Shown one piece after another: positions 1 to 64,000 of a DNA stretch of 64,000 nt; positions within the stretch are counted from its first letter, which is position 1; each line of letters opens with the position of its first letter. Source of the stretch: a virus; IMG/VR virus record IMGVR_UViG_3300045241_000115, positions 1 through 64,000 of that record, one strand, 5' to 3'. The translations under genes were made by a program, and so were the position numbers. The notes under the pieces are model-generated. The model was given only the letters and a program-made list of their open reading frames with translations. It did no database searches and was not told the DNA's origin.

Positions 1-728
1 TTCCATCCAGGCAATTTCCACGGGCCGTTGTGCAGCCATGTGCGTGGATGCTGGCGGAAGTCGCCCTTCGCTGGATCGTGCTTGGCGAATTGACCGTCGT
101 CGTCGTCTATCGCATCGACCAGAGCGACGATGATGTCGTTGTAGTCGTCGACCAACGTGAGTGCCTTCTGATATTCCCGGAAGGCCTCGGTCTTGCCGGC
201 CTTCCTTGGATACATTTCCCAGAATTCGTCCCACCCTTCGATTTCGCTCTGCGCGCGGCGATTTCGCGCGCGCGGAGAGTCTGAACGAAGTGAAGACTCT
301 TCTTGGACTCTTTCTTGAAGGAAGGACTCTTGTGCGGTTTTCCTGACATTACCTTGTGCGGTTTTCCTGACATTTAAGATGTGCGGTTTTTCTGACATCT
401 GCTCCAGATGTGCGGTTTTCCTGACATTTGGCGAAATGTGCGGTTTTGCCGGTTCTCCGGCGTATAAACGACCATCGGGATCGAGAATGATGAAGTGGTT
501 CGTGTCGTGGAAACGGCGCTTCACCTCGATCAATCCCAGACGCACCAGCTTGGCAGAGGCGGTAGCCCGCGATTGGCGGGTATTGATGCCAAGATCGCGG
601 GCGATTTCCTCGCCGGACGGCCATGTGAGATGCGCGCCGTTGGCCCGACCGACGAGATAGGCGTACAGGGTCCGTTCGGTGGGAGTCAGGCCGGGTGTTT
701 TGAGCGCCTCCATCATTGCGCGGCTCAT
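1..728 (-). CDS. Phage replication initiator, N-terminal HTH; runs off the left edge
   Basis: Not in the ORF track because it has no stop in the window. Manual translation from ATG 728 (ATGA overlap): MSRAMMEALKTPGLTPTERTLYAYLVGRAN..TWPSGEEIARDLG, later FWEMYPRKAGK and HPRTWLHNGPW, typical of phage initiators. Contains iterons. Confidence 0.8.
   Translation of the reverse strand, partial: MSRAMMEALKTPGLTPTERTLYAYLVGRANGAHLTWPSGEEIARDLGINTRQSRATASAKLVRLGLIEVKRRFHDTNHFIILDPDGRLYAGEPAKPHISPNVRKTAHLEQMSEKPHILNVRKTAQGNVRKTAQESFLQERVQEESSLRSDSPRARNRRAQSEIEGWDEFWEMYPRKAGKTEAFREYQKALTLVDDYNDIIVALVDAIDDDDGQFAKHDPAKGDFRQHPRTWLHNGPWKLPGW
331..447. repeat. Iteron-like direct repeats TGTGCGGTTTTCCTGACAT; probable replication origin
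   Basis: Copies start at 331, 355, 380 and 409, with a partial copy at 437. They lie inside the initiator gene, as in lambda O. Confidence 0.8.
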
Positions 729-970
729 GCCCGGCCCTCCCCATCGAGCTTACCGGGGACAAGGACATAAACACGACCGTCTCTGCGATAGATCAGGCCG
801 ACTTCGGTCAGCCACTCCACGTCACTGTCTGCCAGGGGCAACATTTCGTCGTCAGCGAAAACGACGCGACCCTGCTGGGCGAAGAACTTGCTGACCCTGA
901 GCAACAGATCGAATTGGGACTGGGAGATGTCTCCCGATGCCAGGGCATTCGTTCGCATCGCGCGGCTCAT
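725..970 (-). CDS. Hypothetical protein
   Basis: ATGA-coupled to both neighbours; GGAGG RBS. Confidence 0.65.
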   Translation of the reverse strand: MSRAMRTNALASGDISQSQFDLLLRVSKFFAQQGRVVFADDEMLPLADSDVEWLTEVGLIYRRDGRVYVLVPGKLDGEGRA

Positions 971-1314
971 GCTGCCCTCCCCTGTTCAGAGGGCATGTGC
1001 ACGTAGGCGATAGGTCGCCCGACCCGCTCCCGCCATAGCTCGTACAACCGCAGCAGGTTCATCAGATAATCCCGCCGCCCGTCGCGATAGGCGCGCTGCG
1101 CCTGCATCAGCCGGATGTTCCGTCGCACCTGCTCGTCGAACCGCCGGTCGATGCCGACCGCCCGACGTTGCTCGTTGACCAGATGCCGCGCCATCTGTTC
1201 GGCGTGGATTGCCCGACCGATTTCGCGGCGTATCCGGGCGGCCTTCTGGTCGGCCTCGAAGCGGGCCTTCCGCTCCGCCTTGGACGGCATGGTGGTTTCG
1301 ATTGTCTGTGACAT
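967..1314 (-). CDS. Hypothetical protein
   Basis: GGAG RBS; coupled to the downstream gene. Confidence 0.65.
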   Translation of the reverse strand: MSQTIETTMPSKAERKARFEADQKAARIRREIGRAIHAEQMARHLVNEQRRAVGIDRRFDEQVRRNIRLMQAQRAYRDGRRDYLMNLLRLYELWRERVGRPIAYVHMPSEQGRAA

Positions 1315-1515
1315 GTACTCGACTCCATCCCAAAGGGGTTGCCTTCGGAGCCGAGACGTGCCAAATCAGGGGTTGCGACGACCCTGATTGTGACGCGGCT
1401 CGACACCCGTCTCCAAAGGTTACAGCGCCCCGTTCATGCACCACATGACGGGGCGTCTCGCATTTTACGACACATCGCGCGAGTCGGGACAAGGCGTGTG
1501 ATTTCAACGCATTAA

Positions 1516-2607
1516 TCACGCCGCGCGCCCGTCCGTCGCGCGGACCTCATCCAGCGCCGCAGCCGCCTCGTCGGCGAACAACGGACTGCCCGAGTCGGGC
1601 GCCTTTTGTTCACCGCCCGACTCGGCGCCCCAGACATCCCAGCCCAGACGCGGACCCCGGGCGAACATCTCCAGACACGCCGCCGAGGGGAACATCTCCT
1701 CGACCAATTCCGCGGCCGCCGCAGGCTTGACGCTGTGGTCGCCGACCTCGCCCTGGAACACGCTGTCCATCTGCGTCCCCGGCGCAGGCGCCGGCACCGA
1801 TCCCTTGGTCCCCAGCAGCAGCAACTCGTGGCACGAGCGGTTCCAATAGCCCGTGCCGGGGCGCGGCTTCACCCACACCCAATGCGTGTGGTACTCGAAC
1901 CCCCACGCGTCCATCACGTCGAGCGCCTCGAGCAGCATCGGCGTCGTTGCCCACAGGAACAGCGCGCAATCCTCCGCGGCGGGCACCGTCATCTCGCAGA
2001 GTTCCTCGACGGTCATCGTCGGGTAGTGGTTCTCCGCCGCCCGATCCATGCCGGTCTCTCTCGAGTACGGCTCGAACCGCCAGGGCGGATCAGCCATGAT
2101 CACGCCGTAAAGCTTGGATCCCAGCGTCGCCGATGCGCGTTCGATGTCGGCCGCAAGCTCCGTCTCGCGCGCCTCGCGCCTGATCGACTTGACGTGCTGG
2201 CGCATCAATCTGACCGGCGGTGCCTTGCTGGTCTGACGTTGCACCTCGACGGCGTGATCCAACAAAGTCCGGGCCTGCTCGGGCGGCAGCGAGGCGACGG
2301 CGCGATGATGCTCGAACGGCAGCGTATGGAGTCGACTCAAAGGGTCGAACCTTGCCGCGACCGATCCATAGGAGCGGCACGTGGCGATGGTCGGTCCCTT
2401 CCAGGTCTCGGCCTGGACGATATCAACCCGGTGCTTGTGCTTCTCGCCCGAGTTCCACCAATCCCCGATCCACCACCCGACGGCGCGTTCGGCGCGGCCC
2501 AGTTCCTCGCCGATCTCCGCCCATCGTTTCTCGCTCAGGTTGTCCGGCAACACCATTGTCGTGTCCGTTACCGTCCCGCCTTTGATGCTCACCAGATCAG
2601 TCGTCAT
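1516..2607 (-). CDS. MT-A70 family adenine methyltransferase with an extra N-terminal domain
   Basis: Motifs MADPPW, LFLWAT, HELLLLG, HSVKP, LEMFAR; N-terminal WWIGDW region. Confidence 0.9.
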   Translation of the reverse strand: MTTDLVSIKGGTVTDTTMVLPDNLSEKRWAEIGEELGRAERAVGWWIGDWWNSGEKHKHRVDIVQAETWKGPTIATCRSYGSVAARFDPLSRLHTLPFEHHRAVASLPPEQARTLLDHAVEVQRQTSKAPPVRLMRQHVKSIRREARETELAADIERASATLGSKLYGVIMADPPWRFEPYSRETGMDRAAENHYPTMTVEELCEMTVPAAEDCALFLWATTPMLLEALDVMDAWGFEYHTHWVWVKPRPGTGYWNRSCHELLLLGTKGSVPAPAPGTQMDSVFQGEVGDHSVKPAAAAELVEEMFPSAACLEMFARGPRLGWDVWGAESGGEQKAPDSGSPLFADEAAAALDEVRATDGRAA

Positions 2608-2953
2608 CTGTTACGTCTCCCCACTTTTCCTTGATGTGATCGAGCATGTCCTGCATGCGTTGCAGGTCGTTGTGAAAGTCGCGGATCAATTCGCGCCCGG
2701 AGCGCAGATAGTGCCGCGGCGGCAGCAGCTCGGGCGGTGCCGGCTCAACGTCGGTATAGCGATGGCCCTTGGCGGTCTCGTTGACGCGGCCCTGATTGTC
2801 GCCGATGTAGTTCGCGATGCGATGCTGATCGTCGCCGCGCAGCAGCATGCCTTTGATCAGCGCGCCATCGGACGGAGGCTTGCTCGCTGCCGTAACGTAT
2901 GGCGGCGTCTCCGATGCGACATAGACCCGATGGCGCTTGCTGGGAGCGGTCAT
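2597..2953 (-). CDS. Hypothetical protein, possible HTH
   Basis: Operon context; QHRIANYIGDNQGRVNE is HTH-like. Confidence 0.6.
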   Translation of the reverse strand: MTAPSKRHRVYVASETPPYVTAASKPPSDGALIKGMLLRGDDQHRIANYIGDNQGRVNETAKGHRYTDVEPAPPELLPPRHYLRSGRELIRDFHNDLQRMQDMLDHIKEKWGDVTDDD

Positions 2954-3714
2954 GCGACGATCGCTCCGCCGCCTCTACGGCCAACCGTCTTGCGGCCATA
3001 GCTGTCCAATGCCACGCGTATTTCCGCCGCTCGCCTTTCCGCCTCGGCTATGCGTTCGAGCATATGCTTGCTAAGCGCAGCCATCTCAGCGTCCAGGGAG
3101 GCCATCTGATTGCGCAGCGCCGCGAGCTCAGGATCGATCAGGATCTTGCCGTATGCCGCCTCGCGGATTTTTGTCACTTCGGCCCACGGCACACCGACGC
3201 ACTGACCGATCGCCTGATCGCTTATCGCTTCGCCGTCAGCATTCGGCAGGTAGCAACCTTCCTTGTCGTCGAAGAACTGGTCGAGCATCCGGCGGATTTC
3301 CAACCGCTGGGCCGACGTCAGTTCAATATGGTCCCGCGGCATGTGCGGTCTCTCCTGTTCAGGCGGCGGCAGTGCCGGCACCGGTTCGGCGTATCCATCG
3401 ATCACTGGAGGCTCACTCATCGCGGGAATAACCACGCTGTCGAGTTCGACCTGCCGCCGCGAACGCGACCACGCCGGTGTCTTGCGGCAGTCCGGGCAGT
3501 ACACCCTGTTGACAGCCTCGCCGTCGGTATCCCATCCGCGCTTGCGCGCTTGTGCACCAAAGAAATTGCCGTGCTTGCGCGGATTGTTGTTCGCGATTTC
3601 CAATTCGTGCAAACACGAAACGCAGGTAAATCGCACCACCGACCGGCTCGTGTTTCCAACGCTGACAACGGCACTGCTGTAAGCTCTCGGTGTTCCTGAT
3701 GCCATGTCATGCAC
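2950..3714 (-). CDS. Hypothetical protein with Zn ribbon and C-terminal coiled coil
   Basis: CVSC...CPDC pair; coupled to neighbours. Confidence 0.65.
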   Translation of the reverse strand: MHDMASGTPRAYSSAVVSVGNTSRSVVRFTCVSCLHELEIANNNPRKHGNFFGAQARKRGWDTDGEAVNRVYCPDCRKTPAWSRSRRQVELDSVVIPAMSEPPVIDGYAEPVPALPPPEQERPHMPRDHIELTSAQRLEIRRMLDQFFDDKEGCYLPNADGEAISDQAIGQCVGVPWAEVTKIREAAYGKILIDPELAALRNQMASLDAEMAALSKHMLERIAEAERRAAEIRVALDSYGRKTVGRRGGGAIVA

Positions 3715-5509
3715 TCACCTCTATCGAGTGATGTTCCGGCAGCGGTTTGGCGTTCAGCTTCCGTTTGTCGCTGAGATAGTCGAACACCTGCGGTGGCGTT
3801 TCCGGATAATCCTGCGGCACCGGCAGCTTGTTCGGCATTTCCAAAACGCGATGGCCGTACAGGTTCGGCTTGAAATAAACAGCGACGCCTGCCTCGCGCG
3901 CCTGCGCCACCAGATCGGTGATCCAGTTGAACGGCGGGCGCCATTCCGGCGTGCGCGATGATGCCGACGCGCCACCAATCACCATCCACTGAAACAGATC
4001 GAGCCGCTTGAAGCGCAGCGGTTCCAGCATGGGCTCGATCGACAGCCAGCGCACCGAAGCGTTGACGTTGGCGAACGCAGCCTCGGCGTTGTTCACTCGC
4101 GCCTGCAGATCGACCGTGGTGCCCATCCAAGTGTTGTGGGGAATGTCGAACTCAGCCATCCGCTTGGGAAACTTGGTGAGCACGAGGAAATTCCAGTTGG
4201 GCGCATTGCGGATCGAGCCCAGCACGGCATTGATCCATTCCGTCGGTACCCACCGTCCGAACCAATCGGACATCGAACCGCAGAACACGTTCCGCAGTCG
4301 ATGATCGGTATTCGCGCCCTTCGGCACGCTCATGTTGCGTGGCGTGTTGAGCTGCACCGGCTTGAACGCCGGCGCGAAACCGTGCGGAAAGGCGTGCGCC
4401 GTGTTGCCCAGCGTGGCGATATCGCGGGCATAGCAATACGGGCAATCATGCAGGCAGCCGGTGATCGGGTTCCACGACCACTTCGCCCAATCGATGCCGT
4501 CGCCCTTCTGTTCGTTGAACGTGCCGGTCGCCGGCACCTTGCGGGGATCGGTCAGGATGGCCCGCGTGTTCTCATCGAGTTCGGTCCATTCCTTGAGAGA
4601 GACGGTAGCGAACAAGGACACGGCCCGCTCCTGCGATGCGAGCGCTTGGGCCCGTTCCGCGGCGCGTTCATCCTCGATCTGTCGGATCAACGGCCGCAAC
4701 ACGCGCTCAAGCTGGACTGGCGTCGATATGTTCTTGCCATCGAGCACTACATCGACGGTGCCCTCCAGCAGCGTATCGGGATGCGCGTCGTCCAGCTCGC
4801 GCAGCAGTTCGACATAACGGCCGAACATGGCGAGCATCTCGCGCACGTCGTCCAAAGACAGCAGGCCGCGGACGACTCGCTTGCCGATGCCGTCCCAATC
4901 GAACGCCCATTTGGCCTCGGGAGCGCCTTTGAACCCACGTACCATTGCGCGCGTCTCATCACGCGACAGATCATCGCGAATGACGGTCGATACCAAGGCA
5001 GACCACAGCCACGGCTCGGCTCGGTGTATTTCCACCAGACTGGCGAAATATTCGCCGAGCTTTGTACGGCCCGCCGTACAGGCTTCCGCTACCCTGGCCG
5101 CGTTGATCTCGTCCTCAACCGCACTGGCAGACCGGCCGGCCTCGCCGGCATAGCCGCGCACCGTCTTCCCGCTCTTCAGCGCGTGCATGCCACGTTCAAG
5201 CGACGTCAGTTCGCTCTGTGCGTTGGCTAATACCAACAGCATATAGGCTTCATCGTCACTCATCTCGCGCACCCAGGTCGGCACTTTTTTGAGCTCGGAT
5301 TTGCGCGCCGCTTTCACGCGGTTGTGGCCAGATAAGATCTGGAACGCGCCGTTGAGTGGTCGCGCCATGATCGCGTGAGCCGCGTCGAACCCGTGCTCGC
5401 GGATCAATGCGGCAATCTGGTCGATCACGTCGGTCCGTTCTATCAGCCGCGGATTGCCGGGATGCGGTGTCAGCTTATCGAGCGGAATTAGCTGCGGCGT
5501 ATCACTCAT
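3707..5509 (-). CDS. ParB N-terminal domain fused to DUF5131 (Gp37/Gp68-like radical SAM)
   Basis: HPGNPR and SGHNRVKAA (ParB); WNPITGCLHDCPYCYA, VFCGSMSDWF, LTKFP, WLSIEPML, WMVIGG (DUF5131). Confidence 0.9.
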   Translation of the reverse strand: MSDTPQLIPLDKLTPHPGNPRLIERTDVIDQIAALIREHGFDAAHAIMARPLNGAFQILSGHNRVKAARKSELKKVPTWVREMSDDEAYMLLVLANAQSELTSLERGMHALKSGKTVRGYAGEAGRSASAVEDEINAARVAEACTAGRTKLGEYFASLVEIHRAEPWLWSALVSTVIRDDLSRDETRAMVRGFKGAPEAKWAFDWDGIGKRVVRGLLSLDDVREMLAMFGRYVELLRELDDAHPDTLLEGTVDVVLDGKNISTPVQLERVLRPLIRQIEDERAAERAQALASQERAVSLFATVSLKEWTELDENTRAILTDPRKVPATGTFNEQKGDGIDWAKWSWNPITGCLHDCPYCYARDIATLGNTAHAFPHGFAPAFKPVQLNTPRNMSVPKGANTDHRLRNVFCGSMSDWFGRWVPTEWINAVLGSIRNAPNWNFLVLTKFPKRMAEFDIPHNTWMGTTVDLQARVNNAEAAFANVNASVRWLSIEPMLEPLRFKRLDLFQWMVIGGASASSRTPEWRPPFNWITDLVAQAREAGVAVYFKPNLYGHRVLEMPNKLPVPQDYPETPPQVFDYLSDKRKLNAKPLPEHHSIEVSA

Positions 5510-6411
5510 GCGGCTTCCTCCCCTTCATCATCATCGAACGACAACAGCGACGGACGCTTGCGCTCTAGCACCGACAATTCCAGCTCGTTCTGAAAATTGC
5601 CCTGCCGCTCACCGTTGACCATGTTCATGATCTGCAGCCCCTCCTCGCTGTCCCAGTGATACATTCCGAGTTTGCGATGATCGCCGGTCGGATGATTACG
5701 GCCAATCGCTAGCCAGAACCGGTTTTTGCCAAAGGTCTGACGGCTTACCAGCCAATGTCTGCGCTTGAGTTTCGTGCGAATTTCGTCCGGCGAGAGCGCC
5801 GCGAACTGTTCTTCCTTTCCCACCAGGCGGAGCTTGGAGTCTTTGCCTTGCGCCTGTGAGTACCATCGATAATTTATGTTGAGGATGATATCGATCTTCA
5901 GGAATTCTTCAGCGAACTGGATGACTTCATCGACCGGCACGCCACCGCCGCCATTCTTGGCGCGGTAGAACCAGGCGTTGGGATCGCAGAGCAGACTGCC
6001 CAGCGCGTGCTGCGGCCTGTCGCGCCGACGCACCTGTTCGGCGAACCGCCCGATGACCGACTTATTATCCTCGCAGAGCAGCGAGAGGCCGGATTGCGGC
6101 AAATGACCGTAATGGACTAGCCAATGTTCCAACTTAGCGATCGCAGCGGCGTCGTAATCGCAGAACCAGGCATAGACCGGCATTGCGGTAAGTTGGCGCT
6201 GCGCCAGCTCACAGAACACCATTGGCGAGCCAGGACATCCGGCGATTTCATTCCAGCCCGAACCGGCATTGAGATCGAGATGGAAATACGGCCGCGTCTG
6301 ACGCCATGCGTTTTTCTTGGCCCAGAAGTTGGCCATTCTCATGCCGATCGACTCTGCCGATCCGATTTTGCGCTCTTTGTCGAGCGTGCCGTCTCCCTGT
6401 CCCTGCTTCAC
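5506..6411 (-). CDS. Three-Cys-motif partner protein (TcmP-like, SAM-binding fold)
   Basis: HLDLNAGSG, GSP and LCDPN motifs; adjacent to DUF5131, its usual partner. Confidence 0.7.
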   Translation of the reverse strand: MKQGQGDGTLDKERKIGSAESIGMRMANFWAKKNAWRQTRPYFHLDLNAGSGWNEIAGCPGSPMVFCELAQRQLTAMPVYAWFCDYDAAAIAKLEHWLVHYGHLPQSGLSLLCEDNKSVIGRFAEQVRRRDRPQHALGSLLCDPNAWFYRAKNGGGGVPVDEVIQFAEEFLKIDIILNINYRWYSQAQGKDSKLRLVGKEEQFAALSPDEIRTKLKRRHWLVSRQTFGKNRFWLAIGRNHPTGDHRKLGMYHWDSEEGLQIMNMVNGERQGNFQNELELSVLERKRPSLLSFDDDEGEEAA

Positions 6412-6629
6412 AGCGTTTCCCCCTCATCCATCATTGGCAGCGTGCGCGCGACCAGCACGCCGCCGCGGCGCCGCGGATTGGCTTTCAGAGCCAATCGATG
6501 TCGCTTGCCGATCACCGCCCGCACCGTGACACCGAGGCGGTCGGCGATCTCGGGATCCGTCAGCCCCTCGCGCACCAGCCGGCGCAGCGAGGCGGTACGC
6601 TCGTCGGACCACAGATTGTCCCAGGGCAT
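6408..6629 (-). CDS. GcrA-like HTH regulator
   Basis: WSDERTASLRRLVREGLTDPEIADRLGVTVRAVIGKRHRL matches the GcrA N-terminus. Confidence 0.8.
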   Translation of the reverse strand: MPWDNLWSDERTASLRRLVREGLTDPEIADRLGVTVRAVIGKRHRLALKANPRRRGGVLVARTLPMMDEGETL

Positions 6630-7192
6630 CAGTTCACCCCCGCGAACAGCGGACCGGCGGCCGGACGGATGCCGAGCCGTTGGCGGCAGTACCAAAGCCA
6701 CAGCAGCGCAGAGTCGCCCGCGTTATGGTCCGGCACACGCCAGCCCATGCGCAGGCAATGCCTCAGCACCTCGCGTTTGACGGTGTCCTTGGCGAAATAG
6801 CGCCGGCCCATGATGTCCGCGCGCACCGTGCCGGGATCGACCTCGAAGATCGGGATGCTGGCGTTCCACGCCTCCATGCGCGCGATGCCGCGCAGGGTGA
6901 GCTGCTGGGCGGTGATCATCAGCGAAGTGTGGGCGGGCAGCGGCAGCGGCGCTTCCAGCACGAGCTGCGCCGGCGCCATGCGTTCGATCGCGTCGATCAT
7001 CCAGTCGTCGAACGCGAGATAGCGCGCGTCCTCGGTCGGCTCCCGCAGCCAGACCGAGCCATAGTGTGGCTTCGGATCGCCGATCAGGCCGTAGGTCCAA
7101 CCGAAGGTGCGGGCGAGGTCGAGGGCGAGGATGCCGCCAGAGCGAAAATTGGGTGCGGCCGCGAGGGCCGCCTGCTGGGCGGGTCGCGACAC
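6629..7192 (-). CDS. RuvC-like Holliday junction resolvase
   Basis: ILALDLA..GW, LVLEAP, HNAGDS acidic motifs. Confidence 0.75.
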   Translation of the reverse strand: MSRPAQQAALAAAPNFRSGGILALDLARTFGWTYGLIGDPKPHYGSVWLREPTEDARYLAFDDWMIDAIERMAPAQLVLEAPLPLPAHTSLMITAQQLTLRGIARMEAWNASIPIFEVDPGTVRADIMGRRYFAKDTVKREVLRHCLRMGWRVPDHNAGDSALLWLWYCRQRLGIRPAAGPLFAGVN

Positions 7193-7235
7193 GGCAAGAC
7201 TCCTGAAGGGGGAGAACGGTCAGCCGGGCCGCGTG

Positions 7236-7880
7236 TCAGTAGACGGTCGCCCCATTCTCCGTGGCGACGACCGGCCCCCGCCGTCGCGCCGAGCGCTGCC
7301 CTGTACGACGCGGCGTACGCGTTTGTCGTACGGGCTTGTTCTCCAGCGGCAGGGGATCCTGCTTGCGGCGCGGACGGCCCCTCCCCCTCCTGGCGGTGGC
7401 GACCGTCGCATCCGGGCCAAGCTCGCGGGCCTGCGCCGCCTTGCCCTTGCGCCACCAGTCGGTCCAGTGGACGTGAAGCTCGCTGCCGGGAGGATATGGG
7501 CAGTCCTCGACCGGGACGCCGTGGCGACCGGCGCGGTAGCCGGTTTCCTCGGCATCCCAGAGGTCTTGCCCGGCCTGGGTTTTTTCGGTGATGGCGAAGT
7601 CCATCCCGTCGAACAGTGACTCGGGCGTTACAGGGATGTGACGCAAACCGCTGTAGCGGATCTCGTCACGCAGGTTATTCACAACGGTTTCCGGTTCGAT
7701 CTTGCCGTTCCGAATCGCGCGCCGCATGGCTTTCTCGTTATGTCCCGCCGCCTTGATCTGTTTGTAGATCAAACGTAATGCCGAGTTTTCCTCGTCGCAC
7801 CTGCGCTGCTGGGCCATGACTTTGTGCATCCAGTCCAGCGCCTCGTCATTGGAGATCGCTTCGGAGGCGTTTGTAACCAT
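7236..7880 (-). CDS. GapR-like DNA-binding domain fused to an Rmf/CrpP-like motif
   Basis: LRLIYKQIKAAGHNEKAMRRAI, then GYRAG..CPY..W..WRKG. Confidence 0.55.
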   Translation of the reverse strand: MVTNASEAISNDEALDWMHKVMAQQRRCDEENSALRLIYKQIKAAGHNEKAMRRAIRNGKIEPETVVNNLRDEIRYSGLRHIPVTPESLFDGMDFAITEKTQAGQDLWDAEETGYRAGRHGVPVEDCPYPPGSELHVHWTDWWRKGKAAQARELGPDATVATARRGRGRPRRKQDPLPLENKPVRQTRTPRRTGQRSARRRGPVVATENGATVY

Positions 7881-7977
7881 GACGTTTTCCGACCTTTCGC
7901 TAACGTTTCCCGGAATTGTCGCGATTAATTAATTCGGCAAGAAAGTTATGCATCTTGTATTGAAAGGGGGTCCCGCA

Positions 7978-8259
7978 TTAATCTCCCGGCGTGACTCGGA
8001 AAGGGCCTGCCCGACCGCTGTGGGCCGATACGGTCCGTAGGTAGTCGTAGGTGATGCCGTGGATATGTCGCACTCGTGCCGACCTCTCGACCTGTTCCCA
8101 ATGCACCTGGGGGATCGATGAGCGACGCCGCCATGCCACCACTGTCTGGTACTGGACACCGCAGTCATCGGCGAGAACCCGCATTGCGGGCCACATCCGA
8201 ATGATGTCCGCGAAACTCAGTATGGCGAGGGCAGTGCCTTGCCGTGACCCGGATGCCAT
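7978..8259 (-). CDS. Cro-like HTH protein
   Basis: SFADIIRMWP..LADDCGVQYQTVVAWRRRSSIP; divergent from the CI-like gene; start uncertain. Confidence 0.75.
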   Translation of the reverse strand: MASGSRQGTALAILSFADIIRMWPAMRVLADDCGVQYQTVVAWRRRSSIPQVHWEQVERSARVRHIHGITYDYLRTVSAHSGRAGPFRVTPGD

Positions 8260-8271
8260 CAGACTGCCATT

Positions 8272-8298
8272 ATTGTGCCAGGCGCAAAATTCTGACAA
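8272..8298 (-). promoter_or_regulatory. Leftward promoter with putative repressor operator
   Basis: Minus strand -35 TTGTCA at 8298-8293; operator ATTTTGCGCCTGGCACAAT at 8290-8272 matches 9068-9086 at 17/19. Confidence 0.6.
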
Positions 8299-8315
8299 GG
8301 GGGTACAGACAGTCA

Positions 8316-8978
8316 ATGTCTGAAATCAAGACCCTCCCCCGGCCGGAGGATCGTCGCCTGATCGGCGGTCGATTGCGAAAGGCGCGCGAGGACGCCGGTT
8401 TCAAGACCGTGCGCGAGTTCGTCCTGCGCAGCGGGCTCAAATACGACACCTATTATCAGCACGAGACCGGGCGTCGTCCGCTGACGGTCGGCGCCGCGAC
8501 GCTTTATGCCAGGCTGCTGCAGGTCTCTCCCGCATGGATTTTGACAGGAGACACTTCCCACCGCCCAGGGTTGTGTCGTATCGTTGGGGAAGTCGGTAAC
8601 AACGGCACGGTTGTGCTGTTCGACACAGAGGGAGGCATCGATCCCGCGGTGGTCCCAAATGCGGACGAACACCTGGATATCCTGCGGGTCACCGACGACA
8701 GTGGAAAGCCGTTTACCGGCCTAAACGACTTGGTCTATTTCCGCCCTCTGCTCGGCTACAACAAGCTCGAATGCCACGGCGTCGATTGCGTCGTCCGGCT
8801 GGCGGACGGGCGCGTGCTGATCCGTCAGGTGATTGCCCAGGGCGGGAACCTCGCGACCCTGCTCGCCTACAACGGGAAACCGGAACTCAACGTCGAGATC
8901 GCCGCCGCATCGCCTGTGGAAATCGTGCGCAAGAGGCGGTCGTTGGGTCCCGTCGAGCAGCAGCTCGTCGCCGCCTGA
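8316..8978 (+). CDS. CI-like repressor (XRE HTH plus S24-like C-terminal domain)
   Basis: RLRKAREDAG..TYYQHETGRR..VSPAWILTG; C-terminal DCVVRLADGRVLIR. Confidence 0.85.
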   Translation: MSEIKTLPRPEDRRLIGGRLRKAREDAGFKTVREFVLRSGLKYDTYYQHETGRRPLTVGAATLYARLLQVSPAWILTGDTSHRPGLCRIVGEVGNNGTVVLFDTEGGIDPAVVPNADEHLDILRVTDDSGKPFTGLNDLVYFRPLLGYNKLECHGVDCVVRLADGRVLIRQVIAQGGNLATLLAYNGKPELNVEIAAASPVEIVRKRRSLGPVEQQLVAA

Positions 8979-9008
8979 TCTTCGTCTGATCTGATCCGAT
9001 AATTCAGC

Positions 9009-9036
9009 CGCCCTGGCGTTCACGCCGGGGCGTTTT
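9009..9036 (+). terminator. Intrinsic terminator after the repressor
   Basis: CGCCCTGGCG-TTCA-CGCCGGGGCG-TTTT. Confidence 0.65.
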
Positions 9037-9057
9037 GCTGTGCGTCCTGCCGCGCGC

Positions 9058-9086
9058 TTGACAGGCCATTTTGCGCGTCGCACAAT
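9058..9086 (+). promoter_or_regulatory. Sigma70-type promoter overlapped by an operator
   Basis: TTGACA-17 nt-CACAAT; operator ATTTTGCGCGTCGCACAAT at 9068-9086. Confidence 0.7.
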
Positions 9087-9134
9087 TTGCACGCCACACA
9101 ATTTGTGCGTGGTGCAAACAGAAAGGACGCAACA

Positions 9135-9677
9135 ATGCCCAAACACACTGCCGCCGTGCCCATTCAACCACCCTCGCGGTTCGCCGTGCAGCGCGCCCTG
9201 GCCGTGCTGCGTGGCGTCCGCGAGGCCCTGATCGCCGACGATCCCTCCATCGCCGACGACCCCAGGCTGATGACAGATATGCTCGATGGCGAGGGTGGCA
9301 ATGCTCTCGACATCATCGCCGACGACGTGCGCGCCGCCATCGAGGCCGAGGCGTTGGCCGACATCGCGCGCAAGCGGGCCGCCGAGCTGTACGAACGGGC
9401 CAACCGGCTGGACCGGCGCTGCGACACGTTGAAGCGCGGCGTCCGCGACGTGCTGCTCGAACTCGGCCTCCCCAGGCTGGAACGCGACGACTTCACCGCC
9501 TCGGTCAACAAAGGCTACCGCCACGTCATCGTCACCGGCCCCTACCCCGATGAATACGCGCGCATCACCCGCGAACCCAAGAAGAAGGAGATGAAGGAGG
9601 CGCTCGACGCCGGCAAGGATCTGCCCTTCGCCTCGCTGTCCAACCCGGAACCCGGCCTGACGGTGAGGACAAGCTGA
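9135..9677 (+). CDS. Siphovirus Gp157 family protein
   Basis: Coiled coil then FTASV..PDEY..EPKKKEMKEALDAG..FASLSN..LTVRT; strong RBS. Confidence 0.8.
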   Translation: MPKHTAAVPIQPPSRFAVQRALAVLRGVREALIADDPSIADDPRLMTDMLDGEGGNALDIIADDVRAAIEAEALADIARKRAAELYERANRLDRRCDTLKRGVRDVLLELGLPRLERDDFTASVNKGYRHVIVTGPYPDEYARITREPKKKEMKEALDAGKDLPFASLSNPEPGLTVRTS

Positions 9678-10990
9678 TGAGCGAGCAAGCCACAGTCACC
9701 AAGACCCGGGCGAAGGCAAATCGGGTCGCCGGCACCGGAACCCTGGTCAAGACCAACGGCAACGGCCACCCCCCGGCGCCGATCGATCTGCCCGAGGACT
9801 TCCTGCTCCGCATCGCGCGCGACACGACGATAGACGCCGACAAGCTGCGCGCGGTCGCGGACGTCTATGTCACCATGCAGGAGAAACAGCGCGCATGGGT
9901 CCGCGAGGACGACAAGGAACGCGCCCGGGTCGCCTACTTCGCCGCCAAACCCGCGATGCAGGCCGAGTTGCCGGTACTCGAGAAAACCACGCCAAACCAG
10001 GAGGGAAAGGGCAAGTACCTCGACTACGGCGAGTTGTGGGAGACGTGCTGCCCGATCTGGACCAAGCACGGTTTCACGGTCGCCTTCGACATCGTGCCGA
10101 CCGATAACGGACTGATCCGCGTCAAGCTGATCCTTGATCATACAGCGGGCCATCGCGAGACCTTTCTGGCGCCCGACACGCCACCCGACACGGCTGGGCC
10201 AAAAGGCACACCCAACAAAACGGTCCCGCAGGGCAATCAAGCGACGATCACCTTCGTCCAGCGCGGTCTGCTGACGCGGGCTCTCGGCATCGGCATGAAA
10301 CGGGAAGAGGACGACGGCAACAGCGGCGCGACCGGCGATCATCGCGCAGCGCCGCATACAACAAGGACCGAGCGCCGGTACGCCGACGACCGCCCGCCGG
10401 TCAATTGGGTCGATAGCACCGTCGAGCTGCTCGACGCCGCGAAGACCCTGGAAGCCTGGGAGACGCGGATCATCCAGGCGTTGCGTAACCCGCCGTCCGT
10501 CACCGAGGTCGAGGACCTCAAAAGCCGGCTGCGCGCGGCGGTCAACGGCATCCACGACCGCGCGGTGCGCAATCGCATCGCCGATGCGTTCCGTGCGGCC
10601 TCGGGCAGTCTCGCGCCGTCAGCAGAGTCCAAACCCCGAAGCGCGGAAGGCGAAGACGCCGACCGGGCCGAGGCGGCGGAAGCACAAGCGGCCCTCGAAG
10701 CGCGAATGCGTTCGTCGGCGGAAGCCCTGCGGCAGTCGCGCGAAGCCAGGGCGGCATCGGGCGCGCCGGAATGGACCGCGCCACTCAGTGACGACGAGCA
10801 ATGGGCGGAGAACCAGATCAGCGATCTCTCTCTGGTCAGCGACATGAACACGTTCCTGGTGATGGCGAACGCCGCCGAGACTCAGAAGAAAATGAAGACG
10901 TTCTCCACCACCAACCGACCGCTCTACGAACGCGTGAAGGCCGCATACGAGGCTGCCCAGACGCGGATCAGCCGGGAGGCCGCGCGATGA
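9677..10990 (+). CDS. ERF family single-strand annealing protein
   Basis: AMQAELPV.K, KYLD, HTAGH, QGNQATITFVQR..L..LGI..EDDG. Confidence 0.8.
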   Translation: MSEQATVTKTRAKANRVAGTGTLVKTNGNGHPPAPIDLPEDFLLRIARDTTIDADKLRAVADVYVTMQEKQRAWVREDDKERARVAYFAAKPAMQAELPVLEKTTPNQEGKGKYLDYGELWETCCPIWTKHGFTVAFDIVPTDNGLIRVKLILDHTAGHRETFLAPDTPPDTAGPKGTPNKTVPQGNQATITFVQRGLLTRALGIGMKREEDDGNSGATGDHRAAPHTTRTERRYADDRPPVNWVDSTVELLDAAKTLEAWETRIIQALRNPPSVTEVEDLKSRLRAAVNGIHDRAVRNRIADAFRAASGSLAPSAESKPRSAEGEDADRAEAAEAQAALEARMRSSAEALRQSREARAASGAPEWTAPLSDDEQWAENQISDLSLVSDMNTFLVMANAAETQKKMKTFSTTNRPLYERVKAAYEAAQTRISREAAR

Positions 10991-11319
10991 CCGAACTTGT
11001 CGACCGGCAGTTCATGCTGTCGGCGATCCTCGCGCGCGATCCCGACGCGACAAGACTCCATCTGCGCCATCTGCAGGTGTTGGAACACGTCTGCTCCGGC
11101 AACGGCGTGCTGACATCGGCAGTGATTGCCGCCGAGCTTGACATCAGCCCGGCGCAAACGTCGCGGCTGCTCGCCAAGCTGGAGAGCCACGAAATGATCA
11201 CGCGCTCCGATCCACGTTATCGCCCGATGACGTGGGGGCCGACGGTGCGCGGCCGCGCGCTGATCATACGCCTGCGCACCTACGTCTCTGCGTGCCTGTC
11301 AACCGACCAAGCCGCCTAA
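10987..11319 (+). CDS. MarR-like winged-helix protein
   Basis: IAAELDISPAQTSRLLAKLE..TVRGRAL. Confidence 0.7.
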   Translation: MTELVDRQFMLSAILARDPDATRLHLRHLQVLEHVCSGNGVLTSAVIAAELDISPAQTSRLLAKLESHEMITRSDPRYRPMTWGPTVRGRALIIRLRTYVSACLSTDQAA

Positions 11320-11335
11320 ACAGAAAGGAACAACC

Positions 11336-12934
11336 ATGAACACGCTGAGTATCGCGCTTGAGAACCTGCGCCCCGATCCCGCCAACGCCCGTCATGTCTG
11401 CGACAACGACGTTTCCAGCCTCGCCGCCTCCATCGACCGCGTCGGCCTGTTGCAGCCCATCGTGGTGCGGCCCGACGGCGACTCCTGGCTCGTCGTCGCC
11501 GGCAACCGTCGCGTACAAGCCTGTCGTACGCTTGGTCGTACGCACATCGACGCCGTGGAATTCGCCGTGGACGAGGACCATGAGGCCGTCGCGGCGTCGG
11601 CTGCGGAAAACATGGTGCGCATGCCCATGCACCCCGTTGACACGTGGCGTGCGATGACCGCGCTGATCGATGGGGGCTACTCCCGCGAGGGTGCCGCCGA
11701 CGCGCTCGGCGTCTCCCACGTCATGGCCCGTCGCCTCGATCATCTGGGCCGCATGGCGCCGCAGCTCGTGGACGCCATCGCCACCCAGGCGGAACTGCCC
11801 CAGGCGTCGATCATGCGCACCATCGCGCTGGCCCCGACCCCGGTGCAGCAAAAGGCCCTGGCGGCCGCGAGCCGGGGCGGCAAGGTCGATTGGTGGCGCG
11901 TCGCCCAGGGCTGCGAGACCACCCGCATTCCGATGACGCGGGCGATCTTCGACACCGAGGCCGCCAGCGTCACCTTCGACGAGGACCTGTTCGCCCAGCC
12001 GGACGATGACGAGCGGTTCACCACGACCGACATCGCAGGCTTCCTCAAGGCGCAATGCGACGCGCTGGACGCCAAGGCTACGGCGTCCAAGGGGCGCATG
12101 ACCGCCTATGTCTGGTCGCGCCCCCTGCGCCTGCGCGACCGCATGCCGAAGGGATGGGCGGCGACTTACGACGACCCGCCGAAGCGGTGGAAGAAGGACG
12201 ATCCGCGTCATCTGTTCGCCAGCGTGATCGGCGAGGGCTACGAGATCGGCGCGGTCGAGTACGTCGTGGCCGCCCCCAAGGTGGACCGCCCGGCTGCTGC
12301 GGCAACGGTCGGGACCGAGACGGTGCGCGAGCGGTCGCCGATCAGCAAGATGACGATAAACCGCCTCGCGATGATGAAGCGCGAGGCCGTCGTGGAGCGT
12401 CTGCCTCTGATCGCGGCGAACGCCAACCCCTCGGACATGCTGCGCGCGCTGTTGCTCGTGCTGACCTTCGAGAATGTCAGCCTGTGGGACAGCGACCGCC
12501 GCTACGGCACCTCGCCCTATCGCGACCTCGCCCGCCATCTGGTCGATCACGAGGGAAAGCCTGTCGATCTGTCCGAGGCGCAGCTTTGCGTCCTAGCCGC
12601 CGATGCGATCGGACGCGTGGTGAAGTTCGAGGGCGCCGACATCGCCAACTCGTCCGGCCCCCAGGCCGAATGGCTGGCGGCGATGGTGGGGGCCGAGATG
12701 CCACGCTGCGACAGCGAGGAAATCCTGAAAGGGCTGACCAAGGACGCGCTGATCGAACTGGCCCGCCAGCACGGCATATCCGAGCAGGGCAAGACCGTCG
12801 AGATCAGGGGGAGGCTGATCGGACATTTGCCCGACTGGCGGCCCGCTGACTTCGGCGCCAAGGGCCCGTCCGGCTACCACTTCGAGCGGGAGCAGGCCGA
12901 CGACGAGTCCGACGATGCGGAGGAGGCTGCGTGA
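11336..12934 (+). CDS. ParB/RepB/Spo0J family protein
   Basis: SLAASIDRVGLLQPIVVR, AGNRR, AENMVR. Confidence 0.85.
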   Translation: MNTLSIALENLRPDPANARHVCDNDVSSLAASIDRVGLLQPIVVRPDGDSWLVVAGNRRVQACRTLGRTHIDAVEFAVDEDHEAVAASAAENMVRMPMHPVDTWRAMTALIDGGYSREGAADALGVSHVMARRLDHLGRMAPQLVDAIATQAELPQASIMRTIALAPTPVQQKALAAASRGGKVDWWRVAQGCETTRIPMTRAIFDTEAASVTFDEDLFAQPDDDERFTTTDIAGFLKAQCDALDAKATASKGRMTAYVWSRPLRLRDRMPKGWAATYDDPPKRWKKDDPRHLFASVIGEGYEIGAVEYVVAAPKVDRPAAAATVGTETVRERSPISKMTINRLAMMKREAVVERLPLIAANANPSDMLRALLLVLTFENVSLWDSDRRYGTSPYRDLARHLVDHEGKPVDLSEAQLCVLAADAIGRVVKFEGADIANSSGPQAEWLAAMVGAEMPRCDSEEILKGLTKDALIELARQHGISEQGKTVEIRGRLIGHLPDWRPADFGAKGPSGYHFEREQADDESDDAEEAA

Positions 12935-13128
12935 TGGGCGAGGCAGTCGAGGACATATTGGACGGACTCGCATGCGAGGTTTGCGGAGTGTGGTTCGATG
13001 ACGTGCTGGACGGGGGCGAGCCGCCCGGTCACCCGCGACGATGCGAACAATGCGAACCGACCCGGCCACAAAGCCGGGAGCGCAATCGCAAGGAACGACG
13101 ACGCCGGCTGGCGGCGAGGCCGACATGA
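12931..13128 (+). CDS. Small Cys-rich hypothetical protein
   Basis: CEVC...CEQC; GGAGG RBS. Confidence 0.6.
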   Translation: MMGEAVEDILDGLACEVCGVWFDDVLDGGEPPGHPRRCEQCEPTRPQSRERNRKERRRRLAARPT

Positions 13129-13316
13129 GCGGCATCGGCAGGGTGCCGGCGTGGTGGCTCACGCTGACGGGCATCTCGGCGAGCGCCGCGCTCGAACTGC
13201 TGCGCGCGGTCGAGCGCCGCGGCGTCTCCAAGAACGACCGCCGGGAGGTCGAGCGCATCTGGCACGCGTTGCGCATTGATCAGGCCATCGAGAAGACCTT
13301 GGGAGGAGCGCCATGA
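13125..13316 (+). CDS. Hypothetical protein
   Basis: ATGA coupling at both ends. Confidence 0.55.
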   Translation: MSGIGRVPAWWLTLTGISASAALELLRAVERRGVSKNDRREVERIWHALRIDQAIEKTLGGAP

Positions 13317-13531
13317 GTCAAACTGAACTGGTGCCGATCGACCTGCCGGAGATGATCGGCGAAGTGCGGCGCGAACTGAACTACCGCCAGCGCGCCTATC
13401 CGCAGTGGGTGTCCGAAGGGAAACTCAACTCACGGATGGCGGCTCGTCAGATCGACCGGATGGAAGCGGTCCTGAACCTTCTGATTGATCTGAATGGACC
13501 ATCGCGTCCGCAGGCGCGGCGGGCGGCGTAA
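13313..13531 (+). CDS. Conserved phage hypothetical protein
   Basis: EVRRELNYRQRAYPQWV..GKL motif; GGAGGAG RBS. Confidence 0.7.
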   Translation: MSQTELVPIDLPEMIGEVRRELNYRQRAYPQWVSEGKLNSRMAARQIDRMEAVLNLLIDLNGPSRPQARRAA

Positions 13532-13895
13532 GCAGTGGGCGTCGGGGGAATGCCGTCAGCCATCTGGCGAGTTCCCCCGACAGCCTGTTCAACTGCCCGG
13601 CCGGCACCGGGCGTCCTCGCACCTGCGACAGGCGCTCTGCCAACGTCAGCCAATTGGATAGATCCTCGAGCGAAAGGCCGGTCAGCATTGGCGTTTCGCG
13701 GGGCAATTCCCCTGGCGCCTCGATCTCTCCCAAGTCCTGGCCGCGCTCGGCTGCGACATAAGCGCGGATCGCCTGCCCGACCCATTCGGCAACCGTCGCG
13801 TCCTGCCGCCGCGCCGCCGCGAGCGCCGCCGCGCGGTCCGCTTCGTCCATGTCTCGGATCGTCCAATGCGACGCCACGGTATCCCCGTACGACAT
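13425..13895 (-). CDS. Ribbon-helix-helix-like protein
   Basis: WTIRDMD..AAARRQDATVAEWVGQAIR; start uncertain. Confidence 0.55.
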   Translation of the reverse strand: MSYGDTVASHWTIRDMDEADRAAALAAARRQDATVAEWVGQAIRAYVAAERGQDLGEIEAPGELPRETPMLTGLSLEDLSNWLTLAERLSQVRGRPVPAGQLNRLSGELARWLTAFPRRPLLTPPAAPADAMVHSDQSEGSGPLPSGRSDEPPSVS

Positions 13896-14014
13896 TTTGT
13901 CGTACGCGCTCGTACAGATGTGCTACGCGTCGGGGCAAGTTACAAAAGCGACGGAACGTTCGCGCGGCTCAGGGCGGCTACCTCCCCAGGCTGACACGTC
14001 CAAGGAGTGTTGTC

Positions 14015-14380
14015 ATGAGCGGCCCGGTCTACCAGGGGCCGCTGACACGGTATGGCGATTTACCGGCGGCGAAGCTGTGGCAAGCATGGCTGCGCGCTCG
14101 GTACAAATCGCGCCGTCCTCCCGTGATCGGCGGCAAGGTCATCGCCCTGGCGCTCGCCTGTTATGGAGACTCGATGGCATGGCCGTTGACCGAGGATATC
14201 GCGGACTATTTCGGCTGTACGCAGACATCGGTGAACTCTCAGGTCGGTCTCAACGTGCGTCGCGGCCTGCTGAGTTGGCGGGGAGAGCCGCTGTACGTGA
14301 GCCGCCTGTGGTCGCCGGTCACGATCCGCTACCTCGAGCCGTCGTCGGAGGTTCGCAAAGAGAAGTTCGATGGGGTTTGA
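14015..14380 (+). CDS. HTH-like hypothetical protein
   Basis: AAGGAG RBS; TEDIADYFGCTQTSVNSQV. Confidence 0.55.
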   Translation: MSGPVYQGPLTRYGDLPAAKLWQAWLRARYKSRRPPVIGGKVIALALACYGDSMAWPLTEDIADYFGCTQTSVNSQVGLNVRRGLLSWRGEPLYVSRLWSPVTIRYLEPSSEVRKEKFDGV

Positions 14381-14412
14381 CATGAGCCGGGCGGCGGGAG
14401 TCGGATCGCCCC

Positions 14413-14637
14413 ATGCACATCATCCGGCTCCGCGATCCCGAGCGCCGCATGGCGCGCTATCACTGTCTCTGCCTGCAAGGGACGCTCTGGCGGCAGGGGG
14501 TCGCCGTCGTCCATGAGTGGGGCCGCATCGGCAGCCCGGGCACGGTCCGCAGCGAGGACCATGCCGACGAGGCGGCGGCCAGGAAGGCGGTCGCGCGATA
14601 TCTGCGCGTCAAGCGCCGGAAGGGCTACGGACCATAG
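14413..14637 (+). CDS. WGR domain protein
   Basis: MARY..LQGTL..EWGRIGSPG..KRRKGY. Confidence 0.85.
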   Translation: MHIIRLRDPERRMARYHCLCLQGTLWRQGVAVVHEWGRIGSPGTVRSEDHADEAAARKAVARYLRVKRRKGYGP

Positions 14638-14674
14638 ACCCGGTTATCGATCCAACGGGGAGTTTCAAAGGGTT

Positions 14675-14875
14675 ATGAGCGAGTATCCATGGGGATCGGG
14701 ACGCGCGAATGCACTCCGCTGGTGTGCGCTGGAAATATGTCGCAGGGAGCATCCCGCTAATCTTTGCGACGAGCCATGTGTTCGCTGCTGGCAGGGAGCG
14801 GAAGCACAGATGCTGGAGGCGCAGGAGGTTGCCCGGTCGATCCGGCGAGCGCTGATGCGCCGGAAGGCTCCATAA
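14675..14875 (+). CDS. Small Cys-rich hypothetical protein (cassette 1)
   Basis: Starts at the repeat ATG and stops at the next repeat TAA. Confidence 0.65.
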   Translation: MSEYPWGSGRANALRWCALEICRREHPANLCDEPCVRCWQGAEAQMLEAQEVARSIRRALMRRKAP

Positions 14876-14918
14876 TTGCCGACCCGGTTATCGATCCATT
14901 GAGGAGTTTCAGGAGGTT

Positions 14919-15143
14919 ATGAGTGAGCATCCCGAGCAGTATTTGGGCGACGGACTCTATGTGAGCTTCGACGGCTACCATGTGGTCCTGCGGGCACCGC
15001 GCGTGGGCGGTGATCACTTCGTTGCCCTGGAACCAGAGGTGATGATCGCGTTTCAAGCATACCTCACGGCTTTGGCTCGTAAGCATCCGGAACTGCAAAC
15101 GCGATGGAATATGATGCGTGAGGCTGACCGCAAGACACCATAA
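14919..15143 (+). CDS. Conserved phage hypothetical protein (cassette 2)
   Basis: YLGDGLYVSFDGYHVVL..ALEPEV; AGGAGG RBS. Confidence 0.75.
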   Translation: MSEHPEQYLGDGLYVSFDGYHVVLRAPRVGGDHFVALEPEVMIAFQAYLTALARKHPELQTRWNMMREADRKTP

Positions 15144-15186
15144 TTGCCGACCCGGTTATCGTGCCAATGAGGAGTTTCAAAGGGTT

Positions 15187-15396
15187 ATGAGAGAGGTGCA
15201 TGGCGTGGCTTACGCACACAAAGTCACCATGTCGGAGGCGGAAAGCGAGACTCAAAATGTGCTCGTCACGGATGACGGAACCGGAATCCGGCTGACGCTC
15301 ACTGCTTGCTCGTATCCGGCGCGGCTCACTCCCGAGGAGGCTCGGTTCATAGCGCAGGCGCTCACGGAGGCAGCCGATCGCTGCAAGGCACCATAA
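15187..15396 (+). CDS. Hypothetical protein (cassette 3)
   Basis: Bounded by repeats; LTPEEARFIAQAL motif; alternative GTG start at 15205. Confidence 0.65.
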   Translation: MREVHGVAYAHKVTMSEAESETQNVLVTDDGTGIRLTLTACSYPARLTPEEARFIAQALTEAADRCKAP

Positions 15397-15441
15397 TAGC
15401 CAATATCGTCCCTTCGGGTCGGTGAGGAGGGTTTCGCCACA

Positions 15442-15681
15442 ATGATCAAGGCAATCGCGCACGGCGCCAACGGTCGCAAAATCCTGGTGCTCGGCCTGAG
15501 CTTCGGCGATCTCCGCGAGGCGCCCGGCGACACGTTCATCCGCGTCGTCGACGGCAAGGAAATGGGGCTGGACATGGACGTGATGATTATCTCCGGCGAG
15601 ACCGAGGCGCATATGGCGGAAACGCTGGCCGGCATCGGGCCGGATACCAAGGTCCACGTCAGTCCACGCTCGAGGAGTTAA
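15442..15681 (+). CDS. Hypothetical protein
   Basis: GAGGAGG RBS; MIKA..ILVLGLS..GETE. Confidence 0.7.
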   Translation: MIKAIAHGANGRKILVLGLSFGDLREAPGDTFIRVVDGKEMGLDMDVMIISGETEAHMAETLAGIGPDTKVHVSPRSRS

Positions 15682-15686
15682 AGACC

Positions 15687-16034
15687 GTGAACGATAATGA
15701 CTTTCTACAATGGCTGCACGAGGCTAGCGGTTATCACTTCCCGACTGAGCTGCCCGGCGGGCGCTACGCCTGCATCAACCGGCGCTGGCACAACACACAG
15801 GTCATCACGGGCCGGATGGGAGATCGCACCGGGTTTGCTGACGCTTGGTGATACGATTCCCCCGAGCATGCCCTGGCAGGGCTGCTGGAATGGCTGGGCC
15901 GGGAAGGGGAGGGAGAGCCTGCCGGTTGGTTCCGGCACGCAGCGTCCGGCCGGCGCGTCTCCCGCTCGCCCGATGAGCGCGATGACGCCGGCAGGCGGGT
16001 GGGCGCGGTCGGGGTGACGTATGTGCGCAGGTAA
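15687..16034 (+). CDS. 115-aa gene with an in-frame TGA at 15849-15851: selenoprotein/readthrough candidate or pseudogene
   Basis: GAGGAG RBS and GTG start; the readthrough frame fills the gap between neighbours; context ADAW*YDSP; hairpin immediately 3' of the TGA. Confidence 0.7.
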
Positions 16035-16046
16035 GGAGGAAAATGA

Positions 16047-16277
16047 ATGTCCGACGAGCCGACGGAAAGGCTGGAACTCAGGATCACGCCAGATCTTTGG
16101 CAGGCGATCGACCGTCTGGCGAAGGAAGAGGGCCGCCACATTACATCCATGGCACGCTTGCTGATCGAGCGGGGCCTATTGGCTACGGCGTCGCGACCGA
16201 AACCGCACCATTTAGTCCCTGTCGCGAACCGCTGGGGCCTGGACAAACCACGCAAAAGGCCACGCTACCCGCGATAA
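16047..16277 (+). CDS. Arc/ribbon-helix-helix protein
   Basis: RLELRITPDLWQAIDRLAKEEGRHITSMARLLIERGL; AAGGAGG RBS. Confidence 0.75.
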   Translation: MSDEPTERLELRITPDLWQAIDRLAKEEGRHITSMARLLIERGLLATASRPKPHHLVPVANRWGLDKPRKRPRYPR

Positions 16278-16450
16278 CTGGCCTTATCGCGCATAACGGA
16301 ATTTCGGAGTCCAGGATTGACCAACCTGATCTGGGCCGTGATCCTCGGAGGGGCCGCTGGGCTCTATATCGGGGCCGCGTTCGGATGGGCCTTCAAGGAG
16401 TGACGCCATGCCAGACAGGACGATCCTCGAGCAGGCCAAGGTGCCGACGA

Positions 16451-16702
16451 ATGGCTGAGGGGCAGAGCCGGGACGAAATGGCCGTCGAGCGCGCGGTCGA
16501 GAGCCTGTATCGCGTCCTCGAGTTCCGCCGATGGGTGCAGAGCAACGTGCTGTTCCCGACCGTTCCCGACACCGTCGTTCACCCGCTGCTGGACCATCTG
16601 CGCGAGGCCGAGCACAGGCTTCTCGCCGCCCTTTATGACCGCGACGCCCTCGACCGCGTGGCAGCAATCAACCGGACGCTCGCTCGGCCCGGGAAAGTGT
16701 GA
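16451..16702 (+). CDS. Hypothetical protein
   Basis: Plausible helical ORF ending at a convergent terminator. Confidence 0.5.
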   Translation: MAEGQSRDEMAVERAVESLYRVLEFRRWVQSNVLFPTVPDTVVHPLLDHLREAEHRLLAALYDRDALDRVAAINRTLARPGKV

Positions 16703-16705
16703 ATG

Positions 16706-16733
16706 AAAAAAGGCCCCGACGGGGTGCGGGGCC
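16706..16733 (-). terminator. Intrinsic terminator of the late operon
   Basis: Minus strand GGCCCCG-loop-CGGGGCC-TTTTTT at the convergence point. Confidence 0.75.
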
Positions 16734-16762
16734 AGGGAGTTCCTTTCAGGGTGAGGGCGATC

Positions 16763-16951
16763 TTAGCCGCGGATTACCTGCACCCACTGATGACGATTGA
16801 GCGACACGACGCGATCGACGCCGGTCGCGTCGTTGTGCAACGCAACATCGATCCGTCGCGGCATGTACGAATTGTCGATCGCGGTCACGCGCTCGCCGGC
16901 AATCTTGTCGCCGATCGCGAGCAGCCGCGCCTCGACGGTAACGGTGCTCAT
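16763..16951 (-). CDS. Hypothetical protein
   Basis: ATGA-coupled. Confidence 0.55.
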   Translation of the reverse strand: MSTVTVEARLLAIGDKIAGERVTAIDNSYMPRRIDVALHNDATGVDRVVSLNRHQWVQVIRG

Positions 16952-17163
16952 GCGGTCCGGGCCGGCTCGGGCATCTGGCCGCCCTGGCTCTGCGCCAACT
17001 GCTGCTGGTAGAGCTGGATCTGCGCGGTCGCCTGGTTGCGCAGCTCCATGATCAGATCGGCGACGGTCTCGAACGGCTGCTTGCCGATGATCGCGAGCAC
17101 CATGTTGGCCTGCGCCATCGGCAGCGTCCAGGTGATTTCAGGCTCGGGGGGACGGGTTGTCAT
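16948..17163 (-). CDS. Small fibre-associated hypothetical protein
   Basis: AAGGAG RBS; ANMVLAIIGKQPFETVADLI. Confidence 0.65.
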   Translation of the reverse strand: MTTRPPEPEITWTLPMAQANMVLAIIGKQPFETVADLIMELRNQATAQIQLYQQQLAQSQGGQMPEPARTA

Positions 17164-17247
17164 GCGGTTCTCCTTGGCTGTGGTCAACGCAAAGCGCCCC
17201 GCGTCCGCGAGGACGCAGGGCGGCGACGGCGGGTGTGTCAGAACCGG

Positions 17248-17544
17248 TTAGAAACGCCTGGGCTGCGGGAGGGACTCTGGGCGAAGCAGCGGGCGAGGCT
17301 CTGGGATGGTTTCGACCGCCTGATGCTGTGGCGGTGTCGTGTCCTTCCTGATGTGCGGGCCCGGCAGGTCGGGCGGATCGGGCGGCGGCGCTATCGGCGC
17401 ATCGACCACCCTTGGGTCGGGCTGCCACGCGTGTTCGATGATGACCATCGGCTCCGGCGACTCCCGTTTGGCATCGAGATCGGTCGGCGGCGTCGGCACA
17501 TCGGCCGCGTGCAAGAGTGGTGGGTCGGGTTCGGGTTCAGCCAT
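17248..17544 (-). CDS. Proline-rich hypothetical protein
   Basis: Overlaps the fibre stop; AAAGGA RBS. Confidence 0.55.
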   Translation of the reverse strand: MAEPEPDPPLLHAADVPTPPTDLDAKRESPEPMVIIEHAWQPDPRVVDAPIAPPPDPPDLPGPHIRKDTTPPQHQAVETIPEPRPLLRPESLPQPRRF

Positions 17545-19657
17545 GGGCCATCCTTTCGATCTTGTCGTCTAATTGCGCGATGGCGCGGAACAGGTGCGCC
17601 ATCATCGTCAGCGGATCGAGGAACTCTTTGCCGGTGGGGCTTTCGCTGTCCGGCCCGACCACAACAGCATCGGGGATCGTCTCGCGCAGTTGCTCGACGA
17701 TGAACCCATGCTCTACGTGTCCACCGCCCGCGATCCAGTCGAAGGCGTTCGTCGGCGTCGCGCAGATCGCGCGCAAACTGTCAAAAGAGCCTGCGGCGCG
17801 CACGTTGGTTTTGCGATCCAGGGTGGAGGACGGGTAATAGACCGGCACCAGCACAAAGAGGCCGTTGTTTGCCAGAGACATCAGGTGGCCGCCGCCGCCT
17901 TGGTAATTTCCGCCGCCATCCATGTGACCGAAGTTCATTTGGTTGACGACCTGGAACCCCATCGCATTGCCGTCGCCCACGCTCCATGCGGTGACGGTCG
18001 GCTGCTGCCCCGGATTGCCCAAGGACATGAGGCGTCCGTTGTGGCTCGTGATCGAATTGTTGCAATTCAGGTTGCCGTCGAACTGCCCATCGCCATACGA
18101 GCGGATGTATTGCGCATAGGCGCCGGCGCTACAGTTGAAAGTGGAGTCGATTTGCGCCGCGCCGTGGATGATCAGTCCGGTGTTCGAGATGATGTTGCCG
18201 CCGGCGAGGAACTGTCCGTTGACAGTCTCGTTGCCCCAGATCTGCGAATAGCTTGCATAGAGCTGATAGCAGGAAATCTGGCCACTGACGTCGAAGTTGG
18301 CGCAATGCAGACTGCCTGCGACATAAAAGCTGCCGTTGCACTGGCCAGACCCGTAGAGCGTCATATAGCCGTTGTTGTCGAACACGGTGTCGGCGCGCGT
18401 CGGATTGCCAGAGCCGTCCATCTGGCCGAGCCACAAACCGCTGCCATCGACCCACATCCCCTTGGCGACGCCAGCGCTCGTGCTGTAAGCACAGACCGAT
18501 GGCGCGCCACCAAGGCTCAATATCCGCGAGCCGTAGGCGCGGATCGCTCCTGACACCTGGAAGTTCGCGACACCGTCGAGGAACATCGACTGGCCGCCGG
18601 CGCAATACCATGTGCGGTTGCCTGTCTGGCCGTCCCAGCTATCGAACCATGAGCCGGCCCACTGTCGGTAACGGAAGCGGCCATCCCAGAAGTTGATGAA
18701 GTCGCCGACATTCGCGAACCACACGCTCGATCGAAAGCCGGAGGCCGCGGCCACATACAGGCCGGAGTTGATGTTCAACTGTCCGCTGAGTGTGCCGCCC
18801 GTGAGCGGCAGATAGTTGCCGACGAGCGTGTTGCTCCATCCGACCGTCGCGAGCTGGCCAACATAGACGCCATCGACCGCGGCGACGACGAACGAGCTGT
18901 CCCAGCCGAACGCTGTGCGGTGCGACAGGAAGTTGCCGCCGAGGCCGGGATAGTTGATGCCCTGGCCGCCGACGCCGAGCGGTCCCGTCATCTGGCCGCC
19001 GGCGATCGGCACGTAGGGAAGCAGAGCGCCGCCCACGGTCGGCGGGCGCGAAAAGTTCACGACGCCGGTCGCGCGATTGATCGACATCGGCGTGTCGAGA
19101 TAGGCGCCTGCGTCATTGAAGCTATTGATGTCGAGATTGCTGCCGGCGTTGGCTCCGACCTCGGGCGCGTTGTCGGGCAGCGATATCTGCCAGCGCGCAC
19201 TCGCTCCGGTGTAGCCATTGATGGAGGTATATTGCCCAGCCTGCCGGACGAGGTTCACGCTGCCCGACTGACCGGCCGGCGCTTGGATTTGCAGCGTCGG
19301 GGCGTTGATATAGAGCGGTCCCGTCAACGTGCCGCCAGTGAGAGGCAGGTAGCCGACACCGACCGCGCCTTGCGCGACCGTCGTGATCGCTTGACGGAAG
19401 TGCGTCTGCAGCGCCGCGAGACCGCCCGGCGTGCCGTCGTCCAGCATGTCCTGATTGATTTCGTCGGACGTGAACTGGCCGATCATGTGCGAGATCAGCG
19501 AAGCCTGCCGCCACACCTTGTTCAGTTGCACGCTGAGCGCGGTGCCCGTCGAAAACCCAAGCAGCCGCGCGGTGAAGCCCGCCGAGATATAGTCGGCCTG
19601 CGTCATCACGTTCGCTGCCGGGTCGCCGGCAAACGCCAGGAAGTCGTTCGTTGCCAT
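17537..19657 (-). CDS. Tail fibre with C-terminal S74-like chaperone
   Basis: MATNDFLAF..QLNKVWRQ anchor after DUF2612; YLPLTGGTL repeats; SSTLDRKTNV..HGFIVEQL..coiled coil. Confidence 0.85.
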   Translation of the reverse strand: MATNDFLAFAGDPAANVMTQADYISAGFTARLLGFSTGTALSVQLNKVWRQASLISHMIGQFTSDEINQDMLDDGTPGGLAALQTHFRQAITTVAQGAVGVGYLPLTGGTLTGPLYINAPTLQIQAPAGQSGSVNLVRQAGQYTSINGYTGASARWQISLPDNAPEVGANAGSNLDINSFNDAGAYLDTPMSINRATGVVNFSRPPTVGGALLPYVPIAGGQMTGPLGVGGQGINYPGLGGNFLSHRTAFGWDSSFVVAAVDGVYVGQLATVGWSNTLVGNYLPLTGGTLSGQLNINSGLYVAAASGFRSSVWFANVGDFINFWDGRFRYRQWAGSWFDSWDGQTGNRTWYCAGGQSMFLDGVANFQVSGAIRAYGSRILSLGGAPSVCAYSTSAGVAKGMWVDGSGLWLGQMDGSGNPTRADTVFDNNGYMTLYGSGQCNGSFYVAGSLHCANFDVSGQISCYQLYASYSQIWGNETVNGQFLAGGNIISNTGLIIHGAAQIDSTFNCSAGAYAQYIRSYGDGQFDGNLNCNNSITSHNGRLMSLGNPGQQPTVTAWSVGDGNAMGFQVVNQMNFGHMDGGGNYQGGGGHLMSLANNGLFVLVPVYYPSSTLDRKTNVRAAGSFDSLRAICATPTNAFDWIAGGGHVEHGFIVEQLRETIPDAVVVGPDSESPTGKEFLDPLTMMAHLFRAIAQLDDKIERMAHG

Positions 19658-19675
19658 TCCGGCGTGTCCCCTTGT

Positions 19676-20380
19676 TTATGTCGTCAGGACGACGATGCCC
19701 CAGGCCGCTTCATCAAATCCGCCCAGCGGACCGCCAGATGATGCAGGCACATCGAATGCAAAGATCGGCTGCGTCGAAAGCGTCGTCTCGATGAAGTTCG
19801 TCCGCACGCCGGAGGGTTTGATGGGAAAGTCCTGCTCCAACACAGCGAGAAGCAGCGAGCTGATCAGCGCGGACGGGATCAATATGTCCATCGCCATAAG
19901 CCCCGTCGGCGTGTCGCCGAGATCCTGGATCACTATGCCAGGAAACACCGCGTCGAGCTGATCGGCGATCTGCGACAGCGTGCCATCCCACTGGTTCGCA
20001 ATCGCCTGCAGCTTGAGCACCGCGCGATATGTCTCGTCGTCCAGCGCGACAAGGCCATCTGTCGGATCATACCGGCCCAGCCACACGCCCTGGTCGAAGC
20101 CCGTGCGCGGGCTGCTGCCGGGTGTGCCATCGAGACTGTCATCGAAGCTGAAGAAGACGCCCTTGATCGGCTGTTTGACGTAGCGCGTGCGGCCGATCCA
20201 CTGGCCGACAACATCGAGCTGAACGCCGACCGCGGTGTCCAGATCGAAGTCCGCCGTCAGCTTTGCCAGCATGTCCTGGGCGTCGACCAACGGCTGGATC
20301 AGCGCCGCGACGGTGTTCATGAACCGCGGCCGCGTCGAATGCCATGACGTGATCAGGCCGAGGTATTCTGCTAATGTCAT
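19676..20380 (-). CDS. DUF2612 baseplate protein
   Basis: FDLDTAVGVQLDVVGQWIGRTR, LDDETYR, NQWDGT. Confidence 0.85.
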   Translation of the reverse strand: MTLAEYLGLITSWHSTRPRFMNTVAALIQPLVDAQDMLAKLTADFDLDTAVGVQLDVVGQWIGRTRYVKQPIKGVFFSFDDSLDGTPGSSPRTGFDQGVWLGRYDPTDGLVALDDETYRAVLKLQAIANQWDGTLSQIADQLDAVFPGIVIQDLGDTPTGLMAMDILIPSALISSLLLAVLEQDFPIKPSGVRTNFIETTLSTQPIFAFDVPASSGGPLGGFDEAAWGIVVLTT

Positions 20381-20385
20381 CGACG

Positions 20386-20571
20386 ATGAACCGCGAGCAC
20401 ATTTCCCTCCTTGCCGCGCCGCTCTACGCCGCGTTGATCGTCACCGCTGGCGCCGAACGGCAGCCAATGACTGATGACTGGCACCTGATGGCGCAGGGCA
20501 TTGCCGTTCGCCGCGCGTTGCAGCTATGGCGCGAGACGTTAGGAAACGGTGATGATGACGTCGCTCGCTAG
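20386..20571 (+). CDS. Antisense small hypothetical protein
   Basis: Fills the gap between baseplate J and DUF2612. Confidence 0.45.
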   Translation: MNREHISLLAAPLYAALIVTAGAERQPMTDDWHLMAQGIAVRRALQLWRETLGNGDDDVAR

Positions 20572-21765
20572 ACAGGTCGCTTCCTGGAAAATGCTGATCG
20601 GGATGTTCGTCGTGCCGTAGGTGCCGGTCGTCGGCGTCGCAATCGTCATCGCCGTGATGTCGTAGGTGTTCGTCGCTCCCGTCGGCATCCCCGTCGCATC
20701 GCACAGGTTCGCCGGCAGCCACAGTTTGGAATAAATCACGCTCTCGCCCGATCCCATCTCGTTGATGAAGTCAGCGACCGTTTGCGAGATCGCCTGCCCA
20801 ATGATCGTTGAGTAGCCGTTCTTCGCGGTCAGCGTGATATGCACGCCGATCGGCACCGAGGTCGGGATATAGAAACCTATGTCGTGCGGCAGCCCGTAGA
20901 TGTCGTTGACCATCTCGCGCGTGCTGCCATACGTGTAGCAGCCGGGCGTCTTCTTCAGCACGATCGTCTGAGCGATCTGGATCGCATCGCCGCCACGCAC
21001 CACCATGCTGATGCTGTGCGGCGGCAGAGGGCCGACGCCGGGCGGCGGCGCGCTGCCGGTATAGTCATTGTTCGTGTCGTTCTCGTAGCCCTTGACCGCG
21101 ATCACGCCATCCAGGCCAGCGATCGCGCCGATGATGCCGGAAAGCACCGACAGCGCAGGCAATGCGGTGGACTGGCTCTGCCGGACGCGAAGCTGCGCAT
21201 CCGTCTCCAGCGGTGCTCCCGGCGTCGCAGCGGCCGGGTTCGAAGCGCTCTGCCAGCCAAGCGTCACCGTTGCGATGCGCGATATGTCTCCCGGCGGCGC
21301 GGTCACCGCGCCAAGCGTCTGACACGTCGCCGTCACTGTGATCGCCCCGGAGGGCGGGATCGTCACGGACGGCGGCAAGGCCCAGTTGTTCGATGGCGTG
21401 TCCTGCACGATGCCGTTGGTGATCACCGATCCAGCGGTGCCGATCAGCAGCAGCGCCGCCGTGGAATTCGTCGGCACATGACGCGCCATGCCGTTGATTT
21501 TGACGTTGGACGACAACCCGACGCCCTGCGCCGTCGTGGGACTAAAACTGTTGTAGACCGCAGCGCAGGCGGAGTTGACGTCGCTGAGCGCAAGCGAGAA
21601 CACGCCGATCAATTGGCCGTCCTGGCTGTCGTTGGAAACAACGATGTCGCCGCCGTAGATCGCCTGAAACTGACCGATCAGGAAAGACTGGATGTCAGCG
21701 AAGCTCGGCGCGTGAAAGCCGCTCGCATCGACATAAGCCGAGGTGGGAGAGATCGTTCCCGACAT
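20539..21765 (-). CDS. Baseplate J/gp47 family protein
   Basis: DSQDGQLIG, ETDAQLRVRQ, YENDT, PHSI. Confidence 0.9.
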   Translation of the reverse strand: MSGTISPTSAYVDASGFHAPSFADIQSFLIGQFQAIYGGDIVVSNDSQDGQLIGVFSLALSDVNSACAAVYNSFSPTTAQGVGLSSNVKINGMARHVPTNSTAALLLIGTAGSVITNGIVQDTPSNNWALPPSVTIPPSGAITVTATCQTLGAVTAPPGDISRIATVTLGWQSASNPAAATPGAPLETDAQLRVRQSQSTALPALSVLSGIIGAIAGLDGVIAVKGYENDTNNDYTGSAPPPGVGPLPPHSISMVVRGGDAIQIAQTIVLKKTPGCYTYGSTREMVNDIYGLPHDIGFYIPTSVPIGVHITLTAKNGYSTIIGQAISQTVADFINEMGSGESVIYSKLWLPANLCDATGMPTGATNTYDITAMTIATPTTGTYGTTNIPISIFQEATCLASDVIITVS

Positions 21766-22233
21766 TCACCACACTCCGGCTCTGATCGCGACATGGAACT
21801 CTGTGATGTCCACGCGCCCTGGCATCGTCAGATCCGCCGGCGTCATGGAGACGCGCGTGCCGCTCGTTGCAAGAATGCCCACCGTTGTTGCAATCGGCAC
21901 GCCTGTCGGTGCAGCGAGCGGGACGGGCGCGGCGCGTAGCGTGATCGGCACGTCGGGCGCAGCGAGCGGGGCGGGTGCGGCGCGTAGCGCGAAGCGCAAC
22001 ACGACGGGAGGGGCGGGCACCACAAGACGCAGCACGGGCGGCGGTTGGGCGGGCGCTGCAATGGGCGCCGCGCGCCGCCTGACAGGCCGTGGGGGCGGCG
22101 TGACAATCGCAGGGGCGATCAAACGCAGACGCGGCTCCGGGGCGCGTAGCGCAGGCCTGGGCAGCGCGCGGGGCACGTCACGAGCGCGCGCCACTCTGCT
22201 CGCCGGCGCCGGCGCCAACACGACGAGCGGCAT
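21766..22233 (-). CDS. Pro/Ala-rich protein sharing a C-terminal motif with the upstream baseplate gene
   Basis: TAATG coupling; LRAAPxPLAAP repeat; MTPADLT..DI..F..AGxW. Confidence 0.55.
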   Translation of the reverse strand: MPLVVLAPAPASRVARARDVPRALPRPALRAPEPRLRLIAPAIVTPPPRPVRRRAAPIAAPAQPPPVLRLVVPAPPVVLRFALRAAPAPLAAPDVPITLRAAPVPLAAPTGVPIATTVGILATSGTRVSMTPADLTMPGRVDITEFHVAIRAGVW

Positions 22234-22760
22234 TACCAGCGTCCCGCCTCGAGGCGCTGGATTGCGAAGTCCCGAATATCGCTGCGCGGGCCTTGCGTCA
22301 GATCGGCAGGCGTCATGCCGATCGACGTCCCGCCTGTCACGCCGAGCTGCTGCGCGTTGATGATCGGCGCCGCCGCGGCCGCGGGAAGGGGAGGGACCGT
22401 TCCCGGCAGCCGGGCCGCCGCGAGAGCGACCGCGCCGTACACCGTGTCGATCGTCATGCGCGCCGTCCAGTCGCGCGCCTCGCCATCCATCACGGAGTAA
22501 TAGTTCGCGATGCCGATCACGTTCGGCGTCGTCTGCACGCGCTCGCGTACAACGATGTCGCGCGTCGCCGACGTGCGCTCGCCAAGCACCTGCGTCGACC
22601 AGGGCGTGCCGTCGGACGTGTCAGCGAACCATTCGCCCTGACCAAGCCGCAACCGCGTCATTACCCATTGGCCGACGCCCTCGGGCTGATTAATGAAAAA
22701 GTTGCCCTGGCCTTGGCCGAACGTCATGTCGCCGTTCGCATCGAGGCGGCGGTATCTCAT
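22233..22760 (-). CDS. Baseplate wedge protein (gp46/gp25-like) with C-terminal extension
   Basis: MRYRRLDANGDMTFG..RL.L..GEWF.D..GTPW..IDTVYG. Confidence 0.8.
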   Translation of the reverse strand: MRYRRLDANGDMTFGQGQGNFFINQPEGVGQWVMTRLRLGQGEWFADTSDGTPWSTQVLGERTSATRDIVVRERVQTTPNVIGIANYYSVMDGEARDWTARMTIDTVYGAVALAAARLPGTVPPLPAAAAAPIINAQQLGVTGGTSIGMTPADLTQGPRSDIRDFAIQRLEAGRW

Positions 22761-22909
22761 CTGCGTTTGATGCCGACGTAGCGCGAGACGACCTGGCGCA
22801 CGGCATGACAGCCGCGGCACGGCCGGAACACGGCCGTCCACGCAGGCCGCTTTGGCGGCTGCGCGACGAATGCTGGCTTTGGGTGGGATTTAGCAGGCGG
22901 TTCGTTCAT
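22757..22909 (-). CDS. Small hypothetical protein (50 aa)
   Basis: Manual translation MNEPPAK..CRGC..; GAGG RBS; ATGA overlap. Confidence 0.4.
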   Translation of the reverse strand: MNEPPAKSHPKPAFVAQPPKRPAWTAVFRPCRGCHAVRQVVSRYVGIKRR

Positions 22910-22996
22910 AGCTCGTCCTCATCCGAAGGAGGCGGGCGATCCGCGGTGCACGCGATGATGATCAGCATCAGCACAACGATGCCGACGTAGAGGATT

Positions 22997-23716
22997 TTAT
23001 GACCCGCCGATCGGCGGCGGTTCGCCAGCGGTGTGACGATGCGTCGTCAAGCCGACCGAGCCGCCGCTGCCGAATTTGCCGGTCACTTCACCCTTGCATT
23101 CGATGCGACCGGTGACCGTCACCTTCGGGCAGTCCAGCACGATCTCGTTCGCGCTTTTGACCGTCACCTTGCCGCCCTGCGGATCAAGCTCCACGAGCAG
23201 CATACCGTCGTCGCTGCGGAGCTGCACCGTCGTCGCGGAAACTGGCGCTCCTGAGTTGCGCAGCAGGTCGGAGCCACCGCCCGGTACTTTGGGCTGACTG
23301 CGTAGCCCGACATGGGCGACGGCGTCCGTGATGTCGTGCATGCGCCAGTCGCTCGGCTTCTGGACGCCTCCCTGCTGGTGCCAGTTGTCGATGCTGCGCT
23401 CGCTGAAAGACAGCCAGCATTCATCGCCGGCCTTGACAGGGAAGCTCAGCATGTGGCCGCCGCCGCCAGGGAAGTGCACGGGCACGTCGGGGATGTTGGC
23501 AATCGTCAGCGGTGTGATCGTGCCGTCCGTGTTTCTTTGGAAAGCCTGCAGCGCGGGCTGGACGACAGCGGTCAGCTTCGTCGCGTCGTAACTGACGATC
23601 ACGCCCGGCATCCCGGTGTGGATTTGCGACTGGCGGCCGTCCAGATGCGTCTGCGTCGCCTCGAACTGATCGATGCCGCGTTGCCGCCATTCCAACGGAG
23701 GCGCTGAACCGCTCAT
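22997..23716 (-). CDS. Baseplate spike (Gp138-like)
   Basis: DVPVHFPGGGG..FPVKAGDEC..ERSIDNW..RMHDITD; terminal HRH. Confidence 0.85.
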   Translation of the reverse strand: MSGSAPPLEWRQRGIDQFEATQTHLDGRQSQIHTGMPGVIVSYDATKLTAVVQPALQAFQRNTDGTITPLTIANIPDVPVHFPGGGGHMLSFPVKAGDECWLSFSERSIDNWHQQGGVQKPSDWRMHDITDAVAHVGLRSQPKVPGGGSDLLRNSGAPVSATTVQLRSDDGMLLVELDPQGGKVTVKSANEIVLDCPKVTVTGRIECKGEVTGKFGSGGSVGLTTHRHTAGEPPPIGGS

Positions 23717-24048
23717 GTCTCTGTCACCCAGTACACGTGACTGCCCGTGCCAAGATTGGCGAAGGTGGGCACGCGCGCGCCGTGCGCGTCGCCATCCGTC
23801 GCGACGAGCATGATGCCGCCCAGCGCGAGATATTCGTACTGGGCCAAAAGGTCCGCGCCGATCACCAGAGGAATGCCGCAGACGATGGGCGCGCCGTACG
23901 TGTCAGCGATATCGACCGTCCAGCCGCAGCCGCCGGCGGCCGTCGTGTCGCGGTAGACGAACGTGAGCTCGTAGCGCACGCCAGACAGCACGATGCCGAA
24001 GTTCACCGGCGAGTTCGTCAGCGGGATCTCGGCGTACTGAAAAGCCAT
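23713..24048 (-). CDS. Baseplate plug-like protein
   Basis: EIPL..GIPLVIGADLLAQYEYL..PTFANLG. Confidence 0.75.
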   Translation of the reverse strand: MAFQYAEIPLTNSPVNFGIVLSGVRYELTFVYRDTTAAGGCGWTVDIADTYGAPIVCGIPLVIGADLLAQYEYLALGGIMLVATDGDAHGARVPTFANLGTGSHVYWVTET

Positions 24049-24806
24049 CAGAACAGCCCCGGCAGCAGGCCGTGCAGCGCTTGCATGCCCTTCTGCTTCA
24101 GATCGGCGAGCGGCGTCGATGTGCGCTCCGTTGGCGTGTCCGTCTTCTTGTCAGGCGCAGCAGTCGTCGCCTGCGTGGACTCTGGCTTTGCCTGATCGGA
24201 TTGCGCGGGCTGTGTCGTCGTCTGTGTCTCGACGATGAACACTTCCTGCATGTGACACTCGATCATCAGGCTGTATTCGGTCGTGTGGTCCGTCCGAACG
24301 CCAAGCTCGACGATCACCATGTTCTCGTAGGTACGCTTGCCAGTCGTCAGTTGAAACGGCTGGACGGGATTGCCGCCCTTCGCCGCTTCTTCCTTGTCGT
24401 ATTGCAGCTTGATCAGGCCGTCGTAGATGTCCCTGACGCGCTGCTCCGTTGCCGATGACAGCAGTCCCTTGCCGGCGCCCAGCAGGCCGCCGCCGATGTT
24501 CTCGAAGCCGCCTCCCGCCTGAAAGCCCTGGACTGCTGACCCGACGGGATTGGCGTTCGTCCAGCCCATGCGCATCGTCACCGTCGCAGGCAGCTTGAAC
24601 GCATGATCGGAGACGGGCGATCCGCGCGCGACGGGATGCTGCGTCACCTGCAACCGATCGCTGTGCTGCTCTTCAATCGTCACGTCGGGGATTATCGCCC
24701 CGACCCTGCGCGTGTTGCGGATGAACGCGGGCATCAGTCCCGCAGCGGACAACCCTTGCTGCGCGAAGGATGCGCCTGTGGAGAGGCCGGCGAGCAGTCC
24801 GCTCAT
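24048..24806 (-). CDS. Baseplate/tail tube initiator (Dit-like)
   Basis: PDVTIEEQHSD..TQHPV..SDHAF, TGKRTYENM. Confidence 0.8.
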   Translation of the reverse strand: MSGLLAGLSTGASFAQQGLSAAGLMPAFIRNTRRVGAIIPDVTIEEQHSDRLQVTQHPVARGSPVSDHAFKLPATVTMRMGWTNANPVGSAVQGFQAGGGFENIGGGLLGAGKGLLSSATEQRVRDIYDGLIKLQYDKEEAAKGGNPVQPFQLTTGKRTYENMVIVELGVRTDHTTEYSLMIECHMQEVFIVETQTTTQPAQSDQAKPESTQATTAAPDKKTDTPTERTSTPLADLKQKGMQALHGLLPGLF

Positions 24807-27247
24807 GCGAGCCGCGACTGTGAGTAGCGCGTCTGGAAGTCGAATACGCGCGTCATCTCAGCATAAACCTTGTGCCCAGCGAGAGTCGGATCGGGCGACT
24901 GCACGACGATCGAGGCGGTGTTGTTGACCGCAAGTTGCCTGCCGCCCGGTCCATCGGCAGCGGAAGTCTGTCGTCTTGCGTTTGACGGCAGCCGAGAAAT
25001 TTCCAAGGTGGAGCGTCCGTGCTGCCATGGATCTGCGGCGCGAAGATTGCCCGACGATGCCTCATAGAACCCGCCCCAATTGTGCATCGCCAGCGCCTCG
25101 CGCCAGCGCGCGAATGCGGGATTGTTATTTAGTTCATAGACCATGAATTGGAGCTGCGTTTCCCGTTCCCTGGGGTCCATCTTTCGTTGGTTGGCGAATG
25201 CTTCGAGCGCTTTGTGGCGCGATCCAGTCCATTGCGCCAATCCGACCGCATCGGTCCCGCCGACATCATAAGCGCCGCCACCGAACCGAATGTCTGAGCG
25301 CAGGCCACTCTCAAACTTCATCGCTGAAACGATCTCGGAGGCTTGCTCTGGTGGGATGTTCAATCGCTGCGCGATATCGTCGCGCAAGTCCGCCGCGCTC
25401 ATCGCCTGCTGCGTCGTCATCGGACCGCCGCCAGTCAGCGCGCTGCCTGCCTGCGCGACGCCGCCGGCCGCTGCCGCTTGCTCCGGCGTCAACCCAGCCG
25501 CCAGACCTTCTGATGCGTCCTGAAACACCATCTCATTGTGTCGGATCAGCTCGCCGATGCCTTCGGCGGTTTCCTTCCCCCACTTTCCGATGGTTTCAAG
25601 GATGCCGATCGTCTTCTTATCCGTCTTGGTGACGGGAGCCTTCGTCTCATCCACGGTCCCATACGCAGGCCCAGACGAATTGTCAGTGGAGAACAGAGGG
25701 AACGTGCGTTTCAGCCAACCACCGATGCCCTCGGCTATCGTTTTGCCGGTGATCAGTCCCGGCTCCGGCCCTTGCCCCTCGCGCGACTTATCCGGCGCTG
25801 GCGGCGGCTTGCCTCCCCATGTCCCGCCTGTCGGCCTGCCATACTCATCGACCACCGGCGCGTTCATATGACCAGCAAGGCCGCCGAGGCCGAGCATCGC
25901 AAGAATTCCCGCCAGCACTCCGCCGCCAGCGGTCGTGAACAGCAAGCCGAGTCCTCTAACTGCCCATGAGAGTCCTCGGATCGACCCGGTAACCATGTTG
26001 ACCTTGGGAACAAGTCCAAGGAAGAAGGCGGCAATGCCAGCACCCAGGAGCCACTCGAAGGCGCCCTTGAGGCCCGTCATGCTCTCTACCCAATCGTCGA
26101 ACTCCTTGACCATCGGAGTCACGGACTTGGCTATCTTGTCGAAACCGCCCCAATCGAATGCCGTCTTGACCGTGCTGCCAGTCTCTTGGTTCTTCTGCCA
26201 TTGCTGGTAATCGTCCAGCGCGAGCATAAACAATGTGAACAACGCGAGGAACCGCCCGAGTGGCGAGGACAGCAGTTGGATGCCGACCTTCAACGCGAGC
26301 ATTGCTTCCGCCGCGTCCTTGACCGCAGGCGGCAGCTTGCCGATCCAATCGATCGTGTTGATCAGCAGATCGATCCAGGTGCCCAGCGCGGTGATGAAGC
26401 CGCGCAGGAAGGCAATCGCATCCGGTGCGTAGCGGATGATCAGATTGAACAGCGCCTCGAGATGCGGCTGCATCTGCAACAGCGACTTGTTCAGCTTGTC
26501 GATGTCGGGACCGATCGCGGTGAACAGGCGAAGTGCGAACTTCTGCGTCAGCGTCTCGAAGAACAACCCCATCGTGTTGAACTTCTGGACCATCGCGTTG
26601 GATGCCTCGCCGTAGGCATCCGTCTGTTGCTTCAATCTGCTCCTGACATCGCCGCGTGAGCCGCCTCCGCCGACACCCCAGATCTGCGCTTGCAGCCTTT
26701 CGTTCTGCTGGGCGTACTGCGCATAGCGAGGATCGGCGATCGCGCGCATCTGGCGCTCGTCCAATCCCATCATCTGCGCGTATTGCAGCGCGATCGCATA
26801 GGCGGTCGTGCCGGGGCGGTTGGCGCCCATCGCGGACAGCCGGCGCCCGAGCTGCTCAAGCTGCAGGTCGGTTTCGGTGGCCGTCACGCCAAGCGTGCGC
26901 ATGAAGCCCGTCGCGGCCGCGCCCATGCTGCGCTGCCATGAGCCGAACCGCTCCATCGCCGACTGCGCCTCCGACGTGGAGACGCCCAGGTTCGCCATCG
27001 CGAAACTGGCACCTTGTATGGCGGCGATGGACGTGTTGAGCCGCTGGCTCGCCCAATAGAGCGCGTCGCCGTGCTGCGCGAGCTTCTTGGTGATCTCCAC
27101 CAGGCCGACCGACAGGCCGACGAGTTCCGTCGTCACGCCGCCGATGGATGACGCGACGCGTTTCAGATTGTTGAGGAAGTTCTGCTGGCTTGGCTGGTCG
27201 ATCGTGTATTTGACGTTGACCAGGAATTCTTCGAGCGTCTGTGCCAT
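24803..27247 (-). CDS. Tape measure protein with C-terminal tail lysozyme domain
   Basis: LEEFLV N-terminus; ESGL..GLAQWTGSR..L..QLQFMVYEL. Confidence 0.8.
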   Translation of the reverse strand: MAQTLEEFLVNVKYTIDQPSQQNFLNNLKRVASSIGGVTTELVGLSVGLVEITKKLAQHGDALYWASQRLNTSIAAIQGASFAMANLGVSTSEAQSAMERFGSWQRSMGAAATGFMRTLGVTATETDLQLEQLGRRLSAMGANRPGTTAYAIALQYAQMMGLDERQMRAIADPRYAQYAQQNERLQAQIWGVGGGGSRGDVRSRLKQQTDAYGEASNAMVQKFNTMGLFFETLTQKFALRLFTAIGPDIDKLNKSLLQMQPHLEALFNLIIRYAPDAIAFLRGFITALGTWIDLLINTIDWIGKLPPAVKDAAEAMLALKVGIQLLSSPLGRFLALFTLFMLALDDYQQWQKNQETGSTVKTAFDWGGFDKIAKSVTPMVKEFDDWVESMTGLKGAFEWLLGAGIAAFFLGLVPKVNMVTGSIRGLSWAVRGLGLLFTTAGGGVLAGILAMLGLGGLAGHMNAPVVDEYGRPTGGTWGGKPPPAPDKSREGQGPEPGLITGKTIAEGIGGWLKRTFPLFSTDNSSGPAYGTVDETKAPVTKTDKKTIGILETIGKWGKETAEGIGELIRHNEMVFQDASEGLAAGLTPEQAAAAGGVAQAGSALTGGGPMTTQQAMSAADLRDDIAQRLNIPPEQASEIVSAMKFESGLRSDIRFGGGAYDVGGTDAVGLAQWTGSRHKALEAFANQRKMDPRERETQLQFMVYELNNNPAFARWREALAMHNWGGFYEASSGNLRAADPWQHGRSTLEISRLPSNARRQTSAADGPGGRQLAVNNTASIVVQSPDPTLAGHKVYAEMTRVFDFQTRYSQSRLA

Positions 27248-27251
27248 CGTC

Positions 27252-28397
27252 TTAAGCCGACGTTGTCAGTTCAGGCTTAACCGGCTTGATCGGCGCGGTC
27301 ATCATGTAGGTGAACCACGGATTGCCGCGGTTCTCGCCGATGTGCTGCACGCCGCCCACTTCGTAGAACCCGCTCTCGTTCAGGCCCATGCGCTGAATGT
27401 TCAAGCGCTGCGCGTCCGTCGGCAGGTTGTCCGCGTCACCGGACGGACTCGCCTTCTGCACGACGAGATCGCGCTCATCGATATGGATGCGCCGCCCTGG
27501 CCGGATCGCGAAGTTCAACAGGCTATGGACCTCAACGCCGCCGTCCCGCGTCTGTGCCGGGACGTCCAGCATGCCGGACTGTGAGTTGAGCACCGGCACC
27601 TGCTCCGTCGCGAACGTCTCGAACTCCTTCAGGATGTGCAGCTTGTTATCGTCGTCGATGTGATAGTGCGCGCCAGCGGAGCGCACGACATCGCGCAGAA
27701 CGTCGCTCGCCATGCCGAAACAGACGCGCCCACGCGGCGCCTTCTCCTTGCCAAGATCCGTGATGTAGCCAAGCCCTATACCGTATGGCGCCATCGCCGC
27801 GGCGCACGCATTGACGACATCCCGCTGCGTCGCGCCGGCGGGAAGCGTCGTATTGACGACTGCCTGGGTGACCGCCTCGTCGCCCGTCGCAGCGTGCAGC
27901 TCGATATACGTGTCCGTCGCGTTCTGCCGGCCGTATTTGAACCATGCGATCGGCCCAGCGAAGATTTTGCCGTATTGCTGCGATGGCGCCTGGTAGCCCG
28001 CCTCGAGCAGCACATGCGTCAGCGTCTTTTGCAGCCTCGCGACCAGGTTGCTGTCGATGTTGTAGATCGTGATGCGCGCCTTCCACAACGTCTGGCCGAG
28101 CTGCTTGGAGACATCGAAGTTGAACGCGAGTTTCGACAGATCAACAGCGTCCTTGCCGGACTGCGTGCCGACCGTCAGGTTCCACTTGCGCATCCACAGC
28201 TTGCCGGCGCTGTGCGGATCGAGCGGCATGTCGGGACGCTGGACTGACGACGGGGCAGCGATCGCCGACTTCGTCGCGCCCTTGCCGATTTCCCCTGGCA
28301 GCAACGGCGCAGGCGGGCCGGGAACGCTCGTGTCGGGGAAGTTCAGATCCCCGCCGCCAGCGATAGGCCCGCGTGGTGCTACGACCGCGCCGCTCAT
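27252..28397 (-). CDS. Baseplate hub protein
   Basis: ARITIYN, LEAGY, PRGRV.FG, G.NRGNPW. Confidence 0.8.
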   Translation of the reverse strand: MSGAVVAPRGPIAGGGDLNFPDTSVPGPPAPLLPGEIGKGATKSAIAAPSSVQRPDMPLDPHSAGKLWMRKWNLTVGTQSGKDAVDLSKLAFNFDVSKQLGQTLWKARITIYNIDSNLVARLQKTLTHVLLEAGYQAPSQQYGKIFAGPIAWFKYGRQNATDTYIELHAATGDEAVTQAVVNTTLPAGATQRDVVNACAAAMAPYGIGLGYITDLGKEKAPRGRVCFGMASDVLRDVVRSAGAHYHIDDDNKLHILKEFETFATEQVPVLNSQSGMLDVPAQTRDGGVEVHSLLNFAIRPGRRIHIDERDLVVQKASPSGDADNLPTDAQRLNIQRMGLNESGFYEVGGVQHIGENRGNPWFTYMMTAPIKPVKPELTTSA

Positions 28398-28660
28398 CGG
28401 CGATTGTGCTCCGCGTAGGCGTCCTCGGCGCGCTGCTCGTTCTCTTCCTGGGCGTCGATGTAGTCGTTCGCGACCGCGATGATTTCCAAATCCAGCGTGC
28501 CGTCCACCAGGCCCTCGAGGCGACACATGCCTTTGTAGACAGGTCGCATCAGGAAATCTTCTCCATCTGGGAGGCCAACCCACTCAATCCCAATGAGGGC
28601 GTCTGGGGTTCGGCGTCGCCAGGTACGTTTGGGAGCGCCAGCCCTGTAGCGAAAAAACCC
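28394..28660 (-). CDS. -1 frameshift extension of the tail assembly chaperone
   Basis: Overlapping -1 frame entered at G GGT TTT; LPDGEDFLMRPV..DGTLDL..N. Confidence 0.7.
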   Translation of the reverse strand, partial: GFFRYRAGAPKRTWRRRTPDALIGIEWVGLPDGEDFLMRPVYKGMCRLEGLVDGTLDLEIIAVANDYIDAQEENEQRAEDAYAEHNRR

Positions 28661-29049
28661 GACAGGTTCTCCTGGATCACGTTCCACGCGATGTGGACGA
28701 GCTCCGTCAGGTCATAGTCCTCGAACTGCTCGCGGCCTGCCGTGGGGTTCCACAGGTCCATCCATATCTCGCCCTGGCCGTTCGCGCCCGCGCGACGCTG
28801 CACGCCGGCGAGGCATTGGTTCACGAGATCGTCCACCTCGTGCTTTTCCATCGAGGCGAAGGCGCGGAAGAACGGCCCCATGAACATCAACTGGCGCGCG
28901 GATGCGTTCTGGCCTTCCTCCGGCGCGGTGACCGCGAATTGCACGAGCGGCCCGAACAGCGGACCGACGCCGCGCAACAGATGCAGTTGCGCGCGCGCGT
29001 TCAGCCGCTTGGTGCGATACGTGTGGCCGCCGACTTCGAACTCCGGCAT
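28549..29049 (-). CDS. Tail assembly chaperone
   Basis: Follows the tube gene; ends ..VIQENLSGFF at a slippery site. Confidence 0.8.
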   Translation of the reverse strand: MPEFEVGGHTYRTKRLNARAQLHLLRGVGPLFGPLVQFAVTAPEEGQNASARQLMFMGPFFRAFASMEKHEVDDLVNQCLAGVQRRAGANGQGEIWMDLWNPTAGREQFEDYDLTELVHIAWNVIQENLSGFFATGLALPNVPGDAEPQTPSLGLSGLASQMEKIS

Positions 29050-29052
29050 GGG

Positions 29053-29508
29053 CTACGCGCTCCCAGCCGTGCCGTCGCCCAGGATGCCGTCGATGGATCC
29101 AGCATCGAACACCCACTCCTGCGTGCCGCCCTCTTTCGCATAATTGACGTTGGGCCAACGCTGGAAGGCGCATTGACGGCAACTGATCTGATCGCCGCGC
29201 GCCGGGTCGCTGATGACGATCGTATTGTTGCCCCACAACGCGGACGACACGCGCTGCAGGTCGTACATCATCGCGAGCAACTGGTTCGTGCCGGATGTCT
29301 TGAGGAACCTGATCGTCACGGTGCCGCCGTTTCCGGCATGGAGGCTGTGCATCACGCAGCCGTCCGCACCGATGGTCATCGTGTTTTTGTTCTCGACCAT
29401 CGCAATGCTGATGCCTTCTTCGGCATTGCATGAGCCGTAACCGAGCGAGAACGATCCGCCGGGCCCGACAATCGTCGCGGCCACGTCCATGAAGCTGTAG
29501 GTCGCCAT
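29053..29508 (-). CDS. Tail tube protein (DUF3277-like)
   Basis: TYSFMDV.A..GPGG, AEEGI, MTIGADG..MHSL. Confidence 0.85.
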   Translation of the reverse strand: MATYSFMDVAATIVGPGGSFSLGYGSCNAEEGISIAMVENKNTMTIGADGCVMHSLHAGNGGTVTIRFLKTSGTNQLLAMMYDLQRVSSALWGNNTIVISDPARGDQISCRQCAFQRWPNVNYAKEGGTQEWVFDAGSIDGILGDGTAGSA

Positions 29509-29584
29509 GTATGAGCTCCATCTGAGGGATGCGGCGCCTCACGGCGCTGCGGTCGCCTTGCCCAAGGGCGATGTATGAAGGGGC

Positions 29585-29809
29585 TTAGAGCGGCGGCAGC
29601 GTCACTTTGCCGACGCGTGGAACAGACTTCGGCTTTGGTTTGGCGGGCGCGCGGTGCCTGTCGTTCAGGCCCATGCGACGCAGCTCGCGCGAGATCGCCT
29701 CGTTACCGCGACCCAATCGCTCGGCCATCACGTCGTAGGTCAGGCCTTGCTCGCGCATTTTGCGTAGCTTCGCCCGTTCCTCATCGGTCCAGTGGTTCGT
29801 GCGTCCCAT
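29585..29809 (-). CDS. Second GcrA-like HTH protein
   Basis: WTDEERAKLRKMREQGLTYDVMAERLGR. Confidence 0.6.
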   Translation of the reverse strand: MGRTNHWTDEERAKLRKMREQGLTYDVMAERLGRGNEAISRELRRMGLNDRHRAPAKPKPKSVPRVGKVTLPPL

Positions 29810-29813
29810 CGCA

Positions 29814-30449
29814 TCACCACGTAGCGAATTTCAGTGCCGCCGCCTTCATCGCCAGCGCCGCGCGTTCCTCCGCGGCCGGCTGCAAAGGCTGGATCCACGC
29901 GAGCGCCAGACCGCCGACGGCAACGCCGAGAATGGGCGGCACCGCGACCAAGCAAACGCGGCGATAGCCTTTGACGGCCATCGCCTTCATGTCCTCGTTC
30001 AGCGCCTCGCCAGCGTTGACGCACGCCACTTCATTGTTGAGAAATTTGACAACCAACGGCATCGAGGACTCTGGCAGGAGCGCTTGCTGCGGACCGGAGC
30101 TGGGGATCCAGCGGTTGCCGTCACGATCCACGCCGACGCGGTCAACCAAGATATTGTCGTTGATATTGGTCTCGATCAGTAGCGCATAGTCAGCGCGCGT
30201 GTCGCGCAACAGCCGGTCGGCGTCACGCAGGAATACGGGAGAGTCCAGCTCCGCCTGTTCATGCGCTTTGTGCAGGATCGCATCGGCGATCGTGCCACGC
30301 TCGAGATAGAGGATGTATCCGAGGCCGCCGAGGACGAGCAGGACGATGACGACGATGGCTTTCCAGGGACGGTCCATGAAAGCGAGCAGGCCACGGAACA
30401 CCGATGCGGCGGTGAGCTTTTCCTCCGGCTCCGGCGCCTTGTCGCTCAT
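29814..30449 (-). CDS. Holin-like membrane protein (single N-terminal TM plus soluble domain)
   Basis: TM AIVVIVLLVLGGLGYILYL; coupled to the putative endolysin. Confidence 0.55.
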   Translation of the reverse strand: MSDKAPEPEEKLTAASVFRGLLAFMDRPWKAIVVIVLLVLGGLGYILYLERGTIADAILHKAHEQAELDSPVFLRDADRLLRDTRADYALLIETNINDNILVDRVGVDRDGNRWIPSSGPQQALLPESSMPLVVKFLNNEVACVNAGEALNEDMKAMAVKGYRRVCLVAVPPILGVAVGGLALAWIQPLQPAAEERAALAMKAAALKFATW

Positions 30450-30820
30450 TCGATAGCGATCTCCACGACGTAGAACATATCGCCGTCGTTGACCGCGTTG
30501 CCGCTGCCGCCGCGGTATCTGATCACGCGCTGATGCACGGGCTGCCCGCGCCATTGATCGGAAACGAGAAGTCCGTCGCTGTTCTCGCTCAGCAGCACCG
30601 CCGTGTGCGAACGCCCGTCCGTGTGATTGCCGTACAGTCCGTTGGGATCGAATGTCGCAATCGCGGTGCCAGGCGCGCACCCGCTGCCACGCACCGGATC
30701 GCCGCGCCGCCAGAGTGACGTGTGAGGAAGGCCGCAGACCTCCCTCACATACGCCACGCAATGACCGTCCCCGACCACCGTGCCGGAATGCCGGTGATGA
30801 TCGGTCGCGGTGTAAGGCAC
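30446..30820 (-). CDS. BPSL0067/Tae-like Cys-His amidase, putative endolysin
   Basis: VGDGHCVAYV..T..WRRG..GTAIATF..HTAV..DQW. Confidence 0.75.
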   Translation of the reverse strand: MPYTATDHHRHSGTVVGDGHCVAYVREVCGLPHTSLWRRGDPVRGSGCAPGTAIATFDPNGLYGNHTDGRSHTAVLLSENSDGLLVSDQWRGQPVHQRVIRYRGGSGNAVNDGDMFYVVEIAIE

Positions 30821-30821
30821 G

Positions 30822-31475
30822 TCAGCCGCGCTTTGGCTGCGCTTCGGGAGGCAGGCCCTGATCAGGATGCCCCGGCACTGGCGGCAATCCCTGATCCGGG
30901 TGCCCAGGCACCGTGTGAGGCGGGTAGATCGGATGCGTTGGCTTCAGGCTGCAATCGATCGTCGTCCAACGATAACCGACGCCGACGATCCAGCAGAACA
31001 CCGTCAGCTTGCCCGTCACGCCCGGCGGCAACGGCGGATAGACCGCGCCGGGAGGCAGCACTGGCAACTGCTCCGCTGTGCCCCCGCCGCCGCCAGGACG
31101 ATAGATCGGATGCTCCGGAGAGACAGGAACATCGATGCCATAGTTCGGATCGACCGGACGCGGCGGATGCGGCCACACGGTCGGCGGCGTCGGTAGGCCA
31201 TAATCGGGATCGACGGGATAGGTCGGGCGTGGCGGTCGAGCGATCGGATGCGACGGACGCTCGCCAGTCGGCGGCAGCGGATGACCTGGCGTTACCGGCG
31301 GCAGAGGGATGCCGTAACCCGGATCGACCGGTCCCTCACCACCAGGGAGTCCCTGATCGGGATGACCGCCTTCATCGACGCCATACCCAGGATCGACCGG
31401 CCCTTCAACGCCGGGGAGTCCCTGATCGGGATGTCCACCACGGCGAATGCGCAGAAAGCCACTAACGAATGGCAT
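30822..31475 (-). CDS. Proline-rich repeat protein
   Basis: GHPDQGLP x4, PVDPxYG x4; AAGGAG RBS. Confidence 0.75.
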   Translation of the reverse strand: MPFVSGFLRIRRGGHPDQGLPGVEGPVDPGYGVDEGGHPDQGLPGGEGPVDPGYGIPLPPVTPGHPLPPTGERPSHPIARPPRPTYPVDPDYGLPTPPTVWPHPPRPVDPNYGIDVPVSPEHPIYRPGGGGGTAEQLPVLPPGAVYPPLPPGVTGKLTVFCWIVGVGYRWTTIDCSLKPTHPIYPPHTVPGHPDQGLPPVPGHPDQGLPPEAQPKRG

Positions 31476-31564
31476 AGGCTACTCCTTCATGTTTTAGGTT
31501 GTAGACACGGTCATCCATACGCTGTCGCCACGCGATTGCGTGTGACTGTATGGGGTCGTTTGGA

Positions 31565-33436
31565 TTATCTGTTGACGTTGACGATGACGTTGGCGAAGTG
31601 CACCGCGCCCGCGAGTTTGATCGCGCATTGGATCGTCGGCGCGATACGCTGCTCCCTGATCGCCTGCGGCTGCGCCTCGACCAACGGCGCCCAGACATAA
31701 AAGCCCTTTGGCAGCATTTGGCCGTACTGGATCTGGCCGAAACCCGGCGCATTCCACTGCCCGGGCGCGACCATGCCGTTGACGACCGCCTGTTGCAGCG
31801 AGGCTTCCACGGTCGCGACAATGATGTGCACGCCTTGGTTCGTCTGCGGGATTTTCGTTGGGCTGGTGTAGAGCACGTTGAACACATCCGTCTGAATGCG
31901 GTTCGCCAGCCAATCGACGTTGTGCCGCTCATCGAAGAACATGCCCGAACACATGACACCCTCTTGGATGATTGCCGCGTCGTTGCTGTAGGTGACGAAC
32001 ACATTGGCGCGTTTCAGTTTCAGCGCGGCCGCCTGGTTCTCTGTCAGAACTTCCGCAGCGACCCCTGGCTCCTGCTTGAATTTCAGCGTGATCACCGTGT
32101 TGTTCGCCTCGAAGTCCACGGTGAACGCGCGGGCATACATGCTCGCGACCGCATAGGGACTGCTGCTGCTGAATTGGCCGAACGAGCGCGTGTAACCCAG
32201 CGCCCTCATCTGGGAGAAGATGTCGTTGATCACGACAGGATCGAGCGCGGCGGTGTCCTGCGACGTGAAGCCAAAGATCGAGACAGGATCGCAAGCCTCG
32301 ATGTACTCCGCGACGTTCACATAGTCCGTCGTCGTGATGTCGTTCGTCAGCGCGAACTGCAGGCCATACCATTGCGGATGCGCGCGCAGCGCGACCGCAC
32401 ATTCCAAGGCGGTCTCGGCCGCGATGCCGTTGACCGGCGCGGAGGCGCCCGTTGCCTGCGTCAGTTTCAACGGCGTGGAAACGTCCTGGCCGATGCCGGC
32501 AGAACTCGCGTAGCTCAGTGACGATGTCGGCCCGTTGGAGATCGCCTGGATGTGGAACCGCGTGCCATCGAACCAACACGACGCGCCCTGCAAAGCATTG
32601 TTGATGATCGTCGCCGCGCCGTTCAGGTTCGTCACACCGGAGAAGTCCATGCCCGTCGTGCCGTTGACGGGCGCCTGTGCTCCCGTCGCGGAGCTGAGTC
32701 TCAACTCTTGGGCAAGGTTGGTGCCTGCCGCGCCGACAGTCGCGTAGGTGATCGTCGATGTCGTGCCCGTCGTCGCGCTGCGGATGACGAAGGCACTGTA
32801 CGTCGTGCTCCACGTCGCGCTGCCGGACGTGCCCAGACCGGTGTCGATCAGCGCCGCGGCGGCCTCGAGGAACGGCAGCGTGTCCGTCTCGGTGATCGTC
32901 GTGAAATCGATTGGCCCTACCGCCTTCGCCGTGCCATCGATCGTGATGCTCATCTCGCCGTCAGTGACGCCTTGCAGCGTCGTCACCAGCGCATCCTGAT
33001 CCGTCGTGGAGAACAGGCCGCCGGTCAGATGTGCCGAGGACGCCTGGACGGTCCTTGGTGTGCCGTCGATCGTGATCGCCATCGTGCCGTTGGTGACCAG
33101 TTTCATCTGGCTCAGCAGCGTCACCTGCTGCGACGGCGTCAGGATGCCGCCATGCAGCACGGCGGACGTTGGCGTCTGCGCGAAGCGGCCGACATACAGG
33201 ATCGCCGGCCGTGGCGACTGACTGAAAAACAAATCGGCAGCCAAGTATTCCGGCGCCGTTGTGCCGAAGTCCGCTGCGACACCATCGAGCGTCGCGTATT
33301 CGCGCAGCCGCTCCGAAACATCGACGACCGCGGAAGGCCCAGCGATGCACAAGGCGCCGAAGTTGCGCAGCGGCACCGCCAGCGGCGACATATTGATCGT
33401 GACGTCTACAACGTCGGAGACGGACAAGCCGGGCAT
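31565..33436 (-). CDS. Tail sheath protein (DUF3383)
   Basis: DFG...PEY.AA..FFSQSP.P, TLKFKQEPGV, FFDE.H..DWL, KIPQT, AGAVH. Confidence 0.9.
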   Translation of the reverse strand: MPGLSVSDVVDVTINMSPLAVPLRNFGALCIAGPSAVVDVSERLREYATLDGVAADFGTTAPEYLAADLFFSQSPRPAILYVGRFAQTPTSAVLHGGILTPSQQVTLLSQMKLVTNGTMAITIDGTPRTVQASSAHLTGGLFSTTDQDALVTTLQGVTDGEMSITIDGTAKAVGPIDFTTITETDTLPFLEAAAALIDTGLGTSGSATWSTTYSAFVIRSATTGTTSTITYATVGAAGTNLAQELRLSSATGAQAPVNGTTGMDFSGVTNLNGAATIINNALQGASCWFDGTRFHIQAISNGPTSSLSYASSAGIGQDVSTPLKLTQATGASAPVNGIAAETALECAVALRAHPQWYGLQFALTNDITTTDYVNVAEYIEACDPVSIFGFTSQDTAALDPVVINDIFSQMRALGYTRSFGQFSSSSPYAVASMYARAFTVDFEANNTVITLKFKQEPGVAAEVLTENQAAALKLKRANVFVTYSNDAAIIQEGVMCSGMFFDERHNVDWLANRIQTDVFNVLYTSPTKIPQTNQGVHIIVATVEASLQQAVVNGMVAPGQWNAPGFGQIQYGQMLPKGFYVWAPLVEAQPQAIREQRIAPTIQCAIKLAGAVHFANVIVNVNR

Positions 33437-33458
33437 GGCATTGCTCCTTGGGGGCCGG

Positions 33459-33689
33459 ATGCTGTTGGTGAGAGTCGTCGCGCCCCACTTCGTCGCGGGG
33501 CTCGTGCTGGACGATCAGGATCGCTGCGTGAGAGCAGCGCCCATCCTGCGGTGGACGCTTGGCTGGCGGCGCGAGGACTTGCGCGATGTGTTCGAGCAGA
33601 AGCGGTGGCGCGCCTCGGTGATCTCGCGGTTCGACGCTATGGACGGACCACGGTGTTCGGACGCACCGTCACCGTCACGTCGGACGTAG
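33459..33689 (+). CDS. Antisense phage hypothetical protein
   Basis: LVRVVAPHFVAG..VRAAPILRW; fills the gap before the sheath gene. Confidence 0.55.
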   Translation: MLLVRVVAPHFVAGLVLDDQDRCVRAAPILRWTLGWRREDLRDVFEQKRWRASVISRFDAMDGPRCSDAPSPSRRT

Positions 33690-34272
33690 AGCCGTCCAGT
33701 TCGCGGTGCACGACGATGTCCGCGCCGTCCAGATTGAGCACGGGGTAGGCGCGGTCGATCTGGCCGCGCATCTCGAGGCGGATGTCCAGCCGGTCGATCC
33801 ACTGCTGATTGATCAGCTCCGCGTTGCGCGCGAGGTCGTGGACGGAAAGCAGCTTCATGCCGACCAGGTGCATCGGCTCCCAATTTTGCGGCACGTAGAG
33901 GCCGTCGCGGAATGCGCCCGCCAAATCCTCTGCTTCCGGCCCGTAGAACGTCGCGACGACGGTCAGCGTCGCGTGGCGCTGCATGCGATCCACGCCTGGG
34001 CCGGGAGCGCCGGGAAGCTGCGTGACGCTATCGTGGACGATGTAGGGGTAATCGTCCGCCTCGACATGCGTGATGCCGATCGCCGCCCATGTCGTGTCCG
34101 CTGAGGGCTGCGCTGGCGGCATGGGCTGCCATCGCGGTCTCACCAGTGTCCCCGGCAGCGCGGTCAGCGCGACGACCGCCTGTTGCAGAGCGGCGGTCAC
34201 TTCCCGCCCCGTGGGCGGCGGCGTCAGCACTTCCGCGATATAGCCGCCCGTCGCGGATGTGTTGCCGCTCAT
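33637..34272 (-). CDS. Neck/tail terminator protein
   Basis: NTSATGGY, LVRPRWQ, FYGP, ELINQQW..R.D. Confidence 0.8.
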   Translation of the reverse strand: MSGNTSATGGYIAEVLTPPPTGREVTAALQQAVVALTALPGTLVRPRWQPMPPAQPSADTTWAAIGITHVEADDYPYIVHDSVTQLPGAPGPGVDRMQRHATLTVVATFYGPEAEDLAGAFRDGLYVPQNWEPMHLVGMKLLSVHDLARNAELINQQWIDRLDIRLEMRGQIDRAYPVLNLDGADIVVHRELDGSTSDVTVTVRPNTVVRP

Positions 34273-34357
34273 CGCTGCCACACACCGGCCTTGCCGCATC
34301 TCGGGCAGCACGGCCCGGGCGCGAAGGCGATCTTGCAGTCAGAGCAATACCAGAGGC

Positions 34358-34735
34358 TCACCAGAACCTCGCGTCGCTCTCCATTGCGCGCAGCAGCAGC
34401 CATAAGAACAGGCGCGACATCACGTCGGTGCCCAAAGTTTTCTGCGTCGCCAGATGCTCACGCAGCCCTTCGATGCTGCCTTCCCATTTGCCATCCGCAT
34501 GCAGCGTAATCACCAGATCGGGCGACAGCGTGATGGTGGTCGGAAACCATGGCGTCTCGTTGAACAGCCACGTGCCGGTGAACATCGACGGATCAGCAGC
34601 TACCAGATGCGACGCGTCGACCGTAACGATGTCAGCAACGCCAAGCATCTTGCTTTCCGCTTCGTCGCGGACCGCCTCGGCGGTTTCCTTGAACGCCTTC
34701 AGCCATTGCTCCGAGTGATCGTCAGCGTTGCTCAT
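34358..34735 (-). CDS. Hypothetical protein
   Basis: GGAGG RBS; operon context. Confidence 0.55.
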   Translation of the reverse strand: MSNADDHSEQWLKAFKETAEAVRDEAESKMLGVADIVTVDASHLVAADPSMFTGTWLFNETPWFPTTITLSPDLVITLHADGKWEGSIEGLREHLATQKTLGTDVMSRLFLWLLLRAMESDARFW

Positions 34736-34905
34736 CAGTAAATCCTCCCGCCGCCGAACAGTAGCACGAGCACGATGACGATCAGCACGATGCCGAGCAG
34801 GCTGAAGCCGCCCTGGCCGTAGTAACCTCCCCGATAGCCGTAATATCCGCCACCCAGGCCGCCAAAGAGCAGCACGATGACGATGATGATCAGGATCAGG
34901 CTCAT
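34735..34905 (-). CDS. Small two-TM protein (DUF3309-like)
   Basis: Manual translation MSLILIIIVIVLLFGGLGGGYYGY..LLFGGGRIY; AAGGAG RBS. Confidence 0.7.
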   Translation of the reverse strand: MSLILIIIVIVLLFGGLGGGYYGYRGGYYGQGGFSLLGIVLIVIVLVLLFGGGRIY

Positions 34906-34949
34906 CGGCGGTTCTCCTTTCAGGGCGCGACGCCAGTCCTCAAGGGTAG

Positions 34950-35282
34950 TTATGGCGTGAAGCTCTCCAAGGTCTCGTGGTCGAGCTTCTCAGTCGGCTC
35001 CAATCCATGTGCCCGCTGATAACGGCCGAGCGCGCCGGCCGTCGCCGGACCCCATACGCCATCAATCGGCCCGTGATAGAACCCATCGCGCGTCAACCGC
35101 CCCTGAATGCCCTTTATCTGATCACGCGTCGCCGACGAGTCTCGCGTTGACGCCTGGGCTTCTGTCTGCGCCGCGCTATGGGCAGCGCTCTGCACCGGCG
35201 GTGCCGGCACTTGCGCTGCGGGCTGCGAAGGCTGGCTACACGCCGCCAGCGCGAGGACGCCAAGGAATGCCACTCTAAACAT
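34950..35282 (-). CDS. Lipoprotein with peptidoglycan-binding domain
   Basis: Lipobox LAAC; IQGRL...GFYHGPIDGVWGPATAGAL..YQ...GL. Confidence 0.8.
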   Translation of the reverse strand: MFRVAFLGVLALAACSQPSQPAAQVPAPPVQSAAHSAAQTEAQASTRDSSATRDQIKGIQGRLTRDGFYHGPIDGVWGPATAGALGRYQRAHGLEPTEKLDHETLESFTP

Positions 35283-35421
35283 CTCTACCGACCTCCTGTC
35301 GCGCATGGCGAAGCGCGTTCACTTCCTCCGTCAGTTGCCTCACCTGCTCCGACAGCCGCGACACCACCAGCTCCAGGTGCAGCAGCCGACGATCCAGTTC
35401 TCGCGCATCCCCATCAGCCAT
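35275..35421 (-). CDS. Small coiled-coil protein
   Basis: Manual translation MADGDARELDRRLLHLELVVSRLSEQV.. Confidence 0.45.
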   Translation of the reverse strand: MADGDARELDRRLLHLELVVSRLSEQVRQLTEEVNALRHARQEVGRDV

Positions 35422-35427
35422 GATGGT

Positions 35428-35616
35428 TCACCGAACTCCAGGACCTTGGATGGCAAAGCCAAACACCGCCCAGCCCAGCAGAAAAAACAAAATGAACAGC
35501 CAGATCGCGTTGAACCGCGGCACGTTCGGGTTGCCAGCATACGGGCCCCAATAGCCGGCGACGTGAAAAATTATCGCCAGCAACATCAACAGCCAGAAGA
35601 TGAACCCGATCGTCAT
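35428..35616 (-). CDS. Small two-TM membrane protein
   Basis: GGAGG RBS; two hydrophobic helices. Confidence 0.7.
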   Translation of the reverse strand: MTIGFIFWLLMLLAIIFHVAGYWGPYAGNPNVPRFNAIWLFILFFLLGWAVFGFAIQGPGVR

Positions 35617-35617
35617 A

Positions 35618-35848
35618 TCAGTTCCTCCCCGTGCCTGCCCGTATCCAGAAGATCATCTCGTCCATCTTCGGGATCGCCATGCTGCGCGCATGGTGGGACA
35701 GGTTCGCGCTCTCGATGAATGCGCGGCACTGCTCCCGCCACGCGTCGATTGCTTCCTTGGACAGAGCTCGCGATTGCGCCGCGCCAACCTTGTTCTCGGC
35801 GTATTCGACCTGCGCGTTCAGGCTGATGTCCTTCGGGAGATCGCTCAT
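35618..35848 (-). CDS. Hypothetical protein with Acb2/Tad1-like C-terminal helix
   Basis: AAGGAG RBS; ARSMAIPKMDEMIFW. Confidence 0.55.
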   Translation of the reverse strand: MSDLPKDISLNAQVEYAENKVGAAQSRALSKEAIDAWREQCRAFIESANLSHHARSMAIPKMDEMIFWIRAGTGRN

Positions 35849-36033
35849 GTCTTGGTCTCCTTTGTCGCGCGCGAGAGGCATTTGACCTCGATGAAAACGT
35901 GCAATTCCAACTCGCCCTCGGTCTCTTGGTAGATTGATCTGGCTTGGCCCCAGCGGACGGTTCTGATGTGATCGAGACATGCCGCCGCGCATTTCATGAT
36001 GTGACTCCGGGTCCGATCCTCGTCCTCGTTCAT
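35845..36033 (-). CDS. Hypothetical protein
   Basis: ATGA coupling at both ends. Confidence 0.5.
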   Translation of the reverse strand: MNEDEDRTRSHIMKCAAACLDHIRTVRWGQARSIYQETEGELELHVFIEVKCLSRATKETKT

Positions 36034-36419
36034 GGCGGCCCCGCTTGTGGAGAGATCGTCTTGATCTCCATCGTCGCCTCGTAGTGCCCTGCGTTGTTCG
36101 CGAAGTTGCCGAAGCGGGCGACGTTGGTGACGACGTGCTCGCAGCCACGCCATAGAACCGTGTCCGCCTTGTTGGTGTCGGTCGCGGTGGCCAGCGCGAA
36201 CGTCGTGATGATCTCGTAGCTGCCGCCTGTGCGCGCGAGGTCTGGCGTCACGGTCAGGTCGTCGCCGCTCATCGCGCCGATGTAGGCGAGGATGTCGAAT
36301 TGCTGCGTCTGATACGTCACCCTGCCGTCCTGCCCGATCACCTCGACGCTGCGCAGCACGGTGACGGGATCCACGAAATCTGGATCGAACAGGTTCTCGA
36401 CGACGCTGATGTTCGCCAT
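36030..36419 (-). CDS. Head closure / head-tail joining protein
   Basis: DPDF...V.R......GR, D.V.WRG; position in the neck module. Confidence 0.7.
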   Translation of the reverse strand: MANISVVENLFDPDFVDPVTVLRSVEVIGQDGRVTYQTQQFDILAYIGAMSGDDLTVTPDLARTGGSYEIITTFALATATDTNKADTVLWRGCEHVVTNVARFGNFANNAGHYEATMEIKTISPQAGPP

Positions 36420-36433
36420 GCTATGCTCCTGCC

Positions 36434-36772
36434 ATGCGGGTGATCGTCTGTGGCGGGCGGAACTACAGGAACGAGGCCGAGATAGCGCGGCGGCTAGGCG
36501 CCTTCCATGCGCGTCACGGGATCGAATGCATCATCCACGGAGGCTATCGCGGTCTCGATCGCCTGGCGGCACGCTGGGGCGAGCGGAACGGCATTCCGAC
36601 GCTCGCGGTCCTTGCCGACTGGAATCGCTACGGCGACGCGGCCGGACCAATCCGCAATCGCGCAATGCTGCGAGAGAAGCCGGACGCGGTGATCGCGTTC
36701 GAAGGCGGCAACGGGACCGCCGATATGATCAGACAGGCGCTGTTCGCGGGCTTGCAGGTCTTTCTCGACTAG
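36434..36772 (+). CDS. DUF2493 / YspA-like SLOG protein (antisense)
   Basis: MRVIVCGGRNY, IIHGG..G.D, ADW..YG.AAGPIRN..ML, AF.GG.GT.DM. Confidence 0.85.
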   Translation: MRVIVCGGRNYRNEAEIARRLGAFHARHGIECIIHGGYRGLDRLAARWGERNGIPTLAVLADWNRYGDAAGPIRNRAMLREKPDAVIAFEGGNGTADMIRQALFAGLQVFLD

Positions 36773-37374
36773 CTCTCCGCCTTCCTGACGACGTAGGTGA
36801 TGCTGGCACGGAGCTGCCCGGTGTCGATCAGCGGCCGCACATTCAGGCCCGCGCCGCCCGTGTCCCAGGAAGAGCTGCCATAGGCGGTCAATGCCTGTCG
36901 CATCGTCATGCCCGCTGCCTGCCCGCCCTCCTTGATTTCACGCAGCTTGCGCCGTCCTCCCTGCGTCCTGCGCAGCCGCCCACGGATTGTCGCCGCGGCG
37001 AGCGGCGCGTACGGCGGCGCCGGATTGCTGATCTCGCGCACGACGGAATTGCGCGCGGCCATGCCGACCTTCTCAAGCACGAGCAGCGACGCCGCTACAT
37101 CCTTCGCTTCCAGCGCGTCCTGTGCGCCCTTCTTCATGATCGAGACGATCTGCGGCCGCGCCTTCTTGATGCCAGGATTTATGAACGGTCTCGCTGGGAT
37201 GTTGTGCGCGGGCGAGCCAAACTCATGCACGCGGGCGAGCATTGCGTTGGTGACGACGCCTTCCTTGCGCGCGCCCTTTTCCTCTGGGACGCCGACGAGC
37301 ACCTCGCTCCTGGTCAGCGCGGTGACGCGCGCGAGCAGCTCGTTGACGTTGTCGATTGTCTTCTTGACGTCCAC
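36769..37374 (-). CDS. Neck protein
   Basis: VLVGVP, NAMLARVHEFG, IPARPF, PLIDTGQLRASITY. Confidence 0.85.
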   Translation of the reverse strand: MDVKKTIDNVNELLARVTALTRSEVLVGVPEEKGARKEGVVTNAMLARVHEFGSPAHNIPARPFINPGIKKARPQIVSIMKKGAQDALEAKDVAASLLVLEKVGMAARNSVVREISNPAPPYAPLAAATIRGRLRRTQGGRRKLREIKEGGQAAGMTMRQALTAYGSSSWDTGGAGLNVRPLIDTGQLRASITYVVRKAES

Positions 37375-37375
37375 G

Positions 37376-37726
37376 TCACATCGCCGAGCCGCCGTTGTCC
37401 AACTGTTCGAGGAACGGTCGCGCGATCGGCCAGAACGTATCCCAGGCCGTCGCGAGGCTGTCGATCGCATAGCGGTAGTCGCTGCCCTTGGCACCTGGAG
37501 TCTCGGGATCGGGTTGCACGCCAAAATTGTTAGGCGGTGCCGGCGGCATCGCGCCAAACGACGCCGTCTCAAACTCGGTGCCTTCCACACCAGTATAGCC
37601 TGCCGACGCAGTGGCGACGGCTTCGCGCAGCCGCGTGATCTGACCGTGCAGTTGAATGAACCGGTTGACCATTTGGTTCGTCATGGTGCCAAACGGCGTC
37701 TGATTGGAGATGATGGTTGCCGTCAT
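37376..37726 (-). CDS. Hypothetical protein, fibre-associated
   Basis: Coupled to the upstream fibre gene. Confidence 0.6.
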   Translation of the reverse strand: MTATIISNQTPFGTMTNQMVNRFIQLHGQITRLREAVATASAGYTGVEGTEFETASFGAMPPAPPNNFGVQPDPETPGAKGSDYRYAIDSLATAWDTFWPIARPFLEQLDNGGSAM

Positions 37727-39519
37727 GTGATGATCCTTTCAATGGCTTCGACACGAGCGGTCAGTTGCTGCACGGAACCGACCAGGGCCGCCATCATCCT
37801 GTTGGCATCGATGCTCATCAACAGCATGGAGTCGCGGCCATCCAACCGCTTCGGTGCGACGACGCCGTGGCCCATGACACCAGACGGAAACACGTCGGCC
37901 ACACGCTGAGCGACGAAACCGACCGGTATTAGTTCGGCATCAGGATCGGCATCGCCAGGGATGCCATGCGCCATCTTGCGGTAGCGGAACTCGTGCAGCG
38001 GGATGCGACACACAAGATCAAGACAGTCGACGCGGCATGGCGCGATGTCATGCTTGATACGCTCATCTGAGGGGTTGCCGATGCCGATGTCAGAGTTGCC
38101 CGACCATCGCTGATAGAGCCAACCGCCGCTGACGAACCACGACCAGTTGTCCGGGTTTGCTGTGGCGGTGGTGCAGATGTTCGGCACGAAGCTGTTGCCG
38201 GCGGCATGCAGTTCTGTGGTGTAGAAGTTGCCGCGATTGGATGCGTCGCCGCCGGGAGCGACCGTGAAGTTGATCGTGTTGTTCTCGACGAAACGCCAGT
38301 TCCCGTCGTTGCTGTTGCGCGCAAGATAATAGGCAGGGTTGTCGGCGACATAGAACACACCGCTCACGCACATGACCGCATCTGCGGTGCGCAGCCGTCC
38401 GTTAACCGTCAGACCGCCCGTGCAGGTGTCACCGCCTTTATAGAGGTAGCGTCCGTCGGACGTGCCGGCCGGATAGAAGTTGTTGCTGACCCACGTGCTG
38501 GAAACCAGCGTGCAGGCGTAAGCGCCGTTGGCGTAGGCCGGAACGTTCGTTCCATCCCAGTTGAAGCCTATCCAGTAGGCGCCGCCGCCAAGGACACCCG
38601 CGATCTGCGATCCCCAGGCATTGTAGCCTGAGCCACCCGCCCATAGCGTGCTGTCCGCACGGATGTCGCCGGTCGAATGCACGTAGGCGCCGTAAAGCCC
38701 GCCGCGCACGGTGAGATTGCCGGCAGTGTCGAGCGTGGAGTTGATCGTGCCACCTTCGACAAAGCGCCACGCGCCATCACTGCCACGCTGCAAGTAATAG
38801 CCGCTCGCGATGTAGAACAAGCCACCGCTCGCCATCACGTTAACGCAATGCACCTCGCCGCTTGGAGCGTAAAGGTTCGCAGCCGTAAGACTGCCTGTCA
38901 TCGTGTCGCCGCTGACGTTGACATACACCGCATCCACGACTTGCGTCACGTCATTGGTGGTCAAGGTTACGGCGCCTTGGCGGCCATTGAACGATACGAC
39001 ACCGGAAGCGCCGATGAGACTATCCACATAGCGTTTCGTCGCGGCTTCGGTTGCCCCGAGCGGATCGCGTGACAGCAGCAGCGGCCCGGTCAACGTATCG
39101 CCGCTGGTATTGACATAGGCCGCGTCTGATTGAACAGCGGTGCGGTAGGGTGCCAGCGCCGTAGTGATCTGCGCGCCGACCTGTGCGGCGGTCTGATAGC
39201 CTGCTGGGTTGGTCGCGTTGTAAGGCGTGAAGGTAAGCGCGCCCGTCTCGTCGCTCGAAGTCAGCGTGACGACGCCCTTGCGCCCGTTGAAGGTGACGAC
39301 GCCAGCGTTGTCCACGTATTGTTTGGTCGCCGCTTCCATGAACGCGAGCGGATCGCGCGACAGGATCAGCGGCCCGGTCAGCGTGCCGCCTGAGATGGGC
39401 AGCCAGATCGGCGTGGATGAGGACGATGAGGTCCACTTCGCGCCATCCCAGCGATACGACGCGGACGGCGACTGCACGATGTCGCCGATCGTCGGGCTGT
39501 TCGGGAAGTCGAACGCCAT
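37723..39519 (-). CDS. Fibre protein with S74 chaperone
   Basis: DP..AATKQYVD and LP..GGTLTG repeats; SDERIKHDI..GFVAQ. Confidence 0.8.
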   Translation of the reverse strand: MAFDFPNSPTIGDIVQSPSASYRWDGAKWTSSSSSTPIWLPISGGTLTGPLILSRDPLAFMEAATKQYVDNAGVVTFNGRKGVVTLTSSDETGALTFTPYNATNPAGYQTAAQVGAQITTALAPYRTAVQSDAAYVNTSGDTLTGPLLLSRDPLGATEAATKRYVDSLIGASGVVSFNGRQGAVTLTTNDVTQVVDAVYVNVSGDTMTGSLTAANLYAPSGEVHCVNVMASGGLFYIASGYYLQRGSDGAWRFVEGGTINSTLDTAGNLTVRGGLYGAYVHSTGDIRADSTLWAGGSGYNAWGSQIAGVLGGGAYWIGFNWDGTNVPAYANGAYACTLVSSTWVSNNFYPAGTSDGRYLYKGGDTCTGGLTVNGRLRTADAVMCVSGVFYVADNPAYYLARNSNDGNWRFVENNTINFTVAPGGDASNRGNFYTTELHAAGNSFVPNICTTATANPDNWSWFVSGGWLYQRWSGNSDIGIGNPSDERIKHDIAPCRVDCLDLVCRIPLHEFRYRKMAHGIPGDADPDAELIPVGFVAQRVADVFPSGVMGHGVVAPKRLDGRDSMLLMSIDANRMMAALVGSVQQLTARVEAIERIIT

Positions 39520-42500
39520 CAGTGCAGCGTCCTGGCTTTGAGTTCTTGCACTTCGGCGTGAAGCTCCTGCACTGCTCTGACCAAGGCGGCGACGATAGGC
39601 GTGGTGCTGAAGCTCAGTCTTTCACTCTTAGGATCGACCTCGCCGTCAAATCCTATGCCGCATGGTATTGCTGCCTCGGGGATAATCTCGTGGACCTGCT
39701 GGGCGCCAAAGCCGATGTCCTCACGATCATCAGGCACTAGCTTGCGGTTGATGCGAAAAACACGACGATACCGGACAGGTCGCAGCCGCAGCACTTCAGC
39801 CAACCCATATTCTGACGGCACGATGTCCATTTTGACGCGCTCATCTGAGCTAAGGTCTTGATACGGACCCATGCCCCCGACATAAAGCAGGTTGTTGTAG
39901 CACCACCTGTCGTTGCGATTATACCATTGGTAGCCGTAGCCAGCATTATACCATATCAAGTCGCCATTGGAGCCGTTCCAAAGCCAGAACCAACTTCCCG
40001 CAAACGAGAATTGCCTGTTAGCGCCATTCGGAAAGAAGCCGAAGTTGCCGTCGTTCTGAGCAAACACGCCACCTTGGGCAAGGACCGAATTGGCGGCATA
40101 GAAATCCCCGTTGGCACGCATACTCGCCTTAAGCGCAGCATTGGCGACGAAATCGTAATTCCCGTTTCCGGTGTTATAAGAAAAATAGTAGTTCGTGTTG
40201 TCGGCCCAATAGATGGCATTGCCCGCGTTCATGATGTAGCTGCCCGAGCGGATGATGCCGGTGACGGTCATTTTAGGCGTGGTCACTTGCAGGTTCGCCA
40301 GACCATCGACGTTCAGGTTCATATTCGTGCCGTCGGAGAACCCGACGTAGCCCTGTCGCGTGCCAGCCGCGTTGAAGAACCCGACGTAGCCAGCATTCGA
40401 GGCGCCGCCTGGATTGAGTTGAGCGTTGCCGGTGCCTTGCCCAGCCGTCACAGAGCCACCCACTGTGGCGTTGCCGGTCACGTTCAATCCGACGATGTTG
40501 GTCAGTCCGCTCGCGCGGTTGATGGTGATCGGACTGTCGAGGTATGTGCCGGCGTCGTTGAAGCGTGAGACGGCGAAGTTCGACCCCGTGTTGCTGCCGC
40601 TCTCTGCCGTGGCGTCGGCCATAGAAATAGTCCAGCGCGGGGCTGCGCCGGTATAACTAGCGATCTGAGCACCGAAACCAGATGCGCGGGTCAGATTGAG
40701 GTTCGCCCACTGGCCAGCAGCCCCGTTGATACCAACCGCGTTGGTCACGGCGAGACTGCCCGACAGGGTTCCCCCTGTGAGCGGAAGATACGCGGAGAGC
40801 GACGCGGAGACCTGTGCGGCGGTTTGATAGCCCGACGGGTTGGACGCCGCGTAGCGGCTGGTATCCGTGGGATGAACGTGATCCGCGCGCGCCCACGTCG
40901 TGCCGGTGCCGACAGCGGCAGTCCCGTCCATCACGGGTGTAGTCGTGGACGCCGGCAACACCGCAACCACGTCGGCGTTGGTCAGCACCACCGCGCCTTG
41001 GCGCCCATTGAAGCTCGACACGCCCGCGACGCTGGCAGCGAGCGCGTTCATCACAAAAGCCGTGGTGGCCCAGAATGTCGTGCTGTCGCCGGGCGAGCGC
41101 GTGTTGCCGGCATTGTAGAGCGGATAGATGCCGGCAGTGTCAGTCCACACCGCCTGCGAGGCGCCCGACGGGATCGTAATAGTGCCACCGCTCGTGCCGC
41201 GAACGGTGGTCGGCTGTGTCGTGGTATTGTTGATCGTCCATAGCAGCCGGATCGTCGAAGCGACCGGCATGGTGATCGTGGATGGCGCGGTCGGGCTGCC
41301 ATAAACGTAAAGATAGGCCCAATCCACTTGATCGACCGATGGCGTCGCCGCGTTCGACGTCACATCCACAAGGCCGCGCGCCTTGTTGCGATCGGAATAT
41401 TGCTTCGTCGCGGCTTGCAGCGCAGCGGTCGGATCAGCAGCCAGGAGCAGCGGCTGGTAGACGTTCACGTTGCCGCCGGCGGCCGCGAGAACATCATTGC
41501 CAGCGATCACAAGACCAATGACTCCACCGGCAGCGGCGACGAGGTTCAGGCGTCCGCTCGACACCCCTACCCCGTAGCTGGTGCTGAATAGGGCGATGTG
41601 CTTCGACAGATCGTAGATCGAACCGCCGACCGCGTTGCCGAACGACAGCCCGACATTTGCCGTCAGCAATCCATTGAATGTGGCGGGTCCACTGACGGTG
41701 AGCGCGCCGGTCATTTGCAGCCCATTCACCGTGAAACGCGCAATCCGGTTTTGATTAGCATCGGATGCGGTGTCGTTCTGCCCGCCGTTGTTGACCCACA
41801 CATCGAGATATTCATTGCCCCATGCGCTCGTTGAATACCCAGAGCGCAGCGACGCAGTGAGGCGCGCCCCCAGGTCCGCGCCGCTTTGGAACGTGCCGGC
41901 GAACCGCAGCTTGCCTTCCAAAGAATTACCGACGCCGGGTGGGCCTACCTGTAGCTGGGCGCTCGTCGCGGTCGGCAAGACGGTGACGACCAGCGCGCCA
42001 GTCATCGTATCGCCGGTCACGTTTACCCACCGCGCATCCCCTGCGGCTGGCGTGATCGTGTTGTTGTCAACATACTGCTTGGTCGCGGCGTGCATTGCGG
42101 CAGTTGGATCGGCGGGAAGCGTGATGCCGTTTGAGTTGATCACCGCTATGTCAACACCAGCCTTCACGAACACATGTTGACCACTAGCATCAACGTTGTA
42201 ATTGAGGCGAGCAGAAGAAACGCTGAAACCGTAAGTGCCGCCCCACAGACTGATGTGGTGCGAAAGATCTGTGATACCACTGGTCACACTACCAAGCGAC
42301 AACCCAGCATTTGCCGTCAGCAATCCATTGTTAACTAGCGCACCAGAAAGTGTGCCGCCGCTAAGAGGTAAGTAATTTCCAAGGTCGCCCGAATTTGCCA
42401 GTTGTCCGACATGGTTGCCGTCGACATACATATCGGCATGGCCGTTGACCCAGGCGAAACCAAAGAGGTTGCCGCCACCAGAGATACCAGCGTAACCGAG

Positions 42501-44525
42501 ACCGACACCCGCAATATTCAAATTACCACCGGAGCCAAGGGTCATAACTTGTTTGGCGGTGGAGGCTGCGGTCTGCTGAAACCACGCGAACGAAGTGGTG
42601 GGCAGGAAGCCGAGGAAGTTATTGAAGAAATCAACCTCTGCCTGACCGGCGTTGAAATTCCACCCGATCGAACCTACTGCCCCAGGCAGTGCCGGGATCG
42701 TGCCACCCAGATTGCCAAAGACCGATAAGAGGGAGGCCGCCGCTCCCGAGTTCGCCGTCAGCAGCCCACCCACAGTGAGCGGACTGTCAGAGACGTTCCC
42801 TCCTGGGGCGAGATGCAGCAGGCGCGTTGTGGCAGAGTAGAAATCGTGCACCGCGCCGCTGCCGGCGATGTAATTCAGGGTGTGGTCGGTGACCGAGAAG
42901 CCATAAGCGGCGCCATACAGATCGATGTGGTGCGAAAAATCGCTTGGCGTGCCTGAGACTGCGGAACCGAGCGAGATGCCAAAGTTGAAAGATGAACGCT
43001 GCATGAACTGCGACGTGCTGTTGAATGTCGCAGCCACATCCACCGCCACACTGCCGGAATAGAGCCGGATAAGCGTGGTTTCGACCGATTGATTAGCCCA
43101 GAACGAAATGTCTAACCGGTTGGAATAGTTGCCTATCATAAACTGCGAACCGGCAGGACTTGCGTTGCCGATCCATATCGCGGCGTAATGACTGGCCGTG
43201 TCCAGGTAGAGGTTCGCGCCGAAGCTTCGCCAGCCGGTCTCCGGTGCATTGATCGTCAGCGTTCCGGTCATGGTATCGCCGGCAACGTTCACCCATCGCG
43301 CATCGCCAGCCGCCGGGGTGATCGTGTTGTTATCCACGTATTGTTTCGTCGCCGCTTGCAGCCCGGAGGCGGGATCGGCGGCGAGCATCAACGGACCAAA
43401 GAGATTGATGGCGCCGGTAGCGCGGATGATTTGCAGTCCGTTGCCGATAAACGAGCCATCGTCGGCGAAGCGATGGATGATGAAATTGGTGCCAGCGTTG
43501 CCGCCGCTCTCGGCCTCAGTGCCGCCGAACTCCACCGACCAGCGCGTCTTGCCTTGACGTTTGCTCTCAAAGTAACCCGCTGCCGTCCCGGCGGCCTGTG
43601 TCGTGTTCCATTTGACCGCAGGCCAGTCGCTACCCGTGCCGGTGACATACAGCGCCGAGTCGGTCGCCGACTGGATCGTCAGTGCGCCGGTCAGCGTGCC
43701 GCCTGTCAACAACAGGTATCGTGCATCACCCTGTGCCTGCGTCAGATAGCGCGCGTCGCCCGTGCGCATGTTCAGCCCATCGGTCGCCGCCGTCGCGTCC
43801 GCCACCTGCGTGATGCGGTTGTTCAGCATCGACAATGTGCCGTAGAACTGGGCGGCACCGGCAAACGTGCCGAAAATCGTGCTGCCCTGCACGCTCATGA
43901 CGATCGCGTTAGCGCTGCGCGATAGCCCGGTGCCGTCGGCCGCACCAAGCTGCAAGGCCGGCGCAGCAACGGTGCCGTTCGGCAATTGCAGCGGCCCGGT
44001 GAGCGCGCCACCGGTCAAAGGCAGATAGGCGCCCTCGACGCCTGTGATCTGCGCGTCAACGTATTGCTTGGTCGCCGCCTCCATCGGATCGACCGGGTTT
44101 TGGAACAGATACAGCGGCCCCTGCATCGTGCCGCCGACCAGCGGCAAATAACCCGCCATGCCGCTGTTCGCGATGACCCACTGGCTGCTGGTCGGGTCCG
44201 TGTAGCGGATGAAGAGCTGCGTCGAAACGCTGTCCCACCACAGATCGCCAGAGTTGGGCGAGCCTGGTGGCGTGTCCGAGATCGTGACCGAGGCGCCGCC
44301 GCCAGGACCGCCCGACGCCGCGCTGTTGTACAGCAGCTTGCGTCCCGTCGCGTCCATGTCGGTCGGCACACCGACCCAGAGTTTCATCGGGTCCGCAAGC
44401 TCGATGCCAAGCTCGCCCACGAGCAGCAGGTTCTCCGGCGGCGCCTTGTCCGGATCCACCGTGTAAAGATGCTGAGCGAGATCCCAGCGCTCGCCGCTCA
44501 CGCGCGTCCGAACGTCGTCCGGCAT
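39519..44525 (-). CDS. Long fibre protein (about 1668 aa) with S74 chaperone
   Basis: Multiple AATKQYVD and YLPLTGG modules; SSDERVKMDI..IGFGAQQV. Confidence 0.85.
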   Translation of the reverse strand: MPDDVRTRVSGERWDLAQHLYTVDPDKAPPENLLLVGELGIELADPMKLWVGVPTDMDATGRKLLYNSAASGGPGGGASVTISDTPPGSPNSGDLWWDSVSTQLFIRYTDPTSSQWVIANSGMAGYLPLVGGTMQGPLYLFQNPVDPMEAATKQYVDAQITGVEGAYLPLTGGALTGPLQLPNGTVAAPALQLGAADGTGLSRSANAIVMSVQGSTIFGTFAGAAQFYGTLSMLNNRITQVADATAATDGLNMRTGDARYLTQAQGDARYLLLTGGTLTGALTIQSATDSALYVTGTGSDWPAVKWNTTQAAGTAAGYFESKRQGKTRWSVEFGGTEAESGGNAGTNFIIHRFADDGSFIGNGLQIIRATGAINLFGPLMLAADPASGLQAATKQYVDNNTITPAAGDARWVNVAGDTMTGTLTINAPETGWRSFGANLYLDTASHYAAIWIGNASPAGSQFMIGNYSNRLDISFWANQSVETTLIRLYSGSVAVDVAATFNSTSQFMQRSSFNFGISLGSAVSGTPSDFSHHIDLYGAAYGFSVTDHTLNYIAGSGAVHDFYSATTRLLHLAPGGNVSDSPLTVGGLLTANSGAAASLLSVFGNLGGTIPALPGAVGSIGWNFNAGQAEVDFFNNFLGFLPTTSFAWFQQTAASTAKQVMTLGSGGNLNIAGVGLGYAGISGGGNLFGFAWVNGHADMYVDGNHVGQLANSGDLGNYLPLSGGTLSGALVNNGLLTANAGLSLGSVTSGITDLSHHISLWGGTYGFSVSSARLNYNVDASGQHVFVKAGVDIAVINSNGITLPADPTAAMHAATKQYVDNNTITPAAGDARWVNVTGDTMTGALVVTVLPTATSAQLQVGPPGVGNSLEGKLRFAGTFQSGADLGARLTASLRSGYSTSAWGNEYLDVWVNNGGQNDTASDANQNRIARFTVNGLQMTGALTVSGPATFNGLLTANVGLSFGNAVGGSIYDLSKHIALFSTSYGVGVSSGRLNLVAAAGGVIGLVIAGNDVLAAAGGNVNVYQPLLLAADPTAALQAATKQYSDRNKARGLVDVTSNAATPSVDQVDWAYLYVYGSPTAPSTITMPVASTIRLLWTINNTTTQPTTVRGTSGGTITIPSGASQAVWTDTAGIYPLYNAGNTRSPGDSTTFWATTAFVMNALAASVAGVSSFNGRQGAVVLTNADVVAVLPASTTTPVMDGTAAVGTGTTWARADHVHPTDTSRYAASNPSGYQTAAQVSASLSAYLPLTGGTLSGSLAVTNAVGINGAAGQWANLNLTRASGFGAQIASYTGAAPRWTISMADATAESGSNTGSNFAVSRFNDAGTYLDSPITINRASGLTNIVGLNVTGNATVGGSVTAGQGTGNAQLNPGGASNAGYVGFFNAAGTRQGYVGFSDGTNMNLNVDGLANLQVTTPKMTVTGIIRSGSYIMNAGNAIYWADNTNYYFSYNTGNGNYDFVANAALKASMRANGDFYAANSVLAQGGVFAQNDGNFGFFPNGANRQFSFAGSWFWLWNGSNGDLIWYNAGYGYQWYNRNDRWCYNNLLYVGGMGPYQDLSSDERVKMDIVPSEYGLAEVLRLRPVRYRRVFRINRKLVPDDREDIGFGAQQVHEIIPEAAIPCGIGFDGEVDPKSERLSFSTTPIVAALVRAVQELHAEVQELKARTLH

Positions 44526-44773
44526 TACCGCCCGCTCCACCATTCGTACAAGTCCGCGATCTCCCGGAGCCGCTCGGCAATCAGCGCGTTGTGCTTTGCC
44601 GCTTGCGGCCACATCGCCGGATGGACAACCCGGCCCGGCTCCGCTCGCAGATAGGCGCGCGCGACCTTCAACTCCGTCAGCAGATCGTCAACCACCAACG
44701 CGAGGCGTGCCTTTTCCTCACGCTGGCGTTGGACGATTGCCTCCTCGATCTCGAACACGTCGGCGCGCGTCAT
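44525..44773 (-). CDS. Hypothetical protein
   Basis: TGATG and TAATG coupling. Confidence 0.55.
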   Translation of the reverse strand: MTRADVFEIEEAIVQRQREEKARLALVVDDLLTELKVARAYLRAEPGRVVHPAMWPQAAKHNALIAERLREIADLYEWWSGR

Positions 44774-45300
44774 CACGAACCCCAGCGCCACATCACGCCC
44801 AGGCTCCACGTCAACACCGTCCCCGACATCCCGCCGCTCGCTGCCCCCAGCGTCTCGTATCCGCCGATGCCGACGATGCGCATCAGCCAATAGAACCTCT
44901 GGCCATACATCGTGTAATTCCACGGTCCGCCGCCCTCGACCGCCGTCACGTCAACGTTGTAGCCGACCGAGACCTTGCTGACGCTCTTGTTGGTCATCAG
45001 ACCGCCGGCGGCGCCGGGCGCGCCGCCACCTCCCTGCATCGCACGCTGCGACAGCGCCAGCATGTGCGCCGTCATCAACTCCACACCGGCCTGCAACAAC
45101 GAACCCCAGCGATACGGGTCGAGGCAGGCGGTATTGAGATCGATGAAGAATTGCACCTGCGAGTCAGGATAGGTGGTCGTGTCGGAAAACTCGGGGAAAT
45201 GGGAACGGAACGTCGGCGGGTCCGTGACCGTGCTCGTCGTCAGCGCGACAGGAACCGGCGGCGTCCCCTCCGGCAGCAGCGGCGAGAGGACCTCGCTCAT
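44773..45300 (-). CDS. DUF4054 head-tail adaptor
   Basis: FRSHFPEF, LMTAH.L, SVSKVSVGY, WNYTMYGQRF. Confidence 0.85.
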   Translation of the reverse strand: MSEVLSPLLPEGTPPVPVALTTSTVTDPPTFRSHFPEFSDTTTYPDSQVQFFIDLNTACLDPYRWGSLLQAGVELMTAHMLALSQRAMQGGGGAPGAAGGLMTNKSVSKVSVGYNVDVTAVEGGGPWNYTMYGQRFYWLMRIVGIGGYETLGAASGGMSGTVLTWSLGVMWRWGS

Positions 45301-45306
45301 GCGAGC

Positions 45307-45714
45307 TTAGGCTTCCTTCGCCGGCGCGGTCCTGCTCGCCGACGATGCGTGCTGAGAGGATGGCGGCACCCGTTCCGCCGACAACGGCGGTTGCGCTTGC
45401 TTCGGGGCCGTCGCGTCGGCCGGCGCGGGTTGCGACGGGTCCTCCTCCCTCGGTTTCATGACCTCGATCGCCTGGTATTCCGGCATTCCTGGCGTCGGGC
45501 CAGGTTCCTCGTAGCCCTCGAGATGCATCTTGCAATACCAGTGGTTGGCGACCTCGTCGGGCACATCGTCATATGTGCCGACGGCGAAGTACTTCTTCTC
45601 CACCGCGCCATAGACCGGCAGCTTCTTTTCGGCGTTCTGCGGATCCGGCATTTCGCCGATCTGCTTCGGGTCAAGCTGCAGCATGAACGGCTTGACGACC
45701 TTGATGGTAGCCAT
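45307..45714 (-). CDS. Virion-associated protein (STY1053-like)
   Basis: I.V.KPF.L..FAVG..DVPDEVANHWY; AAGGAG RBS. Confidence 0.7.
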   Translation of the reverse strand: MATIKVVKPFMLQLDPKQIGEMPDPQNAEKKLPVYGAVEKKYFAVGTYDDVPDEVANHWYCKMHLEGYEEPGPTPGMPEYQAIEVMKPREEDPSQPAPADATAPKQAQPPLSAERVPPSSQHASSASRTAPAKEA

Positions 45715-45906
45715 TGCGGTCTCCTTTCCGCGTGGATCAACGAACGACAGTGATCGCCTCCGCGCGCCTTCGCCGGGAACGCGCGGAGGGCCACCCTTTG
45801 GCCTCACCGGGGAGGAAGGTTCTTGGCCAGCAGCTTGTGGGGTGGTTCTCTCTGCGCGTCCGCGGAGATCGCCACGTCGGACCTCACCCCGGAGGGTTCT
45901 TGGCCG

Positions 45907-46116
45907 TCAGCCCTGATAGAGTTTCGCGCGCACCGCCGCGTCCTTCGCCTCGAGCAGCTTGCGCAAGGCTACTGTACGTTCCGTGTTACGCGGTAGCGCC
46001 TCTATTAGATGACGCGCCAGTTGGCCGAATGGCTTCGACACCTCTTTCAGGTCCTCGCGCAAATGGTCATAGGCAAAGAACTGAAAGATCGGTTCAAGGC
46101 TTTCCGGTCCGGTCAT
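45907..46116 (-). CDS. Small helical protein, Acb2/Tad1-like
   Basis: FFAYDHL..Q.A..L...P...ERTVALRKLLEAKDAAVRA. Confidence 0.65.
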   Translation of the reverse strand: MTGPESLEPIFQFFAYDHLREDLKEVSKPFGQLARHLIEALPRNTERTVALRKLLEAKDAAVRAKLYQG

Positions 46117-46233
46117 CGTTCATTTCCTCATCAGAGGCAGGCAATGGGGCGGATCGGCGTGCGCGCGTGAGCGCGGAGTAATCTGCCGCCCGCAAGGCTG
46201 AGAATAAGATCGGAATATTTAGCGTCGGTTTTG

Positions 46234-47220
46234 TTAGATGCCGTCGCGGTATCCAATGGTCTCCGGATACGGGCTTTCGACCTGCCCCATCCGTGCCCAG
46301 TACGTCGTCAGGTTGTAGAGGCTGCGCCATTCCAGCGGTGTTCTCTGCAACGGCGTCATCGGGAAACGCACTTTGTCGTATTCCTTCGTGTAGGCGATCA
46401 TCCGCTGCGTGTTGCCGCTGCCGCGGTTCTTCAGCCACTTCGACGCCTGGATGTTCAGCGGCTTGGCGCCGTTCGTCGTGGTCAGGTTGTTCTCTTGGAT
46501 GTAGCGCAGCACCGAGACGTTGCCGGCCGAGCTGACCTTGGTCGAGATCAACAGCGACATCTGCAACGGCGGAATGCGCAACTCGGACGGCACGATTGCG
46601 AAGCCCGACGCTTCCCACACGCTTTCGAGCAGCTCGTTGATCTGCGCGATCATCGTATCGGGGTTGGTCGTCCAGGCACCGCCGGTGACGTTTGCGACGT
46701 TGGTCACCTGCGACAGGTTCGTGATGCCTGTCGTGCCGATCAGCGGATCACCGATATAGACGAGCTGATCGATGTCCATCTGATTTTTGAGCCGAAGCGC
46801 TTGGAACTTCTGCTCATCGATCGGACGGCCAAGCTGCATCGCCGAGGCGAGTTCCGGCATCGTGTAGGACAGCTCTTGCGCCCACAGACGCAGGGGCAGA
46901 GCGGTCTTGCCGATGTCCAGCGATACGCTCTGGATCGCGTTGGTGGCTTTGCCGATCCACGAGATGCCTTGCGTGGCAAAGCCACCCGAGGCGCCAAACG
47001 TGGAATTGGTGAAGGACGACCACTCGTCGCCGGTCGTGATGTCGGATCGCAGGTCGATATCGCGTGACCATGTGATCGACACCAGCGGCTCGTGCAGTGC
47101 GGGATCGAGCCGTTCGAGTTCGCCGAGCAGGAAGGCGCCGGCGCTGTCGCGCGTGACGCCGTCGAATGTTTGCAGACCTCCGTACGTGGGAGGGCCGCCC
47201 ATGTTCATGCCGTCTGGCAT
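46234..47220 (-). CDS. Major capsid protein (DUF2184)
   Basis: GAFL.GELERLD..L.EPL, TWSRDIDLR, GRPID.QK, YPETIGYRDGI. Confidence 0.9.
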   Translation of the reverse strand: MPDGMNMGGPPTYGGLQTFDGVTRDSAGAFLLGELERLDPALHEPLVSITWSRDIDLRSDITTGDEWSSFTNSTFGASGGFATQGISWIGKATNAIQSVSLDIGKTALPLRLWAQELSYTMPELASAMQLGRPIDEQKFQALRLKNQMDIDQLVYIGDPLIGTTGITNLSQVTNVANVTGGAWTTNPDTMIAQINELLESVWEASGFAIVPSELRIPPLQMSLLISTKVSSAGNVSVLRYIQENNLTTTNGAKPLNIQASKWLKNRGSGNTQRMIAYTKEYDKVRFPMTPLQRTPLEWRSLYNLTTYWARMGQVESPYPETIGYRDGI

Positions 47221-47290
47221 GTGAGCTCCTTTCAGTATTCGATTGTGAGGGAGGGGGTTGCCGCTGCGACGCTGCGGCCCGCGTCAGGCG

Positions 47291-47806
47291 TCAGATGTTG
47301 TAGGCAACCTCGACGATGCCGTTCGCGTCAGCGCCCGACATGAAGATGGCATTGGGCAGAGCGACGCAGGTGCCGGCCGCAGGAGCGACCGCTGTCACGT
47401 TGCCTTGCGTCTGTCCGCCGGCACTCGCGCCCGTCCAGACATTGACGGGAGCGTTCTTCACCGCGGCCGTTGCGCCGCCGAGTTTGACCAGCATGTATCC
47501 GCGCCGCAGCACGTCGACCGTCCCTGCTGGAGGCGGTGTTGCTGCGCCGATCGGATCGTTGAGCGAGCCGGGCGGTACGCCGAAGCCCTGCGTCGGGTAG
47601 GGACGCACGCTCAGACCGTAGAAGCCCGCCACGTCCGCGGTTGCAGGCGGGCGGATCGTGCCGGTCGCAGGATCCATCACGACGACCTGGCCGTAGTACG
47701 TGGGAGGCGTCGTCGTGTTGATCTGCTGGGCCTCGACCGTCGCGTGCTCAACGCGACTGAGTGCCCCGGGAAACCCCGTGGGCATGTTCAAGAGGTATGC
47801 TACCAC
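47291..47806 (-). CDS. Capsid decoration/cement protein
   Basis: MP.G.PG..SR, VRPYP, DVLRRGY, DANG.VEVAYNI. Confidence 0.8.
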   Translation of the reverse strand: MVAYLLNMPTGFPGALSRVEHATVEAQQINTTTPPTYYGQVVVMDPATGTIRPPATADVAGFYGLSVRPYPTQGFGVPPGSLNDPIGAATPPPAGTVDVLRRGYMLVKLGGATAAVKNAPVNVWTGASAGGQTQGNVTAVAPAAGTCVALPNAIFMSGADANGIVEVAYNI

Positions 47807-47840
47807 TTGCCTATCTCCTTTCCTTGCGAGTGGTTGGTAG

Positions 47841-48782
47841 TCACGAGGCGCGACGCGCAGTGCCGCCCCAGGCGGCCCAGCGTTCGGCGTTGCGCTTGTT
47901 GATGTCCTCGATCTTCGCGCGCAGGCTGTCGTTGGTGGCCCGCTGCTGCTGACCGAACTGCGGGCTTGGGATGTTCGCCGCATTGTTCATCGAACGCATG
48001 CGATCGGACGCATCGATGAACAGCATGCGCACCGCATCGCAGGACATCGTCTTGATCGCATCGCTGGTATGACGTCCGATCGCCACCATGCCGCGCTCCG
48101 TGCCGGCCGCCGTCAGCAGAGCGGAACGACGCGTATCGCAGATGCGTTGCCCGGCCTGCTTCATGCGGTCAGGCCCGAGCGCGCCATCGAGAACGCCGAT
48201 CTTGATACCGGGAGCGAGCACTTCCGCGCGCGCCTTGGTATCGCGGATCACCGAGTTCATCGCCGAATTGACACGCGCGACCAACGTCGCATCGCCCATC
48301 ATCGACTTGCCGGTCTTGAGCGCGGGATCGGCCTCCATCAGATCAGGCTCGGCCGATGGCGGATCAGAGGACGTAGCGGCGCCCTCGCCGGGCGGGTCGG
48401 CCAGTTCCTCGTCCTTGGTCTCGTCCTTGTCGTCCTCGTCGTCGTCCTTTTTGGGCGGGAACTCATCGCGCCCGGTCAGTTTGTCGGTGATCGCTTTGAC
48501 CGCGTCGCGCAGCTCTTTCAGAGTGTCGTCGGTCTTCTTTTTCCAATCGTCGTCGTCGTCACCGTTCTTGTCGGGATCGGCATCGCCGGTGCCGTTGCCG
48601 CCTTCGTTGTGGTGATTGTGGATGACGATGGCCTGCTTGCCTTCGTCACCGTCCGGCTCGTCGTGTTCTGGGCCGGCTGCCGCAGCAGCTTCCTCGGCAT
48701 CCAGCACGATCTTCGCGACCGACGCCTTGTCGCGCGCGAAGAACCCTTCGTAGATGTAGTCACGCAACGTGCGCTTGCTCAT
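47841..48782 (-). CDS. Capsid scaffold-like protein
   Basis: Acidic; RAEVLAPG and INKRN..W resemble the usual C-terminal half of DUF2213 proteins; GGAGG RBS. Confidence 0.7.
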   Translation of the reverse strand: MSKRTLRDYIYEGFFARDKASVAKIVLDAEEAAAAAGPEHDEPDGDEGKQAIVIHNHHNEGGNGTGDADPDKNGDDDDDWKKKTDDTLKELRDAVKAITDKLTGRDEFPPKKDDDEDDKDETKDEELADPPGEGAATSSDPPSAEPDLMEADPALKTGKSMMGDATLVARVNSAMNSVIRDTKARAEVLAPGIKIGVLDGALGPDRMKQAGQRICDTRRSALLTAAGTERGMVAIGRHTSDAIKTMSCDAVRMLFIDASDRMRSMNNAANIPSPQFGQQQRATNDSLRAKIEDINKRNAERWAAWGGTARRAS

Positions 48783-48820
48783 CGTTGCCCTCCTTTGCTG
48801 GCAGTAGTCACAGCCGCAAA

Positions 48821-48997
48821 TCACGGCTGGTCGGGCTCGTCGGGATAATCGATGTCCTCGTCGAGCTTCTCGATCGGCGATTTCTGTCCGACCAAGGACG
48901 GCACACCGAGTTGCTCGGCCTCGCCGTCCCACACCACCTCGTCGTCGATGGTGACGATCATGCCGTCGGACGTGTTGCTCTTGGGGTCCTTGGCCAT
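48821..48997 (-). CDS. Small acidic protein
   Basis: MAKDPK..DEPDQP, directly after the ART domain. Confidence 0.5.
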   Translation of the reverse strand: MAKDPKSNTSDGMIVTIDDEVVWDGEAEQLGVPSLVGQKSPIEKLDEDIDYPDEPDQP

Positions 48998-49008
48998 CGC
49001 TTTCCCTT

Positions 49009-52000
49009 TCAGACCGTGGTGCAGCGAACGATGTGCTGCTTGCCGACTTTCTCGATTTCGTAGACATCGAATGCGATGCCGTGCCGCAGCAGCACTTCGT
49101 TCTCTGAGACGTAGGATTTGTCTGCCGCCCATATGCCGAGTGCCGGCGTTCCCTTTCGGGCGACGATTTCGTAGATCACGCTCTTGGATGAGAACGCCGC
49201 TTCCTTCGCCATGCTGGTCGAAGTGAAACCGAGGCGCTGTGGCCGCACGATTTTGCCGGCCGCCAGACCGTCCTTCCATTGCTGCAGCATCGCGTCGGGA
49301 ACGTCCTCGCCGCGTCGCAGTATCGCGTCCGCGTGCAGCACCGCGTCGGGATGCTCGAACAGAAGGTCGATGTCATCGACCATTTCCTGGGCGTATGCCG
49401 GCGCCGTGGCGTCGCTGCGCAATGCACCGTTGATGCCGCCGGACCCGCCTTTGTAGGAGACACATGCGGCCTTGCCGGCCTTGCTCACGTCGGGCTTGGT
49501 CCACCACGAACGATCGAGCGAGGGGCAAATAGCTCTGGCCTGCGGAGCGGCGGCGCTGGGGACGTCGTGTGCCTGCTTACGTTTTGCCTGCGCTATCTCG
49601 AGGCGCTTCTGGTTCGGCGTTCGGACCGCGTTGGGGCTGGGTGTGGTCGAGGAGGACGGGGACGCAGATGTGGCCGGACTCACGGTTCCGACCGGCGTAC
49701 CGCTCAGCTTTTGGATCCATTGGTTGGCAAGTGTTTTGACGGAAGGATCGAGCGATGTGTTCGCCAGCGCGGTGATCTTCGCGATCTTCGCTGCGCTGAT
49801 GTTGGAGGGATCGACCGCGATCTTGAAGATTTGGGCATGTAGCGATGCCGCGCTTTGCGGCGGCGGCGTTGAGGCCGCTGGCTGAGGCGTCGGCGTCGCG
49901 GCCGGTTTGGGCGGTACGGACGCGGTCGGTTTCGGCGCCGCCTTGGCCGAAGGCGTGACGCCATGCGCCGCGCCCACATGGGCGATCATCGTGTTGGCGT
50001 ATTTGGCGATCGATCCGTGTTTATAGTTGCTGGCGAGCTGCTGGATCTGCGCGGCCGCCTCGTGCGGGTCGGTGCCTTTTGTCAGCAATTCCTTGGTGAG
50101 CGCGTGCAGCTTCTTGCCGGCCGGCGTCGACCAATAGGCGGGCGGATGAGGCACGGTCTGCGCCGCAGCCGCGACCTTGCTCCCACCACTGCCGCCGCCG
50201 CCCCCACCGCCGCCCGATGTGAACTCGCCACCGCCCGGGCTGCCCTTCGGCACGCGTGGGTGCTCGCCTTCCACGAAGTCGGCGTCGGCGTAATCGATGT
50301 CCTCGCCGTTGTCGTAGTCGATGTCAGCGCCATCGTCGGCCTCGCCTTCGTCCTCGTCCTCGAGGAATTCCAGCGGGTCGAAGCCCAGCATGGCGATGAC
50401 ATCGGCGGGCGTTACCTCGAGCAGCTCGTCGTCGGGATCCTCGTCATCCTCGTCCGGATCCGGCAGCGGAGATCCGACCTCGCCCCAATGGGCGTCGGGA
50501 AGTTCTCTGTCCCCGTCGTCATCGGCCCATGCAGCGTCCGCAGTGCCGCCGATGCCGGCCGATTGCTGCCATTGCGCGAACACGACCGGCGAGATGTAGG
50601 ACTGCAAGGCGATCGTCGGCGTGTTGCCGAGCTTCTGCGAAACGATGGTGGCGACGTGTTTGACCGCGCGCTTGTACTCGCGCTCGTTGGTCGGCTCCGG
50701 CGTTCTCTCCACTTCATCGAGCGCGGTCTGCGTGCCGAGGTGGGTGCGGAAATCCTTGGTCTTGAACGAGCCGTCGCCGAGCGAGTGGACGTGCTTGAGC
50801 AGCCCGCCTGCGTTGACACCGAACAGATCGCCGCGTGCGCCTGCGGCCTCTTTGCGCTTGAGCAGCATCTTGGCGATGCCGGGGTCCTGGATCGGCAGGT
50901 CGAGGGAGACGCCCTTCTTGCCGGTGAAGCGCAGCCGCACGCCGTCCTTCAGCGAGACGACGTGGCGACCTTGGAGTGTGGTGGCGCCGTATGCCTGCGT
51001 CTCAGCCCCGGTATCGCCGGTGCTGCCGGGCCGGATGCCGGTCGCCATGATCAACGCGGTCGCATCAGCCGCCTCGCGGGTCGCAAGCTCGCGCCGCGCC
51101 GCCTCGTTCTGTTTGCGAACGTCCTTGAACGCCTCGGCGAGCTTCTTGGCGCGCGCGAACTTCGCGGCCGCCTGTTTGGCGGAGAATTCCGCCGAATAGA
51201 CCAATTGCCTGCGACCCTTCACGTCGCGTCCGGTCGCCTGCAGTTTGGCCGCGGGATCGGGCGAATAGGTGACGTCGGTCCAGGCGGGCGGGAGCTTGAG
51301 CTTCTGGATGTGCTCAGGCAGGTCGGCGCCCGACGAAGTGACGCGTTTGCCGTTGGCGACCTTCGTCGTCTCGTGATGAGCGGCAGCGCCACCGCCGCCA
51401 CCGCCACCTGACGTGAACTCACCACCGCCAGGACCGCTTTTGACGCGCGGATGCTCGGACTCAACGAAGGCGTCGTAGCTGTATTCGGGTGTGCCGCTGT
51501 CGAGGATCGTGCATCGGCTGCCGCAGCGACCTTCGTCCACCAACGCCACGTGGTTGCAGAAGATGTTGCGCTGTCGGCCGAGGCCAGGAGCCGTCTGCTC
51601 GTAGTGCGCGTTGTACCCCACGCTGATCGCGCGCTTGCCGCGCTTGACCGCATCGATGCCGCGTCGTGTCGTGAAGATCAGATCCGCAAGCAGCAGGTCA
51701 TCGTAGGCGCCCTCACCGCGGCGCGGATTGGACACGTAGCCTATGGCGAGATCGGAATAGTTGTCTGGCCCGACCGCATCGTACGGATGATCGTCCACCA
51801 GCGGTTTGCCAATGAAGCTGCGCACGCTGTCTGGCGAGAACACTTCGGACGCCTCGCGGTCGACGTGCACGCGCCCGCCCTGGTCGCCCTGCAATGGAGG
51901 GACTTCATTTTCCCAGTAAATCTGCGTGCCGGTGCGCGCGATGGGCACGTTGCGGCAGATCAGGTAGCCTTCGGCGGTCTCTTCCTGATTGGCCGAGAGT

Positions 52001-52023
52001 TTGGAGACGGTATGCCATTCCAT
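49009..52023 (-). CDS. Polyprotein: DUF2213 + type IB topoisomerase + ADP-ribosyltransferase
   Basis: GYLICRNVPIARTG..NHVALV..GRCG; PPAW, GIRPG, GKKG, KDFRT, LGNT, SYI; INGALR, RRG, FTSTS, ENEVLL. Confidence 0.9.
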   Translation of the reverse strand: MEWHTVSKLSANQEETAEGYLICRNVPIARTGTQIYWENEVPPLQGDQGGRVHVDREASEVFSPDSVRSFIGKPLVDDHPYDAVGPDNYSDLAIGYVSNPRRGEGAYDDLLLADLIFTTRRGIDAVKRGKRAISVGYNAHYEQTAPGLGRQRNIFCNHVALVDEGRCGSRCTILDSGTPEYSYDAFVESEHPRVKSGPGGGEFTSGGGGGGGAAAHHETTKVANGKRVTSSGADLPEHIQKLKLPPAWTDVTYSPDPAAKLQATGRDVKGRRQLVYSAEFSAKQAAAKFARAKKLAEAFKDVRKQNEAARRELATREAADATALIMATGIRPGSTGDTGAETQAYGATTLQGRHVVSLKDGVRLRFTGKKGVSLDLPIQDPGIAKMLLKRKEAAGARGDLFGVNAGGLLKHVHSLGDGSFKTKDFRTHLGTQTALDEVERTPEPTNEREYKRAVKHVATIVSQKLGNTPTIALQSYISPVVFAQWQQSAGIGGTADAAWADDDGDRELPDAHWGEVGSPLPDPDEDDEDPDDELLEVTPADVIAMLGFDPLEFLEDEDEGEADDGADIDYDNGEDIDYADADFVEGEHPRVPKGSPGGGEFTSGGGGGGGGSGGSKVAAAAQTVPHPPAYWSTPAGKKLHALTKELLTKGTDPHEAAAQIQQLASNYKHGSIAKYANTMIAHVGAAHGVTPSAKAAPKPTASVPPKPAATPTPQPAASTPPPQSAASLHAQIFKIAVDPSNISAAKIAKITALANTSLDPSVKTLANQWIQKLSGTPVGTVSPATSASPSSSTTPSPNAVRTPNQKRLEIAQAKRKQAHDVPSAAAPQARAICPSLDRSWWTKPDVSKAGKAACVSYKGGSGGINGALRSDATAPAYAQEMVDDIDLLFEHPDAVLHADAILRRGEDVPDAMLQQWKDGLAAGKIVRPQRLGFTSTSMAKEAAFSSKSVIYEIVARKGTPALGIWAADKSYVSENEVLLRHGIAFDVYEIEKVGKQHIVRCTTV

Positions 52024-52209
52024 GATGACGGGGCGCCTCCCCTGACCGACGAGGAACGACACAAGCAGCAAAAGTTGCGGCTGTGGGCTATGGAGTTGTC
52101 CTATTCCATGCCGGAATTAGACGACCTGATGCTCGGTCGGCCGCCTCGTCCGCCGCCGTCATTCTGGCAGCGCGTGAAGCGTTGGTTTCGGCGGCTTTAT
52201 CGCGACTGA
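52012..52209 (+). CDS. 65-aa antisense protein containing a major-capsid-like segment
   Basis: GGAG RBS; LRLWAMELSYSMPEL vs capsid LRLWAQELSYTMPEL; C-terminal FWQRVKRWFRRL. Confidence 0.65.
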   Translation: MPFHDDGAPPLTDEERHKQQKLRLWAMELSYSMPELDDLMLGRPPRPPPSFWQRVKRWFRRLYRD

Positions 52210-52248
52210 TAGACGCGCACGCGCCCGTTGCGCATCACGTCGCTGCGT

Positions 52249-52539
52249 TCATCGCCGAGTGACCTTGACGCGGCCTGACGGCATCACATCGATGCGCAAA
52301 ATGCGCCTGGTCGCGCTGTCCTTCGGCTTTTGACGTGCCGCCTTGGTTTTGGCGTTACGCTCGAACGCCGACTCCTTGCCCTCCCAGTACTCTTCCTCTT
52401 TCGGCTTCTCGGCCATGGCATCTACCCCTGTGATCGTGCCCTTGTTCTTGGAGCGGTAGAACACCTCCTCGCCCTTCTCCTCGCCGTACTGCTCCTTCAT
52501 GGCCGCGAGGATCTTCTCGCCCTTCGCCGTCAACGGCAT
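52249..52539 (-). CDS. Conserved head-module hypothetical protein
   Basis: MPLT.KG.KI..AM..QYG..KGE.VFY.S.NKG.I.G. Confidence 0.75.
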   Translation of the reverse strand: MPLTAKGEKILAAMKEQYGEEKGEEVFYRSKNKGTITGVDAMAEKPKEEEYWEGKESAFERNAKTKAARQKPKDSATRRILRIDVMPSGRVKVTRR

Positions 52540-52796
52540 CAGCCGTCTAACTCGCAGGGATCGATCATGTACATGACCGCCGACAGCATCGCCGCCTTGG
52601 CCTCTGGATCAACGGTCAACTCGCGCAACTGGTCGTGGATCAGGAAACACATCGCCAGCAGCACTTCGCCGCGCGAGTGGCCGACCGCCGCTTTATCCAG
52701 TTTCCTCGCCAGCGCTTCCACGCGATCCTTATCGAATAAGCGGCCCGGCTCCAGCGCATACAGAATGTCGTCGGTGAGCTGCATCACGGTTTCCAT
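52539..52796 (-). CDS. Hypothetical protein
   Basis: TGATG coupling. Confidence 0.5.
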   Translation of the reverse strand: METVMQLTDDILYALEPGRLFDKDRVEALARKLDKAAVGHSRGEVLLAMCFLIHDQLRELTVDPEAKAAMLSAVMYMIDPCELDG

Positions 52797-52869
52797 ACGG
52801 AGATCACCGTCGCGACGATCAGCACGAGCGCGATGTTGATGAGCAACTGTGCGGTGAGACGGTGCATCG

Positions 52870-53406
52870 TCACCTCCCCCGAGAGAGTACGAACCGGGCG
52901 GGATAGTTGATAGCGCCCCATCGCGGCGTCGCCCTGCCCACCATACCGGCCCGCTCCATCACCTTGATCTGCTCGTAGACCGCCACCCGCGTCAGTCCAC
53001 AGCCCGCGGCGATCTCAGCAACGGTGACGTCGTTGTGTGAGGCCAGGAATTCCGTTATCCGCTTCTGTCGCGACGGCCCCACCAGCGTATCCTCGCGATT
53101 AACTTCCGGGGATGTTTTCAGTCGGGCGCGATAGGCAGCGCGTTTGATCGCGATGAACCGCAACGGCGCGGTCTGGCTGAGGCCCGGCTTGATAATGCGA
53201 TAGACGGCCATCGGTTTGTCGTCGATCCGCACGAGATAACTATGACGCGACGCGCCGCCGCCTATCACGACACCATGGCCTTCAACGATGGGATGTCCGC
53301 CGACCGCCGCACCGTGCACCACCACGCGGTCACCAATCTGAAACGGCGCATCCGACGGGATCGGATGAGCGTATTGCGGCGTCATCCTGCGGTTCGCGCG
53401 CGGCAT
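52870..53406 (-). CDS. Protein with C-terminal winged HTH
   Basis: TVAEIAAGCGLTRVAVYEQIKVMERAGMV. Confidence 0.6.
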   Translation of the reverse strand: MPRANRRMTPQYAHPIPSDAPFQIGDRVVVHGAAVGGHPIVEGHGVVIGGGASRHSYLVRIDDKPMAVYRIIKPGLSQTAPLRFIAIKRAAYRARLKTSPEVNREDTLVGPSRQKRITEFLASHNDVTVAEIAAGCGLTRVAVYEQIKVMERAGMVGRATPRWGAINYPARFVLSRGR

Positions 53407-53409
53407 ACC

Positions 53410-54222
53410 TCAGTCAGGGATGATCGGCAGCGCGACGCAACGACAATTCCAAATCTGGCCGGGATGGCTGTGATAGTCGGGCGGATCAGACAGCGGCGGA
53501 TCATCCCAACTGTGCACCGAATGGTTGAGCTTGCGATGCGACGGCCGGACTTTCCAATCGCCCACCGTCTGCCAGATGTACTGCTCGGCACCGATATGCT
53601 TGGCCCGTGCCTGGGTCAGCACCGAGGCTGTGCGCGCCGTCTCGGTTCTGGCGATCAGCGTCGCGCGGTTCTTCAGCCATTCCTCCGTCGCCTTGGGATG
53701 CGCCTCGGCAAGCGCCTCCTCGATTTCCGCTGTGCGCTCGGGATATCGCGCCGAAGTCTCCAATGCGGCGACCGTGCGCTCGTGCACGCGCTCGGCGGCT
53801 TCGGTGGGCAATGACGTGATCAATTCGACCTGCTCGGCGAGTAATTGCTGCATGTGTTCGCCGGTCGGGGCGTTGCGGATTTCCATCTGCAGGCCGGCGG
53901 ACATGCGGGCGGTGTATTTCTGCCACGCCGTTTTGTTGCGTCGATTGACCTCGCGGATCATGCGCCACGCCGTCGCCCGCGCCCACGGCGTGATCGCCGT
54001 CTTATAGGCGCGCATCGCTTCGCGGATACGAGCGAGCTGCGCCGGCGTGAACGGCGTCTTGGGATCCTCGGGCGCATGCGCCTCGACGATGCGCGCGATA
54101 TGGCGCGCAGCCTGACGCAGTTGAGCGCCGTACGAGGCCTGAGCGTTGCGGGCCTTCTGGAATTGGGCCTCGGCTGCTTCCGCCTGACGTTGTGCTTTGC
54201 GGCGTTCCGATTGCGACGGCAT
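53410..54222 (-). CDS. MuF/gp7 head morphogenesis protein
   Basis: RATLIARTETAR, YIWQT.GD..VRPSH, HPGQIWNCRC. Confidence 0.9.
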   Translation of the reverse strand: MPSQSERRKAQRQAEAAEAQFQKARNAQASYGAQLRQAARHIARIVEAHAPEDPKTPFTPAQLARIREAMRAYKTAITPWARATAWRMIREVNRRNKTAWQKYTARMSAGLQMEIRNAPTGEHMQQLLAEQVELITSLPTEAAERVHERTVAALETSARYPERTAEIEEALAEAHPKATEEWLKNRATLIARTETARTASVLTQARAKHIGAEQYIWQTVGDWKVRPSHRKLNHSVHSWDDPPLSDPPDYHSHPGQIWNCRCVALPIIPD

Positions 54223-54226
54223 CGCA

Positions 54227-54652
54227 TCAGACGTTCGGCGGATCCTTGAGCGCCAGCGGGTTGTCGCGCGCCCATTGGTTCCAGGCAACCGCCAGATCGT
54301 AGTCGGCGAACTTGGCGTAGATCGGCCGGTTTGCGCCGTTGTTGGTCGCCAGCGCATAGAACATCTCGGTCGGTGTGCCGCGCGCGATGTCGGGAGCGAA
54401 CAGCGTGGTGCCTTCGCGCACGATCCAAGCCGGCGATTTGACCGGCGATGTGTCAGGCGGCGGTCCCCCCATCGAGCCGAGGATCACCGGCACGACCGGT
54501 ACCGCGCCCGTCTCATCGACGAGCCATGCCAGCACGGGGTTGTCGTGCAGGATCACCCAGGCGAGGCCGGGCCCGATACCATCGACGGGGTCGGGATTGT
54601 ATTCGCAGGTGACCAAAATCGAGCCGGTGACCGGTGCAACGGCGAGGGTCAT
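54227..54652 (-). CDS. Hypothetical protein
   Basis: ATGA-coupled to the portal gene. Confidence 0.6.
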   Translation of the reverse strand: MTLAVAPVTGSILVTCEYNPDPVDGIGPGLAWVILHDNPVLAWLVDETGAVPVVPVILGSMGGPPPDTSPVKSPAWIVREGTTLFAPDIARGTPTEMFYALATNNGANRPIYAKFADYDLAVAWNQWARDNPLALKDPPNV

Positions 54653-56181
54653 TCCTCATTCTCCATGCTGCTCGCGGCACCATTGCCGCTCTTGGGAACG
54701 GGGGTCGAGACGCCCGGCATTCCTGGACCGACGCCCCCGCCAGCGCCGTTCGTCTTGCCACCAGGGGCCGCTCCGGGCATTCCCGGCATCGTCTCTCCAG
54801 GCTCGGGCTGCTCCCACGGCGCGGGCGCCTCGCCTGCGTCCTCGATGTCCTGCTCGGAGATGTTCGTGAACCTGCCTGTTTGGATGCTGCTCTGTTTCAA
54901 CTCTTTCAGCGCGATCTGCGTGGTGATCACGCCGGCGTCGTGCAGCAGCTTGATTGTATCGGAGTCGCGTTGCGCGACCTCGGCCTTTTCCATCTCGTTC
55001 AACTGATAGAGCGAGTTGAAGGTGAACGCGAACGTATCGGGCGTATCGGTGCCAAGCGTGCTGCGCCATATCACGTCGAACAGCTTGGTCAGCGGCCTGC
55101 GCAACCGCGCCTCCTGCTGCGCCTTGATCATGTCATAGTACTGCCGGAGGTCGCTTTCCCCGGTAGAGTTCAGCCCAGCCGGCGATTGACCGAACAGCCG
55201 CACGAGCGGAATGCCGAGGGCGCCCGAGATCTGCTGGCCCAGCATCAGCAACGTCTCAGACAGACCAGCGAACGAATACGAGTGCGTTTCGAATTCATCC
55301 TCGGCATCGATGACCGTCAGCCCTTCGTTGGACTGATAAATCCGCATCAGTTCCATCAGCTTGTGGAACTTCTCGGTCAGCTCGGAATTGAATGCGACGA
55401 GGTTGCGGTAGTCTTTGACCTTGTACGTGCGCAGATAGGCTTTATAGAGAAGCTGCGCGGTGCCCATCGTGCCGCTGTCAAATGCGACGAGACGGTCCTG
55501 CAACCGCTCGATCACGCTCATGCCCCACAGGTTCTCAGTGATGCGTTGATTGAACGGCAGCCCGATGCCGTCGAGACGAATGCAGCGGGAGTAATGCACC
55601 TTCATGTTCGGCAGATACGGCGCCTGCTGAACCACGTCGTACTGCACGGGCATGCCGTAATCGGGGCCGAACTCCTTGACGAGGTTCTGATACGTTGGCT
55701 GGACCATCCAACGATCCAGCACGACGAAGCCTTTGAGCTGATCCTTCGCGATGCGGTCGGTCAGCAAAGGCTGCGCCGTGTCCTGACCGTCGATCATCAT
55801 GACCATCAGCGCGCCGCCGTACAGCCGGCTCCATTTGATCGTGTCGCCCAAGCTCTGCCACATGCAGAGTTCGTTGATGCGGGTGTGGATTTTTTCGATG
55901 TCGTCAGGCGGCGTGTCGGAATTCATGATCACGCCGGCCCGCGTCATGTCGTCGGCCACCACATCAACCGCGGCGCCGACGACCCACGAGCCGCGATACA
56001 TCCACTCGAGCTTCTGCCGCAGGCGAGTGAGCGGCAGATAGCCGTAGGTCGTGGCCGCCATCAGGTTTTGCGTGCCGATGCCCACGCGCGCGGCGAAGTT
56101 CTCCACCGAGTCCGTCGTCATGGCGCCTTCCCATGACGATGCACCGGCGCGCACCCGGATGCGTGGGCGCGTGCCTGACAT
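54649..56181 (-). CDS. Portal protein (DUF1073)
   Basis: YRGSW..VD..ADDMTR, WSRLYGG, IPLVRLFGQSPAGLNSTGESD..YYD. Confidence 0.9.
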   Translation of the reverse strand: MSGTRPRIRVRAGASSWEGAMTTDSVENFAARVGIGTQNLMAATTYGYLPLTRLRQKLEWMYRGSWVVGAAVDVVADDMTRAGVIMNSDTPPDDIEKIHTRINELCMWQSLGDTIKWSRLYGGALMVMMIDGQDTAQPLLTDRIAKDQLKGFVVLDRWMVQPTYQNLVKEFGPDYGMPVQYDVVQQAPYLPNMKVHYSRCIRLDGIGLPFNQRITENLWGMSVIERLQDRLVAFDSGTMGTAQLLYKAYLRTYKVKDYRNLVAFNSELTEKFHKLMELMRIYQSNEGLTVIDAEDEFETHSYSFAGLSETLLMLGQQISGALGIPLVRLFGQSPAGLNSTGESDLRQYYDMIKAQQEARLRRPLTKLFDVIWRSTLGTDTPDTFAFTFNSLYQLNEMEKAEVAQRDSDTIKLLHDAGVITTQIALKELKQSSIQTGRFTNISEQDIEDAGEAPAPWEQPEPGETMPGMPGAAPGGKTNGAGGGVGPGMPGVSTPVPKSGNGAASSMENEE

Positions 56182-57557
56182 CAGAGGTTCGCCCAGACGT
56201 TCAGGTTGGTGGCGGCGACGAGCTGAAAGGCGCGCGAGGTCGCGTCCGCGTCATCATCGTGCGGGAGCATGGGGAAGCCCTCGAGCATCTGAAACCAGCG
56301 CTCGTTCCAATCGCCGCGCAGCACGAGCACGTTGCCCGCCTGGGCCTGGGCCGAGAACGGACTGAACCGCGTGATCTTGTCGCCGGTCTCGGGCGAGTAC
56401 TCGATAGGGAAGCCGGCCAGCATGCGCACGAAGGCGGCGATCTGATGCTTGCCCGCTTGGCCTGGATCCTGTGGCAGCCCGACCTTGCAGCCGTAACCGT
56501 CCTGGCTGGACGTATTCAGCACGACACGCTCGACATCGGCGGGTGTGCCGCGCATGGCTGAGGCATGCAGCACGATGTACTGGCCTTGCAGCGTGCGGCC
56601 GATCTTGACCGATGCCGTCCAGTCCGGATCGTTCTCTTTGGTCTCCGGCGTCGCCGCAAGATCCCAGCCGCGTCCGCTCAGCACCAATGCTGGCGGGATG
56701 TCCACCACACGAACCCACGAGCGGTTGAAGTACAGGCCAGCGGACGGCCTGATCTTCCAATTGCCGTTCAACAGCCTTTCGCGTTCGACCGCCGGCAACA
56801 TCATCAGATTGCCGAGGTACGCCGGGTCGTTGCGCATCAACGCCGGGTTGTCGGCCAACTTGGCGGCTATGAATGTGGCGGATTTGATAGTCGCTCTCGA
56901 TTGCCCGGTTGCGCGCATCGCCTCGTGTTTGCTGTCGAACCAGAGCAGCCCATCGTCGGGGCCGCGCACGAAGTAGCGGACGACGCCGGAGCGTTCGGCG
57001 ATCGGGTAGCCGGACTGCTGGTCGATCCACCAGGCGATGAACTCGGCGACCCACGAACCGGCATCGGCATTGCAGCTCGCGCGGATGTATGGCCGCACGC
57101 CGGTCAGACCGCGGTTGCGGGAGAGCAGGTAGAAGAACTGATGGCGGGTGAACGTGGTCAGCTCGTCGAAGCAGATCAGCGGAACCTGCGAGCCGTGCCA
57201 GTCCAGGACGGTGTGTTCATATTCCAAATGGCTGAGTTTGACGCTGCCGCCGTTGGGCCAGCGCCATTGCAGCAGATGGTTGATCGGGATGCCCTGGCCG
57301 TGCGGGAACACCTTCATGCTCTCGGACCACAGCCCGCCCGGGCGACGGATGTCGGTGGTGTTGCGGCGGAACATCACCGCATCGAAGCCGCGTGTGCGGG
57401 AGGGGTAACGCATCGCTTCGAGCAGGAGCGCCCACGATTTGCCCGAGCCGGCGGCGCCGCCGAAGATGGCGATGTCGGCCGATGAGCTGAGGAAGGCGAG
57501 TTGCGGGCCTTCCTGCGGCATGATGCGGCGTTCGGTTTGTCCGATGGCGGCACTCAT
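56181..57557 (-). CDS. terL: Terminase large subunit
   Basis: GGAAGSGKS Walker A, FDELT Walker B, WDLAAT, QDPGQAGK, HDDDADA. Confidence 0.92.
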   Translation of the reverse strand: MSAAIGQTERRIMPQEGPQLAFLSSSADIAIFGGAAGSGKSWALLLEAMRYPSRTRGFDAVMFRRNTTDIRRPGGLWSESMKVFPHGQGIPINHLLQWRWPNGGSVKLSHLEYEHTVLDWHGSQVPLICFDELTTFTRHQFFYLLSRNRGLTGVRPYIRASCNADAGSWVAEFIAWWIDQQSGYPIAERSGVVRYFVRGPDDGLLWFDSKHEAMRATGQSRATIKSATFIAAKLADNPALMRNDPAYLGNLMMLPAVERERLLNGNWKIRPSAGLYFNRSWVRVVDIPPALVLSGRGWDLAATPETKENDPDWTASVKIGRTLQGQYIVLHASAMRGTPADVERVVLNTSSQDGYGCKVGLPQDPGQAGKHQIAAFVRMLAGFPIEYSPETGDKITRFSPFSAQAQAGNVLVLRGDWNERWFQMLEGFPMLPHDDDADATSRAFQLVAATNLNVWANL

Positions 57558-58003
57558 GCGGCCTCCTCGACCTCGCCTTCAATGATCGGGCCGTCATCGT
57601 CAGGCTCGGGCTCGTCGCGATGGTTGGGCGGCATGTAGATGTGCACGGTCTCGGCGCGGTCCTCGCCGAACAGGCCGTCGAGCACGGCGGCCTCGGCGCC
57701 CTTCGGCAATTTCCATTCGTCGCCGGCCCGGGTGAGCAGCCAGAACTTGATGGCCGAGACGTTGCCGCTCATGGCCTGTTTGACCAGCGAGGCGCCGATC
57801 GCCGCCTTGACCCGCTCGTAGCCGCCAGCGAGTTCATGACGAAAGGCGTGAGCGAACGTCTTGTTGGACACGCCGATCACCTCACCGCACACCCGATGCG
57901 AAATGCCGTTGGCGACGAGGACGCGCACCAGCTCGCGTTGCTCGTCGGTGGGCACAAAGGCCGGTCGGCCGACGCCCGATTTGCGTGGTGCGGAGGCGTC
58001 CAT
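57554..58003 (-). CDS. terS: Terminase small subunit
   Basis: GRPAFVPTDEQR HTH; A.SGNVSAIKFWL; immediately upstream of terL. Confidence 0.75.
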   Translation of the reverse strand: MDASAPRKSGVGRPAFVPTDEQRELVRVLVANGISHRVCGEVIGVSNKTFAHAFRHELAGGYERVKAAIGASLVKQAMSGNVSAIKFWLLTRAGDEWKLPKGAEAAVLDGLFGEDRAETVHIYMPPNHRDEPEPDDDGPIIEGEVEEAA

Positions 58004-58036
58004 CCATAAATCCTTCGGTTCATTGGTTGTGGGATT

Positions 58037-58357
58037 ATGCCGAGGCCGCTGTTCATTCCGCTGCGCGGCGAATTCTTCGATGCCTTCGCGCGTGGCGAGA
58101 AGACCGAGGAATGGCGTCGGCATGGGCCGCGTTGGAATGACGAGGTCTGTTCGGTCGGGCGGCGTGTCGTGCTGTCACGCGGCTACTCGGGCGCGCGATT
58201 ATCGGCCCGGATCACAGCGATTGCGGTGCGTCCTGCGAGACTGCCTGAGGTGGTCGCGATCTACGGCAGGGACACGCCGTGCCTGGTTCTGACTCTTCAG
58301 GTGGCAACCACGAGACGAGCGGCGAGGTCGCGGTCTTCCATCGCCGGCCCGCAATAG
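58037..58357 (+). CDS. ASCH domain protein (antisense)
   Basis: PL..EFFDAF..GEKTEEWR..LSRGY. Confidence 0.75.
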   Translation: MPRPLFIPLRGEFFDAFARGEKTEEWRRHGPRWNDEVCSVGRRVVLSRGYSGARLSARITAIAVRPARLPEVVAIYGRDTPCLVLTLQVATTRRAARSRSSIAGPQ

Positions 58358-59457
58358 GCGAACACGGCGTTGGGCCGTCCACCGAAGCCGCCGGCCATGT
58401 CGGGCGCCGATGAGATGTTGACGTTGCGACGGCTCGGACGCCCTGGCGGCGAGACGAGGTCCCAGACCGGCGAACGATCGAAGGATCGGATCAGCATGGG
58501 GTGCGCCGGATAGGCGTGATAGCGACGAGCCGCGGCGCGATAGGCCGAGGCGACGCGGTCGGCGAGCACGAAGGCGAGGCCGAGGCCCTGGAAGTCGGGC
58601 AGTGTGACCAGCCGGCTCATGCCGTAGATGTTCTTGCTCTTGGCGTGCGGGCGATAAACGACGGCTGCGAAGGCGGCCGGAATGCCGCTGACCGACAGGC
58701 GATAGCACCGGGAGGCTGGCGGAAGGTCGGCGGTCAGATAGTGAAAGCGAGCGAAGGCGCTCCAGGCACGATGGTCGACGCGATGGATTTCGCAGTCGAG
58801 GGGTGGTCGTCGTTGAAGAGACCTCCAGCGGAAGTCCATGGTGGCCGGGTCGAATATCCAGTCCGGCTGCAACCAGTCTTCCAGATCGTAATGGCAGGTG
58901 GCGGCGACGAAGCGGCGTGAGGCGTCGCGGCGGATGAACTTCTGCACGGCATGGGCGCCGATCTTGGCCACCTGGCGATCAACCACCGAGGTGAACTCGT
59001 CGCAGACCACGGCGGGTTTCCCATCGAACGCGTTCGATGGGGTCCCGTGATCATCGCCTTCGAGCAGGCGGCGCGCGAGATCGACGCGGAAGCGCTCCCC
59101 ATTGCTCAGGACGGCGTACGGGCGCAGCCACGCCGGGATGGTGTTGAAACCGACCGCTTGGCAGATGCGGGCGACGGTCTCGACGCTGTGGCGGCGGTCG
59201 AAGTCATCAATCACCGAGGCGCCCGGCCATTCGAAGGACAAGGGCGCGCCGAAGATGCGGTTGAGAATGGTGGTCTTGCCTGAGCCTGAGGGCCCGACGA
59301 TCAAGCCGATCTGCCAGGGCTGCTGTTCGATCGGCAATTGGCCGTGCCAGTTCAGCGTGGCGCGCTCGGTCGGTGGCACGTCGAACATCGATGAGACTTG
59401 CGCGGCCCGCGCCGAGTTGGAGATCGGCGAGGTAACGGTGATATCGATCTCGGGCAT
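58297..59457 (-). CDS. ABC-type ATPase fused to a GNAT acetyltransferase
   Basis: GPSGSGKTT, LSNGERFR, CDEFTSVVDR; HYL and SRLVTLPDFQGLG. Confidence 0.85.
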   Translation of the reverse strand: MPEIDITVTSPISNSARAAQVSSMFDVPPTERATLNWHGQLPIEQQPWQIGLIVGPSGSGKTTILNRIFGAPLSFEWPGASVIDDFDRRHSVETVARICQAVGFNTIPAWLRPYAVLSNGERFRVDLARRLLEGDDHGTPSNAFDGKPAVVCDEFTSVVDRQVAKIGAHAVQKFIRRDASRRFVAATCHYDLEDWLQPDWIFDPATMDFRWRSLQRRPPLDCEIHRVDHRAWSAFARFHYLTADLPPASRCYRLSVSGIPAAFAAVVYRPHAKSKNIYGMSRLVTLPDFQGLGLAFVLADRVASAYRAAARRYHAYPAHPMLIRSFDRSPVWDLVSPPGRPSRRNVNISSAPDMAGGFGGRPNAVFAYCGPAMEDRDLAARLVVAT

Positions 59458-60059
59458 CAGGTGATCAGGGGCTTGGCGGTCAGGCCGAGGGCGCGGATGC
59501 GATCGATGGCGTCGGCCTGGGCGGCCTCGTCGGCGCATTCGACGAGGACTTGGTATTGCAGTCCGTCATGGAGGCGACGTGTCACGGGGGTTCCTTCGCC
59601 GAGGATGGTGGAGATGTCGGGCATGTTGAAGCCGGTCAGCGACAGATCGAAGCCGGCGACGCGGAGGTCGCCGAACTCGCCGCGCAGCAGATCGATGTCC
59701 CAGCCGGCCTCGAGGGCGAGCTTGTTGTCGGCGATGACGTAGGCGCGGCGCTCGGGCTGGCTGAGATGTGAGAGATCGATGGTGGGGCCTGTCCAGGGAT
59801 CGGCGTTGCGCGGGATGGGTTGATTTGCCTCGGCCATCTCGATGGCGGCGGCGAGGCGCGCATGGCCGGCAATCAGGCCGGACTCGGCGATGAGCATGGG
59901 GTTCGTCCAGCCGAAGCGGGCGAGCGAGGCGCGGATTTTAGCGAGCTGGGATTTCGTGTGGGTGCGTGAGTTGCGCGCATAGGGTTCGAGGTCGCGCAGC
60001 GGCCGGTATGTCACCGATAACTGTGTCGCCTGCCGATCGTTACCATTGTGGCGTGGCAT
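59457..60059 (-). CDS. ParB/Srx N-terminal domain protein
   Basis: PYARNSRTH, FGWTNP, IAGHARL.AA, AYVIADNKLA. Confidence 0.85.
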   Translation of the reverse strand: MPRHNGNDRQATQLSVTYRPLRDLEPYARNSRTHTKSQLAKIRASLARFGWTNPMLIAESGLIAGHARLAAAIEMAEANQPIPRNADPWTGPTIDLSHLSQPERRAYVIADNKLALEAGWDIDLLRGEFGDLRVAGFDLSLTGFNMPDISTILGEGTPVTRRLHDGLQYQVLVECADEAAQADAIDRIRALGLTAKPLIT

Positions 60060-60702
60060 GCGGTGGCCTCATGGCGTGAGGATGCGACAAAAGACTGTTT
60101 CGCTAGTTGAAACAGTTGCGACAATAACTGGCCGAATATTGCTGCGGGTGCCGTCTGATCGTGTCGGAAGCCATTGATCTGACAAGGAAATAATACAGAT
60201 TGTTCCGTTGCGGCAATCTGCGACTATCGCATTGCTATCGATGATCTTTGACAAATGAATACGGATCGCACGCCGCCCCACACGGGGCGCGGGGGTCGCT
60301 CGGGGGCCAAGCGCACGTTGCGCGGGGTCGAACCCATCCACGAGCCGCTTACGCGATGTGCACGTCTACCGCGATCCGATGATCTGTTCCTGATCATTTC
60401 CCGTCTTTGACAAATAAATCCGCCACCCTGAGCACGAAACGACATCCGTGGTCGCGCAGCCTATCGGCGCAATCGGATGCACGTCATGCGAGGGGAGCGG
60501 GTTTCATAGGCAACCCAATTCACCGCATTCCCGCGCTTCGGCGCTGCCTGTAAGGCGATGCGGGGTGATGTTCGTGGATGTTTAGTTGCATCTCGGTGCA
60601 ACCCTCTGCCCGTGGCTATCGGGGTGAGGGCGGTTACCTGCCTGCAAGGCGTGCGACGAAAGCTGACGCGAACAGCACCGGAGTGGTTTGGTGTGTTCTT
60701 TT

Positions 60703-60812
60703 CTTTCTGTTGATTGGCATCGTGTGAAGGCTACGGCCTTTGCGCGATGCCGGTCCGGGATGTGAGCCATCCCGCTGAACGAGGCCATGAGGCCGAAACC
60801 CAACAGAAAGGA
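60703..60812 (+). ncRNA. Type III hammerhead ribozyme (variant core CUGAACGA)
   Basis: GUC at 60753-55; stem I CGGGAUG/CAUCCCG; stem II GGCC/GGCC; GAAA; stem III extended by 60703-12 pairing with 60801-10. Confidence 0.75.
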
Positions 60813-60819
60813 ACATCAT

Positions 60820-61083
60820 ATGACAATGGATCAATTTGTTCTCGGCGCGCGCGTGCGTCTCGTTCGCCGCGCCGGCGGAAACTACCCGGGTGCGAGTTTC
60901 TGCATCGAACCCGGCCCGATCGGCACGGTGATCAAATCGCCCGAGGATTTCTGCGTGGACGAGTTCGCCCCGAATGTCGGGGTGCGGTTTGATGACCGCG
61001 TTGCCGATCTCGATATGTGGGACAACATCGTGATCGTGGGCGACGACTTCGACGCCACGGCCGATCATTTCGAGACACTCTGA
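60820..61083 (+). CDS. Hypothetical early protein
   Basis: AGAAAGGAAC RBS; lies between ribozymes. Confidence 0.7.
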   Translation: MTMDQFVLGARVRLVRRAGGNYPGASFCIEPGPIGTVIKSPEDFCVDEFAPNVGVRFDDRVADLDMWDNIVIVGDDFDATADHFETL

Positions 61084-61152
61084 GACGAAACACGGCGCGT
61101 TGCGTCGTGTCCGTCGGCGCCTGCCCCTCCCGACGCTGATGAGTCAGGGGCA
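61084..61152 (+). ncRNA. Type II hammerhead ribozyme with pseudoknot
   Basis: GAC-GAAA-stem III-GUC(61111)-CGUCGG/CCGACG-CUGAUGA-GUC; loop UGCCCCU pairs with AGGGGCA. Confidence 0.92.
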
Positions 61153-61171
61153 AACAGAAAGGAACAACCCT

Positions 61172-61342
61172 ATGCGCAAGCAAATCGAGACGATGAAGAC
61201 GAAGCTGCAGACGATGCTCGCCCGCGCCGAAGAGAAGGCCGACAGCGAGAACGAGACGGTCGGCGACAAGTACGCCGCCGTCATGGACGGTCTGCAAACC
61301 GCGCTCGACGGCCTGGACGAAGCGTTGCTCGCATTTGAATGA
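61172..61342 (+). CDS. Small acidic helical early protein
   Basis: Conserved RBS; stop codon overlaps the next ribozyme. Confidence 0.7.
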   Translation: MRKQIETMKTKLQTMLARAEEKADSENETVGDKYAAVMDGLQTALDGLDEALLAFE

Positions 61343-61415
61343 CGAAACGCGCGGTGGATGAGACATCGCGCGTCTGCATGGAACCCCGCCCATCCTGCAC
61401 TGATGAGTCAGGGCG
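61340..61415 (+). ncRNA. Type II hammerhead ribozyme with pseudoknot
   Basis: UGAC-GAAA-CGCGCGGUG/CAUCGCGCG-UC(61374)-UGCA..UGCA-CUGAUGA-GUCA; CGCCC pairs with GGGCG. Confidence 0.92.
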
Positions 61416-61434
61416 AACAGAAAGGAACATCACA

Positions 61435-61737
61435 ATGCCAAAGACCACAATCATGCTCAAGGCCGACGTTGCGCAGCGCAAGGCGCGTCATACGTGCCCC
61501 CAGTACGATCAATTCAAGAAGCCATCGCGCAAGGCGTCCAGAGCGAAGATTGATCCGACGACAACCGCCGAGGCGGATCAGGCGATCTACGAGGCCGCAC
61601 TGAGTCAGGTACGCGAGGCGATGCGCCGCTTCGCCGGCCCGCATGCGTCCAAACGCCAGCTCAAAGAGATCGACGCGGCGCTGAGCGAGGCATTCGGGCA
61701 ACTCGACGCCATCGCGTACGATCTTGTTTGCATGTGA
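61435..61737 (+). CDS. Hypothetical early protein
   Basis: Conserved RBS; stop codon overlaps the next ribozyme. Confidence 0.7.
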   Translation: MPKTTIMLKADVAQRKARHTCPQYDQFKKPSRKASRAKIDPTTTAEADQAIYEAALSQVREAMRRFAGPHASKRQLKEIDAALSEAFGQLDAIAYDLVCM

Positions 61738-61806
61738 CGAAACGCGGCGCGCGCAGCGCTGCGTCTGCACGGACCTGCCCCACCCTGCACTGATGAGTCA
61801 GGGGCA
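61735..61806 (+). ncRNA. Type II hammerhead ribozyme with pseudoknot
   Basis: UGAC-GAAA-CGCGGCGC/GCGCUGCG-UC(61765)-UGCA..UGCA-CUGAUGA-GUCA; UGCCCC pairs with GGGGCA. Confidence 0.92.
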
Positions 61807-61823
61807 ACAGAAAGGAACAACCC

Positions 61824-62018
61824 ATGCCTAAGTTTCGTATCTCATACGAGATCGAATGCGAGGCCGCCAACGCTGCCGAAGCGTTGGAGGGCTTTTTGTC
61901 GTCCGGCCACGTTCACGAGGAAGAGTGGACGGTGACGCGGGTTCATCCGCGGCCATCGTCTGTCATCGTGACGGCGCGCAACCCGCGCAAAATACGGCGT
62001 GACGGAGCGACGCGATGA
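61824..62018 (+). CDS. Hypothetical early protein
   Basis: Conserved RBS. Confidence 0.7.
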   Translation: MPKFRISYEIECEAANAAEALEGFLSSGHVHEEEWTVTRVHPRPSSVIVTARNPRKIRRDGATR

Positions 62019-62542
62019 GCGACAGCACTTCCCAGCTTGTCGCTGTTCTCGGCATGTTGGGATCGCAGTTCGACGGCGAGTGCCTGAACGCGGCCCGGAT
62101 GGCCGAGAAAATGCGACGCAAGATGGACAAGACGTGGCAGCAATTGCTGACCGCCGGCGCGTCGTCTCCCAAGGACGAGCTCGGCTGGCTCGCACGCGCG
62201 TTGCGTGCCGAGAAAATGGTCAGCGATCTGACGGCGCGTATCGGCAAAATGGAGGCCGAACTTGCCGAATTGCGCAAGGCTCGTCCGAGCGCGTCCGCGT
62301 CCTCGACCGGCCCACGTCCTCGCAGTCCCGGCTACAAGTACTCACTCAGCGCCGAGACCGAGCAGATCTTGATCGACAAGATGTTGCTGATCGAACGATC
62401 GACCAACGAGATCTATTACATCACCAAATGGCCGCGCGCGCATTTGCGCGTCGTCCTCGAGCGCATCGCCCATCGCCGCAAACTCGAGCTTCATGTGCGG
62501 CGACGGTTCGGCAGCACGTTCTATCGTTTCACGCGTGTCTAA
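62015..62542 (+). CDS. Hypothetical protein
   Basis: LGMLGSQFDGE..NAAR motif; coiled coil. Confidence 0.7.
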   Translation: MSDSTSQLVAVLGMLGSQFDGECLNAARMAEKMRRKMDKTWQQLLTAGASSPKDELGWLARALRAEKMVSDLTARIGKMEAELAELRKARPSASASSTGPRPRSPGYKYSLSAETEQILIDKMLLIERSTNEIYYITKWPRAHLRVVLERIAHRRKLELHVRRRFGSTFYRFTRV

Positions 62543-62588
62543 CCCGTACGGATGCAGCATCGTTCGATGCTGTATTCGCCTGGGTTAG
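62539..62588 (+). other. Conserved intergenic hairpin, copy 1
   Basis: CUAACCC-GUAC-GGAUGCAGCAUC-loop-GAUGCUGUAUUC-GCCU-GGGUUAG. Confidence 0.65.
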
Positions 62589-62653
62589 CGGGGACTCATT
62601 CCGAGTCCCGCCCAGGCATCGCAATCATGCGATGGATACAGAAAGGAACATCC

Positions 62654-62998
62654 ATGCCTACCATGAAGACGACATCTGAGCCCCGCGGTCAGACGGCCAT
62701 CATCTGCAAGGTGCTGCAGCACAAGGACGGTTATACCGCCCAAGAGCTGCTCGCCGAGACGGGTGGCACGACGCCGCACAACTCCTATTCGCTCCAGCTC
62801 ATCGCCGATCGCTTCGGCTATGACTTCGTGTCCCACAAGGGCAGCGAGTACGAGGACGGGCTGATGCGGTATCGCTTCGTCCGCAAGGCGGCCCGCAAGG
62901 CCGTGAGCACCCGTCGCGCCGGCAAGGCGAAGGCGGTTAAGGCGGCGGCCGCGTCGACCAAGCGGCCTGCGAAGAAGACCGCGAAGTCCAGGGCGTAA
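62654..62998 (+). CDS. DUF3489-like winged-helix protein with Lys/Ala-rich tail
   Basis: AIICKVLQHKDGYTAQELL..RYRF; histone-H1-like tail. Confidence 0.6.
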   Translation: MPTMKTTSEPRGQTAIICKVLQHKDGYTAQELLAETGGTTPHNSYSLQLIADRFGYDFVSHKGSEYEDGLMRYRFVRKAARKAVSTRRAGKAKAVKAAAASTKRPAKKTAKSRA

Positions 62999-63046
62999 CA
63001 CGAGACCGAGCGCGGCGGGCGATCATATCGTCCGCCGCGAACGGAC

Positions 63047-63096
63047 CTGACCCGTACGGATGCAGCATCAAACGATGCTGCATTCGCCTGGGCCAG
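63047..63096 (+). other. Conserved intergenic hairpin, copy 2
   Basis: CUGACCC-GUAC-GGAUGCAGCAUC-loop-GAUGCUGCAUUC-GCCU-GGGCCAG. Confidence 0.65.
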
Positions 63097-63130
63097 TGAT
63101 GGTACAGGGCTAAACAGAAGGGAACACCGA

Positions 63131-64000
63131 ATGGCGAGAGAGTTTCTCACGTTGAAGCAATTGCGCGAGAGGACCTGGAAGAACCAAGACGAGGCTATTC
63201 TGGATCTGAAACGCGCGGGGCTGAAGCCGGTCGGCACCGACTATGTGCTGGGCGAGCATACGCCCGGCAGCAAGGTCTGGCAGTTGCTGGACCGCACGGA
63301 CGCCGATGGTTCGCAAGAGCCGCCGACGGCCAAGCCGGCGAAGGCCGCGAAGGCTCCCAAGAAGACGGCCAAGTCCGAACATCCGGGTGACGCCGACATG
63401 AAAGCCAAGGCCGCGAAGGCGACCGGCTATGACGTTCACTTCCGAGTCAGTCCGACCAAGAAGTTGAACGAGCAGGCCGACACGTTGGAGGCGGCCCGTG
63501 CGATCGCCGCGCGCATGAATGCCGAACACGGCAAGAATGGGCGACGTGCGATGATCTACGCGCGACAGGCGAAGGGTCCGTCCATCCCGATCACAGGCGA
63601 CGATCCGCCTGTGACGAAGGTGGCGGAGAAGGTGAAGGGCGCGAAGGCGAAGCCCGCCGATGCGCCGGAGCCGGAGCCTGCGCCGGAGCCTGCGAAGCCT
63701 GCCGAGCCGGCCAACGACATGACGCCGTTGCCGGCGGCCAACGGGCCGTACAACTTCCGTCTCGATCAGCCGCCGGCGCAGCATTCGCTGTTGCCGACGG
63801 CGCTCGAATGGTCGCGCAAGACCGGCTTCGTCGTGGCGATCATCGACAAGGCCGGCAACGTCGTGCGCAAGATCGACGGCCGGCTGGGCGGCAAACGTCC
63901 TACGCGCACGGCGACGCGCGTGGCAACGCGCACCCCCCGCGCACCGCAGGGCGAGGGCAAGATGGCCACCGCCACGCGGCTGCTGATGCGTCCCGAGGGC
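63131..64000 (+). CDS. Lys/Ala/Pro-rich protein; runs off the right edge
   Basis: Manual translation MAREFLTLKQ..; ends KMATATRLLMRPEG (DUF3489-like start); conserved RBS. Confidence 0.7.
   Translation, partial: MAREFLTLKQLRERTWKNQDEAILDLKRAGLKPVGTDYVLGEHTPGSKVWQLLDRTDADGSQEPPTAKPAKAAKAPKKTAKSEHPGDADMKAKAAKATGYDVHFRVSPTKKLNEQADTLEAARAIAARMNAEHGKNGRRAMIYARQAKGPSIPITGDDPPVTKVAEKVKGAKAKPADAPEPEPAPEPAKPAEPANDMTPLPAANGPYNFRLDQPPAQHSLLPTALEWSRKTGFVVAIIDKAGNVVRKIDGRLGGKRPTRTATRVATRTPRAPQGEGKMATATRLLMRPEG

Follow-up and report, generated by a model that had tools for sequence, protein, structure and literature searches.

The spacers that follow genes A, B and C of a phage operon each hold one complete type II hammerhead ribozyme motif, and these elements probably split a long phage transcript into mostly single-gene mRNAs by cuts that would require no protein. 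The array is a clean further example of a layout known in phages since 2011, not a new system. The novelty implied by the original prediction is unsupported: Perreault et al. (2011) had already published both the layout and this interpretation of it, and the kind is known and common. Its value is that of a test bed for what bacterial and phage hammerheads are for, with four ribozymes of two topologies and eleven hairpins occupying the same stop-to-RBS slot of one operon.

The phage and its small-gene operon

The source is an uncultured soil phage with a genome of 73,959 bp (63% GC), whose IMG/VR record is 100% complete according to CheckV. The window, that is, the whole stretch of DNA that was analysed, comprises 64,000 nucleotides of this record. 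That this is a phage follows from its large terminase, portal and major head proteins, as well as from the IMG/VR record itself. The host is, tentatively, probably an alphaproteobacterium; the nearest prophage terminases, which are 55-59% identical, are found in Alphaproteobacteria. The stretch is present in two soil DNA sequencing runs, one of them probably from the source sample, with no RNA run among those listed. A comparison with 50,697 GenBank phage records gave no DNA match, and the pattern of hammerhead tail plus leader had no match among IMG/VR contigs.

The hammerhead operon lies on the + strand, comprises small genes without a known family, and diverges from the packaging and head genes. 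Its features are as follows.

60752..60800, + strand: leader hammerhead of type III topology, predicted cut after 60755 (RF00008 and pairing-aware scanner)
60802..60814, + strand: leader/RBS motif AACAGAAAGGAAC, ahead of gene A
60820..61083, + strand: gene A, 87 aa, no known family (open reading frame and RBS; GC at codon position 3 of 0.74)
61084..61152, + strand: type II hammerhead 1, bounded by the 5' strand of stem II and the pseudoknot tail, predicted cut after 61111
61153..61165, + strand: leader/RBS motif ahead of gene B
61172..61342, + strand: gene B, 56 aa, no known family
61340..61415, + strand: type II hammerhead 2, predicted cut after 61374
61416..61428, + strand: leader/RBS motif ahead of gene C
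61435..61737, + strand: gene C, 100 aa, no known family
61735..61806, + strand: type II hammerhead 3, predicted cut after 61765
61806..61818, + strand: leader/RBS motif ahead of gene D
61824..62542, + strand: genes D and E, the next predicted processing unit
61824..62018, + strand: gene D, 64 aa
62015..62542, + strand: gene E, 175 aa, overlapping gene D by ATGA
62540..62587, + strand: hairpin family, first copy, beginning at the UAA stop of gene E
63047..63096, + strand: hairpin family, second copy, ahead of the gene starting at 63131

The GC pattern typical of third codon positions is present throughout genes A-G, and neither these genes nor the two upstream minus-strand ORFs gave a significant Pfam or PHROG match. 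Genes A to D share a strand and are separated by neither a promoter-like site nor an intergenic terminator-like one, which supports one transcription unit. A terminator scan of the 59.9-64 kb region returned five terminator-like matches, a number at or below the shuffle level, and none of them lies in the A-to-D spacers. Since a sigma-70 promoter scan of the same region found none, the 'early transcript' of the original prediction is something that we still only infer, from gene order and orientation.

Three complete type II hammerheads

The core reads CUGAUGA ... GAAA ... GUC in all three copies, with C17 at 61111, 61374 and 61765, and both the motifs and the cleavage coordinates originally predicted therefore hold. 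The nucleotides C3, U4, G5, A6, N7, G8 and A9, the G12 A13 A14 run, the A15.1-U16.1 pair and H17, all of which the core requires, are present in every copy. The core-adjacent pairs are also standard, 10.1-11.1 being G-C and 15.1-16.1 being A-U throughout, while at 1.1-2.1 copy 1 has C-G and the other two copies have U-A. The lengths in copies 1, 2 and 3, respectively, are 9, 10 and 9 bp for stem III, 6, 4+2 and 4+2 bp for stem I, and 3, 4 and 4 bp for the open stem II. In the same order, loop I and the 3' tail form pseudoknots of 7 bp (UGCCCCU:AGGGGCA), 5 bp (CGCCC:GGGCG) and 6 bp (UGCCCC:GGGGCA); all are Watson-Crick, start directly 3' of stem II, and reach at least the required 4 bp.

Between copies, four positions of stem III and three of stem I are changed on both sides. 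The prediction that the stems differ in sequence and nevertheless pair is thus borne out for stem III; for stem I, covariation is confined to copy 1 versus copies 2 and 3, which are nearly identical to each other in this stem. All three sequences given for the covarying pseudoknot were confirmed, that of copy 2 carrying two compensatory swaps relative to copies 1 and 3. The intact cores and compensated stems rule out degenerate, non-functional copies. The observation of three type II hammerheads is confirmed; these are real ribozyme motifs, and their self-cleavage after H17 is predicted.

The pattern CGAAAC..GTC..CTGATGAG occurs exactly three times in the window (61086-61143, 61343-61407 and 61738-61797), always on the + strand, with no further occurrence in the whole 73,959-bp genome; shuffles give 0.02 expected matches. 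A pairing-aware scanner found three type II elements, one type III element and nothing else in the whole genome; other phage and prophage loci, totalling 589 kb, yielded no credible element. Chance motifs are ruled out by the three matches against 0.02 expected, together with the empty 589-kb scan.

The Rfam hammerhead search suggested with the original prediction gave a divided outcome, with full-length alignments at scores well short of the gathering score. Copies 1, 2 and 3 reach 27.1, 25.0 and 27.6 bits with RF02276, each aligned over positions 1-66 of 66, and all three miss its gathering score of 37 bits; the match of copy 1 was recovered in a 111-nt segment, the speed filters dropping it otherwise. 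At gathering thresholds, Rfam has no match in the window. The scores are low because the model treats G10.1 as an insertion and because stem III exceeds the consensus length. With all features present, they reflect a subfamily that RF02276 scores poorly.

Predicted processing of the transcript

The stop codons lie in or against the elements. The UGA of gene A (61081-83) adjoins stem II of copy 1, and in copies 2 and 3 those of genes B (61340-42) and C (61735-37) make up the first three positions of the 4-base stem II strand, which places the stop codon 31-35 nt from C17. At the other end, the leader AACAGAAAGGAAC begins 0-1 nt after each type II hammerhead tail. The original description of a UGA forming or abutting the 5' strand of stem II, and of a pseudoknot abutting the RBS, is therefore accurate.

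Each element would fold and cut itself once the RNA polymerase has completed it, the loop I/tail pairing locking stems I and II side by side; fast cleavage requires this pseudoknot (Perreault et al. 2011, PMC3088659). Cutting at all four predicted sites would release gene A on a message of 356 nt, gene B on one of 263 nt and gene C on one of 391 nt, with genes D and E on the message that comes next. In the type II permutation, stem III would remain entirely in the upstream product, and stem I and the pseudoknot entirely in the downstream product. Because stem III stays wholly upstream, each upstream mRNA would carry at its end a GC-rich hairpin of 9-10 bp, with one base between it and a 2',3'-cyclic phosphate; on folding, the stem III hairpins at these product 3' ends have energies of -13.5 to -17.9 kcal/mol. 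Each downstream mRNA would start with a 5'-OH followed by the compact hairpin and pseudoknot, with the Shine-Dalgarno sequence unpaired about 8 nt further on, and the leader is unpaired in the folds of all three spacers. As the products would be joined only by the 3-4 bp of stem II, they should separate quickly. The likely benefit would be that adjacent genes become independent of one another in stability and translation, with no host nuclease required; for phage hammerheads in general, no benefit to mRNA stability or translation has been demonstrated (PMC6765202). The predicted protein-free processing into gene-sized mRNAs is supported by this anatomy, which fits it, and the same hypothesis has been published (PMC3088659).

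The 263-nt and 391-nt fragments could instead be ligated into circular gene-sized RNAs, which would rebuild a chimeric hammerhead. The stem II and core common to the three copies would allow any 5' half to fit any 3' half. Hammerhead products carry 5'-OH and 2',3'-cyclic phosphate ends, a chemistry suited to ligation by the ribozyme itself or by RtcB. However, no sequence feature here specifically favours the joining of two ends, and spliced or circular products were sought from such arrays and none were found (Perreault et al. 2011, PMC3088659), which leaves circles an extremely improbable outcome.

A type III variant and eleven hairpins in the same slot

The array belongs to a longer series. 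Between 60.8 and 69.8 kb, the operon comprises 15 units of the form stop, structured RNA, leader and ATG, and 15 leader copies. At its start, the leader hammerhead has an 8-nt core, CUGAACGA (CUGA-A-C-GA), with one base inserted after A6. It departs in this from the canonical 7-nt CUGANGA core and is a variant, not a canonical member of type III; its RF00008 score is 24.1 bits, below the gathering score of 48.5. A helix covering the RBS seems to extend its stem III.

The same variant, with the core CUGA-A-U-GA, is borne by a related phage, L142, whose large terminase is 71% identical, and a search with the type III variant pattern returned this contig again and no other. Five of the 15 pairs are changed on both sides between the two copies and none on one side, and 96.7% of alignment cells pair, compared with 30-50% in slid controls, in an alignment of two sequences only. 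A natural core variant with one extra base at the same place, 'A6a', showed low activity when tested (Perreault et al. 2011, Fig. 5, PMC3088659). As the insertion after A6 gave low activity there, the leader element may cut slowly. Unlike the 'A6a' precedent, the present variant is kept in two phages with fully compensated stems.

An interrupted hairpin of roughly 50 nt and about 20 bp takes the place of the ribozyme in 11 of the 15 units, filling the stop-to-RBS slot of the next 11 spacers of the operon. In all 11 the basal stem includes the stop codon, and the bases of its 3' strand covary according to whether this codon is UGA or UAA. A known ribozyme class is ruled out for this family, which has no Rfam match and an internal loop that is not conserved in all 11 copies; it is more likely a double-stranded RNA site recognised by a protein.

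The use of plain hairpins in the same slot would suit a purely structural role, in which all these folds stabilise the RNA between cistrons or insulate translation, with self-cutting in vivo too slow to be of consequence. The sub-threshold Rfam scores of the hammerheads, and the activity-reducing insertion in the leader variant, point the same way. Yet the three type II copies keep all catalytic nucleotides and the pseudoknot needed for fast cleavage (Perreault et al. 2011), whereas a hairpin would be cheaper if structure alone were needed, and comparable type II elements do cleave in vivo (PMC8782182). We therefore consider a structural role without cutting to be very improbable.

Stop codons and type II hammerheads across phages

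The survey of phage type II hammerheads found more than 240 matching loci in IMG/VR. With upstream ORFs of at least 60 codons, a stop codon lies no more than 10 nt 5' of GAAA in 97 of 145 and 83 of 156 hammerheads (two sets), that is, in 53-67% of them compared with 3.4-3.8% of random positions; with one hammerhead counted per contig, the enrichment has p < 1e-40. The adjacency is missing in the remaining 33-47%. This amounts to a simple quantitative rule for about half to two thirds of phage type II hammerheads: the stop is at most 10 nt from GAAA, and the next start codon follows about 10-40 nt past stem II. No counterpart of this rule was found in the searchable literature. The stop-ribozyme-RBS module put forward in the original prediction is thus real and general.

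Hammerheads that share a locus occupy a single strand, the first set containing none on the opposite one, and neighbours are 270-3387 nt apart. Arrays occur in other IMG/VR phages, with 11 copies in L324, five each in L272 and L284, and four in L032. They resemble the present array in their stop-ribozyme-RBS packing, single strand and gene-sized spacing. They differ in that the phages are unrelated, stem II has GC instead of GAC/GUC, and the arrays are larger.

With the stop codon inside stem II or next to it, cutting or product release could, as conjectured in the original prediction, depend on upstream translation: a terminating ribosome would melt or cover the 5' half of the ribozyme, and the stop in stem II would be a functional device by which the ribosome opens the element, timing the cut or separating the products. 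The hairpins in the slot of this operon may be placed to the same effect. We regard this as rather unlikely. The adjacency is general, zero spacing between stop and ribozyme recurs in the 11-copy array, and the operon's own hairpins hold the stop codon within a covarying stem, all of which would be expected of such a device. However, simple genome compaction predicts the adjacency equally well, and the sizeable fraction of phage hammerheads that do without it indicates that it is optional. Moreover, cleavage is irreversible, so that a single ribosome-free interval suffices, and a ribosome would cause a delay at most. If translation did control the cut, hammerheads, twisters and nuclease-recognised hairpins could stand in for one another in the punctuation slot.

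Related phages fill the slot differently

No type II hammerhead was found in three complete and two partial related phage genomes. RF02276 gave a single sub-threshold match in these five records (11.4 bits, E 0.48, in G004), which was taken as noise. Since the five related genomes have no type II hammerhead, conservation of the array does not extend to the lineage; what it does may be dispensable or open to replacement. Within the syntenic operon of the relatives, a twister-P5 (40.9 bits, above the cut-off) and a type III hammerhead (41.5 bits) each lie between a stop codon and the next RBS. A homologue of gene E, 36% identical, is present in the syntenic operon of the related phage L130; a search by peptide patterns found no viral relatives of gene E. 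Genes A-D have no homologue in any of the relatives compared. Gene content varies among these phages, slot elements persist, and the class of element differs. Together with the ribozymes and hairpins that share one slot in the present operon, the twister and type III hammerhead at the syntenic place in the relatives amount to a natural swap experiment. The pattern suggests selection on intercistronic RNA punctuation rather than on any single element.

Changing gene content between persistent slots, filled by elements of varying class, would also be expected if the ribozyme and leader repeats were primarily recombination homology that shuffles small early genes, with cleavage secondary. The many leader copies of the one operon fit this idea, as do copies 2 and 3, which are identical over long runs from stem I through the leader. 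Recombination has no need, however, of an intact core, compensated stems or a covarying pseudoknot, and the retention of these features argues for selection on the RNA fold. Shuffling is moreover compatible with RNA processing and does not exclude it. Gene exchange promoted by the repeats, also raised in the original prediction, is likewise conjecture. That the repeats serve mainly as cassette boundaries is, in our view, decidedly unlikely, and processing of the transcript by the ribozymes is the more probable reading.

Comparison with known systems

In prophages of Clostridium scindens, Azorhizobium caulinodans and Agrobacterium tumefaciens, Perreault et al. (2011) described clusters of pseudoknotted type II hammerheads on either side of single genes or of short blocks of genes (PMC3088659). 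Three tandem arrays cleaved in vitro and one in E. coli, and the hammerheads were proposed to cut long phage RNA into gene-length mRNAs; stop codons, ribosomes and translation are unmentioned (PMC3088659). The present operon falls within such clusters, defined by at least two one-strand hammerheads flanking phage genes, as four + strand elements surround genes A, B and C. It shares with them the type II topology, the loop I/tail pseudoknot, the single strand, the single small genes between elements, the mixture of hammerhead types within a cluster, the proposed role in cutting the transcript and, tentatively, an alphaproteobacterial host. It differs in being located in a free soil phage genome and predicted to be active, whereas the published clusters are in characterised prophages, and in being embedded in 15 units of which most have non-ribozyme hairpins.

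In Desulfovibrio vulgaris, cyPhyRNA-seq showed in vivo cleavage by three type II hammerheads that lie near phage-like genes (PMC8782182). The 5' fragment from ribozyme start to cut is about 30 nt there, and the distance from stop codon to C17 is 31-35 nt here. The D. vulgaris hammerheads are of the same class and have phage-like neighbours, but they occupy separate loci and not consecutive spacers.

In the early operon of T7, RNase III cuts the polycistronic RNA between cistrons and the upstream product keeps a 3' hairpin; the enzyme leaves 5'-phosphate and 3'-OH ends. The likeness to the present operon lies in the intercistronic cuts predicted here, in the 3' hairpin that the upstream product would retain, and in the hairpins of about 20 bp in 11 further spacers. 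The hammerheads differ in being protein-free and in leaving 5'-OH and cyclic-phosphate ends, so that the analogy is one of function and implies no family membership. With hairpins in the stop-to-RBS slot of the 11 spacers that follow, the comparison with RNase III processing in T7 that the original prediction drew gains support.

Genomic context

The window comprises the first 64 kb of a 73,959-bp IMG/VR virus record of soil origin, which has a GC content of 63.4% and is rated complete by CheckV. Packaging and head genes, including those of the large terminase, portal, head maturation protease and major head protein, span about 37.7 to 60.06 kb of the minus strand. A 760-bp divergent spacer separates them from a plus-strand series of small genes.

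60820-61083, plus strand, gene A
61172-61342, plus strand, gene B
61435-61737, plus strand, gene C
61824-62018, plus strand, gene D, overlapping gene E
62015-62542, plus strand, gene E, overlapping gene D

No family match to genes A-E was found in Pfam or PHROG searches; their codon-position GC pattern is that of real genes, with values of 0.69-0.86 at position 3. The divergent spacer contains two exact copies of TCTTTGACAAAT (60245-60256 and 60404-60415), 159 bp apart, against 0.07 expected. These may be operator or -35 elements of the divergent operons; a search of the spacer for a full sigma-70 promoter found none. Among the minus-strand genes, the N-terminus of a 1020-aa head-associated protein (49009-52071) matches head maturation protease families, and for its last 70 residues the match is to a PHROG carrying the label ADP-ribosyltransferase exoenzyme toxin (E = 4.5e-07).

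Three type II hammerheads in the A/B, B/C and C/D spacers

The pattern CGAAAC..GTC..CTGATGAG has three matches in the window, compared with 0.02 expected, and no further match elsewhere in the whole genome. A script demanding pairing in all three helices returned the same three type II elements, plus one of type III, from the genome, and nothing credible from 589 kb of other loci. Explicit pairing places the cleavage-site nucleotide C17 at 61111 (copy 1), 61374 (copy 2) and 61765 (copy 3), the sites of the cuts in the original prediction. In copies 1, 2 and 3, respectively, stem III measures 9, 10 and 9 bp, stem I 6, 4+2 and 4+2 bp, and stem II 3, 4 and 4 bp. The pseudoknots between loop I and the tail match the earlier description exactly and comprise 7, 5 and 6 Watson-Crick pairs, with two compensatory swaps in copy 2.

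Stems I and III had also been said to vary while keeping their pairing, and two-sided changes among the copies are indeed observed at four stem III and three stem I positions. However, stem I is nearly identical in copies 2 and 3, so its covariation is limited to copy 1 versus copies 2 and 3. The UGA stop adjoins stem II in copy 1 and is part of it in copies 2 and 3, and the leader AACAGAAAGGAAC begins 0-1 nt past the tail of each copy; both proposed junctions are thus present in all three spacers. With regard to Rfam, the RF02276 model aligns all three copies at full length, with scores (27.1, 25.0 and 27.6 bits) below the cut-off of 37 bits. As copy 1 was found only in a 111-nt stretch, its earlier miss is a filter effect. 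The model handles G10.1 as an insertion, and in our reading the low scores come from a subfamily that it scores poorly, not from a defect.

If the elements cut themselves during transcription, the polycistronic RNA would yield successive mRNAs of 356, 263 and 391 nt and, after these, one that spans D and E. In the type II permutation, all of stem III would stay with the upstream product, and the downstream one would receive all of stem I and the pseudoknot. Each upstream mRNA would carry, one base before its terminal cyclic phosphate, a hairpin predicted at -13.5 to -17.9 kcal/mol. Each downstream mRNA would open with a 5'-OH followed by a compact fold, the leader being unpaired in the predicted folds. 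As the products would be joined only by the 3-4 bp of stem II, fast release is expected. By analogy with bacterial mRNA decay in general, such ends would be expected to slow 3' exonucleases and the 5'-end-dependent RNase E.

A type III variant in the leader of gene A

The RF00008 model matches 60752-60800 with 24.1 bits. This element is a type III hammerhead with the core CUGAACGA, one inserted base after A6, and a predicted cut after 60755, 64 nt ahead of the gene A start. An insertion after A6 is a natural hammerhead variant of low activity (Perreault et al., PMC3088659). A related locus, L142, whose large terminase is 71% identical, exhibits the same 8-nt core length (CUGAAUGA) at the same leader position. 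Between the two elements, 5 of 15 pairs differ in both partners and none in a single partner, whereas slid controls pair at only 30-50%. The predicted fold of the surrounding 141 nt (60690-60830) has a strikingly low energy (-69 kcal/mol, z = -7.2), and in it 60701-60712 forms a helix with the gene A RBS at 60801-60812. A cut after 60755 would leave the two strands of this clamp on separate molecules, paired as a duplex, and could thereby switch gene A translation.

A hairpin family in the remaining units

Between 60.8 and 69.8 kb the plus strand carries 15 copies of the leader motif ACAGAARGGA, all placed 5-8 nt upstream of an ATG. Hammerheads precede units 1-4, and a hairpin of about 50 nt with an internal loop precedes units 5-15, its 11 copies lying in the same slot between stop codon and RBS.

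62540-62587, hairpin copy in the window
63047-63096, hairpin copy in the window
64129-69790 of the genome (4129-9790 of L124, the same phage past the window end), further hairpin copies

The upstream stop codon sits in the basal stem of most copies, and the 3' strand of that stem varies to match whether it is UGA or UAA. As the family has no match in Rfam and conservation of the internal loop does not extend across all copies, the hairpins seem more likely to be double-stranded sites recognised by a nuclease, similar to RNase III sites, than ribozymes.

The G-rich tails that pair with hammerhead loop I (CAGGGGCA, CAGGGCG; 61146-61152, 61411-61415 and 61801-61806) recur in most hairpin units, in the form CCAGGGGCGCA, CCAGGGCA or GCUGGGCA, just ahead of the leader (spacers before the leaders at 63114-69814). 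There, no loop I is available as partner, and the tail may pair with CCUGG of the hairpin 3' strand. The motif AACAGAAAGGAAC is also found outside the operon, at 11319-11331, 9117-9129 and genome position 71257 (minus strand), ahead of genes including a 532-aa ORF at 11336. Its use as a strong start signal for translation thus extends across the genome and is not tied to the ribozymes.

Related phages

Related large terminases were found in 80 IMG/VR loci, with up to 83% identity. Five related records, three being complete genomes (large terminase 71-81% identical), yielded no credible type II hammerhead. In the syntenic operon of relatives with large terminases 75-78% identical, ribozymes of other kinds lie between the genes.

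L130 1697-1764, minus strand (same element as L207 2700-2767, plus strand), twister-P5
L140 1979-2033, minus strand, type III hammerhead
L208 15221-15284, minus strand, weak twister-P1 match

The twister-P5 ribozyme of one relative scores 40.9 bits, above the cut-off, begins 4 nt past a stop codon and ends 37 nt ahead of the next start, in an operon that also carries a gene E homologue. Another relative has the type III hammerhead (41.5 bits; aligned core CCGAUGA versus consensus CUGAUGA) and the twister-P1 match (32 bits). In the closest relative, L125, a hairpin and leader stand at the place of the leader hammerhead. The slot stays while its element changes among relatives. The nearest prophage terminases (55-59% identical) are from Alphaproteobacteria such as Devosia, Phyllobacterium and Neorhizobium, only a weak hint of an alphaproteobacterial host.

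Generality of the stop-ribozyme-RBS arrangement

IMG/VR was scanned for hammerheads with stem II of GAC/GUC and of GC/GC, giving at least 120 loci each. Among the matches listed, 97 of 145 hammerheads (67%) in the first set and 83 of 156 (53%) in the second have their GAAA within 10 nt downstream of the stop of an ORF with 60 or more codons, compared with 3.4-3.8% of random positions taken from these loci (p < 1e-40 with one hammerhead per contig). Past stem II, the distance to the next start codon that has a Shine-Dalgarno-like motif is mostly 10-40 nt. The module put forward in the original prediction is thus a common, not universal, design.

Among the matches listed, all hammerheads of a multi-hammerhead locus are on one strand, arrays number 4, 5, 5 and 11 copies, and the first set has no opposite-strand hammerheads and neighbour distances of 270-3387 nt. 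The minus strand of L324 (IMGVR_UViG_3300017605_000570) carries 11 type II hammerheads in about 4 kb, an array far larger than that of the studied phage. Its stop codons touch or overlap the first stem II base in 10 of 11 cases, and an RBS follows the tail in all 11.

Comparison with known systems

Perreault et al. 2011 (PMC3088659) described natural type II hammerheads, the pseudoknot between loop I and the tail that fast cleavage requires, and prophage clusters flanking single genes; three tandem arrays cleaved in vitro and one in E. coli. Stop codons, ribosomes and translation are not mentioned there. In Desulfovibrio vulgaris, type II hammerheads near phage-like genes cleave in vivo (PMC8782182), and a 2019 review still gives the purpose of hammerheads as open (PMC6765202). 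We found no literature on where hammerheads lie with respect to the stop codons of phage genes, in a coverage that is incomplete and does not prove novelty. Anatomy and precedent together support the core of the original prediction, namely that self-cleaving spacers would cut the polycistronic phage RNA. Its further proposals, a coupling of cleavage to ribosomes and an exchange of genes at the repeats, are conjectural. The mixture of ribozymes and hairpins in one operon and the swapping of classes among relatives add slightly to the interest of the case. In its type II class, its pseudoknot and its flanking of single genes, the array resembles the prophage clusters of 2011, and is a further example of an already known kind.
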